Notes: generated by a model from the letters alone, not told the origin. Shown: positions 1-64,000, counted from the first letter of the stretch. The stretch is DNA of 64,000 nt from Epiperipatus broadwayi (GCA_028023455.1 JAQFVV010000001.1:23250001-23314000); one strand, 5' to 3'. Program-made: numbers and translations.

Positions 1-156
1 TTTGGACTTACAGATATCTAACCATATGATTTAAAAAATGAAGAAAGTATTCCTTTAGCGATTGGTTCAATAAATAGAATAGCTTGCTAGTTATATAAAA
101 TGATTAAATATTGTTTTCCATCGACGAAAAAAAAAGAAAAGAAAGAAGTATCTTAG

Positions 157-851
157 TGATATGTATGTGTATGCTTAAATGCACATACATATATAGATAT
201 AAACTTATAGAGAGAGAAAGTTATATTAAATAAATTAAAGAATTTTAAAAGTCTGATTCTTTTAAAATAGAAAATAAAAGATTTATAACTTGAAGATTAT
301 AAAAAGATTATTTTCTAAAATGATAATACTCTAATTAATGAGAGTAGAATGTGTTAATAAAATAAAACAATTAAAGGAATTCGAGTTAGATTTTCTTTAT
401 AAGATAAACAACAATCTATAAAAATAACTAATTAATTAAAGGCAAAAAGATAACACTTAAATTCTTGTATGGAGTATTAAAATGATGAATCACCTGAATG
501 GATGGACAGAGGACTAACCAATCAATTGCAGAGAGTTAAAACAATGAATGTCTCAGTACTAATCGGTCGAACAAGACTACATTTGATCCTTGGAGCTTTA
601 TCTGTGCACATGGACAAATATGTTGGAGCAGATCATCTCCCATGGCACGACCTCCAAACATGAGAACAGTCAGCTAGAACATTTAAAGATCGTATTGATC
701 TTAATTATTATTTGTGTATACCTTCGAACCTTATATAATGTAAATAATAAAATGCTATTAAGGATTGTAAGGAAAGAGTTATTTAAATATTAACCGTTAG
801 TATTAACTTGTACTCGTGGGAAGTACAATCTTAAATCAGCTAGACATAGCA
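157..851 (+). repeat. 5' LTR
   Basis: TG...CA termini; aligns by eye along its length with 2796-3504, with substitutions and several indels. Confidence 0.92.
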
Positions 852-853
852 AT

Positions 854-863
854 TGGCACAGTC
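854..863 (+). promoter_or_regulatory. Primer binding site, probably tRNA-Ser type
   Basis: TGGCACAGTC 2 nt after the 5' LTR; fits TGGCGCAGTC (complement of a tRNA-Ser 3' end, from recall) after CpG decay. Confidence 0.6.
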
Positions 864-888
864 TTAAATCAGACCATTAATTAAAACA

Positions 889-1710
889 ATGGTTAAATTT
901 AGGTAAAATACTAGACCAGTGAATTTGATGTCAGTGAGGCAAGTAGTTGACCCCTATACATTCAACATGTAGAAAAATACTTATTCGTAAATGAAGTTAA
1001 AGATGATAAGTATAAAATTGCTTCATTATTATACTTTGCTGGGAAATGAGTTATTGAGATAGCAACATGCTCACTGAATCTCTAACTTCTGAAGATTGTA
1101 CCTATAATCAGGTTAAAAAGTGTTTGTCAAACCATTTTAACTCTCAACCCTCAAGGCATGTCACTAGACTGCAATTCCAACCCAGGAATCAAGATTGGGA
1201 TGAAAGTATAAAAGATTATGATAGTACTCTATGTAATTTTACAAAGAATTGCATCTATGAAACTTTCCTAGATGAAGCCCTGCTGGAACAATTTCTTATG
1301 GGTATGTGCAAAGATAGTTTACACCAGCATTTATTGGCCAATAGGAATTTAAATTATATAGAGGCTATAACATAAGATAGCTTATGAATTCATGCTTGAA
1401 CAATCTCATAAATGCATAAAACAGCAAAAAATAATACATATATACATATTAGTACAACACTTGCTTAAGATTATATATAAGAAATGCAATAAATGTTCTT
1501 ATATGCAACTAATAGCAAATTGCAAACAGATTTTTGTAAAACCTTAAGCAAAGACTTGTCTAAGAATAATGAAAATAGTGCTAACAGTAAAAACCTGTTT
1601 ATATGTTTTTGCTGTTGGAAAAGGGGCCACAAAGCTAGCAATTGTTTTCATAAATGAGAATGCTGTAATAATTGTAAAAAAAGAGAGCACATGGGGAAAA
1701 TGTGCAAAAA
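889..1710 (+). pseudogene. Decayed gag with two CCHC zinc knuckles
   Basis: Gag-like ORF 1067-1375; CFCCWKRGHKASNC from 1604 and CNNCKKREHMGKMC both fit CX2CX4HX4C; stops and frameshifts present. Confidence 0.85.
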
Positions 1711-1819
1711 TGAGTTCAGTATAGATCGAAATGATACTAATGATAGTAATCATATAATAAAGGGTTAAGAAAAGCACTTGTCTAATATTAAAAAGATGCC
1801 AACAAAAAGAATGATAAAA

Positions 1820-2220
1820 TAATGATTAAAATCAAAATATGTGATCAGCCTATTGCCATGGAGGTTGACAGTGGCAGCAGAATATCATTGATATTAGTCC
1901 ACAATTGGTATACTGTTACTTCTAAGTGTAGAAAAAGACCCATTATTAAAAAAAACTGACCTAAAAGCATTGGATATGAACGGTAACACCATTAGAATAA
2001 AGGGCATAGTAGAAGCATCAATACATGTAAGTTAGGGCAAAATTAATGTACTACCACTATATATAGTATATGCCCCTATCAACCCCATGTTAGTACAAGA
2101 CCGGTTCAGTAAAACGGGAGTAAAAATAACAATCACCAAAAAAATTAATTGCCCCAAGAGGAAAAAACTTTCCAAGGGGGTTAAGATGAATTTGGGTAAA
2201 ATAGATATACTCAAAGAGCA
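1820..2220 (+). pseudogene. Decayed retroviral-type aspartic protease
   Basis: ICDQPIAMEVDSGSRISLI, catalytic DSG at 1867-1875. Confidence 0.85.
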
Positions 2221-2224
2221 AAAA

Positions 2225-2753
2225 CCTTTCTAGCAGCCACTAATCAACAAAAGAGGTCTGAGAAGATCCATGATGACAAGAAAAATAAATGAAGTACAAA
2301 GACATATTGAAGTCAAAAGTAAGAAATTGTAGCTCATTGGACAGCCGAAGACAATAGCTACCAATGGATTATAAAACAGATTAGTGAAGGCTGGCCAAAT
2401 CAATATCCAGTTTCCTTCACATAGAACTATGGAACATTCAGAAATAACTGTTGGCATGCAAAGGCTGCATTATGAAAGGTGATTGTATGCTGATTCCAGT
2501 CAAGAATAGGCAGCACATAGTAGAGTGGCTGCATACTAGTCAGCGAGACATCAGCAGAGCAAAAGCCCTAGTGCTTAGTCATGTCTGGTGGCCAGATATT
2601 AGAGTAGACCTGAAGAAAAATAAAAATAATTATTGCAATTTTCAAATAACTACATCTCCAGTGAATGCACCTAGTGAGTTGAAACATAATTCACAACAGC
2701 ATGGTAAAAGAAAGTTAAAAATATCCCGTTTTCTAATATCTCGTATTAATTAA
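2225..2753 (+). pseudogene. pol remnant: RNase H-integrase linker and integrase zinc-binding region; RT, RNase H and integrase core absent
   Basis: EGWP...KGCIMKGDCMLIPVKNRQHIVEWLHTSQRDISRAKALVLSHVWWPDI matches the Mag/K02A2.6 pattern LH.GH.GI..MK..AR..VWWP; no YxDD or DDE core seen between the LTRs. Confidence 0.82.
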
Positions 2754-2784
2754 GTTCATATATTAAAAACTGATCTCTGAACTT

Positions 2785-2795
2785 GGGAGAAGTAA
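2785..2795 (+). promoter_or_regulatory. Polypurine tract
   Basis: GGGAGAAGTAA immediately before the TG of the 3' LTR. Confidence 0.75.
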
Positions 2796-3504
2796 TGATA
2801 TGTATATGTATGCTTAAAAGCACACGCATATATATGTATAAACTTATAGCTAGGAAAAGTTAAATAAATTAAAAGAATTTTAAAAGACTGATTCTTTTAA
2901 AATAGTAAAAAAAAAAAGATTTATAACTTAAAGATTAGAAAAAGATTAATTTCTAAAATGATAATAGAATGTCGTTAATGAAATAAAGCAATTAAAGGAA
3001 TTCGAGTTAGATTTCCTTTATAAAATAAACAACAATTTATAAATATAACTGATTAATTAAAGGCAGAAAGATAACACTTAAATTCTTGTATGGAGCATTA
3101 AAATGAAGAATCACCTGAACACTAACCAATCAATTGCAGGGATTTAAAACAATGAATGCCTCAGTACTAATCGGACAAACAAGACTACACTTAATCCTTG
3201 GAGCTTCAGCTGTGCACACGGACATATATGTTGGAGCATATCGTCTCCCATGGCAGAGTGACTTCAAGTGTGGAGAGCTGACCTCCGAATGTGAGAACAG
3301 TCAGCTAGGACACTTAAAAGTCGTATTGATTTTAATTATTATTTGTGTATGCCTTTGGGCCTTATTATATTAATGATTATATATATATATATGTAAATAA
3401 TCAAATGTTATTAAGAATCATAAGGAAATAATTACTTAAATATTAACAGTTGGTATTGATTTGTACTCATGGGAAGTACACTCTTTAATCAGATAGACAT
3501 AGCA
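2796..3504 (+). repeat. 3' LTR
   Basis: Direct repeat of 157-851, followed by TSD CTTAG. Confidence 0.92.
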
Positions 3505-4761
3505 CTTAGTAATGTTTATGGTATTTTATCATAAGTATACACAAATTCATAATAAATAAATAAATAAATAATGATAGCAAACTATACAAATAATTTATTA
3601 ATAACTTACTAAAAACCCATACAGTAAAATAATTAAAACATTGCCTTACATGAGTTGGTGCAGTAGTAAATTGGCAGATTTTACAACTCAAGGATCATGA
3701 ATTGGATTCCACTTCTGGCACCAAACTTCTTATAAACTCCCAAACAATAAACCCAGTGAAATATTATTTTCTTTAATAAACTGATTAAACTCATATCTAA
3801 TCATCAAAAAAAACTAAATGATCAAAAAAATTATTAAAACAATTAAATAAGTTCTAAAATATTTTAAAACAGGGTTACTGTGTGTAGGTTGTGTAGGGCA
3901 CAAAGGTGCTTCATCAATGGTGGTACCAAATTGCAGCAATAATTAATAAAATTTATATGTAAATGAAAATGCTTAAATTTATGACTTTTATTGTTAGAAC
4001 ATGTTCTGATTTAAAATATTTTTTATTTAAATATAATATTACTTTTTTTACTTAAATGTTTAGAAATATATTAAACATATTGTCTACCATTGTGCTAAAC
4101 TAACAGATTTGCATCATTTCACTGTGGTAATTAATAAAATTTATATGTAAATGAAAATGTTTAGATTTTCGAATTACCTTTATTTAAACATTTTAATTTA
4201 TATAGAAAAAGACACATTACTATTAATAATTTATTTAAAAACAAACTTATTTAAAACATCTCATAGTAATTATGCATTATAAGTAATTTGGTTTATCAGG
4301 AATATTTTATAAACTTTTCTGTCATATGCTTAATGTGGGTGGAGGGTTATAGTATCAGAACTTGGAACATGGTTTTTAGGAGATCAATTTCTGTGCAGTC
4401 TTGTGATTTTTATAATACCAATATTATCTTTCTTTTTAATATTAATATTTTTTAAATACCTATATAATTTTTTTACACATTTTACTAATCTGCTTTTTAT
4501 TGCATTTTGATTGTCATGGAATTTGTTATTTAGCTAAAATTTGTAATTCAATCATAAAATTACCAAAATACAAGACAGACTAACTCTAAGAAAAAAAAAT
4601 TAATAAAAAAAACTATTTTTTAAAAGGATATTATTGGATGCATTTCATTAAAATGGTACTATCATTTAATGTGTATTTGTTGATTGTAACAACTATGAGG
4701 GGTTATTCAAAAGTAACAGGAATTTTATAATAAAAAAATTTATTTTATAAAGCGCAGACGG

Positions 4762-5236
4762 TATTGAAATTAAACTGAGAGACTGCAAACCTCTCAAGCG
4801 CTTATGACTATCAACAGCCAATCAGGTCGTAAACACTGAGACAGAGAATTTAACAAGAAAAGGATGGTTCCATCCACTTCTTTACTTATCTTTCTATATA
4901 TCCAAGCTAGTCCAAAATATTTAGATCTGAAAGCATGATCTAAGTACTTTAGACTGGTTTGTATATATAGAAAGACAAGTAAAAAAGAGGGTGGAACCAC
5001 CCTCCACCCTCTTTTTTACTTGTCTTTCTATATATCCAAGCCAGTCTAAAGTACTTAGATCATGCTTTCAGATCTAAGTATTTTAGACTGGCTTGGATAT
5101 ATAGAAAGATAAGTAAAGAAGAGGGTGGAACCACCCTTTTCTTGTTAAATTCTCTGTCTCAGTGTTTATGACCTGATTGGCTGTTGATAGTCATAAGTAC
5201 TTGAGAGGTTTGCAGTCTCTCAGTTTAATTTTAATA
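4762..5236. repeat. Long nested palindrome (233-bp arms, 9-nt spacer)
   Basis: 4762-4994 is the reverse complement of 5004-5236 with about a dozen mismatches; the inner ~130 bp of each arm is itself an imperfect palindrome. Confidence 0.95.
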
Positions 5237-5270
5237 AAAAATTGTTTATTTATTTTTACATGTTATAAAT

Positions 5271-5906
5271 TTAATCTCCTTCAAATTACTATCCATTTGT
5301 TGCAATACACTCGTCTAAATATGTTTTTTATTTTTCAAAATAGTTTGGAAATACTTGCACAGTGATGTCTTTGAACATCCAAGATATTTTTCACCACTTC
5401 TAAGTCTGCAAAAAAAAAAAACAGACATTTTTTTCATTCAAGAGATTAAAAAAATCACATAAAGTGAGATTGAATGAATATGGCTGATAGATAAAGTGGA
5501 TCATGTTAAATTTAATTAAAAAGTGTTTCATACTCAAGGCTTTGAGAAATGACTTTTTGTCAAGGTGAAGTTTGCACTCTTTTATTTGCCACAAAATGGG
5601 ACATTTAAGTTTTTCCACATCACATAAATGTTTCTGAACTTGCAGATAAAATGCCTGACCATTTCAAACTAAAACAGAAAAAAAATGTCATTTACATAAA
5701 AAAAAAAAACTGTTGTTTTGACTTTGAACTTCATTTGCCACATTTTTTAGAAATGTGGTGAATTTAATATTTCATTAAATCACTCATAAATTTGTGTTTT
5801 TATGAGATCATCTTGCTTGTAATCTGTTACAAACATTACAACTGCTTTTCTTGCAATTTTCTGTAAATGAAAACATAACTTCGCATTGTTCAAACTTTTC
5901 AGTCAT
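5271..5906 (-). pseudogene. Internally deleted mariner transposase
   Basis: N-terminal MTEKFEQ...KTQIYE* HTH remnant; LHLD...QPYSFNLTLCDFF (degenerate LHHDNA...HPPYSPDLAPCDF); C-terminal FEGD* ending at 5271. Confidence 0.85.
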
Positions 5907-8900
5907 TATAAAAATTGACAAATACATGAAACACATTTTACAAAAAAAAATGTGGTTCATGGCACCATCAATTCACATGGTGATGTCATTTGGCAGATCA
6001 TTGCAGAAGGGTTCCTGCAAGAAGTATGTAGCAGAAGCATATTTTTCAACAATAATGCAAACCAGAGAATGATTCCAGTTATTTTTGGATCCCCCTCTTA
6101 TACAATATCACTTGTAACTGGTCTATTGGGAAAGTGCTTACAAAAGTCTTTATCTATTCTAATGGAAGAAATCAACTGTTTTATTTTTTTAAAATTATTA
6201 TAATCCATCAGTTAAAAAGTAAGTGCAAGGTGTGGTATAATGGCTTTTAAAAATTTATCAGATAAATAATGTAAGTGTAAAAAATTCTTCCCTTATGTAA
6301 ACGTAATATAATTCCTTAAAATCTGTAAATTCCTGACTACATAGCATGATTAAGTTTTTATAATGAAATAACAAGCATGCAACAAATTAAATCATGAAAT
6401 AGTATAAGTATTCTATTATTGAACAAATATTTGGGAAGCTAACTTTGTTAATAGAAAACATAACAAATTATGCATGAGAGATTATGAATGAAACAAAGTA
6501 AAAAAATGAGTTTTTTTTAATTAATTAATATGCTGATTAGAGCTAACCTAGTTAAAGCTGATTGTTATTTATAATATTGCAGCTATCAAAGCCAGAAGAG
6601 TTATATGTAAATAAAAAGGTAACAATGTAAATAATTAAACATTTTTAATATTCAACTATCTTTTGTTAAATAAAATTACATAGAATTCATTTTGTTTTAA
6701 TTAACTAAATTTTATTTCATGGGCAGGGAAGGGGGTCTTTTTCACATAATAAAAAACATTTAGATATTTAAAAGAATAAATTATTCTACTTTCAAATATA
6801 AACATATTAAAATTGTCTAAATTGGTACTTATAAGATATAAATAATTACTTATTTATTATAAATATGATTTTAAATCAATATTTGAGAAATCAGAATAAA
6901 ATACTTATAAAGCAAAAAAAATATATTTTATTTTTTTTCATTCTTTATTACAAATCCATTAATAACATCATCCTAATTTAATTTAATTTTTTATTTGCAA
7001 ATTCTGATTCAGTATACAAAAAGGCTAAAGAAGAGCATCATTTTTTATCTATGCTGATTTTACATTCAGAACATTATGAACATTTAAGTATACAATGTAA
7101 CTGAAAAATCTGCATTACTGCATAATCAGTGCTTTTACAATTGTATTAATTTGCATATGACATTTATTGCAGGACCTACGAATTACAGAATTTTGGCAAA
7201 AAAAAAAAAGGAAATATAGTTTCATTTAGCATGCAATAAAGTATTTGATTTTTGCAAAAGACATAGATCATATGGGCCCTGGACCTTGGTAAATGTGAGA
7301 TCTTGTGCTGACGTACCACTCACAGGCTAGCTCTATTGATGGGTCTAGTAACACTGAAATTTAGCTTACACAAAGGCACTTTTTACCCATACAGGAGCTC
7401 TGTTTTAAAATATTATCACTTATAATAAAAACAGAAAAGGGAATGGATGATCAATCATTAGCAGATTGTTTTATATTATTGTAAAAATAAATTTTTGAGA
7501 ATATCATTAGAAAATCATTATTTAAATAAATTATTATAAACCATGTAATTAAATAAATAAACAAAATTATAAAGAATTTTTTCAAAACACTAATCTTAAT
7601 AATAAAAATATAGTTGAGCTCCATAAATATAATGTAATTGGTGATTTTTTCCATTTAAAAATACAATTTAATTTTTGTTTTTATAACTAGTTAATAACTA
7701 TTAAAGCTGGAGTATTTTATAAAATCATACTGTTTTTGTCTCATGAAGATGCACAACTAATAATTTGTTTTTTCTTTCAATTAATTAATGTTAAAATGGA
7801 GTAAATACATATTTTTTAACCAATGTTATAAAATAAAAATTATTATTGATTTGAAAGCTATTGTGAATAGAATATTGGATTATCAAGTAATCAATTACTT
7901 TTCTTTCCACCCCCCCCCCCTAAAAATCATTATAAATACACATTTAAATATCACTCTTTAAAAAACTAAAAAGAATAATATTGCTTTGAATGCAATAGTA
8001 GTCAATGTATTCACCTCCCATGGAAGAATTTTCATGAAAATATCTGACTCTTAACTACATCTGATATCCATTCAATTTGTCTGTAACTGGATATCAGTTA
8101 TTTTTAGTTGAGGGGTAAAGATTACATAATAATTTCCATTGGTTGAATTTTGAAACATTTGTTGTAAGTCATATACTATCCTAATATGAACCATTATTGA
8201 TATTTGTAAGAAAATTAGCATATTCTTATGAATGTTGGTTGTAAATCTTTATAATCTGAGATTATCATTATTTTATGAGAATCTATCAGTTGTAATTGTT
8301 GAATGTTTTAAATACAAATTCATTAATATTTTTATATTTTAATGATGACATCTGTTTAAAAAAATTGTCCATAAATCTTACTGTTTAATCAATGCAGTGA
8401 TTTGCAATACATTTTTTGTTTTATTTTATTTTTTAACATTTTCAACTGTCCTTGCAATTCTGGAAGAAACTATAAGTGGATTTAAAACTATTTAACAAGT
8501 GCTTATTTCTTTTTTATATAATCATTGTTCAGAACATTTAAATCTTAACTAGCAAGCAAATTACAATAGTTCTTGAAATCAACTGATTAGTTTATTTTAT
8601 TATCTTACTTTTTCTTCAGTTTTTTCAGAAAAAAATACAGAAATATTTAATTCTTCAGCCAGTTTTAGAATATTGAACAGAATCACTAACTATAAATATT
8701 TTATCTGGACCTATGTTAGATTAAAATGTCATCACTAATGTTTTTGAAATACTATGAATATGATGGACAATCTTCTATTGTCTAAACTGTGGTTGTAAAG
8801 TTCTTATATAACAGAATCATTTCTCAGTTTATTTCTAATCTTATTTGACTGATATATTAAAAATAACAGAAAAATATTTAGACCTTCTAATAATACAATA

Positions 8901-9160
8901 TTATTATAACTTATTAAGACGAATCTATCTTCATTTAAAAAAATACGCAATCCAGGGCCTTTGTGTAACCTTTTGATCTTTTTTCATTATGTATATTAAA
9001 AAATTATAACACTTAATTAACAAATGAATTTTTGTGTCTCCCCCCCCCCTTTTTTTTAAAAAATTGTTATCATTGTATGCTTTTATTTGCATTATTTTTT
9101 TAAAAAATTAATTAATTTTAAAGTGTAATTTATACATCATGCAAAGATAATTAGTTATTT

Positions 9161-10189
9161 TTATTTCCACTGAATACAATTTTTAATAGCACTTCTTATT
9201 TGTTTATTTGATAAGCTATATAAAATGGGATTTACCATAGAATTTGAGTATACTAACCAGTCAGAAATTTCCCAAAACTTTTTACTTATTAATTCAGGCT
9301 TCCAGGGAGACACAAGAAATAAGTAATAGTATGGTAACCATGAAATTAAATAAACTATAAGTATGTGCCCTAATAGGATTAAATTAGATTTTTCTTTCAA
9401 AAAAGCCGACTGTGATGATTTTACGATAGCTTTGGCGTCCTTTGAATTAGATTTATTTCGAATTTGTTCAATTGAAAAAGAATTTTCTTCGCAAACAGAA
9501 GAAATATTTTTTGAAGTTTCTTCAATTAGCAGTAAAGTAGGAGGGACAATTTTTTTACGTTTATGCAAAACTAAAAATACTTTAATATAGCCTAGAGTCA
9601 TAATTATTAGAGGTAAATAATAACCAAGTATCCCTAAGTGTATAGTATAATATTTATTTTTTTGTTTATTCCATGAACATTTTGGCTGCGGGTTCATGCT
9701 TATATTTCCTAATAATAAAGACGGTACCCATATTAACTGAACGTAGATCCAAGAAATTACGGAAATAGTAAGAGATAAATATTTAGATTTATGATTTCGA
9801 TAATGAACACTCCAAGTCACTGACCAAAGCCGATCTAAGCAAATTATACATAAAGCAATTGTAGATTGAAATGTAGTAGTCCAATCAACCCACAGAAAAA
9901 AATAACATAAATCTAAACTTAGTATCCAATAACCATAATACGTTTTAATGCATCTCAAAGGCAAGGCGAACAATCCAACACACAAATCGGCTAAAGCAAG
10001 ATTAGCAATAAAGATATTAAAATGAGTTTGAAGTTTTGAGTTTGTTCCGATGATTAGCAAGAAAATGCTATTTCCTAAAACAGTTATAATCGTAATACTC
10101 ACTTTTATCCATACTACTGAATGTTTAGTATCATTAGGAACAGTTAAATTAGATTCATTCTCATTTAACGTCTTTTCTGATGCGTTCAT
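9161..10189 (-). CDS. Class A (rhodopsin-like) aminergic-type GPCR, muscarinic/histamine-receptor-like, 342 aa, intronless CDS
   Basis: Seven hydrophobic segments; N-terminal N-glycosylation sequons; GN (TM1), LAxxD (TM2), Asp3.32 and DRL (TM3), W4.50, ECL2 Cys, YYLP (TM5), SWLPY (TM6), W7.40 and NPILY (TM7); in-frame TGA two codons upstream supports this ATG. Confidence 0.95.
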   Translation of the reverse strand: MNASEKTLNENESNLTVPNDTKHSVVWIKVSITIITVLGNSIFLLIIGTNSKLQTHFNIFIANLALADLCVGLFALPLRCIKTYYGYWILSLDLCYFFLWVDWTTTFQSTIALCIICLDRLWSVTWSVHYRNHKSKYLSLTISVISWIYVQLIWVPSLLLGNISMNPQPKCSWNKQKNKYYTIHLGILGYYLPLIIMTLGYIKVFLVLHKRKKIVPPTLLLIEETSKNISSVCEENSFSIEQIRNKSNSKDAKAIVKSSQSAFLKEKSNLILLGHILIVYLISWLPYYYLFLVSPWKPELISKKFWEISDWLVYSNSMVNPILYSLSNKQIRSAIKNCIQWK

Positions 10190-11059
10190 ATTTCAAAGTT
10201 CAGCTAGTATTATATGCTGTTGTAATTAAAATAATGCCTTAATTGACTACGTTACTTCTGTGAAAAAAATACTTTCCAATTTCATTATAAATCAAATTAT
10301 AATCTGCGTGTAGAACACGAATCGTCAATTAACTTGAGTAACGTATTCTGGAAAAAAGAGAGAGACTAATATTAAATTAGAAATAAGAGCAACAGATTGA
10401 TATACAGATAAATATTTTAAATGTTCGAGAATTTATATATTATGTGAAAAAAAAGAAGTAATATTCACAAAATTTTTAAAAATATGCACACATTATATAC
10501 ACGCGCGCATACATATGTATTCTCCAATATTGCAAATATTTATGCAATCTTTTTTTATTACATTCACATTTTACCAATAAAAAATTAAAACTACTTTCAA
10601 AACATATTGGAAATTACAAAAAAGTTTTAATAACAAAATAATAGCTACATAACGATTAACTGAGAAAAAAAGAAATTGCCAATGTGTGGGAATGCATAAA
10701 CGAATTAATATAAATGTCCACATTTGGATATATGTCCATTTTTAGCATATTAAGTATAAATATATGAATGTTTTTATATATACAACATATGCACAAATAC
10801 ATTTTTAATATTCAGAATAATTTATCCATATTTTGTATATATATATATGTTAAAACAATGTTTTTCAGATGGAAAGATGTAAACATAGTTTTCGGGGCAA
10901 TTTCACTTATAACGGTAAAATAACATATTTTAAAAGTTGGATTTAATCTGGCATTGTCTGACTAGTAAATAATATCGTGCAATAGTGCTGCTATAAATAG
11001 ACAGATTTATAAGGTTTAATTTATTAAAATCAATAAGACATCATATGACTACAGTTTAC

Positions 11060-11830
11060 ATAATGCAGTTCAGTAGCAAATTCTTTTATCCTCACCATGA
11101 TTATGCCACCTAGCATAAACTTTAGAAATCAGTATATGCCTTATGGTAGCACTTAAAAAAATTGTATATAATACTATCCTATCAGACTAATTTCTAGTTT
11201 TTGTCTTTCATCAAAGAGGAGCTTTGGATCTGGAAGCAGTGTACCTGGATCTTGTGGATCTTCCCTCTAGCAGCTATTTATTACTTCTTTGTTTTACTAC
11301 CAAGCTATCAGCCAAAATTGAAAAACATATTAATGTTTTCAATGTGAGACAACTTGCTTGTATGGTTATATAGATGTGTAACCAATTCAGCATTTATAAT
11401 ATGGGTTTTTAAATTTTTTAATAACTATTGATACCATTACTCTTTAATAATAATATATGAGTCCAGCTTACATACTGCTGTTTAGTAGCAAATTCTTTTT
11501 CTGTCATGCTGGAATCTATTAGTTTTATACAAATCCTGGCCAAAGAATAAAGACACCTATAGTTATTAAAAAGTTAAAGGACACCATAATATATAGATGC
11601 TGAATTGGTTTCAGATTTATATAGCTATGTAAGAAAATTGGCTTAGATTGAAAGCATTAATATGTTTTTCAACTTGGGCTGATAGCTTGATAATAAAACA
11701 CAGAAGTAAAAGATGGACTAGAAGAAAGGTGCATTGGATTTAAAAAATTTAGGTACACTATTCCCAGATATAAAACCAGTCTTGGATATTGGATAGGGTA
11801 ATACTGGATAAGGATTTAAGTGCTATTGCC
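11060..11830. repeat. Older, diverged copies of the ~430-bp unclassified repeat (minus copy, fragment, plus copy)
   Basis: cagactaatttctag...gaggagctttggatctgg...ccctctagcagc at about 11160-11275 aligns with the 24245-25000 copies; oppositely oriented copy at about 11560-11830. Confidence 0.6.
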
Positions 11831-12108
11831 TGTCATCTACTAATTTCTAAAGCTCAAACTGGGGGGGGGGGGGCATAACTATGTTGAGAGAAAAAGAATT
11901 TGACTTAATTTATTGATTATTTTATCCAATACAAAAATTGTAAACCTAATCAAAAGAATGAATGATGATAAATTTAAAACTTATTGAGCAGAAGCAAAAA
12001 TCACCAAATTAATTAAATATCAATATCTCCACTTTTACATTTTGAATTGGATGAAATAATAACTAAATGACCTGAGTGATAATCTATAATCTATTTTTTG
12101 TTACTTAC

Positions 12109-12208
12109 ATTTCATAGCAGTTACTGGCCGTTTGATACTGTCCAGATGATATCACATAAAATTTATTCGAAACAATCTGGCAGATAAGAGCCAACTGAAA
12201 CATCACAT
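12109..12208 (-). other. Candidate 5'UTR exon of the GPCR gene
   Basis: Minus-strand donor AAT|GTAAGT at 12108; acceptors ...TTATTATAG (12208) or TTTCAG (12194); retains CpGs; candidate downstream acceptors just before the CDS (about 10347 and 10257). Confidence 0.4.
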
Positions 12209-15200
12209 CTATAATAACAAACAACCACACATGAAATGAACTAAAAGTTTTGTGCGCTCACACATACACACACACACATATAGATTACAAAGCATTATTA
12301 TAAAGACAAACCACTGTATTTTTTTTGTGTGTATATATGAATGGAAAAATTTTGTTCATGACAACAATTAAATTTTCAACTAATATCCATTGACTAGCCT
12401 CAGAATTAACTATTATTTATTAGCTATATAGAATAAACCTTCTGATTTTAACATCAATATAACTGTTTATTATGTGGATATACAATAAGGCTTGGTAAAC
12501 TTATTAATTGCTGTTGAAAATTGTTTCTCCTTTGAAAAGAAAAAAGAATACCTGACAGTTTATCTTTTTAATTGAAAACAGAAAAACTTAATAGGAGTTT
12601 TTACAGGTGAAGGTTGTTTTACAATTATATGTGAATATTATATTTAAAAAATTGGAATTAAATCAGCATTAACAGAGATTATGGTATTAGAAGTCAATAT
12701 TTAGGAGTGAAACTGAGAAAAACCAAATAGACAAATATTTTTGAAATTGATGAAATCATTAATTTAAAATAAATTATTTAGAATTTTTATCTTACTGCTC
12801 TATATTTTTATATTTAAATTTTTGTTCTACTTTGTATCAATTGAATCTTTTCAATAAATTCTAATTCTTAAATAACATTATACTTATCTGACATATTATT
12901 GTTTGCATATTTGTGTGATGAATATCTGAGTTTAAGGTATTTGTTTATATATTCTTATATGAAAGTCCTGTATATAAAAAAATATTTTTGACAAAGTATT
13001 CTGAAATGGGGAGGTGTGAACAATGCCATACTACTTGAAAATAAAGTATTTTCATTTTTTATAACAACCTTTGGTCTTATTAACACAACTTGCCTTAAGG
13101 TAGAGGAATTAACCACACTTGTGTATATCTTCTATTTATTAAATTATCTATCTATTCATCCATCTATTTTTTCCATTTATTTGTGTATATTTAGCAATTT
13201 ATGTATGGTTTTATATTTTACATTATGACAATTAGATTGTCTGCCTTAAAACAGGTAGGAAAAATAAGGCAATAAGATACTATTTAGATCAAATAACAAT
13301 TTATTCCATTACTTTAAATTTAGAACTTCTTATCATAGCAAAACACTTATGATAATTTATTCAAATCAAATTTGAAAGAAAAATATTAAGTCTAAATTTT
13401 CATTGTCTTTAATAACAACACATTTAGTGCTTTTAGTTTTTTCACAAATAACATAGATAATTCCATGGATATTTTAGAAAAATATTAAAAAGTGAATTAT
13501 TACTATTCACTTGAAAACATTCAGAGGTAAAACAAAAATTAAAATTAATAATTAAATGCTGCTTTGAATAATTCATGACTTGGATATGTGATATATAATA
13601 TTTCTACAAGCATGTGCATGAACTTACATATTCTAAAAAAATATACATGCATATTTTCTATTTTTCAATACTTTATATATATATATCTAAAAAATTGTGA
13701 TGATGGTATTTTAGTTGCAATTATATGTGTACATGATGATATTTTAGTTTTAATGATATATATATACATTTTAACAGGGACTCCTATTAGGCTACTATGA
13801 TCAGACCACATTTGGGCACAAATATAACTGGCTTCAAGATAATATGATGAGTATACTGAGTGGTATAATCTGTTTACCTATTACTGACTATGTTAACTGC
13901 ACAACAGTAATATTTCCTGTTCATCACATAAATATAATACCTAAAATGACTAGAACATTTATTAGTTGTGGCTAATGACTCCAGAACAGCATCACAAGTG
14001 ACCTAGGTTTCAACTTATAGAAGTTCTGCTATCACAGAATCATAGCTTTGGGATTTATGAAATTCATTACTAATATTGCACTACCCAGTTAACAGTAGTA
14101 ACATGCAAATTATCTCTACATTCTTTCAAATAATTGTTGTTGCAGCTCTTGACAAAGCATCTGCATCACTGGGTAATGGTAAATTACATTATCTTTTCTT
14201 TTTATATATAATTTAAATAAATAAATATACTATATATATTGTTATTCTAGATGCCTCATCAAGATTAAGTTACAAACGTGCATAATGATATTTGTAATAT
14301 ATATATATATATCCAATCTTTCAATTAGGAATTGGATAATACATAAAATATGTATATAATATAAATATTCACCTTACTCTTAAGCAAACATATATATAAT
14401 ATTTAAACTAGGTGGGTTAATATAAAAATTAAAAAAAATTGGTGTGGGTTAATAATCAACAACTGAAAAGAAAAAAAAATTATAAATGTTTATATAATAC
14501 AATGATAATATAAATAATTATTTTTATTTTTAGTCTTTGTTTTTTGCCAGCAAAAAGATAGTTATAAAAACTGACACATTAATCATCCGACTATAATCCT
14601 CAGCATAATTTTTTTCTTATTTTCCATTAGTCAATGGAATTTTAAAGTGATTTCTTCGTCCATTGATTTACTTTTATGAAATTTGTGATGGTATTGTAAC
14701 TAAACCATTTTATTCATGTGATTCTTTACAAGTTAACAAAATGGTTCATAGTATTTTTTTCCATGATCAGAATTGAATCATATGAATATCTCATAGTTTA
14801 GCTAGTCGTTATTGGGCCTCAGTAGATCTTCTTTTCTTCTCATTTGGATAAGATGAATGTATTCAAGCTTCCTTCTTCATGCTAAGTCATTTCTTTTTGT
14901 GTACAGGCTAGAGCATCATTTCTTTCTCTGTGAAGGATGGACCATAAACGCTTTTAGCAAACTATTTGTATAAAATTTAACTCATAGACATAGAAAACCA
15001 TCACATATTTGAATAATAACACACTCTTTATATTGTTGCAATTTTTATTGTATATATACACAATTCGGATGGTCTTTACAACAAAAAAAATATTCTAGTC
15101 TTGCCCTCCATCAACCATTATCAACGCTTGCTTTTTAAAAAACACAGGAAAGAGAACAGATGATGGTTAAACATAATTGGAAATATAAAAAAAGGCAACA

Positions 15201-17444
15201 GAGAAAATAAGAAGAATATTATTCTTTTTAGTAATATATTTTATTCCGAAACTCTGCATTTTTATAAATTGAAAAATTCTATTGCAGAATTGATCACTTT
15301 TATAAAACTGTTTTAATTTTTCCTTTTCCAAAATTTAATTTTACAATTAGTTAACACAATTCTCTCTCTCTCTCTTTTTTTTTTTTGTACAGAAATATTT
15401 GTTTGAAATGAAATGTAAAAAAACTCACAGGAATACCTTGCAAATAAAACTTAACCCTTTATTTCCCAAGGGTTTAGAATTAAAAATACTGTTAATTATT
15501 AATGTCATATTTAATGCTAGTATTTACTGAATACATTAAATAATTCATAGAACGAATTACTATAATTCAGTCTATGAATTATTTAATGCATTCAATATTT
15601 CAGTACTTATTGATATGTAACTATTGAAAATCAAAAGCTAAGTTATAATAGATATATATAATCTCCATTTATATATATTGAAATAGATTGTCTCATGCCT
15701 GCAACACGTGATAAGTAATCTTGACAGTATATGCACTGTAGTTTTAAAGTTTATATAAAAAAAGAATATACATATATTGTAACCATATATTTAACTCTAT
15801 GAGTTAGATATATATTTTAAAGCATTAAAAAAAATTTTTTTATATGATTATAATGAGTAAATTTTGTTATTTGTACTATTATAATAAAAATTTTATATCT
15901 TCCATTAAGTTAGCCTATTTAGTTATCAATTATTTAAAAAGTTATCTTAGATTGTTTAATATTTATTTGAAAGAAAAAGTAATATTTTGAAAATAAATAA
16001 ATGTTAATTTAGAGCTTGCTTTGTTGCAAATAGAGGTAATAGATAAGGTTCTTCATATTCTTCCTGAAATGGTTAGTTAACTTTTTTAGAATTTTTAGTT
16101 GTTAATTTTTAAAATAAATTGTTTTAAAGTAATAATTATGATTTATTAAATATCAATTTATGTGAGGGTATTTAAAATCAAAGTATAGTAAGAATAACTG
16201 ATTGAAATTAGTGTTAATTTTAAATTAGTTTGAAATATTAATCAATAACTAATTTATTTTCTTTGCATTAAAAATGGTTACATTTAGTATACATATGTGT
16301 GTGTGGATATTTAGTACATACAGATGAAATATTGAAAGCTGAAAAGATTTATTAAAAGTAAGTGTATTTTTTAAAATGAGTATATTCAATCAGTTTCTAG
16401 TTATTAAAGAAAGAGCTTTTAAATAATACAAGGGAAAAAATGAAAAAGGCGTATTTAAATAAAAAGAATGTTTAATTGAAAAATAAATAGATATTTTTTA
16501 TTAGCATTAAATAAATAGTTTATTGTATTAATTAAGCTGTAATTAAAAAGTTCGCTTTTAGACTAGACAATCACATGACTTAATCATCTGGATTGATAAA
16601 GTTCAAGGTCAGATCAATTAAAAGTTAAAAATATGCTAGTAAGTTACATTTAATGACAAAATACTGGAATGGGATTGGTTTTTGGATATAGACATGGACA
16701 GTCACCACTTGTTGGAAAGTTCAGATAATAGAAAAATTAAATATGAATTATAAGGCATGAGCAATTGAATTGTTTATTAGAATTATACAAAATGTTTCTA
16801 TAAGTCAATCTATATATAAGGTCGTGCTAATTAAAATGTTGATGACTATGAATGTGGCCCAACACAAAATCATAAACTTACTTTAAACATGAGATTTTTT
16901 TGTGATTATACATAGCAATGTGATTAAAATAAATGTACATATGCTCTTTCAAATTGTACACATGTATAGTTTCAGTTTTAGGATGGTATGTGGCTTCTGG
17001 TGTATTATCTTTTAAGCACAATCAGTAAAATTGGGAATATCAAATGATTTGTCATGGGAATGATTTTCAATAACATTTCAACTATTTAGAGGTTTAACAT
17101 TATTTAGAAATCAGGTAAGCATTCTTATTTGATTGTAAAGTCAATTTCCATACCTTGAAGCACCTTACACATGAACCATATAAATAAAGGCTAATGCTTA
17201 TCTAATAAATTAAATTTTCTTAATTTATCAGTTGATCAGATCAGTTTGACAGTCTGAAAAAGCATTGGCTAAGATTAGCACTCATTTATAAAATATAGTC
17301 TTGGACCATCTAATAGGGCTTTCACAATCAGCTTCTCTGCCTCACCCTGCCTCAGCAGAGAAGAGGTGTGTAGAAAGACTCAATCTTGCTTTTTATTTTC
17401 GTGTCAATTAATTTTCAAAATAAAAATAAAAGTCATTTTATCTA

Positions 17445-17505
17445 CTACTGCTACTGCTGCTGCTTCTGCTGCTGCTACTACTACTACTGCTACTACTACT
17501 ACTAC

Positions 17506-17596
<91 letters not shown>

Positions 17597-17610
17597 TTTT
17601 TTTTTTTTTA
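17445..17610. repeat. Compound microsatellite (CTA/CTG)n-(TTA)n plus poly-T
   Basis: Directly visible; long uninterrupted ATT run at about 17485-17595. Confidence 0.98.
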
Positions 17611-17618
17611 ATTCTAAT

Positions 17619-19175
17619 ATGGCATCTATAATGTCTGAAAAGAAAAAAGAATCCCATCTTCCCCTAAAAAAAATATAGATTGATTAATAAAATGCAAACA
17701 GAACCTAATTTTTCTCAATGCAAATAGCAAGATGCTCTGCATTTATAAGGAATTTGTGCAAGTGAAGTGGCATTATATACAAAAACATTCTGTAAAATTT
17801 AGTATGTATGAAGGAAAAGCTAATTATATGGTGGTATATTTAATAGCAAAAAAAAAAACCCCATCCCAGTTACTTATGGTGAGTTTATTAAGAAATGTAT
17901 GGACAACATGGCAGTAGGCAGATAAATTGAAGAAATTCCAAAATCTATTTAAAGAAGTTTGCAGAATGATGTTGCTAATTTTAAATTTTATGCATTAGTG
18001 ATGGATGATAGCATTCATGTTTTAGTTATGGTTCAACTTGCCATTTTTATTAAAGGTATTGTTGATGGTTATAATGGTAGTGAGGTAATTGTTTTTTTAG
18101 GCTATTAAAAGATACAACTAAATCAAGAGATTTATATGAAGCAGTAAAAGATATGTTAAAGCAATTTTCTTTTCCATTGTTAACATGTCTGATAGACTTA
18201 TTGATAATGATCTGATAAATGGAGATAGAAGAATGGAAATGTCAAATTAATAGATGATGTAATTGCTGCCTAAGCTCATATTTTGTGAAGTATCATTGCA
18301 TAATGCTTATCTGCAGAAGCTTTAAAAATGGATAAAATTAAGTAAATCACCAGGCTGAAGGTTTGAGTCATAATTAATTCCAGAAATTCCTTGAAAACAT
18401 TGATGCTGATTACAGCAATATTATTTACTTTTTCAAAGTAAGATGGCTAAATTGAGGCTATGCATTGAAATTTTTTTATGATTTATGACATATCAAATGA
18501 TTTATGATATCAAAAAAAAAAAATTTGTGCTAGAACTTGATAGTGCAAGCTGGATTACAGATTTAACATTTTTAGTGAATTTAATTGCTCATTTAAATAA
18601 GTTAAACATATGCCTTCAAGATAAAATCAATTTCAAGACAATGTTTCAAATTATAACAGTATTCAAAATGAAACTGAAATTATAGCAAGCTCAAATTAAG
18701 GCAAACAATTTTATGTATTTCGACTCATTGACTAAACACAGTGCTGTGAACAGCTTTGTATTACAATTTGATACGAGAATTTGAAACATATTTCAAGATA
18801 TTCAGTAAAATAAGGGAGATTTTGCTATATTTGCAATTCCATTCTCAGTAAATATAATGCCAGTTACAAATAGAATGCATAGAGCTGCAATTCAACTTAA
18901 AAATTTTTTTTATTGTTCCTTTTTATTGAACTTTAATAGATCCTATTTTCCCAGAGACAAATATCTCATTTCCTAATTATACCTTACTCATATCATCATT
19001 TTTGGTATCATTTACATTTGTGAGCAACTATTTTCAAGAATGAAACACATTAAGTGTAAAGTTAGAACCAAAATATCATATGAGCACATTGAGATCATTG
19101 AGCATTACAACTACTTCCATCAAACCAGATATCAATGCATTTATTTCTCAAATACAATGTCAAATATCTGACTAG
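17619..19175 (+). pseudogene. Decayed hAT/Buster transposase (GTF2IRD2/SPIN-like)
   Basis: FYALVMDDSIHVLVMVQLAIFIKG (first catalytic Asp region), LKDTTKSRDLYEAV, WITDLTFLVNLIAHLNKLN, terminal QIQCQISD*; many stops and frameshifts. Confidence 0.9.
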
Positions 19176-20782
19176 TTTTATGTTGCCTTCTTTTATTTTC
19201 ATATTAAAAACATCAATGACATTTTATTATTTAGATGTACTTTTTCTATATTAGTGATCACAAATTTGGGATCTGCTCAACAATTTTAAAAGACTTTCCA
19301 AATTGACCACTGCATAATTAGAATTATGTGAGGACTTTTTTGTCTCTCTGTGATGATGAATATTATAAAAATTATGCACAGAATTTTTTTGCTAATGTTT
19401 GTGTGTTCATTGTGTGACCCAAGACAACTCTTTTTTTTCCAATGTGATCCAGAGATGCCAAAAGTATTGACATTCCTGATGTACAGAATATGCTATTATA
19501 TGTAAGCATGAACCAAAAAAATATGTGGATTATAGATCTAAAAAAACACTGCAAAAGTATAGTAGGAATATTGTTTTAAATATTGAGTCCAGTGATAAAA
19601 AATGCAAGGAAACATATTTTTTGTCCAAAAGAAAGAGGATTTTACTTATACTGTAGTAATTTATATTAAAAGAATAGATAAACAACTTTGAATAAGTTTA
19701 TATCATCTAACTATTGAAAACTTGCAATAAGAGAATGAAGTAGTTGATAAGTTTAAATGTAAATGGTGATCTGAATTTTTAAATAAATAATAAATATGTT
19801 CTTATATTTTCTATAGGAAAGTTATAGAAAAAATTATATTGAGTAAAGTAATTTAATCCTTATAAGTTAATCTCTATGTTCAAGATAAAATAAAATTTAT
19901 AATTGACATATTTTTGTATTATAAAATGCATGTATGTATTTATGTATATCATATCTTATTTAGATTCATCTATCAATATGTATAAAAGAGTATTTCAGTT
20001 TTATAATTTACATGCAAAGTAATAATTAGAAATTGAAATATACATGGTGGAACCATGGCATCTGCTATGTTTTGTTCCAAGGCCCCTTCACATACATTGT
20101 ACATCATATATCATCTTATGCTTTGATGATAATCTTTTATTAAAGTAGAATATGTATTGTTTATTGCTGGGAACTATTCTATATCAATATACATTGCTGT
20201 CAAAAAGTATGAATAAACAGATAAAAATGTAAATGAAGTAACAAAAATTCAAAACCTTGTAAATCTCATACATTTTACAATATTCATGCAGCCATTTTTC
20301 TTTATTGACTGCCATATGATATCACATTAAAAAAAATACTTTGTAAATAAATTTTACAATAAAATTTCATTGGTTTATGCTGAAAGCACATGCATTTTAT
20401 TCTTTTTTTAATTATCCTTTTCAAATTTGATGAGTAGTATTTCACATAATAAAATATTTTTTTAAGTGTAATGCTGAAAGTTTTATAAAATTTTATAAAA
20501 TACTTAAAGTTGATATGACTTAAAACATGTACTTTTTTTTAGTAATGAGACTACTATTATGTTTTATAAGAGAAAAAAAAGCTATTGGAAAAAATATCAC
20601 CTAGAGTGTATTTAATTACAATGAAAATCAAACATTTCACTATTTATTTATAAAAATATTATCTATAATATATTGTTATGAGTGTATTTATAGTAGGGTT
20701 CTGTATTCACATCATTTGGTTCAAGCCTTGACACGAATATCAAAATATATAGATATTAGTAAACAACATATATCTTCTTAGT

Positions 20783-21838
20783 ATGAATATTTATCTAAAT
20801 ATCTATCTATCTATATCCATTTATTCAAATATCTATTTAACATTTATTCTATCTATCTGCTTACTTCCCTATCTATTTATCTATTTTGATTGTCTATTCA
20901 ACTATCTATCTGACTTTCTGTCTATCCATTCATTCACCCACCCATCTATCTATAGCATCTATTCATTTCTGTATTTATCTTTTTGTCTATCAATCTATTT
21001 ATTTATTTATCCAACCATTCTTCTATTTAATTAAGTATCTATCCATCCATCCTTTTATTTATTAATTACTTATCTGTCTATCTACCTATAATATTTATTT
21101 CTGTTGCTACTTTTTTATATATTAATTCATTCATTAAGCTATCCATACAGCCATTTATCTGTCTATCCATAATTTCATCCATCCATCTATCTATATGTAT
21201 GGATTTCTTTATCTATATATCTATTTATTCAAATAAAGTTAAATTGATAGATAATCGGCTGAATAAATAAATAGATAAACAGTAGACTGATACAAAGATA
21301 GGTAGATTGATGGATGAGTAGATATATAAGTTGTTTATTGGTTAAATGGATCAATGAATGGATTGATAAGCAAATAAACAAAAAATTAGATAGTTATGTA
21401 GACAGATAGATAAATACAAAAATAGGGAGACAAGCAGATTGATAGATAAATAGAATGGATAGATGGGATGATAAATAGATAAATGAATGGGTGGATAGGT
21501 TAATGAATGAATAAAAAATAAATAAAACAGATAAACAGAAAGATAGATATGCAGATAAACGGATGAATAGATAGGTATGTTGTTAGGAAGATAAATATAT
21601 AAATAGATAACAGATGAACAGCCGGATGGGTAGATAATTAATTATATGAATGAATAGAATAAATAGATAGGAAGACAATAAAACAGATAGATATATACAG
21701 AGATAAATTGATGGATAAATACACAGATAGATTGATACATGGATAGAGAAGTAAACAGGATAGATATATAGAATGAATGGATTGATGAATAAATAAATAT
21801 ATGGATAGATAGATCGATAAATGGATGGATTCATACAC
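20783..21838. repeat. Degenerate tetranucleotide satellite: (TCTA/TCCA)n switching to (TAGA/TGGA)n
   Basis: Pyrimidine-rich ATCT/ATCC tract about 20783-21235, then the complementary-strand tract about 21245-21838. Confidence 0.9.
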
Positions 21839-23760
21839 ATATTTAAATAAATTTACTAGAAAATCAAATTTTTATTACATAATTGTTTGACAAAACATAC
21901 TTTAATTTTTGTTTTTTTTACCACTTTTATTTTCAACCCATGAGTTCAAGCATTGGCCAAAACATTAACCTTTTCCACTTTAGTGTATTTGTTTTTTGTT
22001 TTTTTAATTGCTTTAAGATCACAAAGATCAAGTATTTGACCAAAAGTTTTTATTTTTTTTCTGCTTCCACATCATGAGGTCAAGGATTTGAACAAACTTT
22101 TACCAAATTTTTTCTCTCCTTTTTACTGTTTTTAAGTCATGATAAAACTTTTCTCTTTTCCCTCCTTTTGAACAATATTATAGGTATTTATTGTTCAAAA
22201 ATCAATAGCGTAAAATAAATATTTCTACTATTTTACATATTTTATGATTCTATTACTTTAATATGCATTTTAATCATAATAATATGCTGACACATTTTTA
22301 TTCATTTTTTATTTTAATATTTGCTAATTTTAAAAATATGATCTCAAAAAGTTTTAATTCTGTAGTCATCTATTTTTTATATTCATTCTTATGTATTTTA
22401 AGCATTTATTATGCTGCACGTTTTAATCATTTCTTTATTGTAAAATTAATTTCAATTTTATATTGCCAATTGTAATAATGGGATCTCTAGCCATGTAATT
22501 TTTTTTTTTTGTCAGATAAAACATCCATAATACTTTTTGAAGAAATGCCAAAAATTGTTCTAAATTTTTTTTTTTTTGTTAATTGTAAATGTTTTTGTTT
22601 TTTAATTTCGATAAATTTTGAAATTTATTTGTGTTGGACAAAATATTCGGAACAGTTTCATAGACACTTCCACGAAATATCTAAAATTGTTAATTATTTG
22701 CTTGTGATGTGATGCACTGTGACTTCTCCTTATATGGAGTCAGGAATCTCTCAGCAACTATGCCCAAAGAAACCTGTTAGCCACTTTACCTTCCCTTTCC
22801 ATTTCCCACCCTAAGTTTCCCCACAATCTCAATTCCATTTCCACAACATAATGTTGAAGCAATGATTTGGTGGCTCCCCGTACTATTAAAAAATTGTCAT
22901 AGAGGGTGCACTGAAATGATAATCTTTTTCTCCCTTTGTATATATAGAAATTGTAATCAAATGTTCACTCTTTCATTTGAAGAAAGCCATGCTAATCAAT
23001 TACTTTATAAAAGATGATTAGTATGCACACACACACACACCTATATAACCAGTTACTTACCATAGACCAGGTTTTGCAAATAAAATATTTTTTTAAAACT
23101 TTTTTTTTATACATGGTTTTTCAAATATAGTATTCATATCTTTTTCATTCATTCATTCATTGTTTCATTTTTTATCATTTATCATTTTCTTTTTTAATTC
23201 ATTATTTTTATAAACACCCCTAAGTGCAATTCTTTTCTTTTTCTTTTTTAAGTTTCTCATTAAATATTATTTTTCCATTCATTGTCTTCTGCAATAAAAT
23301 TCTATCTTTTATATTCATTTCCCCTTTAAGCACACAAAGTTTCTCCAAAAAAAAACATTTTTTTAAAAAATCTGTTTTTATTATTATGAATTCAATTAAT
23401 TATTTTTCAAGATAATGTATTACTAGACAAAAAATTCTTTTTTCTTTTGTTCGTTTTTGTTGTAATTATTTATATATGTGTGTGATTAATTGACTAGTGC
23501 ACTTTATAAATATCTTCAACCAATCAAATCTTACCCATTTGTCTAAACCAATCTTCTCACTGTAAATACACATAAAAATTTGTATTCTCAGGTGAAGTGG
23601 AAATTTGACGCACCTGAACATCCACACAAGAACAATAGCCTTTTTTTTATTATATGCAAATATAAAATTCTGATGGTTGTTTCTGTATAGATGTTCGGCT
23701 GCTTTAAATCTCCAGTCACCTGATAAGCATAATTTTGTATAGTAAAGAGATTGTTTATAA

Positions 23761-25613
23761 ACATCACATGATCACCATTTCTTATGCTTGTTTATAACTG
23801 TTATAAGCAAGTTATAACTGATGAAGGTCATGGTTATTAAAAAACCAAAGACACCAAAATGTATGCATACTGAACTGAATTCAGACCTATATGACTATAT
23901 AAGCTAATGAGCTTGGATTGAAAATATTAATGTGTTTTTCAATTTAAGACTCATAGTTTTGTAGTTAAATAGAGATAAAAGGTGGCTGCTGGAGGGTTGC
24001 ATTAGATCCTAAGATCTAGGTGCAGTGTTCTCAGATCCAAGGTTCCTCACTGACGAAGACCATAAGCCAGAATAGTCTGGGATATTGGATGAGTAGGCAC
24101 TAGTTGGGGATTTTATGCACAAGCCTTCTGGCATCCATTGATTACTCTGGCTTGCAAAGTGGCAATACTATATGGAGAGTTTTGCCTGTTATAAAGAGAT
24201 TGCTCTGGGATGATGGAGTTTATGAGCTTTAGAGGAGTACACAGATGCCAAACTCTCCATACAGTAGTGCCACTCAATGTAATCCAGAGAAATCAATGGA
24301 TGCAAGAAGGTTTGTGTATAAAATCCTTATTTAATACCTATTAATCCAATATCCCCAGACTAGTTGCTAGCTTGTGACTTTCATCACTGAGAAGCCTTGA
24401 ATCTGAGAGCACTGCACCTAGATCTTAGGATATAATGCAACCCTCCAGCAGTCATCTTTTACCTTATTAGCTAACTATAAAGCTTTGAGTCTAAAATAAA
24501 AAAAAACAATAATATTTTCAATTCACACTCATTAGCTTGTATAGTTGTATAGAACTGGACTCAGTTCAACATCCATACTTTTTAGTGTCTTTGGTTATTT
24601 AATAGCCAGTCATCACATCACATGATCACCATTTATTAAGTGTACACAAGCTGTTTACACCAAGATTAAATTCTCCATACAGTAACACCACTCAGTGTAA
24701 GCCAGAGTAATCAATGAATGCAAGAAGATTTGTACATAAAATCCCTGTTTAGTGCCTATTTATCCAATATCCCCAGACTAGTTTTTAGATGGTTTTCATC
24801 AGTGAGGAACCTTGGATCTGAAAGTACTGTATCTTAGAATCTAATGCAACCCTCCAGTAAACTATAAAGCTTTGAGTCCAAAATGAAAACACAATAATGT
24901 TTTCAATTCAAGTTCATTAGCTTGTATAGTTGGATAGATCTGAACTCAGTTCAGCATCCATACTTTTTGGCATCTTTGGTTCTTTAATAACCACAGTCAC
25001 CATAATTGTATGTGGCAGTGAGGAGCCTTGAATTTGAAACCACTGCACTCAACACTCTAGCAGCGACTTTTTATTTTATTAGTTAACTATAAAGCTTTGA
25101 GTCCACAATGAAAACACCAATTCACACTCATTAGCTTGTATAGCTGTATAGATCTGAACTCAGTTCAGCATCCATACTTTTTGGTGTCTTTGTCACTAGA
25201 TAGGAATTTTGGCATTAGATAAGGATTTTATGCACAAACCTTCCTGCAACCATTGATTATTCTGGCTTGCACTGAGTGACGCTACTGTATAGAGAGTTTA
25301 ACCACTGTATAAACAGCGTGTGTAAGCAGTGGTGATCATGTGATGTTTAGTGTTTTAATACCAAACCTGCCCAATAGAATTATGGTAGCTGTAGTTATTA
25401 AGAACTAAAGACACCAAAAAGTATGGATGCTGAATTGACTTCAGATCTAAACCACTATACAAGCTAATGAGCCTGAATGGAAAACATAGGCACTAGTTAG
25501 GGATTTTATGCACAAACCCTCCTGCATCCATTGATTATTCTGGCTTGTACTATGGAGAGTTTAGCCTCTGTGTAAACAGCTTGTGCAAGCATAAAGAATG
25601 GTGAACATGTGAT
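23761..25613. repeat. Cluster of at least six full or partial copies of a ~430-bp unclassified interspersed repeat (SINE-like or LINE 3' end)
   Basis: Shared core ...gctggagggttgcattagatcctaagatctagg...ccattgattattctggcttgc...ggtgatcatgtgatg; copies + 23821-24194, - 24245-24610, - 24613-25000, - 25015-25192, + 25200-25345, + 25385-25613 (ends approximate). Confidence 0.9.
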
Positions 25614-25669
25614 CTTTAGAGGAGTGTAGTAATGTGAATGATTAGGCTAATGGATCAAAACATTTAATT

Positions 25670-28620
25670 GAAATCGCAAATTCTTTCATAATATAACTTT
25701 TGTAAATTGTTGTCTCATAATCCATTTTTGAAATTTTTTTATCGATAGTTATATTTCCTAAGTTTCAAACTATAGATCTGTAGTGCAGGCATGACAGACA
25801 GATGCGTTAGCTGTAATATGAGACTGTTGATATCTGTTATAAGTGACTTAACATAATTATAATACAATATTAAAAACAGTAAACAATTATTAAAGAAAAC
25901 ATTAACTAAATAAAAAAAATGGAAAGAATAATAACGCAATCGGAGAAAGATAAACTGATGTTATCCACTACTTTAAAAGTTCTAATTAATTGCATTAAAT
26001 TTAATAGTTGATTTAAAAAAAAGAAAAGCTGACATTATTAATATTGGAGAAAGGTCTGAACTTAATAAAATTTTTATCTTATTAATGTGAAATTTAATTA
26101 AAATTATCCAGTTCAAAGTAAATAAACAAAACTGTTGCCAAATTCGAGTTATCTGCGAAACTGATACTTCGTTGAATTTGTTGAGTTGATTTATATTATT
26201 AAATTAATCTACATTTATATTAATAAATTAAGACAATTGTTTTGCGGAAGCAAGATTATTATTAAACTAGGAAATTATGATTATTGTGGGTTGAATATTC
26301 ATTTGTAATTCGTCTTCTGCATGTCATTAAATACTTTTATAATTTTTATCTAAATTAGAATGGAGTTTTTGTTTGTTTTTTAAAAAAAGAATATACATTA
26401 AAAAATTCAATATTCATAATTTAAATATATATAAAACTTCCCAATAAAGTTAAATAATATATATTTTATTAACGTTGCTTTTCTCACTATATTAAAATAT
26501 TCGCCTCTAATTATTTTATATGTGTGCATGTATGTGTGAATTTCCTCTATAGAATATCACTTTAACATGTTTAAAAAAAAGCGCTTAAAAGATGGTGCAG
26601 GGAGAAATTAGTAGCAAAATCATCTGTATCAAAAACATTTCAAAATATTATCGTAGAAAATAGAATGAAAATTCAGCATGAATTGATCATCTTTCAGATT
26701 ATGAATAGTTTGACTTTAAATTATAGCTTCTGGATATCAAATAATAATAAAAACAGCATTTGTTTTCAGTACTAATATTTTATGTAATATATAAAACTAA
26801 TCTTCAATTAAAGACAAGACACAATCAAATATAGTCTCAAACATAGAAGATTCCAATACAAGTAAACTTTTGAAAATTTAGAGAATCTAGAGAAACTTTC
26901 AGAATATACCAACCTATATTCTATCTCAAGACAAGAGAAAAATTATTATAGAATATTGAAATAAAATCCTTGTTTTTACTTCACCTTTGAGTGGTAAGTT
27001 GCGTTTTAAGCAAAAAAGTGAAGTTTAATATTATTAGAAAAGAATTATAAGGCTTAGCGCTTTCAGAGCACTTAGGTCTCCATATTCATAGCCTATCTTG
27101 GGAGTGTCGGCTTACATTGAAGGCGAAGCTTAGCAGTTATTTATGCAAAATTTATTCAAAGTTTTCTTTCATAAAGACCATTTTTGGAGCGCAATTTAAA
27201 AATTATAGAATATTTTTAATTTTTCTAATGTTTAATTTAAAAAGCAATAAGAGATAAAAATGAAAAGTAGATATTTTGTTTGAGATATTTTACTTCTTTA
27301 TGTATATAAAATCTAAGTTTTATTACTGGAAAAAAGTCATGAAACATTCCTATTACTAGAAGTCCGACTGAACCACACCTACTTGATACATATCTGTCTA
27401 GATTAAATGTTGTTAAAATGAATAATAAATAGTAGCAGCCTATCACTAATGATGATCTAGTATGTCACTCGTATGAAGAATTTAATATAAGCAATTTCTG
27501 ATCAATCCTAACTGCCTGAAAAACAATGAGACTAAAGCAATATAAAAACACTTCACTGCCATTAGTTTAGTTACGTATTGCTCCACTTCTAACTATAATA
27601 AAAGTTATAGTATTACTACTCAAAAATATATTGTAAAGATCTCAATATTGACTACATTCACATTTTTTATAGGTAGACAACAATAGACGTTTCACATTCC
27701 CTCTATAATGTGACCCCCCTCCCCAGAGGAACAGAGAAGTATTACTAATTAGGATTATTAGTTGTTAGGCGATGAAGGTTTGAGCACTTTTCAACCTTGT
27801 TTTACCTAAAAATAGTTTAATAACTAAATATTTATCACCAATATTTTTGATTATCATATTAGTTGGTTGAGTCTGACTAAAACGTGAAAATTTTCAAATT
27901 GTACTCAAACTTCAAATCCCTTCATAGGCAAGATGGGTGATGCTACTACTAAACGTTAAGATTCAAATTAATTATTTTGAAAAGTATATCATTAAATGAC
28001 ATAGTCTTAGGTATAAATTAAAGTTTCCGAGACGAACATCTAATTAGCAATGAAATGAAAAATACTGCGAATTACTCTCAGTATCCTTATGGGAGACAAT
28101 CAACGCTAATAAAGATTTTCTTTTTTTTTTTAATAGTTTCATTCAATTAGAAATTTAAAAAAAAAAGTAGTTACCTTTTAGTTTAAGTTTAATTATTTAT
28201 TAAAGAATAAATTTATCCATAATAAATATTTCATCTTACCACATCCCATCATCAATTTCTTGGTTTTTTTTTTTACTTCTTTTAAACGCACTCATTGTGA
28301 GATGACAATGCTCTATGATTAATATTTTCATAAAAGTGTATTAAGAAAGAAGAAATTGACTAGAGATCCTTTTAATAACCCTGTCATATTATCATAACAA
28401 TTGCCATTCATCATCGCTACTAAGAAATTGACACAAACCCATATAACTACAATTTTCTCAGTGTAAATTCTTTCCAGACATTAATTTTATTGTGTTCAGG
28501 CTAAAAATACGACTTAGCGATAAATAAATATTTATAAAATACTTTTATTTAATTTATTGATAATAGTTTTAAATTATTCGTAAGTTGCTGTTATTTGAAA
28601 GACATGTTTCGTCTTTTGTA
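25670..28620. promoter_or_regulatory. CpG-retaining, TE-poor interval (candidate promoter/enhancer)
   Basis: CG dinucleotides visibly more frequent than in neighbouring TE remnants; plus-strand donor-like GAGTG|GTAAGT near 26996. Confidence 0.3.
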
Positions 28621-31600
28621 GGTGTATATGCTTGTATATATATAATATGTTTTAAATAATAGTCAGCTATTATTGACATCTAGTTTTTATTTTTATAACA
28701 TGTCTGAGCATTATGTGTGTGCTTGAATGTAAATTTTCTTAAAAGCTAGAACAACTTTTAAAAATAAATATGTTAGCATAATTTATCAGCTCTTACTACC
28801 ATCATCCTAAAAACTATAAAAACATATCACCCACATGTGTACTTGGAAAAATTAGATTAAAATGAATATACATACACGCACATATAGAAAAATGAAAATT
28901 AAAATCACAGACATGAATGCGTCTTTTTACCTGTAATATTTTTTAATGATTTTTTAAAAGAATTGACGTTCTTTATACAAAATTAAAGCCAATCTTTTAT
29001 TTATCTATTTAAAAAATTATAGATTCAACTTAAAAATAATTGTAAATTGTAATATTAAAAAAAAAGGACCTGCATCATAAAAATTTTAAGCAGAAGAAAA
29101 AAATATATTTTAGAAAATAAAATAAAAAAATATTCAAATCTCCCAATTAAAAAAATATATATATTTAAGTAAATTTTTTGAAAAAAATAAATAAATAGAA
29201 GTTAAACAGGCAAAACTCACTATACGTATTGCCACAAATAAAATAAAATATTTTCTTCTTTTTTTAAAAAAAAAAGAAGCCTATAAATCATTTTTTATAA
29301 AATACATATAATATAAAATGAATTTTCGTCATAATGTAATGAAGTCTTATAAAATAAAAGCTATGCAATTAATAGAAAATGACGTAAGTACTAAATCTAT
29401 TTCATCTTTTGATCTTAGCTTGCAGAATAAATCCAAAAACAGATAATAGGAATATAAATAAATTTGTTTGAAGATTGAGACTTATCTATTAAACAAATTT
29501 CTAATTTTATCTATTAAGCGAAAACTTTATTTAATTCATCATTAATCATAGGCAATCAAGTTTTGTCACATAGACTAGTGCATAACGAAATCAAGTTTTG
29601 ACTTTAGTTACAATTTTTACTTTAGATATCAATCTCTATTTGAGGTTAATTACCTGATTTTATAATCTACATACCTCAATGTTATTTGTCTTATTATAAC
29701 ATATTAGAAAAAAAAATCAGTAACCGAAATGCTATGCTATACCACATTATTATCACTTAATACGTAATACGTTTTCTTTAAGATGAATTTCCAATATTAC
29801 TATAAGATATGATTTAGTTTTTATTTTGGATGAAGATTTTTTTTTCTATTTTATTTGTTTTAATGCAAAATGTTCTGTGTACTTTAGCATAGTGTAGTAG
29901 TGAACTCAGGTTTTTTTTAATTAAAACTCAACCTGTCACTTTTGGTGCTCAAATGTCACAGGATCTTCAAGCTATTAACCATTCCATTTTTTAATAAAAA
30001 ATGATGCTATAAATTGTATTATTAATTTTATGCTATTTTTATTTATAATTAGGATGATGGTTGGTTGCCACCTCATGCTGAATATTGTGGGATAGAATCA
30101 CATAATATCTTTTTTGGTTACAACCACAAAATATTCTCTTCTCAAGAGATTTTATAAACAATTACACCAATTAAGGTATAAACAAATAGTTCTTTAATTT
30201 TTTTATTTAAAAAAAGTGTGGTCTGATTTACTATTGCTATAAACGTGATAACAGAAGTCATAACTTTACTTTTAGTGTATTTCAATTTAAAAATACTTAC
30301 AATATTATTTAAAGATCTATGTATAAAATGTTTTATATATATTGTACCGGTCAAAATCGTGTGTTCATTCAACAAGACCTAGAATCCAAGCAAACTATAG
30401 CAATCTAGCATATGCGAGATACACAGGTCTGGAACAGTACTAAATGTTAACCTATTTGCCTGTGCTGCAGGGTCTCTGATTATATGGACAATAAGAACAG
30501 GGCAATTAGCTAATGATTATTACAAAATATAATATTTAAAGAGTGGTGCAGACTATTGCTTAATATATTAATAATCAGATCCATAATGTTGTTCAAGGCA
30601 CTGTTAAACAAAGGGAGTTTAATTAATAACACTAATAAAATCTTTCATTCAATTTGAAATAACTTAACTTAATCAAACAATCATACTAGAGATTCAGACA
30701 ATGAATGACAAATGCGAGAATACAAAAAATAATATAATATAAATTTTATTACATAATTAAATACGGTAATAAACAAAATAGCTGTATAGAATATCTGTGC
30801 AAGGGTAGTTACAAACTTGATTATGGATTAATTTGCAATCAAGAATAGTTGGGGCGGTTGCTCATATATGGTGGTGTGTACGTAAAGGATCAAATAAATT
30901 AATTAGGTAATCAAGAATACCTTGTAGCTTAACCCTCATTTAATATATTATAGATTCACACTAATGAGTTTTATTAGTCATTACATATATACGAACAAGA
31001 ATCTATGATGTGTGATCTGAAAAGTATGCAATATTTGGGAGATCACTCAGCTTAAAAGAAGCTGTAATTCATAATCTGACTTAGAAAATTAAATTGAATT
31101 GATTGCTAATAACATGCAATTATGACTGACAGAGAGCATTGCAGGTGGATAGACAACTCAATAATAATAATAAAGGTGGTATCGTGTTATCACTCACAAT
31201 CGCATACAGAGGCAGTCACTTAAGGAACCCTGGAGTGGCTCAGTCATGTTGTATGAAAGGAGTATGCCTGCATAGTGGCTAAGGTCATATCTCTGAAAAA
31301 CAATGGCACTAATTGTGTGTTGGGACTATTCATCCATACGTTTCCCATACACTTATTTATTGGAGGTGCCTGAAGAGGAGCCTGAGTGGGAAATGCATCT
31401 ATTTTGAGAGGGATAATGAAGAGTGGGATTGGTCATTCCATAGATCCCAAAATACATGACAAAGCAAGAAAATTATAAATAATGATTGCAACGATATACC
31501 TTTAATGCCTAAAACATATAAATAGGTTGTGCCACTAACGACCATGGTAAATTAATAAACAAAGCAAAAAATATTAATGTTTGTTACTTTTTATTCTTTT

Positions 31601-34028
31601 AAAATATATATATATTCCTTATACTGTTTAAATGACAATGAATGCCAAGTAGATTATACTAATGGAAATTATTAATAAAAGCAAAACTTTAATAAATGTT
31701 TACTGTTAAACTTGTTATATTTTCTTTCTTTTAAACCATTTTTTTTTATAAATGACATTTATCTGTTAAAGTTTTTACTAGTGTCTGTTACCACAGTTTT
31801 GCATATATATATATGACTCCAGCTGGTGTTCTATTATTCAATGATGTTTCCTTTGGTACTTTTTTGTTAGCAAAAACATAATCATAGGAAACCATAAGCA
31901 ATATAAATCATTAGATGATTTCCAATTACTATTTCTTTTGATACTGCAATCTGAAGTGAATTCTGTTATCTTGACTTTATAGCAGTCAGCATAGCATTGA
32001 TGATATTCATTTCATTTTAATCATAAAGATATCAAACTAAGGAGGAATCCCATGCCCCTCTCTTTAAGTTGTCTCACTCATAATCAATATTTTTTTTTTG
32101 CTATCTGTTTCAAATATATTTATAAAAGTAGGTAAATAAACACAAAATTTTAAGCAAAGAAAGTATGTGTGTCCTTTTTGGTGAAATTGTTCTTGTAGCT
32201 ATGGCAGCACAAAACACAGTTCCTTTTCTTTTTTAAATACTGGCTTTTGATCAGGTGACTCCCTTCCTTCTGAAATTTTAATAAGTCATTGTTATCATTC
32301 AGCAATAATTCAAATTAAAATAATTTTTAATTTTAATAAATAAATGACTCATTTATTCCACATTTGTTTAAAATAAAAACATATTTTTTTTTATTAAACA
32401 TTTGACTTTGAATTGTTCTCTTTATTTAACTATTTATATACTACAAAAAAACTATAGATGGCAACATATTTACATCAGAACATATATATATACTGAATAA
32501 TTATAAAGATATGAGTAAGAGATTGTGATTTGCCCAACTGATGAGTGCTGATTTAGCACAAAATGTGCATCTTGGGGATAATACATATTTTCACATGTCT
32601 GGGCATATGTTTATGATTACACCCCTCCATAAGGTGTTAAAAGTGTATAGAAACTTGTCCATATCTTGTGTACAAGTGGTATAGTGAAAATTAAACTACA
32701 GAAATTTTATTCATTAAGATCAAAAGACATGCTTACCAAACTTCAAAACCCCAACCTCTGTTTTTCCGATTTGCTTTTGCATAATCTGATATTTATCAGT
32801 TATTTTTTCACTGCTCTATATCAATTAGGGTCAATTAACAGTTTTCACAATTATAATTTTATTCATCATACAAAAAAAAAATACTTTTCATTTCTCCAAA
32901 TTTCATACAACTTAATATTCTTATAATTAATTTACAATAACGTTAGACCTTATTTTTTAATTTTGTCTTTATTTTATTTTTTAAAGTTTTATATTTATTC
33001 CTTACAATTTGAACTTATTTTCTTTTTTCTTCAGAAAGGTATAAAATTTGTATTCACAACTCAACTCCATGTTCTAACCCTAAAATGGAGGTAAATGGGT
33101 ATATTTTTGATCTGAAAATTCTAATTATGTTTAGATTTTATTCATTTTTTAATATATAGATGTTTAAACAAAAATTTATAACTTGATATCAGATTGGCAA
33201 TTTACTACAGACAGCAGCCACACATCCCTTTCCTAATGTAAACTATAAAGTTTAACACACTATTTAATTAACGTTTATTATTCAAGATATCTACAAATAT
33301 GTGCAATCTTTCTACATTTACTTATAATTATTATCTTTATCTTTACATTTATGTGAATACTTTAGAAAATATTTTAATAAATTTAGCCTATTTAACTATT
33401 TTTTTGAAATTGAATATTGTGCCTATAATATTAATTTTTACATTTCTCTTTTTTAATATTCAAACTTGGATGTCTTTGAGATATTTTTTAGACTTAAATG
33501 ATACATTTGTGATGTGGTATATATTATCAGTATTTCCAACTATATATTGATCTACTGCAGTATGAAGATTTCTTCCAGTTTGTCTGATTTATGAGTTTTC
33601 TACATTATTTCAGCATTTTTTTTTATTCATTTATTTTATATGTGGACTAATTTTAGACTTTTTACAATCTTTTGGAATCCTAAGATTTCTAATGTTCATT
33701 TATTATTATTTTCTTTTTAGCAATTTCATCTATGTACTTTGCCTTTGATCTTTCTTTATTATTTTAAACATATGTCTCATAATACTTCATTACATGGTCT
33801 GAAGTCATAGTATTGCTATTTTGTTAAGTTCCAAGTCTCAGATTTATATGTAAAAATTAGAAAAACATATTTATTAAAAATCTTTTTAAATATATATATA
33901 TATATATCATATTTCTTTTTAATATTGACTTATTTCAACAAAATGTACCCCATCTAAGTTCAATTTTATGATTAATTTCATCCATTATATTTCTGTCTGT
34001 ATTAATAACCTGATATTAAGACAAGAAA

Positions 34029-34322
34029 AACTCTCCATACACTAGTGCCATTTAGTGCTTGCTGTAGTGCTGGAGGGTTGCATTAGATCCTAAGATCTAG
34101 GTGAAGTGCTCTCAGATTCAAGGCTCCTCACTGACAAAGGCCACAAGCCAGAAACTAGTCTGGGAATATTAGATGAGTAGGCACTAAATAGGGATTTTAA
34201 GCACAAGCCTTCTGGCATCCATTGATTATTCTGGCTTGCACTGAGTGGCACTCCTGTATGGAGAGTTTTGCCTGTTTTAATAACAGTTATGAACAAGCAT
34301 AAGAAATGGTGATCATGTGATG
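34029..34322 (+). repeat. Further copy of the ~430-bp repeat, preceded by a short inverted fragment
   Basis: 34068-34322 matches the core and TGATG tail; 34029-34060 is a reverse-orientation piece of the same family. Confidence 0.88.
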
Positions 34323-35699
34323 CTTGATGATTAATAATCTGACCAAGATTTTCTAATTCATTACCAATCTTTATTTTACACTTTTGTAAAAAATCATTAA
34401 ATGTTTACTGTAATTTTTTTAAAACACTTATCTTTAGTCCTGCTTTTTTATTTTCACATTATAAACTATTATAACACCTTCATAAAAATCTCAAACATTA
34501 TTTGCAAAAACAACTAAATTTTTAAAATCTAGATGAGATAAACAATTTCGATACATTTTTATTCTCATAACATTTCAAAAAACTGCTGCAATATATTTTG
34601 AAGGTATGGAAATACTCTTTGTGCCCTCTTATTAATGTAAATTTTAGTGTTACCATGTAATCTACTCATTACTGAAATATTTTGATAAATATTTTTCAGA
34701 ATATAAAAACATCCTAGGATTATATATTGATGAACCAAAGCTTTAATCATTGTGAAAAAGTTTATATAGAAAATACAATTTACAATTGACAATTCAATTA
34801 GCACAATGATCAACACTGAAGAAAGGATTGTTAGCACCCTTATTCAAAAAAATAATTGGCATCACTCTCTTTCAATAAAAGAAAACAAATTTTATGTGAT
34901 TTTTTATACATACCTGTGTTATAGATTGTATTTATATTCAGCTATGTTATTAAAAGTTTGTTAGAATAACATTTTTATTCTTATAGTATGTGCTCTAGCA
35001 ATATAATAAATAAATTTTATTATACATCTTTAACTTCAAGAATGAATTCATGCATTATAAAGATTAGAGATTGCAGCACACAGAAAGGAATCATTTGATC
35101 TTTTAGCTTCTATCTTTCCTGCCTAATCCTAACTTTTATTATAAATACATCTCAAAATATTGATATTATTAGCATAACTACTCAATTCACTGAATAGAAA
35201 AATTAAGAATAAATTTTGTGAAAGAAGTTAACACACTATATCAAACGATATTGTCTCAACTACTGAACTTATTTCTACATACACATAAATCTATATGTTG
35301 CAATTCATATGTATTTTTCTAATGTTATCGGTTGCTGCTACAATGTAGCTTATTGATATATATATATATATATAACAGCATGGATAGTAATAGTAAGATG
35401 GATTGTTCCAACTTCACATCACATAGTAATGTGATATGATGTACAAATCATGTAAACTCAACATAAGAAGACATAACTGAAAATCATAAGAGAAAAACAA
35501 ACCATAGGAAACTATAATTAACAAATCACATTTCAAGAGTGATTGTTTATTTTAATATTTTTATATTTCCTTATTTTATAAAAATATGAGTTGCATTTAT
35601 TAATATTTGTAGTATAACAAAAATGTACTTTTAATTTTGCATTGTTTTAGTGCACTCTTGTATTGCACCCTTATACCTTGCTTATCCTGCTTATCACCT

Positions 35700-36150
35700 T
35701 CTACTGGTTCTGATAATAACTCATACTCATTGGTCTTTTGAAATTCAATTTGCTTTTTTGATTGGTTTGAAAATGAAAATACAATCTGGTCTTGCTCCAG
35801 ATTTTTGTTATAAAGTTACAATTTAAGTGTTGGATTGGAAATACTGCCAAATCTAGATTGAGCATTAGATCTCTACAAATTTTATAACATAATAGTTTGT
35901 GTTGATGTACGACAGATATTATGCAAGGAGACCAATTTAAAAAAAATGCATGACTTTTACATGTCCTTATTCATATAATTTGAAAAACAGTTCCCATCAT
36001 GCCTATTCTAAATCAATGTATATTTGGTGGTATAGTACAATAATATCTACACACCCAACCTAGTTCTGCCATTTTAGAAGACTTATGATTCACTGCAAAA
36101 ATTTTTGCATTTATATATCTGGAAGTAATTCTATTATTTCTTAAAATTCA
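35700..36150 (-). mobile_element. Degenerate non-LTR RT fragment, RTE-like
   Basis: IDLE*A (DLEKAYD-like) at about 36000-36017 and GARPDCIF (GVRQGCIL-like) at about 35782-35798, about 70 codons apart as expected. Confidence 0.45.
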
Positions 36151-36999
36151 AAAATCCTTACATTTTTAACCCATGCCAAGTTCCAATTGAAAAAGTCAAA
36201 ATAGTGTAGATATGTTGACTTTATAGCACTATATTCTCTGATTTTCATTGATTACTCAGACTTTCAATAGATAACTCTAGAGTAGGATGAAAAGAATTGG
36301 GTTTGGAAGCATATGAAGAAGTTATGGGGTGTTACTATTGGTATTAATATTTAGAAGATAGAATGGGCCTGTAATTAACATAAAGGTAAAATCTCTATAA
36401 TTTTAATTCTTCGTCCACCAAACCTTTTTGCTATATCATGCAAATGAAATGATTTAATGCTGATCTTTTTACAGTGCCTTTATTGTCATAATTTTTATAA
36501 CATAAAGGGAGTTTGTGTCTTTCATAAAAGTTAAACTCATCTTTTTTTAAAAAAAAAAAAATAGCATGACTTAGTTTTCATATGGTTTATACATCCAATT
36601 TCAATGAAAATTCATTATTATCATTCTAGATATAATCTCACATTCAGCAAGTTGAAAAACATATCTATTAGTCATATCTCAGTTTCATATAATAAATTTG
36701 TGGAGATTTTTATATACAACTATTTAGTTAAGTATGAGTATGAATGGAATTTGTTCTGCACCTCAACATCCAAGGCCATCCTTCTATCTAGAAAACCTAC
36801 TTACATATTTAAATTTACATTGTTTTAAAAAAGTACCATCTTTCAAAATTGTAAATGTAATATTCTGATATGGAAAGATTTACTGCACTTTTATATTTGG
36901 AATCCATTAAAAGGTGAAAAATGAGAAAGTTAAATTTCACTATTAGTTTTATAATAGGACTAATCTCTATCAGGTAATCACCTATGATTAAAAATAAAA

Positions 37000-37286
37000 C
37001 ATTTAAATTTCTCGCTGCATGGTATGGTTTCTTCAAACACCTACCTTTAAAAAACAGTGAAGAAGTCATCATCCACCACATTCATGAATTACATGATAAT
37101 GTGGGCTTCCACATTTTCTATTCTTGTTTATTAGAATGGTTAGTCAAGTCAGCAAAAATTCTGACATTTGGGGGGAAAAAAAATCCAAACCTGTTTGGAG
37201 ACTGAAAAAATATGCAAATTTCCTAAGACTGGATTTGAACTTCATGTCATGGAAATGATAGATAGATGCATCAACCGTTATATCAT
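37000..37286 (-). mobile_element. Possible decayed tRNA-derived SINE
   Basis: Minus strand tgatataacggttg (A-box-like) and gaagttcaaatcc (B-box-like) at tRNA-like spacing, 37227-37286. Confidence 0.3.
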
Positions 37287-38099
37287 GAGATACTTAGGTC
37301 TATTTATTAGAATAATTTTATTTCTAAAAGGCAAATAATATTTCTACTATTAATTAAAATTTAAACTATATCATACAGAATAATAATACTATTTTCAAAA
37401 TCGAAGATTAAGCTTAGTTTAAACAATAATTAGTCAGAAAGCTGGTTAATTATGTATATATTCATACAAACACACTTAAGACTCTAATAATAAAATAATA
37501 TGATTAATACATATACACATAGAAAAACTAAAAGAGTATCTTTAATTTATTAATTTCCTATTTTTGAACAATGTAATATAAAACAAATTTATTGGGTAGA
37601 AAACATCAAATATGTCAAACATCATAAATATTGTAATACAGTTTAAAGATAATAGTACAAGTAGAATGGTAAAACACGTTGTAAATCCAAATCTGAAATT
37701 CATAACAAAAAAGAGGGTATTATTACAATGTTGATTCTAGACAAGGTGAAATTTATTTTGTATAAAGGTAGTTCTCATAAAACAATTTCAATGGTGGAGA
37801 TTATTTAAAATCTAGTATTTAAAGATTTATTCTTTCATAGTCCTAACTTCACTGAAAGTGATTTTCACATTTTTGATCACTTAAATTAACAGGTATATGT
37901 TGTTAGATGATGAAGAAATAAAACAGATGGTGCACATGTGCGTGTATTTTTCCTGATAGAATTAATAAGCTTGTGAATTATACCAAAAATAAACAATATT
38001 CTTAAAACTAAATAAGTTAGTTTTGCATAAAGCAAATACTATTATTGCTAATATCAACAACATAAATACTATAAATCTGTAGTTTATATTTAAAAACTA

Positions 38100-39130
38100 C
38101 AGCTATAAATTAATATTTACCTGGACTTTGCATTGTTTGGTGTAATAATGGTAGACTGGCAGGTTCTGGAATTCAAGATCCATTGATTGCGGTCCAACGT
38201 TCGAACTATAAACTCTCGAACAATAAATAATCCATACGATCGTTTTACTTATTAATAGATTGATTATAAAAATACGAACTAATTTATGAGGTGTAAATAA
38301 TTGACAATTATTAAGCTGCTTAACTGAGTAATCATAATTCATGTTTTGTAGAAATAAAAGGTTAAGTTTATTTTTGCAGATTAAGAGGTAAACTATAGTA
38401 ATATTATCTAAAAACAAAAAAATGGCGAAGCAAACATTTAAGAAAACAGTTTTTTTTCTCTCCATAATTCATTTAACATAAGGATTTTCTTATTATTGGG
38501 ACTTTTTAATTTTTGGAGATTAGTTAGCAGTTGCTTTTAAATTGCGTCACACTTTCACATAAACACAGCTGCATTCGCTATTGTCCACCTGATTTTGAAT
38601 TCTTTTTTACTTTTCGTCTTTCCATATATCAAATGCTTCTCTTGTTTTATATGTGTATGATATCTTTTTTTCTTAACTTAATTTTATTTCCTCCCACACG
38701 TTCTTAAAAACGTGTTTTAACATTACTATTCTAACTTCGATTTCATAGTTTAATACTGTTGTTTGATGATTATTTGCACCTAGCTTTAATAACTGAACAG
38801 TCATTACATTATCTGTCCTTTGTCGATTCTGACAGTCGCTTGATTTCATGCATAATTATCAATCACACATCTTGAAATCTATAAAATTATTTTCTATTTT
38901 AAGTTTAATAATTTTTTAATGTACTGAAAATTGAGAAGGTAAAGACATACGCAAGGTTTTTTTTCTTTATCTACTTTTATTAAACAACCCCCCCCCCCAT
39001 TTTATTTACATGAAAAAAAAATCCTTTTATCCTGTCATATTTTTCATTTTTTAGTTTACTGTCAACTTATTGTTGTTATAAGACACAAAAAGAATGTCGC
39101 TAACAGTGAAATAAATTCTTACGCGAATTC
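38100..39130. promoter_or_regulatory. CpG-retaining island with a minus-strand splice donor
   Basis: Many CG dinucleotides (e.g. aacgttcgaa, tacgatcgtt); CAG|GTAAAT donor on the minus strand near 38120. Confidence 0.35.
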
Positions 39131-41275
39131 TTTTTATTTTTTAAATTAACATATATGCATTAAGTGAATAGTTTTATAATATCATTTTTTTTTTAAAGAA
39201 TTTTTCCTCTTCCATTTTTAAAATAAATTATATTAAAGGATTATGTTGTTGGGATAAAAATTTGAACAAATATGCATGAAACTTTTAAGCCTCATACTGT
39301 TTACTGTGATTATTTTAAAATATTATTGTACATTTATTTGCTCTATAAACAGTTAAAATATCACATTATCATCTTTTTTGTTGTTGTTGTTGTTGTTTAT
39401 TTGCATTTGTGAAATTATATTTTGACTAAATACTTTCAAGCATCTACATGGTTTTAGTAGGAATGCAACTATTACTTATGTGTAATATCTGGGATTCGTT
39501 AACATATATGTGAACATTGGGATTATAAGTAGATCTGAGTTATTGTTGTTTTTAGATAATTGGATCATAGCTAGTATAGTTTCTTATATAGTAGTTGGTA
39601 TGTGGCTTTTATTTATTATTAACTGGATAGTAAATACTTAATGTGTTTTGTGGGTCAGTTGAGGGTGATTTCTTAAAAATGAATACAAAAAATATGGTTA
39701 TAATAAAAGCTACTATTCCTGCAGCCTATGTTTTACAAGAGCTTTCACAATGTAATCATGATTAGTGAAGCAAAGTGTATAATAAAAATCTTCATTTTTA
39801 ATATTCATTAGGTAATCTAATTTTAGTATTTGTAATACTTGTTTAGGAAATGGTGGCAAGTTTGATCAGGTAAGCTAATTTTAGTATTTGTAGTAACTAG
39901 TTTAAGAAATAGTGGCAAGTCACTCTAGTACCTTTCACAATCTTTGAGTTAATTGACTTAAAAATAAATATCACCCTGTCTATTCTTATTATTAAATATC
40001 ATTATTAATAGTAACATTGCCCTATATAGTTAGACCATAACATAAATAGGAGGGTGTAAAAAAAACAAATTTTTTTAGACTGGTTTAAAGAAGATAGACA
40101 ATTGTAAAAACCCAATAACAAGTGGACCATTTGAATTTATAGCACCAATATCATTATTTTCAGCAACTTTGGGCCAAATTTTACTGTTCCTATATATATA
40201 AACATCTTCAAGAAAACTTTAATCTTGTAATGATATTTATTTAACAGTGCTATCCAGTAAAAAATAAACTCACTTTTTTGACCTCTCTTAATCTAATATT
40301 GGAGAATATTCACTAATAAAATGAGCACATGTAATACTGCACAAAACTAATTTTAATAGCATTGACTTTTCATTGTTATATTTATACATTTCACGAATAA
40401 AAGATATCAATAAAGATTTAGCTTTCTAATCTTTTTGGAAAATGAGTTTCATTAAGAACAATAGCAATCTTAAATTTTGTCAACTTTTTAATAACCAATG
40501 TTGACCTCCATTCATATCTTAAAGCACTTGCATCAAGTAAGCTTGCATATTCCATGTATCTATATTTAGAAAAAAAAATTAAATACTTATCTTTATTACT
40601 ACTTCCTATTTTATTACCATGAATATTTTTTTTTTTGTAATTGTTTCAATTACTTTAATGAATAATCCACCAGCCACAATAATCTAGCAAGATTGTGTGA
40701 AAAAAAACTATTTTTAGATTACTTTTGCTAACTATCTTCTTCTACTTTTATGGTAGCTGAAGGATTCTTGATTAGAGCTATATAAGCATATCACTTTTGT
40801 CAAATTGAAATGTGCCAAATCCAGTTTCAATATAATTCCCAATTTACTAAAACTATTCATCATTGCTTTCTTAGTATTGAGAGTTAAAAAAAAAAAGAAA
40901 ATATAATTAGAGTCAGAATTTCTATGCAATCAGTTGGAGAATAAAAACGTAGTTATACAAAACAAAATTCCATTGTCTTAGTTACTGTATGAAACTGCCT
41001 TAAGAGATTTATGATAGCCAGGACTTCCATTAACATATGTGATTGAAAATAATAAAAAAAAGTGAGAGACAGAAAAGATTATGTATATCAAATACAGCAC
41101 ATAGTCTTTAGTGAAACATCTTATCCTACAAGGCAGCAAGAAATATTCTTGTGTGGATACTATTTGTTGATTATTCACAGTAATAATATTCAAATATTTT
41201 ATTACATGGGAGTGTATAAGAAGTTTCAGTTAATGATTAAATCTGAAGATCAGTTTATTATCATAACTGTGGAGC

Positions 41276-41534
41276 CTATAATACACCATATACTCCTTAA
41301 ATTACACTCTACAATGTAGTTTAACATATGATTTATTTTATTTCATTCCTTACAGTTTCAACTGTCCAGCAGTCATCATCAGAGCTTTTATCTCAGTTAT
41401 AGGAGAAAGGGTACTGAGATAAAAGCTCTGATGATGACTGCTGGACAGTTGAAACTGTAAGGAAGGAAATAAAATAAATTATATGTTAAACTGCATTGTA
41501 GAGTGTAATTTAAGGAGTATATGGTGTATTATAG
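41276..41534. repeat. Near-perfect hairpin (122-bp arms, 15-nt loop)
   Basis: 41276-41397 is the reverse complement of 41413-41534 with few mismatches; 17-bp direct repeat taactgtggagcctata at 41264-41280 and 41577-41593. Confidence 0.95.
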
Positions 41535-41899
41535 TATATATAATTAAGCAATGCATATAAGAAGTGGAATGAAATTTAACTGTGGAGCCTATAGTAGGCA
41601 GAATAAAAATAAAACATTAAGATTAAATAGGCAAATAATGGTCAGAAATAGATTTGAAATCATAATAAAATTAACCAATTTCATAATAAATAATAAAAAG
41701 GAAGTATATAATCATAGAAAGCAATATCTTTAGTTTCAAGCATTGTCATAATCAAATTATATTCCCATCAGTTTAGCTAAGCAATATAAATGTTATATAA
41801 AATTAACGAAATGACCATTTGTTAGATGATGATCATGTTGATGATTATTATTAATATTATTACTATTATTATTATTACTATTATTATTATGATGATGAT

Positions 41900-43800
41900 G
41901 CTTCCAAATATAGTTTACTGATCAAAAGATGTGTTACATAGGTTTTGCAAATCTATTACAAAGGTTTTGCCAGAGTTACAAAGGTATTTCAAGTACAATG
42001 ATTGTTATTATATTAATTTGATTAACATTGCTGATTACAATACAATTATATGAACATTGGTAAGTAAGTATACATGATTGTTTTTAATGATAATTTTTTG
42101 TACAACATAGTATTGGATATACATAAAAATGTTCATAACCTTTGAATTAAAGTTCATTTGCCTTGAGTTTGACTGGTCTGGTTAGATAGCCTTCTGTGAT
42201 ATTGAACTATTATAATGAGTGTCTGGAACATAGCTTTTCATGAAGCATATGAAACATCTGAGAAGATTGTTATTACTGCCTACTCTGGTTTTGGAAGCTT
42301 ATATGTTGTATTGTTCTTTAATGAGAGACCATATGGTGGCAAAAATGTCTGAAGGGGGATGTTTTTAGTAGATGTAATTTATTGATAAATGTGATGTAAT
42401 TGTCTAACAAGAAGATGCAATGGGTGCACCAAAAGACAAATAGGGTAAATGTAGCTGCTGCACTGCAGGAATGTGTAATCTTTGGGACTGTTTTATGTGG
42501 TGCATGAAAATAGTGGGCTGCCTGTATGCATTTAACATAATTTGCCATGTGGAGTTTAGTATTTGGCAATCATTGAGAAGGTGATGTTGAGTCTCCTCAG
42601 CCTTGTGACAGTGCACAGAATGGGTCAATATTTTTTTACAGATGATACCACAAAAAAAAAGATATTGGAAGTGTGTGCAGGTTGATTATAGTTAGGAGAT
42701 CCAAAAACAAAAAAAAAGGGCATTAAAACCAAATTGGTGGAGGTGATGATTATTTATGCCAAGTAAGGAAGGAGGTCATCATTGCCAGGGTCTGGACAAA
42801 GCAGGTTATATGATTGCCAGTAAGTGTACTTGGAATTAAGGGAGAGACTGATCAGATGAGTGGTACCTAGGATTTAGTGAATAAGATTTGTGAGACATGA
42901 AATTGAAAGAGAAGGTTTATCTGTTGGGGTTACTTTCAGCAGGCACTGAAGATTTTGGAATCAGTTGGTAGTAGCTGCTACTAAGTTAATGGCTTTTTGT
43001 GTATATAACACTCAAATGCTGTACAAGCCTAGACCTTTGTATAAGAGTTGACCATTGAACCATTTTATGAATATTGATATAGTCTTCTGATCCTAGAGCA
43101 ATTTATTTCACATGGAGTTTATGGCAGAAATGAGCATCCTTGAAAATTTGATAATAGGTGCATAGTATGTGATTTTTGTCATGGAAAGAGTATTGAAGAG
43201 GTGTATCTTGAAATATGAGATATGCCTTAGAAAGTGAGTTGGTAATTTGCAGTGCAGTGACAGATAGCACCAGAGACCAGGGTGAAAAAAATCTCTTAAA
43301 TGTTGTATAACAACCTGGGAGATAGTGCTGAAAAATCCATCACTGATATTTGCTAGTGCTTCTGATGTTCACTCAATGATGGAAGGGGATGGGGCTGTTT
43401 TATATTTTAAGTCCAAATCTACAATCTCATTGACAGTAGTTTTGAAAAAATGTAGAAATGACCTTGGAATGTTTGGGATTACATAGTTGTTACTATGGAA
43501 TGTTTGTATTTTGTACTTACATCTTAGTTAACATGGAAAATTTGTGCACCATTTCTGTCATTTCCATATATTTGGTTAGGATTTGCACTTTGGTTTCTTA
43601 AGCTATTATTGTTTGAGCTTTTATCCTTGTTGCTATGGGGATTTTTAAAATTTATAGTTTGGCCTTTACAGAATGTAATATCTGAATCTATATGTTGGTT
43701 ACCATGGAGAATTTGTGCATCAGTACTGATGATATTTCTGTATGTTTGCTTTGGATTTGGATTTTTTTTGAAGCTCTTGATATTATTAGAAATTATGACC
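41900..43800 (-). mobile_element. 5'-truncated L1/Tx1-like LINE remnant (post-RT region and C-terminal CCHC)
   Basis: HCHKAEETQHHLLNDC (C..C...ET..HLL..C) in ORF 42404-42628; KGLGL motif near 43020; ATT/ATG simple-repeat tail at about 41845-41900. Confidence 0.7.
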
Positions 43801-43804
43801 TTGT

Positions 43805-43950
43805 ATTACTGCTACTACTACTCTTACTACTACTGCTACTGCTACTGCTTCTGCTGCTACTGCTACTAACTACTACTATTATTACTAACTATTACTACTA
43901 CTACTAACTATTACTACTACTACTACTATTACTATTATTATTATTATTTT
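43805..43950. repeat. Compound (ACT)n/(ATT)n microsatellite
   Basis: Directly visible. Confidence 0.95.
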
Positions 43951-46900
43951 TATTATTTCAAAAGAGCTTTATTGAAATTCAAAATAGTTACATATTTACA
44001 AAAAACATAGGTTTCATCACAAGTTTACATGGTTACTTATAACTTATTAGTAACTATATAAAAGATTACATAAAATTAAATTTGATTATATATATTGAAA
44101 GAAGTAAAAAAAAGGTTACATAAATTAATACAAGTTACAGAATGTTATATAATTCTTTGGTATCTACTTTTTTAAAGGCATTTAATATTATATACTGTAC
44201 CCTTTTGTTTAGGTCAGAATGGATTATTTCTATTAATTTTCTGGAAAATTTTAAATTTTAGAGTTAAGTAAGGGATGATGTATGTTATGTGTTGATGATA
44301 TTTTAATAATCTATTTAGGGCAAATAAAATAATTGATGTATAATATTATGTTGGTATTTAAAAGAAAACAGTTAACTAAAAATCATTATAAGATTGTATG
44401 GTTGGGAGAACTGGCCATAGGAAATACTGATTTAATAAGTCTTATAAATAATAATTAGGGTAAATTTTAAAAATAAGGCTTTAAAGTTAAATGAATAGAT
44501 TCTTCAATAAGAATAATCATATTTAATAGTTATATTTTAAAATACTTTAATTAGAAGTGATAATGTAGTGAGTAAAGTGTATATTCGATTTTATAATATT
44601 AAAATAATTATTTTAAAATTGTGCTATAATATTGAGTTATGTAATATTTTATAAATTAAATTATTTATTTTAGTTTCATTTAAATTATTAGTGGCTCATT
44701 TAGTTTTGTAAATCACGTGATGTGTAATATTCACACCTGTGCTTGAAAATAAAATAATGTTATCTGTTATAAATATTAGATTAGGTTTTAAAAATAGATA
44801 TAATAGATGAAATTAGATTTATGTTTTGTGTTGAAAATAAATACGTTAGGTTTAAAATAAAGGTAAAAATGGTAATAAATATTAAAATGTGATTTTTAAA
44901 AGTTATTTTAAAGTATTTATTAAGTGTAAATAAAACATGAAAATTAATTAAGAATTAAATAATATGATAAAAATAAATATTTAATAAATTATTATTAGTT
45001 TTAACTTTAATCTGGTGTTCGTTTCCCAGGATCCTTGGGAATAAGAATTGTTTAATGGACCAATCAAAGAGGGAGTAGGCTGAAATATATAAGAGCTGTG
45101 CAGGAATTTCCAGGTCACTTATCTCATTATACCAATATACTGTCATACCATCATTATTATTACTACAACTTCAGTAAATTAATTGGTAGAATAATAGTCA
45201 ATTTTATTTAATTTCAATTTTATAAAAGTACAGTAATCTGTTATTATAAGGACGTGGCATAGAAATGTGAGGCTAAAAAATAAGTAATTCCTTATTTGCC
45301 AATCTACTTTATCCAATTTATCATTAACTTAAGCATGGAAAAGTCATCACTAAATGTAGAAGGATTGGTGGAAATATTCAATTGTTATTATCATATTAAG
45401 CACATAATTTTGCTTGTGGTAATCAGTCATATTAATTTACAACTGAATTTCATAGAAAGAACCTGAAGGAGAAAATATAAAGAATTTCAGGAAAAATGGA
45501 AAGTAAAATGATATAAAATATTTTTATTAAGAATACTTAGTTTAAAATACGATGAAAAATGCTTTAAAAAAAAAAAAATCTTTAAATTTGACCAAGCAAT
45601 TATTTTGGAATGCTAAGATATTTCTTTCTGAAGAAATATTGAAAATAATTGAAAACTGGAATTTTTAAAAAAAAAGTATAAAAAATTAAGATCATTTGCA
45701 AATATGATTTATATCATATTTAAAAATATTCAAAATTAATAATTAGTGTGTTCTGGACATATAAAAAGTTTTCTGAGATTTATTTGTGGAAATAATTTAA
45801 GTTATTGGCAAATGATGGGGAAGTTTATTGGTTGTATCAGAAGACATTGAACCTCAGTAAATATGGAAAAGTTAGAATAATTTGAAAATTATCTTAATGA
45901 AGAATATCAGAAGTATTTAAATTCAATATTGACATAGCAATGAATACCTGAAATATTTTTAAATTTTGGAGACAAGAAAAATATTAATTATATCAGTTTG
46001 GATATTATGGATTAAAAGTAAACTTACTGTATTTAACATAAACAGTTATTTTTGAATTAGTCTTGGAGCATGCATAGTTATTGGCATCAAAAGTCTGATT
46101 ACAAATGTTTTACCAGGAGAAAAAGACACTTCCTGTAATGAACTTATTATTGAGAAAAAGAACATTTCATTGTGAGAAATTTTAATGGAGTTGTTGTAAA
46201 TATAATTTTAAATTGTTTTTTGTTTTACTAACAAATTTATAATAATGTTTATTCACAGTATAGGGATAGCGTAGGAACATAGAACATTAAATTATTTACT
46301 AACCTAGTAATTAAATTTTATTGTAAAGAAAAAACTCTTTAATAATTTAAAAAAAAAAAACTTAATATATTTTAAACTGTGATAATGGGGAATAGATGAT
46401 AATTAAAATGTTTTATTTAGTTCGTTATCCAGAAGACATCGATTAAGTAATTTCCAACAGAAATTACTTATGGTAATAATGTAACATATTAATGATTTTA
46501 TAATGTATTTTATTATTTTGTGTGTATGTATGAATGCATATATAAAACATGATACCTACACATAATTTATCATTTGTTTAGTCATTTTAAGAATATACAT
46601 AATTTTATCGATATCATAAAGATATTTAAAAATAAGGGAAATATAAGTATATGATTCTATTATAACTGAACTTGATGTTTTATTTGAATAGTTTAAAGTA
46701 TTAAAATGTGACATTGAGGCCGATTGTTTATACTTAAATTTGAGAACTACCAAAGGATGAAATAATCTTGTCTTATGAGTTAGTTAGACTGTTATTTTAA
46801 AAAAATGAATTTATTTATTATTGTAGAAATTTAGGAAGGAAGTTAGTGATGTAAGGTGATAGATCTTTAATGATAATATCTTAGTATTAGGTTACATAAG

Positions 46901-48700
46901 ACCAAGGTAATATTATATGTAGAGTTTATTTATATGGGAATAAGAGTATACTATATTAATGATTATGCAAGTATAGATAACATAGCCCTATAGCTTGTGT
47001 ATATTCATGGCAGTGTTTATTTTCTATGTGTTAAAGTTTAATGTGCCATAGTGCTGAATAAATAGCCTGGACATTATATTTGGTAGTAGAGGTTATTAGA
47101 CAAATAAGTCATACCTTATTTCGCATACACTGTGACCATGATGATTAGTTGATAAAGATGTTATTAAGTTGAAGTTATAGTTTATTCCATATACCTAGTG
47201 GTTTATTTATTATTAGAATTTTCTTGGATTACATTGTAAAGAATGGTAGTTTAAAATCAGAGATAATAAATAAGTTTGGAAATACAGGATTGTTCTTTAA
47301 GTAGATAAGATAAGTTATGTTACTTAGAGTAAAAATAAGTGTAAAAAAGAATTGTAAGAACATAATTTCATCAGTGAAAGAATCATAAAACTTCTCATAT
47401 TTAAAAATTTTTTTTTTTTTTTTATAAAATAAATACTTGATAATAAAAAGGGAATGTATAATGATATTATTTAATTATTAAGAATTTCAAAGATATACTT
47501 ATAATGCATATTTTTATTTACAAGTAAAGGTAATAGACTGAATCGTGTTTAATGAATGTAAGTAATCATAAGTTTTTATAAAAGTAGTTTTATGACAACA
47601 CACTACTTACATACAGTATATTTGAAATTTAAAGTAATAATTAGTAAGCAGCGTAGTTTGATGGTATGCTATACAGAATAATAAATTTTTTTTTAAAAGG
47701 TAAATAACAAGAGTAAGTTCATATTAAAAGTATTAACTTATATTTTTTAAAACCTATTGAATTAATAAAATTTAATAACTGTAACAAGAAATCATATAAT
47801 AATATTTTGAAAATAAGAGATATTTTAAGAAGAATGTTCTGTATCTTATATTTTAAGTCATTTAATTTGTATTAGAAAAGTACTTAAATGTGAATAAATA
47901 GAATTCTTTCAGATTGTAAATAATGTAAATAATTTTATTGTTGAGTTTGTTAATAAAATTGTTAAACTTGTTTTATAAGTCTTGGTGTTGACTCAATTTC
48001 TTCACATCACAATTACATAATCACAGATAATTATAATTAAGACATAATATTTGCACATCATAAATAAAATTGTTATTTAAGATTTATAATGTTTTATTGA
48101 TATGTTTTATTTAAGAAGTTTCATTTATTGTATTATTTTGATGGTCATGGAATAATTACTAAAGATTTACATTGAATTATATTTGTAATGATTGCCACAT
48201 ATTTTCAGGTTATAATATCATATCATAGATGTTTATTTAAGATGCCATATGAATAAGAGAAGGTTATATTACATTATTATTATGTGATATACATGAACAA
48301 CATTATAAGTAGAAAGATAGGAGAGTAAATTATAGATTAAAGATTAGTATTATTATTTTGTTATTATTAGTATTATTTAATTGTAGTTAAGAATGATATT
48401 AAATCCCTTATCATACTTGATTACAAAAGTTATAATTAATTTAGAATTATTTTAAGAGAACCTGAGATAATTTAAGTTAAATTAATTTTAATAAAGATAT
48501 TCAGATTAATTCATTAAAAGTTATGTATTTAATTAATTTTGATTAAAGATGTAAGAGTATTATAAATGTAGTATTTAAGTAATAGGAGTAGGGATAGTAT
48601 TCTTATGCCATTAAGGTGATATCCTGCAGGATATTATCTTAATGTATTCATTCTGCTACTTGTAAACTCATTTCATAGTCTCATGATTTTATTAGATATT
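43950..48700 (-). mobile_element. Highly decayed non-LTR retroelement(s)
   Basis: LINE-like strand asymmetry, T-rich tail at about 43950, weak RSITL (RPITL-like) near 46860 and a possible endonuclease start near 48620; boundaries and number of elements uncertain. Confidence 0.35.
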
Positions 48701-48799
48701 CATTTATTTAATTTTATAAAACAGAACTATATTATTATTTATTAGTTAAGCTAATTTAATCATTGATATTCTTTAAAATATAGTTATTGTTGATTTAGA

Positions 48800-50721
48800 T
48801 ACATTTTAGATGAACATAGTTATTTTCCTGAGCTAGATCAAGTGATTATAATTACATATTTCCTGGAAGTGAGGGTACAATACATATATAAATGATGCAG
48901 CTTTTGTTGCAATTAGGTTATATCATTTTAGCACTGTCTCAGTTGCTGACACATTAAGGACCAGATATCATGAAAAATGTTATATGGGGCAAATTTTCTG
49001 TCAATCTTCAGTTTAATCCAAAATGTATTAGGATTCCTTCTAGGATTATTATGTATATAAATGCATCTAGTACATCATAATGCTTACAAGATGAAGGTAC
49101 TAGCTCTAATCCTAGCAAGAATTCCTATTGTGTAGGTTTTAAAAAGATATGCAATATTAAATAAGAATTTTTAAAAAGGTTAGGAAGAGCAATGCGTATA
49201 TTATCATATCATCTACAATCATAGAATATATGCTTTTGATTTCAAAATCTTTATGACATAGGGGACAAAAAGCATCAATGTTTGTATAATTTCTTTTATA
49301 TTTATAAAAAATAAAGTGTTGGTAATGACCCCAAGTTAAGTTTTATTAGAAAATCAAAATATTTTAGCTGAAGTTTCCAGAATCTAAATTTTCTAACAAG
49401 TTGCTGATTGTTTAGATCCCAAATGGGTTTGCTTTGACTATATTGGCTTATTAATAGATATGTTTGCCAATATTTATACTTATTCGTAGGGGGACAGAAG
49501 GTTAGTTTATCTATGCTCAATAGTGGTTTTATTACATTAGCCCAACAACCAGTACCAAGCTGAGGTCTATTCGTTGGTGTAATTTTTAATGACGTAGCAA
49601 CATAATTAAATAGATTTGTAAGGGAGGTAATCAGATTAAATGTTTTCTGTATTTTAAATATATTTAATGAGTGTAGTCCTATCCCATTATGAATTAATGG
49701 ATTTTTTAGTTTCATAATAGGGATGGATGCAATGTGTCTACTCCACAGAAGTTTTTTGAGCATGGAGTAAAGAAGCAAAGAAGGCTTTAGTGTAACTGAT
49801 TATACGGCTATAATAGGTAATTCTTGTCATAATGAGCATATTAAACAATGTGACTTTAGAATAAACTGAAACGTATCACTTTGAAAGGGAGCTAATAATT
49901 TTTTCTATTTTTTCTTTAAGAGAATTCTGTATTTTTGTTCTCATTCCAGTACAACTAAGATGGAAGGGAAAACTGAAGAATGAGACAGGGTTTCCTTTAA
50001 ATTTACATTGTATTAGTTTGCCTGTATATCTGCCAACTAAATGTTTTGTGTTAAATTGAAATCTAGTTTGTATCCCTGTGAATAATGGTCTAAAAATTGT
50101 AATAATTTGGAAACATATTTTTGTGATGATAAAATAAAATAAAAAAGTCATCCATATAAATAATATATTAAATGTTATTTTTGAATTGTGGTATAAAAAT
50201 ACCAGGTACCCATTCCTCAATCACTTTAAGGAGGGGATTTATGTACACTATAAACAGTAAAACCTTAAAAGGGAAACCCTGAGGGATAGAACAATGAGGT
50301 TTAAAACCTGGTGAGTATTTTCAATTTATTGACATATGGATTTCTCTATCAATAGATTGGTGAGTATATAAATTAATGATTGGGGATAGACAACTTTGTT
50401 AAGAGGTTTATAAGTTGGTCTATTAAAATTGAATCAAATACTTTTTTTTTATATCCAACCTAGGACTATATTTTTTTATTTTCTAACAGTCTCCACAACA
50501 GACTTAAAAATAATTGCAGCTAAAGCAGTAGATGCACCTCTCTTTGCAAATTGCATTTTGACTATTGTTGGTAAGATAAAGGCTTCAATTTTATCATTTG
50601 TCACTGATTTAAGAATCTGGATGCTGAGTGGACTCATGGATATAGGACATATATTATTAATTGTAGTGATATCTCCAGATTTCTTAAGAAAGGTACAAGC
50701 AATAATGGATACAATCCAGAT
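48800..50721 (-). mobile_element. 5'-truncated L1/Tx1-like LINE (RT to C-terminus)
   Basis: KKSGDITTINNICPISM, LDIKK.FDSI, IPQGFP...YINPLL, catalytic YMDD at 50147-50158, KIEKIISSLSK, KNPLIHNGIGL, CCHC-like remnant near 48940. Confidence 0.85.
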
Positions 50722-50724
50722 TTA

Positions 50725-51268
50725 AACTAACCATGTTATAACATACACACCCATACTGGATATAACAGTAAAGGCATTTCTGATGGCATTAAGTTAAACT
50801 CTTTCAGAGTCATCTGGTGTCAAATCTAGAATGAGCGACATGTGAGCAACTTGAGTTACAGCCCATCTAAGCTGAAATATGACCACAAATGGAGTATAGT
50901 ATAGAAGGCATGTTAAATCTGAAGATTTGTGGCATCCAAAACATGGAATAAATATAAATGGAAAACTATAAACAATGACAACAGTCCCAACTAAATGCCA
51001 TGATTGTTGTTTACCATACCAGCATGTTAAATAAGGGTTGTCAGATTCTATTCCAATGAAAGTTGTAGAAATAGCATCACTAACTTGACCAATTAACATT
51101 ATATAACCAGCCATAGAATCACTGAAATATAAGACACTTTTGAAGTACACAAGAAGATAAGTAAACCATATAGAAGCATACAAGTTATTTAAGATGTCTG
51201 ATTCTGAATGAATACCATTGAATAAAAGGAAGTTGTTTTAATCTTATAATTTTGGAAGTGTCTGCCAT
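50725..51268 (-). pseudogene. MFSD12: Intronless 5' fragment of MFSD12 (MFS transporter), about 180 codons, disabled
   Basis: ASIWFTYLL...GQVSDA...WHLVGT...SFPFIF.PC.GC...LLYYTPFVVIFQ..WA.TQ.AH.SLI.DL....ERV*LNAIRNAFTV matches the MFSD12 N-terminal half; ATG at 51268; frameshift near 51195; in-frame stop at 50794-50796. Confidence 0.9.
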
Positions 51269-51443
51269 TTTACACTATATCTGACAAACAATGGTCTGCA
51301 TATATTAGTAATAATAATTCAAAATAAAGCAATTTCAATTCATACTGCTATATACTTTAATAACTACAGTATTATATTACTAATAGTGAAACAATTTCAA
51401 ATTCTAGGAAGCACATGACTTAAAGGTTAAGATTGCAGGTGAT

Positions 51444-51880
51444 GTATTATTATTATTGTTGTTGTTGTTATCATCATCATCATTATTATTATTACTATTA
51501 AAAAATTTGTATAACATTCCAATGTTTAAAAGCGAAACATTAAAAAATTCAGCCTTAGTAAGAAGCGAAACATTAAAAAATTCAGCCTTAGTAAGATTAC
51601 CTAGTAATATATTTGAAACAAATGATAGAACATTTAGGATTGCTGTACAAAAACCTACAAATGTTTTGTAAACTAGATTAACTGTGCATTTTTGTTTTTG
51701 GATGTAAAATCTGTTAAATGTACTAAAATAAATTATAAGTTATTATTAATTATTATTATCATCATCATCATTATTATTATTACTACTACAACTGCTACTA
51801 CTATATTATTATTGGTGGTGGTGGTAATGGTATTAGTAATAATAATAGTAGTAGCAATAGCAGTGGTAGTAGTAGAAGAT
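51444..51880. repeat. Two trinucleotide microsatellite tracts and a 33-bp tandem duplication
   Basis: (ATT/GTT/ATC)n at about 51444-51500 and 51740-51880; aagcgaaacattaaaaaattcagccttagtaag twice at 51530-51595. Confidence 0.92.
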
Positions 51881-52249
51881 TTTAAAAAAATATTATTAAT
51901 GATTCGAGGGTACATTTACTACTACGAGTCATTCCACTACATATGATTACATTGCAAATGAAAAGGAGAAAGTATGTATGCATGTATGCATAAAGGAAAC
52001 TGGAGTGGTAGGATAGTTAACTCATGTTGTGGTTGCATATTTTTACAGGATTATACATGATGGCAGAAATGGAGACTACAATATTCATTTGCTAATTTAA
52101 ATTTGGATATATTTTATACAATTACCTTTGATTAACTTTTGAGGGAGGGAATGTGCAGAAACATATGTATATATTATATGTTTTTTCAGTTCTTTAGTGA
52201 TATTTAGTGTTCATTTTGTTTGATAGATATATGTAATAGTTCATGTAAT

Positions 52250-55200
52250 CTGAGTTCTCAAATACCCTGTGTCATTGCTGTTAGGTAGCAATCAGTAACA
52301 TATTTCTTGTGTTGTTGATTTTAATCTTTGATATTAAGTCTTGAGTGTGTTGTTGCAGTCTTTAAGATCAAAGGTATATGGTCAGATAAAAATTCTCAAT
52401 AGTTCAGTTGTTGGCTAATGGCACGTATTTTGGAGAAATGCTTGTTGATGATATGTATTAATAGGATCATGATGGCCAATTAGAGATTTGATTGCTGTCT
52501 TAAAAATGATTAGATTGCTTCAAAGATATTAGGTTGAGCAATTTAATTATCTCTGCCTCTTGATTTGGTCAGTTTGACATTAAATGTTAATGGATGTTAT
52601 ATTGTATTGTTTTCTAAGGTGAATGTGCAATGAGTGCACCAGTATGCATAGACCACAAAAATGGCTGAGTGGATTGATGGGCCAGAACCTTTGTAATATG
52701 AGATTGTCTGAGGTGTGGTGTTGGGTTGTCTATATAGTCTTGTCTTAATATAATGAATTCTGTCTTGTTTGTTTGGCTTTGTGACATAGGAAGAAAGAGA
52801 TAAACCTTTTTGTACAGCCACTGGTATCTCAGAAAATATTAAATGGGCAGGGCACGGAGGTTTAATCTTAGCAAAAAAGTCAAAATACTTTGGATCTAGG
52901 AACTATTTTTTGAACTTATGGAGTAAATGTTCATTGTTGATTTCAAGCATTGTCAGATTGGGATCATTTCAGATTTGGAAGGATTAATGAATAAATTTAC
53001 CAGTACGAATACATCTGGTTTGAAGAGAAATTGGTGAGGATGTGGTTTTTATATAATTGATGATGGATGATAGTTGGACATATGTGCTGGGTGGTCTGTC
53101 TGTTTGGGTTATTTGAAAAAGACATTGTAACATTGGAACGAGTTTGAGTGTGACTATTATTAGGTTTGTGGCCTTCTGCAGGTGAAAAATATGAATAATA
53201 TGAAGATCAAGTCCATTTGCAAGTGAGTGATCCGCTGTTTTGCAGATATGGAAACTGATTTCCTCTCCCATAAAAGCTGGTTGCAGAGAGAAGAGATTGT
53301 GTGTTAAAATTTTTTAGAAAAAGTAATAATGAAAGAGTAATTGGTGATTATGGTTGTAATTATCTGATTAAATGGTTGGATCTTGGAAATATATGGAGAT
53401 AAGCCTTTGAGAGTGACATAGTGAATTGTTCTGTTTCTTTTTTGAGCTTGTTATGGATTTTGCTCCTCACTGCATTTGTATTCATAGTAATGAACTTTGG
53501 GGAGAAGCTTGGAAGATTGATTGTGTTGGAGTGAAGCATATGGAATTTTTGCCACTAAGTGTGATATGGATTTCATGATTCAGCAGCAAGTTAGTTGGCA
53601 TGTATAGAAAAAGACGAAGTATTATAATAGTGGTCAACATGTCAATTAATACTTTGATTACCATGGAACCAAAGGCTGCTTCGATGTCTATCTGGACTGC
53701 AACTGAAGCATATTTTTTCCAACTTCATATCAAGCTCAAAACTGCTTTGAAGATAAATGCTGTTTGTCCTGTTGATGATTGCTTTCTTACAAATTGATAT
53801 GGAGAAATCAAAAGGAGAAGATATATCTCCACTTGTCTTTAATAACTTTCTCAATGAGCTTGATGGCTAGTGGGCCCATAGTGATAGACCAAAGGTAGGA
53901 TAGTTATTGAAGCTGGTTTCTTGTTGAAAGTCACTATTGTGATTAGATAAAGGTTCTCAATGTTGTAGATTTTTTTGTGAGAGATAGTTTACAAGAACAC
54001 TTAAACCTTGAGTGGTTTAATGGCTGCAGTGCTCCTACACAAATTTTACTATTCCATGAGTACTTGGATGACATGCATTTGTAGAGTATTAAATTTGGTT
54101 GTGAATTTATTAGTGGTAAATGGTGTTATTTGTTTGAGGTGAATGAATGGTTGATGAGTTTAAAATTTCTGTTTGAAATGCTTGTATATAGGTTCAATTG
54201 TATGATGTGATGCATGTGAGAAGGTTCTTATTTTTACTCTAATGATGGAGGGAAAGCCCAGGGCCCCTCTGATATAGTCTTTAGTCCATGTATATTGTTG
54301 ACTGAGGCAGATTTGCATTTTTGAATGCCTAGGTAGTCTTTAAGCTCCACACATGTTGTTATATGCCTGGGTGAGCTTATGTATATTCTGGTATGTGTTG
54401 TGAGTAGGTTCAGACCTCATTATACACTTATGTAGTTCACCAGACAGAGTTAAAAGCCTGTTTGGTGGGATGTTTTTTATGGTGATGTGATTAATGTTAA
54501 ATGAAAGTACATTTATGTAGGCCTGGTAACTTTGCTCAGCACTTAGTTGTAGTTCTTCAAGTTTGTGAAGCATAATATATATTTTGAAAAAAAGGAATTC
54601 TGGAGTGGATGCAGGACATAGATTTGTCATTGTTTTCTTAAGGGGTGATGCAGTTAGTTGAATTTCAACTAGGTTGAGTATTGCAGTTTGTAGAGAGTAC
54701 TCTCAGAATGGAGATGGATTGAGATCCAAGTGGATGTAGTGATGTAATATTGGCAAATAGAAGCAACGGTCAATTAATGATGTGTGACAGTTATACTGCT
54801 ATTTGATAAAACCATTTGGAGATTAAGTCTGTGTATTTCATGTTATGTTAAATTCTCCCATGAGGATGGTTGGATAAGGGGTTGATACTAGTAATTAATT
54901 GATTGTAATATATTGGATGTGGTGATGTTTTCAGGTGGAAATAGGTAAATATAATGTTGAGTGTTTGTCCAATGATTAAAAGTTGTTATTAACAGATTTG
55001 CATCAACATATATGATCTTAAATGATGTGAATGGACAGCCTGGAATTATAAGTAAACCAGTGCCATCTGAAAGTGGTGATGTGTCCTTGGAGCAAGCAAT
55101 GAAAGCCTGTATAAAGTTGCATTGTGACCTACTGTATATTTTTGTCTCCATAAGCTTCTAATATATGTGGCTGTGTGTTTCTAGCCATTGTCTAAGGTGG

Positions 55201-56690
55201 TGTACTTTGTTCAATGAGTTTAAACCATCCATATTAAAAGTTGTTATTCTGAGTTTCATTGATGTTGTGCTTAGGGGTGTTTGTACTTTAAGATGTTGAT
55301 GGCGATTTTTCAGCATATGAGCTGTATATTAGTGAAGATTCATTCGTTAGTTGGATATGCATGATCACTATTGGTATCAAATCTTCTGTTTGAAGGCTGG
55401 TTACCAATGAAGAACTGTGGTACTCTTCTGTTTTTGTTTTCTTGTTTTTATTTCTTTTTGGATGACCTAGTATTATTTTTCTTTCTATTGTGTTTAGTTC
55501 AATTTGTGGAAGATAGGGCATGAGTACCTCCATGATATATGCTGATATCTTAGGTGCTTTGTGATAGTTTAGTTGGGTTATTATTTACATTTTTCAGGTG
55601 TTGTATATTTTGAAATTCATGTGTGTTGTTTGAAACTGATTGAGTTGCATTTGAATCTATGTCCTGCATGCTGTTTAGTTCATCTGTATTTTTGTTATGT
55701 TTGTTTGCAGTTTGATCCATGAAGGGATGATGAAAGTGATTTTTTAGATGGAGAAATTGTTTGAATATGATTATTCATGTCTGGATTTATAGTTGAGCTG
55801 ATCATTTGTTTGTTGTGACTGTGGATTCTCATTGCAGTCACCTTGTGTTGGAAGGTGCTTCCCACATACATAGCATTGTGGTTTGAGTTATCTTATGAAG
55901 AGACTTTGCATGCTTTCCTGATTTGCAATCTGCTTAGGAATATTGTTTGGATTCATTTTTGGATGCAACTCAGCTTGAAATTAAAGCTATTATTGTAAAG
56001 TAGCACTGGTGTATCTTTCATATAAATTGGGTTGAATGCTTATGACTTTGTCAAATGGCTGCATCATTTTCTGAAAGTTTTTGATATCATATTGAAGGAT
56101 GGATTTTTGAGTATGCCAGTAGTTTATATTGATGAGGATCAACTGAGACAAGTACATAGTTGCTTAAAATTTTAATAGTGGTTTGAAGTTAGTTTTTTGT
56201 ATTTCTTGATAAAATTCAAAGATTAAATATCATGTATTTGGATGATCAACAAACCTTAGTACTGTGTCCCAAAGCCCATGTAAAGTTATTGTGTCATACA
56301 GCAAATCCTTAGGAGATTTATACAAAGATATATTCATGTCTATATCTGGTAATATTATTGAACGTGGGGAAAAATCTTTTAAATGTTTCATGTAGGCCTC
56401 TTGGAATCAAATTATTAAATCTTTCATTAATTAATTTAAATCACCATTATTTCAAGGCACAGGAGGAGGTGATTGATTTTCTTGTGTTTGTATATTGAGT
56501 TGCAAAAAAATCATTAGTATTTATTCTTCAGAAATGATGAAAAACTTTATTGCTTTCTAAGTTTGTAACTTGATTATGATCCGTTTGTTGTAAATTATTT
56601 TTTTGCAGCATTGGCATATGTATTGGTTTGGTCTATAGTTTGTTGGTACCAACCATCTGGTCACATGGCCTGGTGGTCACCATTCATTTG
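52250..56690 (-). mobile_element. Near full-length decayed LINE (ORF1, APE, RT, possible RNase H), I-group (R1/LOA-like)
   Basis: ORF1-like TYANAAK and PQCYVCGKH; ORF2 start METKI at 55151; ILMGEFN (GDFN-like) near 54850; KLIEKVI, DIEAAFGS at 53665-53688, PQSSLL; QEAEII and IFKTAIKSL RNase H-like near 52480-52560. Confidence 0.72.
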
Positions 56691-57099
56691 TATTTTAACA
56701 TTGAGCAAAATTTATTAAATTGTAAAAAATTAATAGTTATATATATATATATTTCTGTTAAAGAGAAGTAATTTTGATTACTTGATACTTACTGTCCACA
56801 TATATATGACTGTAAGTCTAAAATATGTGCATTTCAAGGTTTTATGTGATTCAAACCCTAAGAGCATTGTAAACAATAACATGTCAAAGGCAAGATTTGT
56901 TGCTCAACTATTATTATTATTATTATTTTAAAAATATATATATTGACAGGTTTTTTTCTTTACAATTATTTACATTTTATATTACACATCTTCATATTTT
57001 TTTTTGATTTTTTAAAATAAATTTTTTATTTGAAATGTCATCTATTTGATTTGCAGCATATTATTTTCATATTTTACATAAACATGGCCTGGAACTAGA

Positions 57100-58100
57100 T
57101 CAAATTTCTTTTATTATTTTTTTAAAAGGTATTTGATGCCATTGTTTAGATATTTATCCCAACCATTATTAATCTTTCTTAGCCAATTATATTTCTTATT
57201 ATCAAAAATATCGTATTTTATTGTCCAAACTGTTTTCAGAACATGTAGCAAAACCATTGCATTGTGTAATTGAAATCTTTTAATATTAATATAAGGATCA
57301 CATTTCATTACCAACATTCTCAAATTAAAAAATCCAACTATACTGTGTAAGGATTTGACTTTTATATTTCAAATCAAACAGCTCAAATTTCTGATGTCTA
57401 ACTTATATATAAAGAAAAAGAAAATCTGAACAATAGAATATATGTTAAGTATCAGAAACTTTTATTATATGTATCTAGCTATTTGCAAGAAATCGCTTTC
57501 AATAACAATGAGAAATCTATTATAATTAATTCAAAACTTAAGTACAAAACTGTTAAACCTAATTATGTTTTTTTAATAATTCCTAAGGTATTTTTGAATG
57601 AATTCATTGTATCATAGTTAGTACAACCAACTGACATGTTATGATCTAGAATTAGAGTTTAGAGTGAATGAATCTTGGATATTTTTTAAGTCACTAGCAG
57701 TCTTAAAGTTTTTGTTTCAAATATCTATCCAATAGATAATCCAGAACTATTCTGAAGGTAATCAAAGAAAAAATGCAAGATCAGCTAATACATGATTTAA
57801 TTAGCTATGATCCAAATTTTAAAATATATACGTTAAAGTGTTCCTACTATTATTTATTTAAATGTCTGCCTTTTTTTGCTTATTATGCTTTAAAAAGCCA
57901 AATGACTGTATAAAATATTTTAAATAAACATTAAATATTATTATTTTATCTTAGAAATAGTTTTATTAATAATTCATCTAGTCTATTGCCTAATCAACCA
58001 TCTAAAATTATAGGGGGTACAAACTGCATCTTCAAAAGACTTAATTTTTGCAAAACATTTTAGATTGCCTTTCTTTTGACTTTACAGAAATCTACATAAA
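57100..58100 (-). mobile_element. Probable L1-like ORF2 3' fragment
   Basis: ORF 57114-57323 (LKTVWTIKYDIFDNK) resembles the L1 C-terminal IW..RN..IF region; weak post-RT motif near 58000. Confidence 0.35.
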
Positions 58101-61100
58101 GACTAATTACCACATCTTAACAAAGAGGTAAAAAAAAATATTGTTAGTGATATCATTATCACTTTAAGATATCCACCCTGTATTAATAATATTGTAGATT
58201 ATTTTTAGCTACTCATAAATTTTGTAGTGATCAGATTGCCATAGGAATAAGTTATACTTGAATTAATACATTATTCTACTCAGATTTTTTTTTGTTTTAT
58301 TTCAAGGTTTAAACTCAGTTCTGCAATGCCAAGAAAATGAAAACTGTGAACTTAAGTTGTCTTACTATTATTTTTTATTGACTTCTTTTAACAGATTATT
58401 TTTATATTTGTATTTATTCAATTAATTGTTATTAGTAATTATTACATTATGTATATTTTTAGAAAATAAATACCATTTGTATTTTCATAATTGTTCCATT
58501 CTATTTTTATAAAGATATATGGATGTTGTACTTTTATACTGAATGTGTTTTATTATTTTAAAAATGTTTTCTTATTTAATGTTAATTAAATTATAATAAT
58601 TAACATATTTCTCTTGTTTTCATTCTTTTTTAATAATTATATTTTGAAATTTTATCACATAAAGTTTTCAATATTATGAATTCCCCCACAAAATATTTCA
58701 AGCATCATATTAATCTGATTATATATTATGCAGTTTTTAGAATTCCAAAGAGCTTTTTGTCAAAGGACACTGTCATGAATAGTAATACTTAATCATCATC
58801 ATCAGAGGAGGTATTCTGTCATTATTTTACAACAATCTATAGCAAGATTATTGTGAAATCTTATTTATAAGGCATATACACAGCAATTATCAGTTTTATA
58901 GGATATTTATCTGTACTGGTTAATCTAATAAGATTTATTAAAAATATATTTTTGATTAAACAATTAACATGTAAATTTCAAACAGTCACAATAAAAAAAA
59001 ATTAAGTTTAGAATATTTATAAATTTATATCTTATATTGCTTATTTATTGCATAAAATTATCAAAGTATAAATAAATCAAAGTTCTTTTAATTTAAACAT
59101 AATTTCACTAACATTGTCATTTACTTTGGTTTATTATATTCAATAATAAAATTTGATTATTGAAATTACTTTTAATGATAATAATAGAAATTTAACTTAA
59201 ATAAATTTAAAAATTTTATTATAAAGCATAAGTAACAAGAAGTCTATATTTTAAAGTGTGAAAAATAAAATACAAATTAGACTATTATATGCTTCTTAGG
59301 AAAATGTTAATTGATGAAGTAAATTGATTTTTTTTAAAAAGTAAAGTGAAATTGTAGGATCCATGTTTATAGCAGGTAAGTTGGAGATTCTGGATTTAAA
59401 AAAAATCAAATATGTAAATCAAGAGATTAAAAGACTATTAAACAATAATAATAGTTAATAAATAGCAAAACAATATGTAATTCCATGAAAAAATGTTGAA
59501 TATAATATGTTAAACATTGCTCAGATGTTAGTTTTCAAATACATACTTATACCTAGTATAAAATATTCTGAAAGCTAAAGAATGAAATGATTTATTATTG
59601 CAGTGCTAATAACAACAATTCAATCGTACTTTCAATCCAAAGAATGTCATTCTAGTCTGCATAGAATGAGATGACAGGAAGAAGAAAGGTAAGGACGTGT
59701 GGTTTATTGCCAACCACAATCACATCATTAATAAGAAAGAAAATAGTATTCAACATTTGAATAAGTGGAATATTTAAAACCTAATTTAAATAATTATCAT
59801 AATTATTCCTCAATAAATATATCAATACACATAGCCTAACAATGAGAGCTATGATTAAACCACTAAACATCACATGATTCTATGATTCTGGTGTCCCACA
59901 CTGAAAGCACACTCAACTGTACCTAAAAAATAAATAATAAGATCTTTTCAGTTCAGATGCAAAAACATTTTCCTAATTTATTACAAATAATAACAAAAAG
60001 GAAAATAAAAAAGATTACAGTATTAAGATTCTTAGTGAGGATAATACAATTAAAAAAAACCCTGAAGATATTTGAATATATAGTTACTGATCCATAGTTC
60101 AATCTATATTACTGTTCAAGTAATTTGATTTCAAAAAACTTTAAGTAGAGTTTTTTACATTTCAGACTTTAACTTGAATAGTAAAATGGAATTAAAGGTA
60201 GATGCATAACTATATAACTTCCAGTTTTGAATCCTAAGCTTCATTGACAAAGAAGATTTAGATGCACTACTTTCTGGTAACTATTGATTACAACTTCTTA
60301 TTATAAAAGGCTATAGAATAAAGAGTTGTTCTTGTTTTCTTACATATTGTATAAAGAATTAAACAATTTATTGTGATTAACATTCTTAACTAGGGAAAAA
60401 AAAGCAGTTAATAAAGAAAAACAGAGTATTAAAATATATAGCTGGATTCACATTTGTCCAACTATTCAAAGCATGTTGGGTTGGAGTTCAAAATCTTAGA
60501 GTATCTTAAATTTTAACCTTGTAGCTTTAATAATAAAAGTGAATTGGGTGTAGTTTCTAGATATATAACTACACTATTTTTAGCTTTGAATATTGAGCAT
60601 TAATGATAAAATCAAAAGTTAGAAACTGGTCTGGTATTAAAATGCCCTAGCATCGAATAATCACAGACTATTATAGATAGCATTGGAAACCAGATACCAA
60701 AGCAGATGAGATACATACACAATGGGATACTATTGTTAGAATTTTATGCAAAATTATCCTGGCAGTCCCACTCTTAGAAGTATTACAAAGAGAGCTTTTT
60801 ATGTGTTGCATGATTGGAAAGTTTGTATCATAAACTTGGGCTTTTGGTATGAATTAAGTAGATTTTTATGTAGTACATTTTTCTTTTAATATGTTTTCTT
60901 CATGCTCAAAAGATATTATGGCAATTTAATCATTATATTAAAATAACCTGATTTTTAATGGGTGAGCAAATAAAAGAGCAGATATGGCATATACTACATA
61001 TCTCAAAAACTAGATCTAATAGAAGAAAAATTAGTGCCATTTTTGCATCAGCAGGTCAAATATACTCTGAAATAGATACAATATTTGGGCACCAAAATGT

Positions 61101-61199
61101 GTGTTGACTAATGAATTATTAGTATGATTTGTCGTATTTTATTTTAACAATGCCAGATAATTTTATACACATATATAATTAATGTGTTAGTAGACAAAC

Positions 61200-62720
61200 T
61201 CTGCAATCGTATAGAGTACCTTAAAACGTTAAGCTATTATAATTTGCGTTAAAAGCTGCTTGCGTGATTATTTAACTTATCAATCAACAACATCTCTCAT
61301 AAAATGAAAATTCTGTAGTTGTCCTGAATTTTAATCACTTGGAAGTTTTATTTTCTGAAATTTGTAACTATATAGTATGACTCTTAATCAATCATGCAAA
61401 TAAGATTGAAAACAAAATGTCAATATGTAACTTCCTGATTTCATGTTGAAAGAAATGATTTATTTAAAAAAAGTTAATTTCACTATCTAAAAAATTAAAT
61501 AGTATTGTTGCGTAAGAATATAGAATTATCTCTAAAAAGCCTGTTTAGAGATTGTGAAGGTTTAAAACTGTGGGCAAGCAGTAAAAATTTCTTGATCATA
61601 ATTAAAGACATCTCGCATTATTTTGCAGTATTCTCAGTATTATATTTATAAAATAAAAATATTTGAGTTGAGATAATGATTTAATTGACTTAAAGAAATA
61701 GCTTGGATTTATTTACCGCTAAATTTGTTTTTAATAACAAAGTTACCGCTGCCAGTTGTTCTTCTATTAGTTAATATATAGTGCAAAATGCATTCGTAAT
61801 TTAGTATATTGATAATTTGTGACAAAGGATTTTCTTTTTTTGTTGGTTCAAATGTTGTTGTGGTTACAGTGAGTATTAAAAAGGCGTTCTGGAGTTTCCT
61901 TTTTATTATTCATTTCCTGGACACTTACTGTAATCGTAATGTATACAAACTTTCTTCTAAAACAAAAAAATGAATCACGAAATAGATTTGAATTAATTTT
62001 AAAATATTTATTTCGGCAAAAATACTGAATCATAGATTTTATCCAATTTTAGAAAATTATAAATATAAATGCACGTCTATGTTTTTTTGTCGAAAACAGA
62101 GCAAGTTAAATAGGTAACAAGGTACTACAAACAAACTCTTGATCATTCCTTATTGGTGGTAGTCTGCCATATATTCTACTTGTTTTACAAGACAACTTAA
62201 TTAATCATTTCACTTATCACCACCAACAACATTAGTGGGTTCTGCAAATGATTATTTTATTTTAATTTCAGAAAAGAAAAGAGAGCAAGAAAGACAAAGA
62301 ATAAAAAATTAAAATCAAAAGAAGGAAACACAATTGCCTATGTGTAATTAAAGAATAAAAGTGTCATTACTCAAACTTACAATTCTTTTGCCATTGTTTA
62401 TGCATAGAGGGACGATATATCAGACTCTTAGTGGCCGGGTTATATTAATATAATTGATTGAAATAAAGTGATTAATTTAGCTATAAATGTTAATAGTAGT
62501 TATTAGTGAATTAAGTTTAAAAGATTTTAGTTTTTACTCGTTTTTATTAAATCATATGTACTTATATTATTTCAAAATTAAATAGTCTTGTACTTCCATA
62601 GCAGATCTGATGTATGAGTTTTTTTTTTATTTATAAAAGTACTAACAAATTCCCTATTAGTTTTTCATCTTTTTCAATCATCTTTTTTGCTCCGTGTACT
62701 ATGAATTTATATTTTTAGAA
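61200..62720. promoter_or_regulatory. CpG-retaining island with candidate minus-strand exons
   Basis: Frequent CG; GTAAGT donors on the minus strand at 62375-62380 and 61923-61928; strong acceptor ttttttgttttag at 61957. Confidence 0.35.
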
Positions 62721-64000
62721 CGTGCAGTTGTTAAATTTTTTTTCCTAACTATATAAACTATAATTTTCTGGGAAATGTGTGTCTAAATATTTATAAAATA
62801 ATTTAAAGAAAAAAAAATCTTATAATAGTATTTCTGATTTTACTTTTCATCATTAAGACTTTTAGTGGCCAATTTGATACACATTTTCATGCTTTTTATT
62901 TTTAAAGTATAATTTTTATTATTCATGACATATATTTGATAATATTTGTTGAAATCATAACTTTAAAAAATGAACATTTTTTACAAAATAATATATCAAC
63001 TTTACAAATAAGAAAAAGAATAATAAGTTGAAATATGTAATCAGAACAATGTTTCACTTTAGTTTTCAGGCTAAAAAATATTTTTTCAACAAATAATAAA
63101 TAATTCTGCATCAATATTTTTATTGATAGGATATATTTCAATAAATAATGCATTCAGGTAATGAAAATAATCTTTGAAATTTAATTTATAATTACAACAA
63201 ATAATAAAAAATAGCAGCTACAATCTGTATAGAATAGTTTATCTTTTTTTTTTGCAGATAAAGATTTCCTGATTCATATTATTACATTTCCTTTAAGTAT
63301 TTTTTTCTAAAATTCAAACATATTAAAATAAAATCTGAATATAAACATATACTTATCAAAAATTAAATATTTAATTTTACAAAATTAAACAAGTAAGCAA
63401 ACTATTTGTTAACTTATAATTTCCAATTTCTAAATTTTAACAAACTAGGACAATCAAACATATCTCTTTGACTTTACTTTTCACTGAATAATACTTATAT
63501 CTAGCCATTTTAATTAGAACTTATATCACATAACATACAATTTAGTTCATGTTTTTGCTATCAGATCAATTCAAAACATTTCAAATGAATGCTACAGATG
63601 GCTGCAATTAAATAACTAAGACAATGGCAAAAGCAATAGCAGCACCAAAATAGCCCATAATACAATTCAATGGTTGAAATTGGAAAATTAAGATGTTAAG
63701 AAAATACTGAAAACTGAAATGTTAAAAAAAATTTTTCAATATGGCTGAAAAAAAAAGTTTAATTCTAAATTTTTCTTATAGATCTAAAACACTGAATGCT
63801 AACATTATTGTAAATAAGAAAACTTTGAATTGATATTCAGAATAATGAGATTAGAAAAAAATTAAAAGTTCCAAAGTCAAAAAAATAATAAAGATAGTTA
63901 TTGTAAAAGAATTCCAAATTTTTAAAGTGGAAATGAATTCATCTTCAAGACCACACACATACCATTTGCAGATCCTTTCTTGTTTGCATCTTAACTTCTA

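Follow-up and report, generated by a model that had tools for sequence, protein, structure and literature searches.

The locus is a dead chimeric retrocopy in which the front of a spliced MFS_2 (putatively MFSD12-like) mRNA is joined head-to-tail to the back of a LINE. The chimera lies on the minus strand of a 64-kb window, by which we mean the whole stretch of DNA that was analysed, and this window is AT-rich (26.8% GC, CpG observed/expected 0.24). The mRNA part occupies 51442-50724, four bases of filler (AAAT) follow, and the LINE starts at 50719. Both parts read in the same orientation, and no tail lies between them. From the upstream to the downstream candidate target-site duplication (TSD), the features are as follows.

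51443..51449, minus strand: 5' candidate TSD TAATACA, the last 7 bases of a 58-bp microsatellite
51297..51442, minus strand: copy of parental exon 1 (5'UTR), equivalent to G000:C12424:5386030-5386177, 94% identity, 146 bp
50988..51296, minus strand: copy of parental exon 2, C12424:5517822-5518133, 91% identity, with the ATG and a 2-bp deletion
50780..50987, minus strand: copy of parental exon 3, C12424:5533213-5533421, 91% identity, with a TAA at 50796-50794
50724..50779, minus strand: copy of parental exon 4, its first 56 nt only, approximately C12424:5545480-5545535, 97% identity
50720..50723, minus strand: junction filler AAAT, between the last host base and the first LINE base
48880..50719, minus strand: first part of the 5'-truncated LINE, from ~20 codons before RVT_1 to the ORF2 stop plus 50 nt of 3'UTR
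44196..48879, no strand assigned: later element with terminal inverted repeats (TIRs), outside the chimera proper, 4,684 bp, with a GTAT duplication
43956..44195, minus strand: second part of the LINE, the remaining 3'UTR, with AATAAA at 43973-43968
43809..43955, minus strand: LINE tail, a compound (TAA)n/(TAG)n/(CAG)n microsatellite
43802..43808, minus strand: 3' candidate TSD TAATACA, whose last three bases, ACA, are the start of TE3 / LINE-C

The parent of the host part is found on contig C12424, where four collinear pieces match the window copy. In the parent, AG...GT(A/T) flanks every piece, and in the window copy the pieces are joined base-perfectly. The original prediction had advised looking for introns in the parental gene: over this span the parent has three large ones (~131.6, 15.1 and 12.1 kb), and all three are precisely missing from the copy. 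Because they have been removed at their GT/AG borders, the host part is a processed, RNA-derived copy, and its spliced origin can be read directly from the alignment. The mRNA part had been expected to start near 51310; it begins instead at 51442 and includes the 146-bp copy of the 5'UTR exon. Homology to exon 1 begins where the parental upstream sequence, with its CACGTGA box, stops matching. The copy therefore probably reaches the 5' end of the mRNA, and 51442 probably marks the transcription start. A further match to exon 1, on contig C6226, was considered as a second retrocopy and rejected. This match extends over ~20 bp of promoter, CACGTGA box included, and no exon 2 is attached to it; it is therefore a DNA-level duplicate or a paralogous promoter.

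Aligned to the parent exon by exon, the copy has 53 mismatches in 718 aligned bases (7.4%), and nearly every parental CpG has become TpG or CpA. The ATG predicted at 51268 is present (51268-51266, minus strand). The reading of about 180 uninterrupted MFSD12 codons does not hold, as the frame is broken three times. Compared with the parent, a 2-bp deletion in exon 2, between 51195 and 51194, shifts the frame, and a TAA stands at 50796-50794 in exon 3 where the parent reads GAA. A further TAA lies at the junction itself (50724-50722). The frameshift and the GAA-to-TAA change make the copy a dead pseudogene. The broken frame was searched as open pieces, and a 129-aa piece (51183-50797) matches Pfam MFS_2 (PF13347) with an E-value of 3.4e-12; over the read-through, the score to the same family is 60.5 bits. 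These matches establish MFS_2 as the gene family, and MFSD12 is a putative name, applied at the family level only. The N-terminal motif of the host part presumably resembles that of MFSD12. No named eukaryotic relative was returned by the searches: the word search returned a single 158-aa protein, unnamed, at 50% identity, the PDB search only MelB, and the Atlas search only bacterial MFS_2 fragments.

The LINE family has a near-intact copy of ~5.9 kb elsewhere in the genome (L032, contig C6199). Its upstream ORF carries a CCHC knuckle and a weak APE-endonuclease signal (Exo_endo_phos, below the cut-off). A 698-aa piece of its ORF2 contains RVT_1 (E 2.9e-32) with YMDD and a weak zf-RVT match (E 5e-4, below the cut-off). 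The best PDB matches of the LINE are to human L1 ORF2p, and one Atlas match is labelled Tx1; by similarity, it is reasonable to regard the LINE as L1/Tx1-like and putatively of the APE type. The window LINE starts at residue ~89 of the L032 ORF2 piece, 20 codons before RVT_1. As predicted, it spans the reverse transcriptase (RT) region (YMDD in the intact L032) to the ORF2 C-terminus, with the stop at ~48931. Nothing of ORF1 or the endonuclease domain is left, and ORF2 lacks its start. The window LINE is 82-89% identical to genomic copies, which themselves differ pairwise by ~15%, and it is spread over several frames by many frameshifts and stops. No 5' part of the same family occurs anywhere in the 64-kb window, in agreement with the claim that none lies upstream. 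The RT sequence at 54079-52492 was considered as the missing 5' part and rejected: its amino acid identity to the family is 30-55%, there is no match at the nucleotide level, and the RT residues it spans are those already present in the window LINE. It belongs to a different, distant family.

At the other end, the LINE extends well beyond 48800, where it was thought to stop. LINE homology runs from 50719 to 48880 and resumes at 44195, and the LINE coordinates are contiguous across the gap (L032 7748 / 7745). The gap is occupied by a 4,684-bp element (44196-48879) that splits the LINE 3'UTR. This element has 8-bp TIRs (TGTACCCT / AGGGTACA), is flanked by a 4-bp duplication, GTAT (48883-48880 and 44195-44192), and is abundant, with >2,000 candidate matches in the genome. 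The contiguous LINE coordinates, the TIRs and the GTAT duplication identify it directly as a later insertion. The true LINE end is at 43956, after the AATAAA at 43973-43968, and the microsatellite tail follows to ~43809; both can be seen in the window. Other family members carry (GTA)n(ATA)n, (CAT)n(AAT)n or (GAT)n tails, and the full-length L032 has (AAT)n at its 5' flank. These very few copies suggest that the LINE family integrates into, or primes on, trinucleotide microsatellites.

The junction was placed near 50722 by the original prediction, and alignment of the LINE copies confirms and refines this position. The last unambiguous host base is 50724 and the first unambiguous LINE base is 50719, the start of CTGGATTG, so that LINE homology starts within 50719-50724 and the break is fixed at 50724/50719 with a microhomology of 0-2 nt. 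The AAAT between the two may be untemplated. Alternatively, its last two bases could be derived from the LINE, as one LINE copy reads AT there, or the AAAT could come from a TTAAAT that lies 8 nt further in the parental exon, with a 7-nt slip. Since the filler makes an in-frame TAA, the apparent continuity of the frame into the RT region is accidental. The LINE sequence continues upstream of the break in seven of the eight family copies examined; the window copy is therefore truncated at the break. On the host side, parental exon 4 runs 62 nt past the last common base to a GTAAGT donor, which puts the break inside the exon.

The junction thus lies at neither a host donor nor a LINE acceptor: the parental bases right after the break are TAGAC, not a GT donor, and in the LINE copies the sequence before the break ends in ...ATAC, not an AG acceptor. 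A junction in mid-exon, flanked by no splice signal on the host or the LINE side, is evidence against a spliced read-through transcript. The parental sequence was also searched for a LINE that could have been the source of such a transcript from an intron, and none was found in the 90 kb from exon 4 downstream. A related route, similar to a 5' transduction, would place a truncated LINE in exon 4 of one parental allele. Transcribed from the MFSD12 promoter, a spliced RNA comprising exons 1-4 and the LINE up to its AATAAA would then have been retrotransposed, and the allele lost. Such a history would also give one TSD round both parts and an mRNA start at the gene's own start, and human mRNA/LINE-1 chimeras from intronic LINEs and upstream promoters have been reported (10.1101/2025.02.02.635956). 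However, parental exon 4 is intact in the assembly, the same 90 kb of parental sequence holds no LINE of this family, and the junction is away from a splice site. In addition, two retrotranspositions and the loss of the source would be needed, and we regard this route as very unlikely.

A search of the whole 5.6-Gb assembly, which is very repeat-rich, separates the two parts in the same place. The first 121 bases of a 301-base query across the join match one other place, on contig C12424, at 92%, while the bases from 177, 182 or 184 onward match at least 38 repeat copies at 87-91% identity. The query thus splits cleanly, and 50724-50719 is where host sequence present in single copy gives way to a repeated element. 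The original prediction had proposed a search for further copies of the junction; there are none in the 5.6-Gb genome, and the MFSD12-like part matches only itself and the parental exons. The chimera is single-copy, decayed and non-functional, with no sign of present function. A genome of this size and repeat content might favour an erroneous assembly, in which a read from a retrocopy was joined to a read from a LINE. Against such a mis-join, the mRNA side of the join is unique sequence, the decay of the two sides matches, the outer ends have a 7-mer in common, and the join is inside a contig that is megabases long. An artefact of this kind is barely conceivable.

The host part departs from the pattern of an ordinary processed pseudogene in that its 5' end is kept and its 3' half and poly-A are missing. 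Nowhere in the 64-kb window is there any more of parental exon 4 or any later MFSD12-like exon, in keeping with the prediction that neither an MFSD12 3' half nor a poly-A would be found at the junction. Poly-A or a separate TSD bounding the MFSD12-like part alone was looked for as well and not found; the candidate TAATACA brackets the whole unit. It is present at 51449-51443, next to the mRNA 5' end, and at 43808-43802, after the LINE tail. TAATACA occurs 18 times on that strand in the 64 kb, and the naive chance of meeting it within 20 nt is ~0.006, or ~0.05-0.13 if only the non-microsatellite bases are counted. The candidate TSD is only 7 bp long, and four of its seven bases are microsatellite-like on both sides. 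The ACA of the 3' TAATACA belongs to TE3, as other TE3 copies show, and a target-site duplication would be expected to place an ACA upstream of the mRNA start, as is found. The presence of TAATACA at both ends would lend moderate, not decisive, support to a single event.

The flanks of the chimera are repeats of two different families, TE4 on the 5' side (51813-51497) and TE3 on the 3' side (43804-43255). Both are truncated at the insertion, and the remainder of neither is present in the 64-kb window. Since the flanks are unrelated truncated repeats, no empty site can be reconstructed from paralogous flanks. The chimera is one member of a head-to-tail chain of minus-strand retroposons, each of which is followed by a trinucleotide microsatellite. 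Its other members are the following.

54079-52492, minus strand: the distant LINE, with a microsatellite at 51915-51733
51813-51497, minus strand: the short repeat TE4, with a 58-bp compound trinucleotide microsatellite at 51500-51443
from 43804 downward, minus strand: TE3, an older 5'-truncated repeat, after the chimera

TE3 is probably part of another distant LINE. In such a pile-up, where retroposons of the same strand sit in each other's microsatellite tails, repeated hits do occur. The chimera might accordingly be seen as the product of two events, in which a 5'-truncated LINE landed, similarly oriented, in a processed pseudogene whose 3' half was subsequently lost by deletion. This deletion would need to end exactly at the LINE tail. 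The window retains no MFSD12-like 3' half or exon 4 remainder, and no LINE TSD is seen inside exon 4. The TAATACA at both outer ends would then be a coincidence. Little probability attaches to such a history.

Taken together, we consider it likely, though well short of certain, that the unit arose in one event of target-primed reverse transcription (TPRT), during which the enzyme switched templates, from the LINE RNA to the mRNA at an internal position. Reverse transcription would have been primed at a (TAA)n-type microsatellite, and the LINE RNA copied from its tail until copying stopped ~20 codons before the RT domain. The enzyme would then have moved from the LINE RNA to a spliced MFSD12-like mRNA, landing inside exon 4; the switch would have involved 0-2 nt of microhomology and 2-4 bases of filler. 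Copying would then have run to the mRNA 5' end, where the cDNA was presumably joined to the upstream target, duplicating TAATACA. Neutral decay would have followed, with ~7% substitutions, CpG loss, the frameshift and the stops, and a DNA transposon would later have inserted into the LINE 3'UTR. The divergence of the copy from its parent (7.4%) and that among LINE copies (~15% pairwise) are compatible with one age for both parts. The missing remainder of exon 4, the lack of a family LINE in the parental 90 kb, the absence of LINE 5' sequence from the window, the different family of the upstream RT and the unique junction together argue against three alternatives: a LINE landing in a complete retrocopy, spliced read-through from an intronic LINE, and a propagating composite element. 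The original prediction likewise read the locus as a template-switch chimera and named three findings that would speak against this: an intronless parent, a separate TSD or poly-A on the host part, and LINE 5' sequence upstream. The results on all three points favour its reading.

Two features fit this template-switch origin poorly. The acceptor is internal to the mRNA, so that end-to-end jumping is an ill-fitting description, and the internal landing is scarcely explained by microhomology, of which there is little or none. An mRNA break of this kind, inside the molecule and with almost no microhomology, is explained by ligation no less well than by an internal template switch. The two RNAs might thus have been joined before reverse transcription, by ligation of a cleaved mRNA fragment to a cleaved LINE RNA, and the fused RNA retrotransposed in trans via the LINE 3' end. 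A ligation route has been discussed for U6/L1 (10.1101/2025.02.02.635956), and it predicts the same product, with one TSD, the same orientation and a direct junction. However, it requires two RNA breaks and a ligation, neither of which has left an independent trace. Filler of 2-4 bases is more characteristic of terminal addition by reverse transcriptase, and the junction being single-copy also speaks against it. We hold RNA fusion to be unlikely; a template switch during reverse transcription and a prior fusion of the RNAs are inseparable by sequence alone, nor do the results above separate the template switch from a lost allele with the LINE in exon 4.

Events of this kind are already known, and the locus adds one case. 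Bipartite chimeric retrogenes formed by LINE template switching were described in mammals and Magnaporthe by Buzdin, Gogvadze and co-workers (PMC2104539). Like those chimeras, the present one has a 3' part that is a 5'-truncated LINE with its own 3' end and tail, and a 5' part copied from a cellular RNA in the same orientation and joined directly (here with 4 extra bases). The LINEs of that study end in a microsatellite or A-rich tail, and a microsatellite tail is found here too. Their flanking short direct repeats may have a counterpart in our candidate TAATACA, which is short and partly microsatellite-like. The classical bipartite chimeras carry full-length 5' cellular RNA (PMC2104539), whereas the mRNA copy here is 5'-complete but stops 56 nt into exon 4. 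As the copy stops inside this exon, the acceptor site was internal. The host also differs, being a non-mammalian animal with a Tx1/L1-like LINE and trinucleotide tails (compare PMC2104539).

Closer in layout are the human mRNA/LINE-1 chimeras with 5' exons, of which 17 cases have been reported (10.1101/2025.02.02.635956). In them, as here, the first exons of a long-intron gene stand upstream of the LINE within one TSD (here a candidate), and the example with FHIT exons 1-3 is very similar (10.1101/2025.02.02.635956). In many of the human chimeras the join falls at a splice site, pointing to cis- or trans-splicing, and the L1 is often near full length. Our junction is mid-exon with no splice signals, and our LINE has lost ORF1, the endonuclease domain and the first part of ORF2. 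The U6/L1 chimeras (PMC4476161) also combine a 5' cellular RNA with a 3' truncated LINE in the sense orientation and within one TSD (again a candidate here). U6 is, however, a small Pol III RNA, in most cases present in full and fused through its 3' end (PMC4476161), whereas a spliced Pol II mRNA was joined here at an internal position.

In LTR-mediated chimeric retrocopies, documented in Drosophila, mosquito and vertebrates (PMC5131818), host mRNA pieces are likewise fused to a retroelement by template switch, invertebrates included. They have the LTR element on both sides and microsimilarity at the fusion points (PMC5131818), in contrast to the non-LTR partner, the TPRT-type tail and the microhomology of at most 2 nt seen here. 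The original prediction called such chimeras rarely documented in invertebrates; this is fair for fusions of LINE and mRNA, but not for RT template-switch chimeras generally (PMC5131818). As for the LINE, Tx1-clade elements that target microsatellites are known as Kibi, Koshi and the crocodilian Tx1 (PMC4494074). The family described here resembles them as a putatively APE-type, Tx1/L1-like LINE found by microsatellites that match its own tail type, with head-to-tail pile-ups. It differs in that the target would be of the (TAA)n type, the preference is suggested by very few copies, and the clade is assigned by similarity only.

In this study, we describe a cleanly resolved LINE/mRNA chimeric retrocopy outside mammals and fungi, where such accidents have seldom been shown so cleanly. 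The parent, its three lost introns, the break points in both RNAs, the LINE end and tail, a candidate TSD and a later insertion have all been identified at one locus. The value of the locus lies in a documented case and a seed for a genome-wide census, rather than in a new mechanism. It suggests that the RT of a Tx1/L1-like LINE with microsatellite tails is able to join a host mRNA to its own cDNA, at an acceptor internal to the mRNA. Speculatively, and with considerable doubt on our part, the LINE family may often switch to internal sites of host mRNAs and be a regular source of promoter-proximal fragments (5'UTR and first coding exons) at microsatellites. If such switching were habitual, host exons would be captured by a LINE-driven route in a lineage outside the mammals, and the cases could be counted genome-wide.

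The MFSD12-LINE chimera is one member of a same-strand chain of retroposons, flanked by two reverse transcriptase (RT) regions on the minus strand:

Window 54079-52492, minus strand, distant LINE RT region
Window 43215-42399, minus strand, distant LINE RT region

At the amino acid level the two RT regions are 27-55% identical to ORF2 of L032, a near-intact genomic copy of the chimera's LINE family, and are much more distant. Every retroposon in the chain has a trinucleotide microsatellite directly after it, as though the members had inserted successively, each into the tail of the preceding one. Within the chimera's own LINE family, the tail repeat unit differs among copies, being (GTA)n(ATA)n, (CAT)n(AAT)n or (GAT)n, and the 3'UTR contains one to three tandem units of ~250 bp, whose number varies from copy to copy (L032:7692-8474, L034:7893-8320). 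A further copy, L006 (G000:C12398:9631238-9631357 region), carries an internal deletion of 47 bp, the 3' edge of which is the same base as the break point of the chimera's LINE (start of CTGGATTG). This match may be a coincidence, or may mark a fragile or pause site in the LINE RNA.

The LINE of the chimera is split by a later insertion:

Window 44196-48879, AT-rich element of 4.7 kb bounded by 8-bp terminal inverted repeats, TGTACCCT...AGGGTACA

The 4-bp sequence GTAT is duplicated at this element. Its family is very abundant: a first look gave >2,000 candidates that are 87-94% identical. Other copies reside in (TA)n tracts, in some cases arranged tail-to-tail. In the 5' flank of the chimera, the TE4 repeat contains a perfect 33-bp tandem duplication (window 51530-51596).

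Elsewhere in the genome assembly (G000), the following matches concern the transporter sequence or its parental exon 1:

G000:C48:1561527-1562036, MFS_2 match within a long uninterrupted frame of 474 aa
G000:C6225:2739524-2739700, MFS_2 match within a long uninterrupted frame of 583 aa
G000:C6226:10533080-10533245 (L036), second copy of parental exon 1, 87%

Neither of the two MFS_2 matches is close to the MFSD12-like parent, and they may represent intronless transporter genes or retrogenes. L036 also includes ~20 bp of the parental promoter, among them the CACGTGA box. Because exon 2 is not attached to this exon-1 copy, it represents either a duplication at the DNA level or a paralogous promoter. 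In the parental gene, this E-box occupies the stretch 8-14 bp before the inferred transcript start (L019:1480-1500; G000:C12424, just upstream of 5386030). MITF/TFE factors bind sequences of this type at lysosomal and pigment genes.
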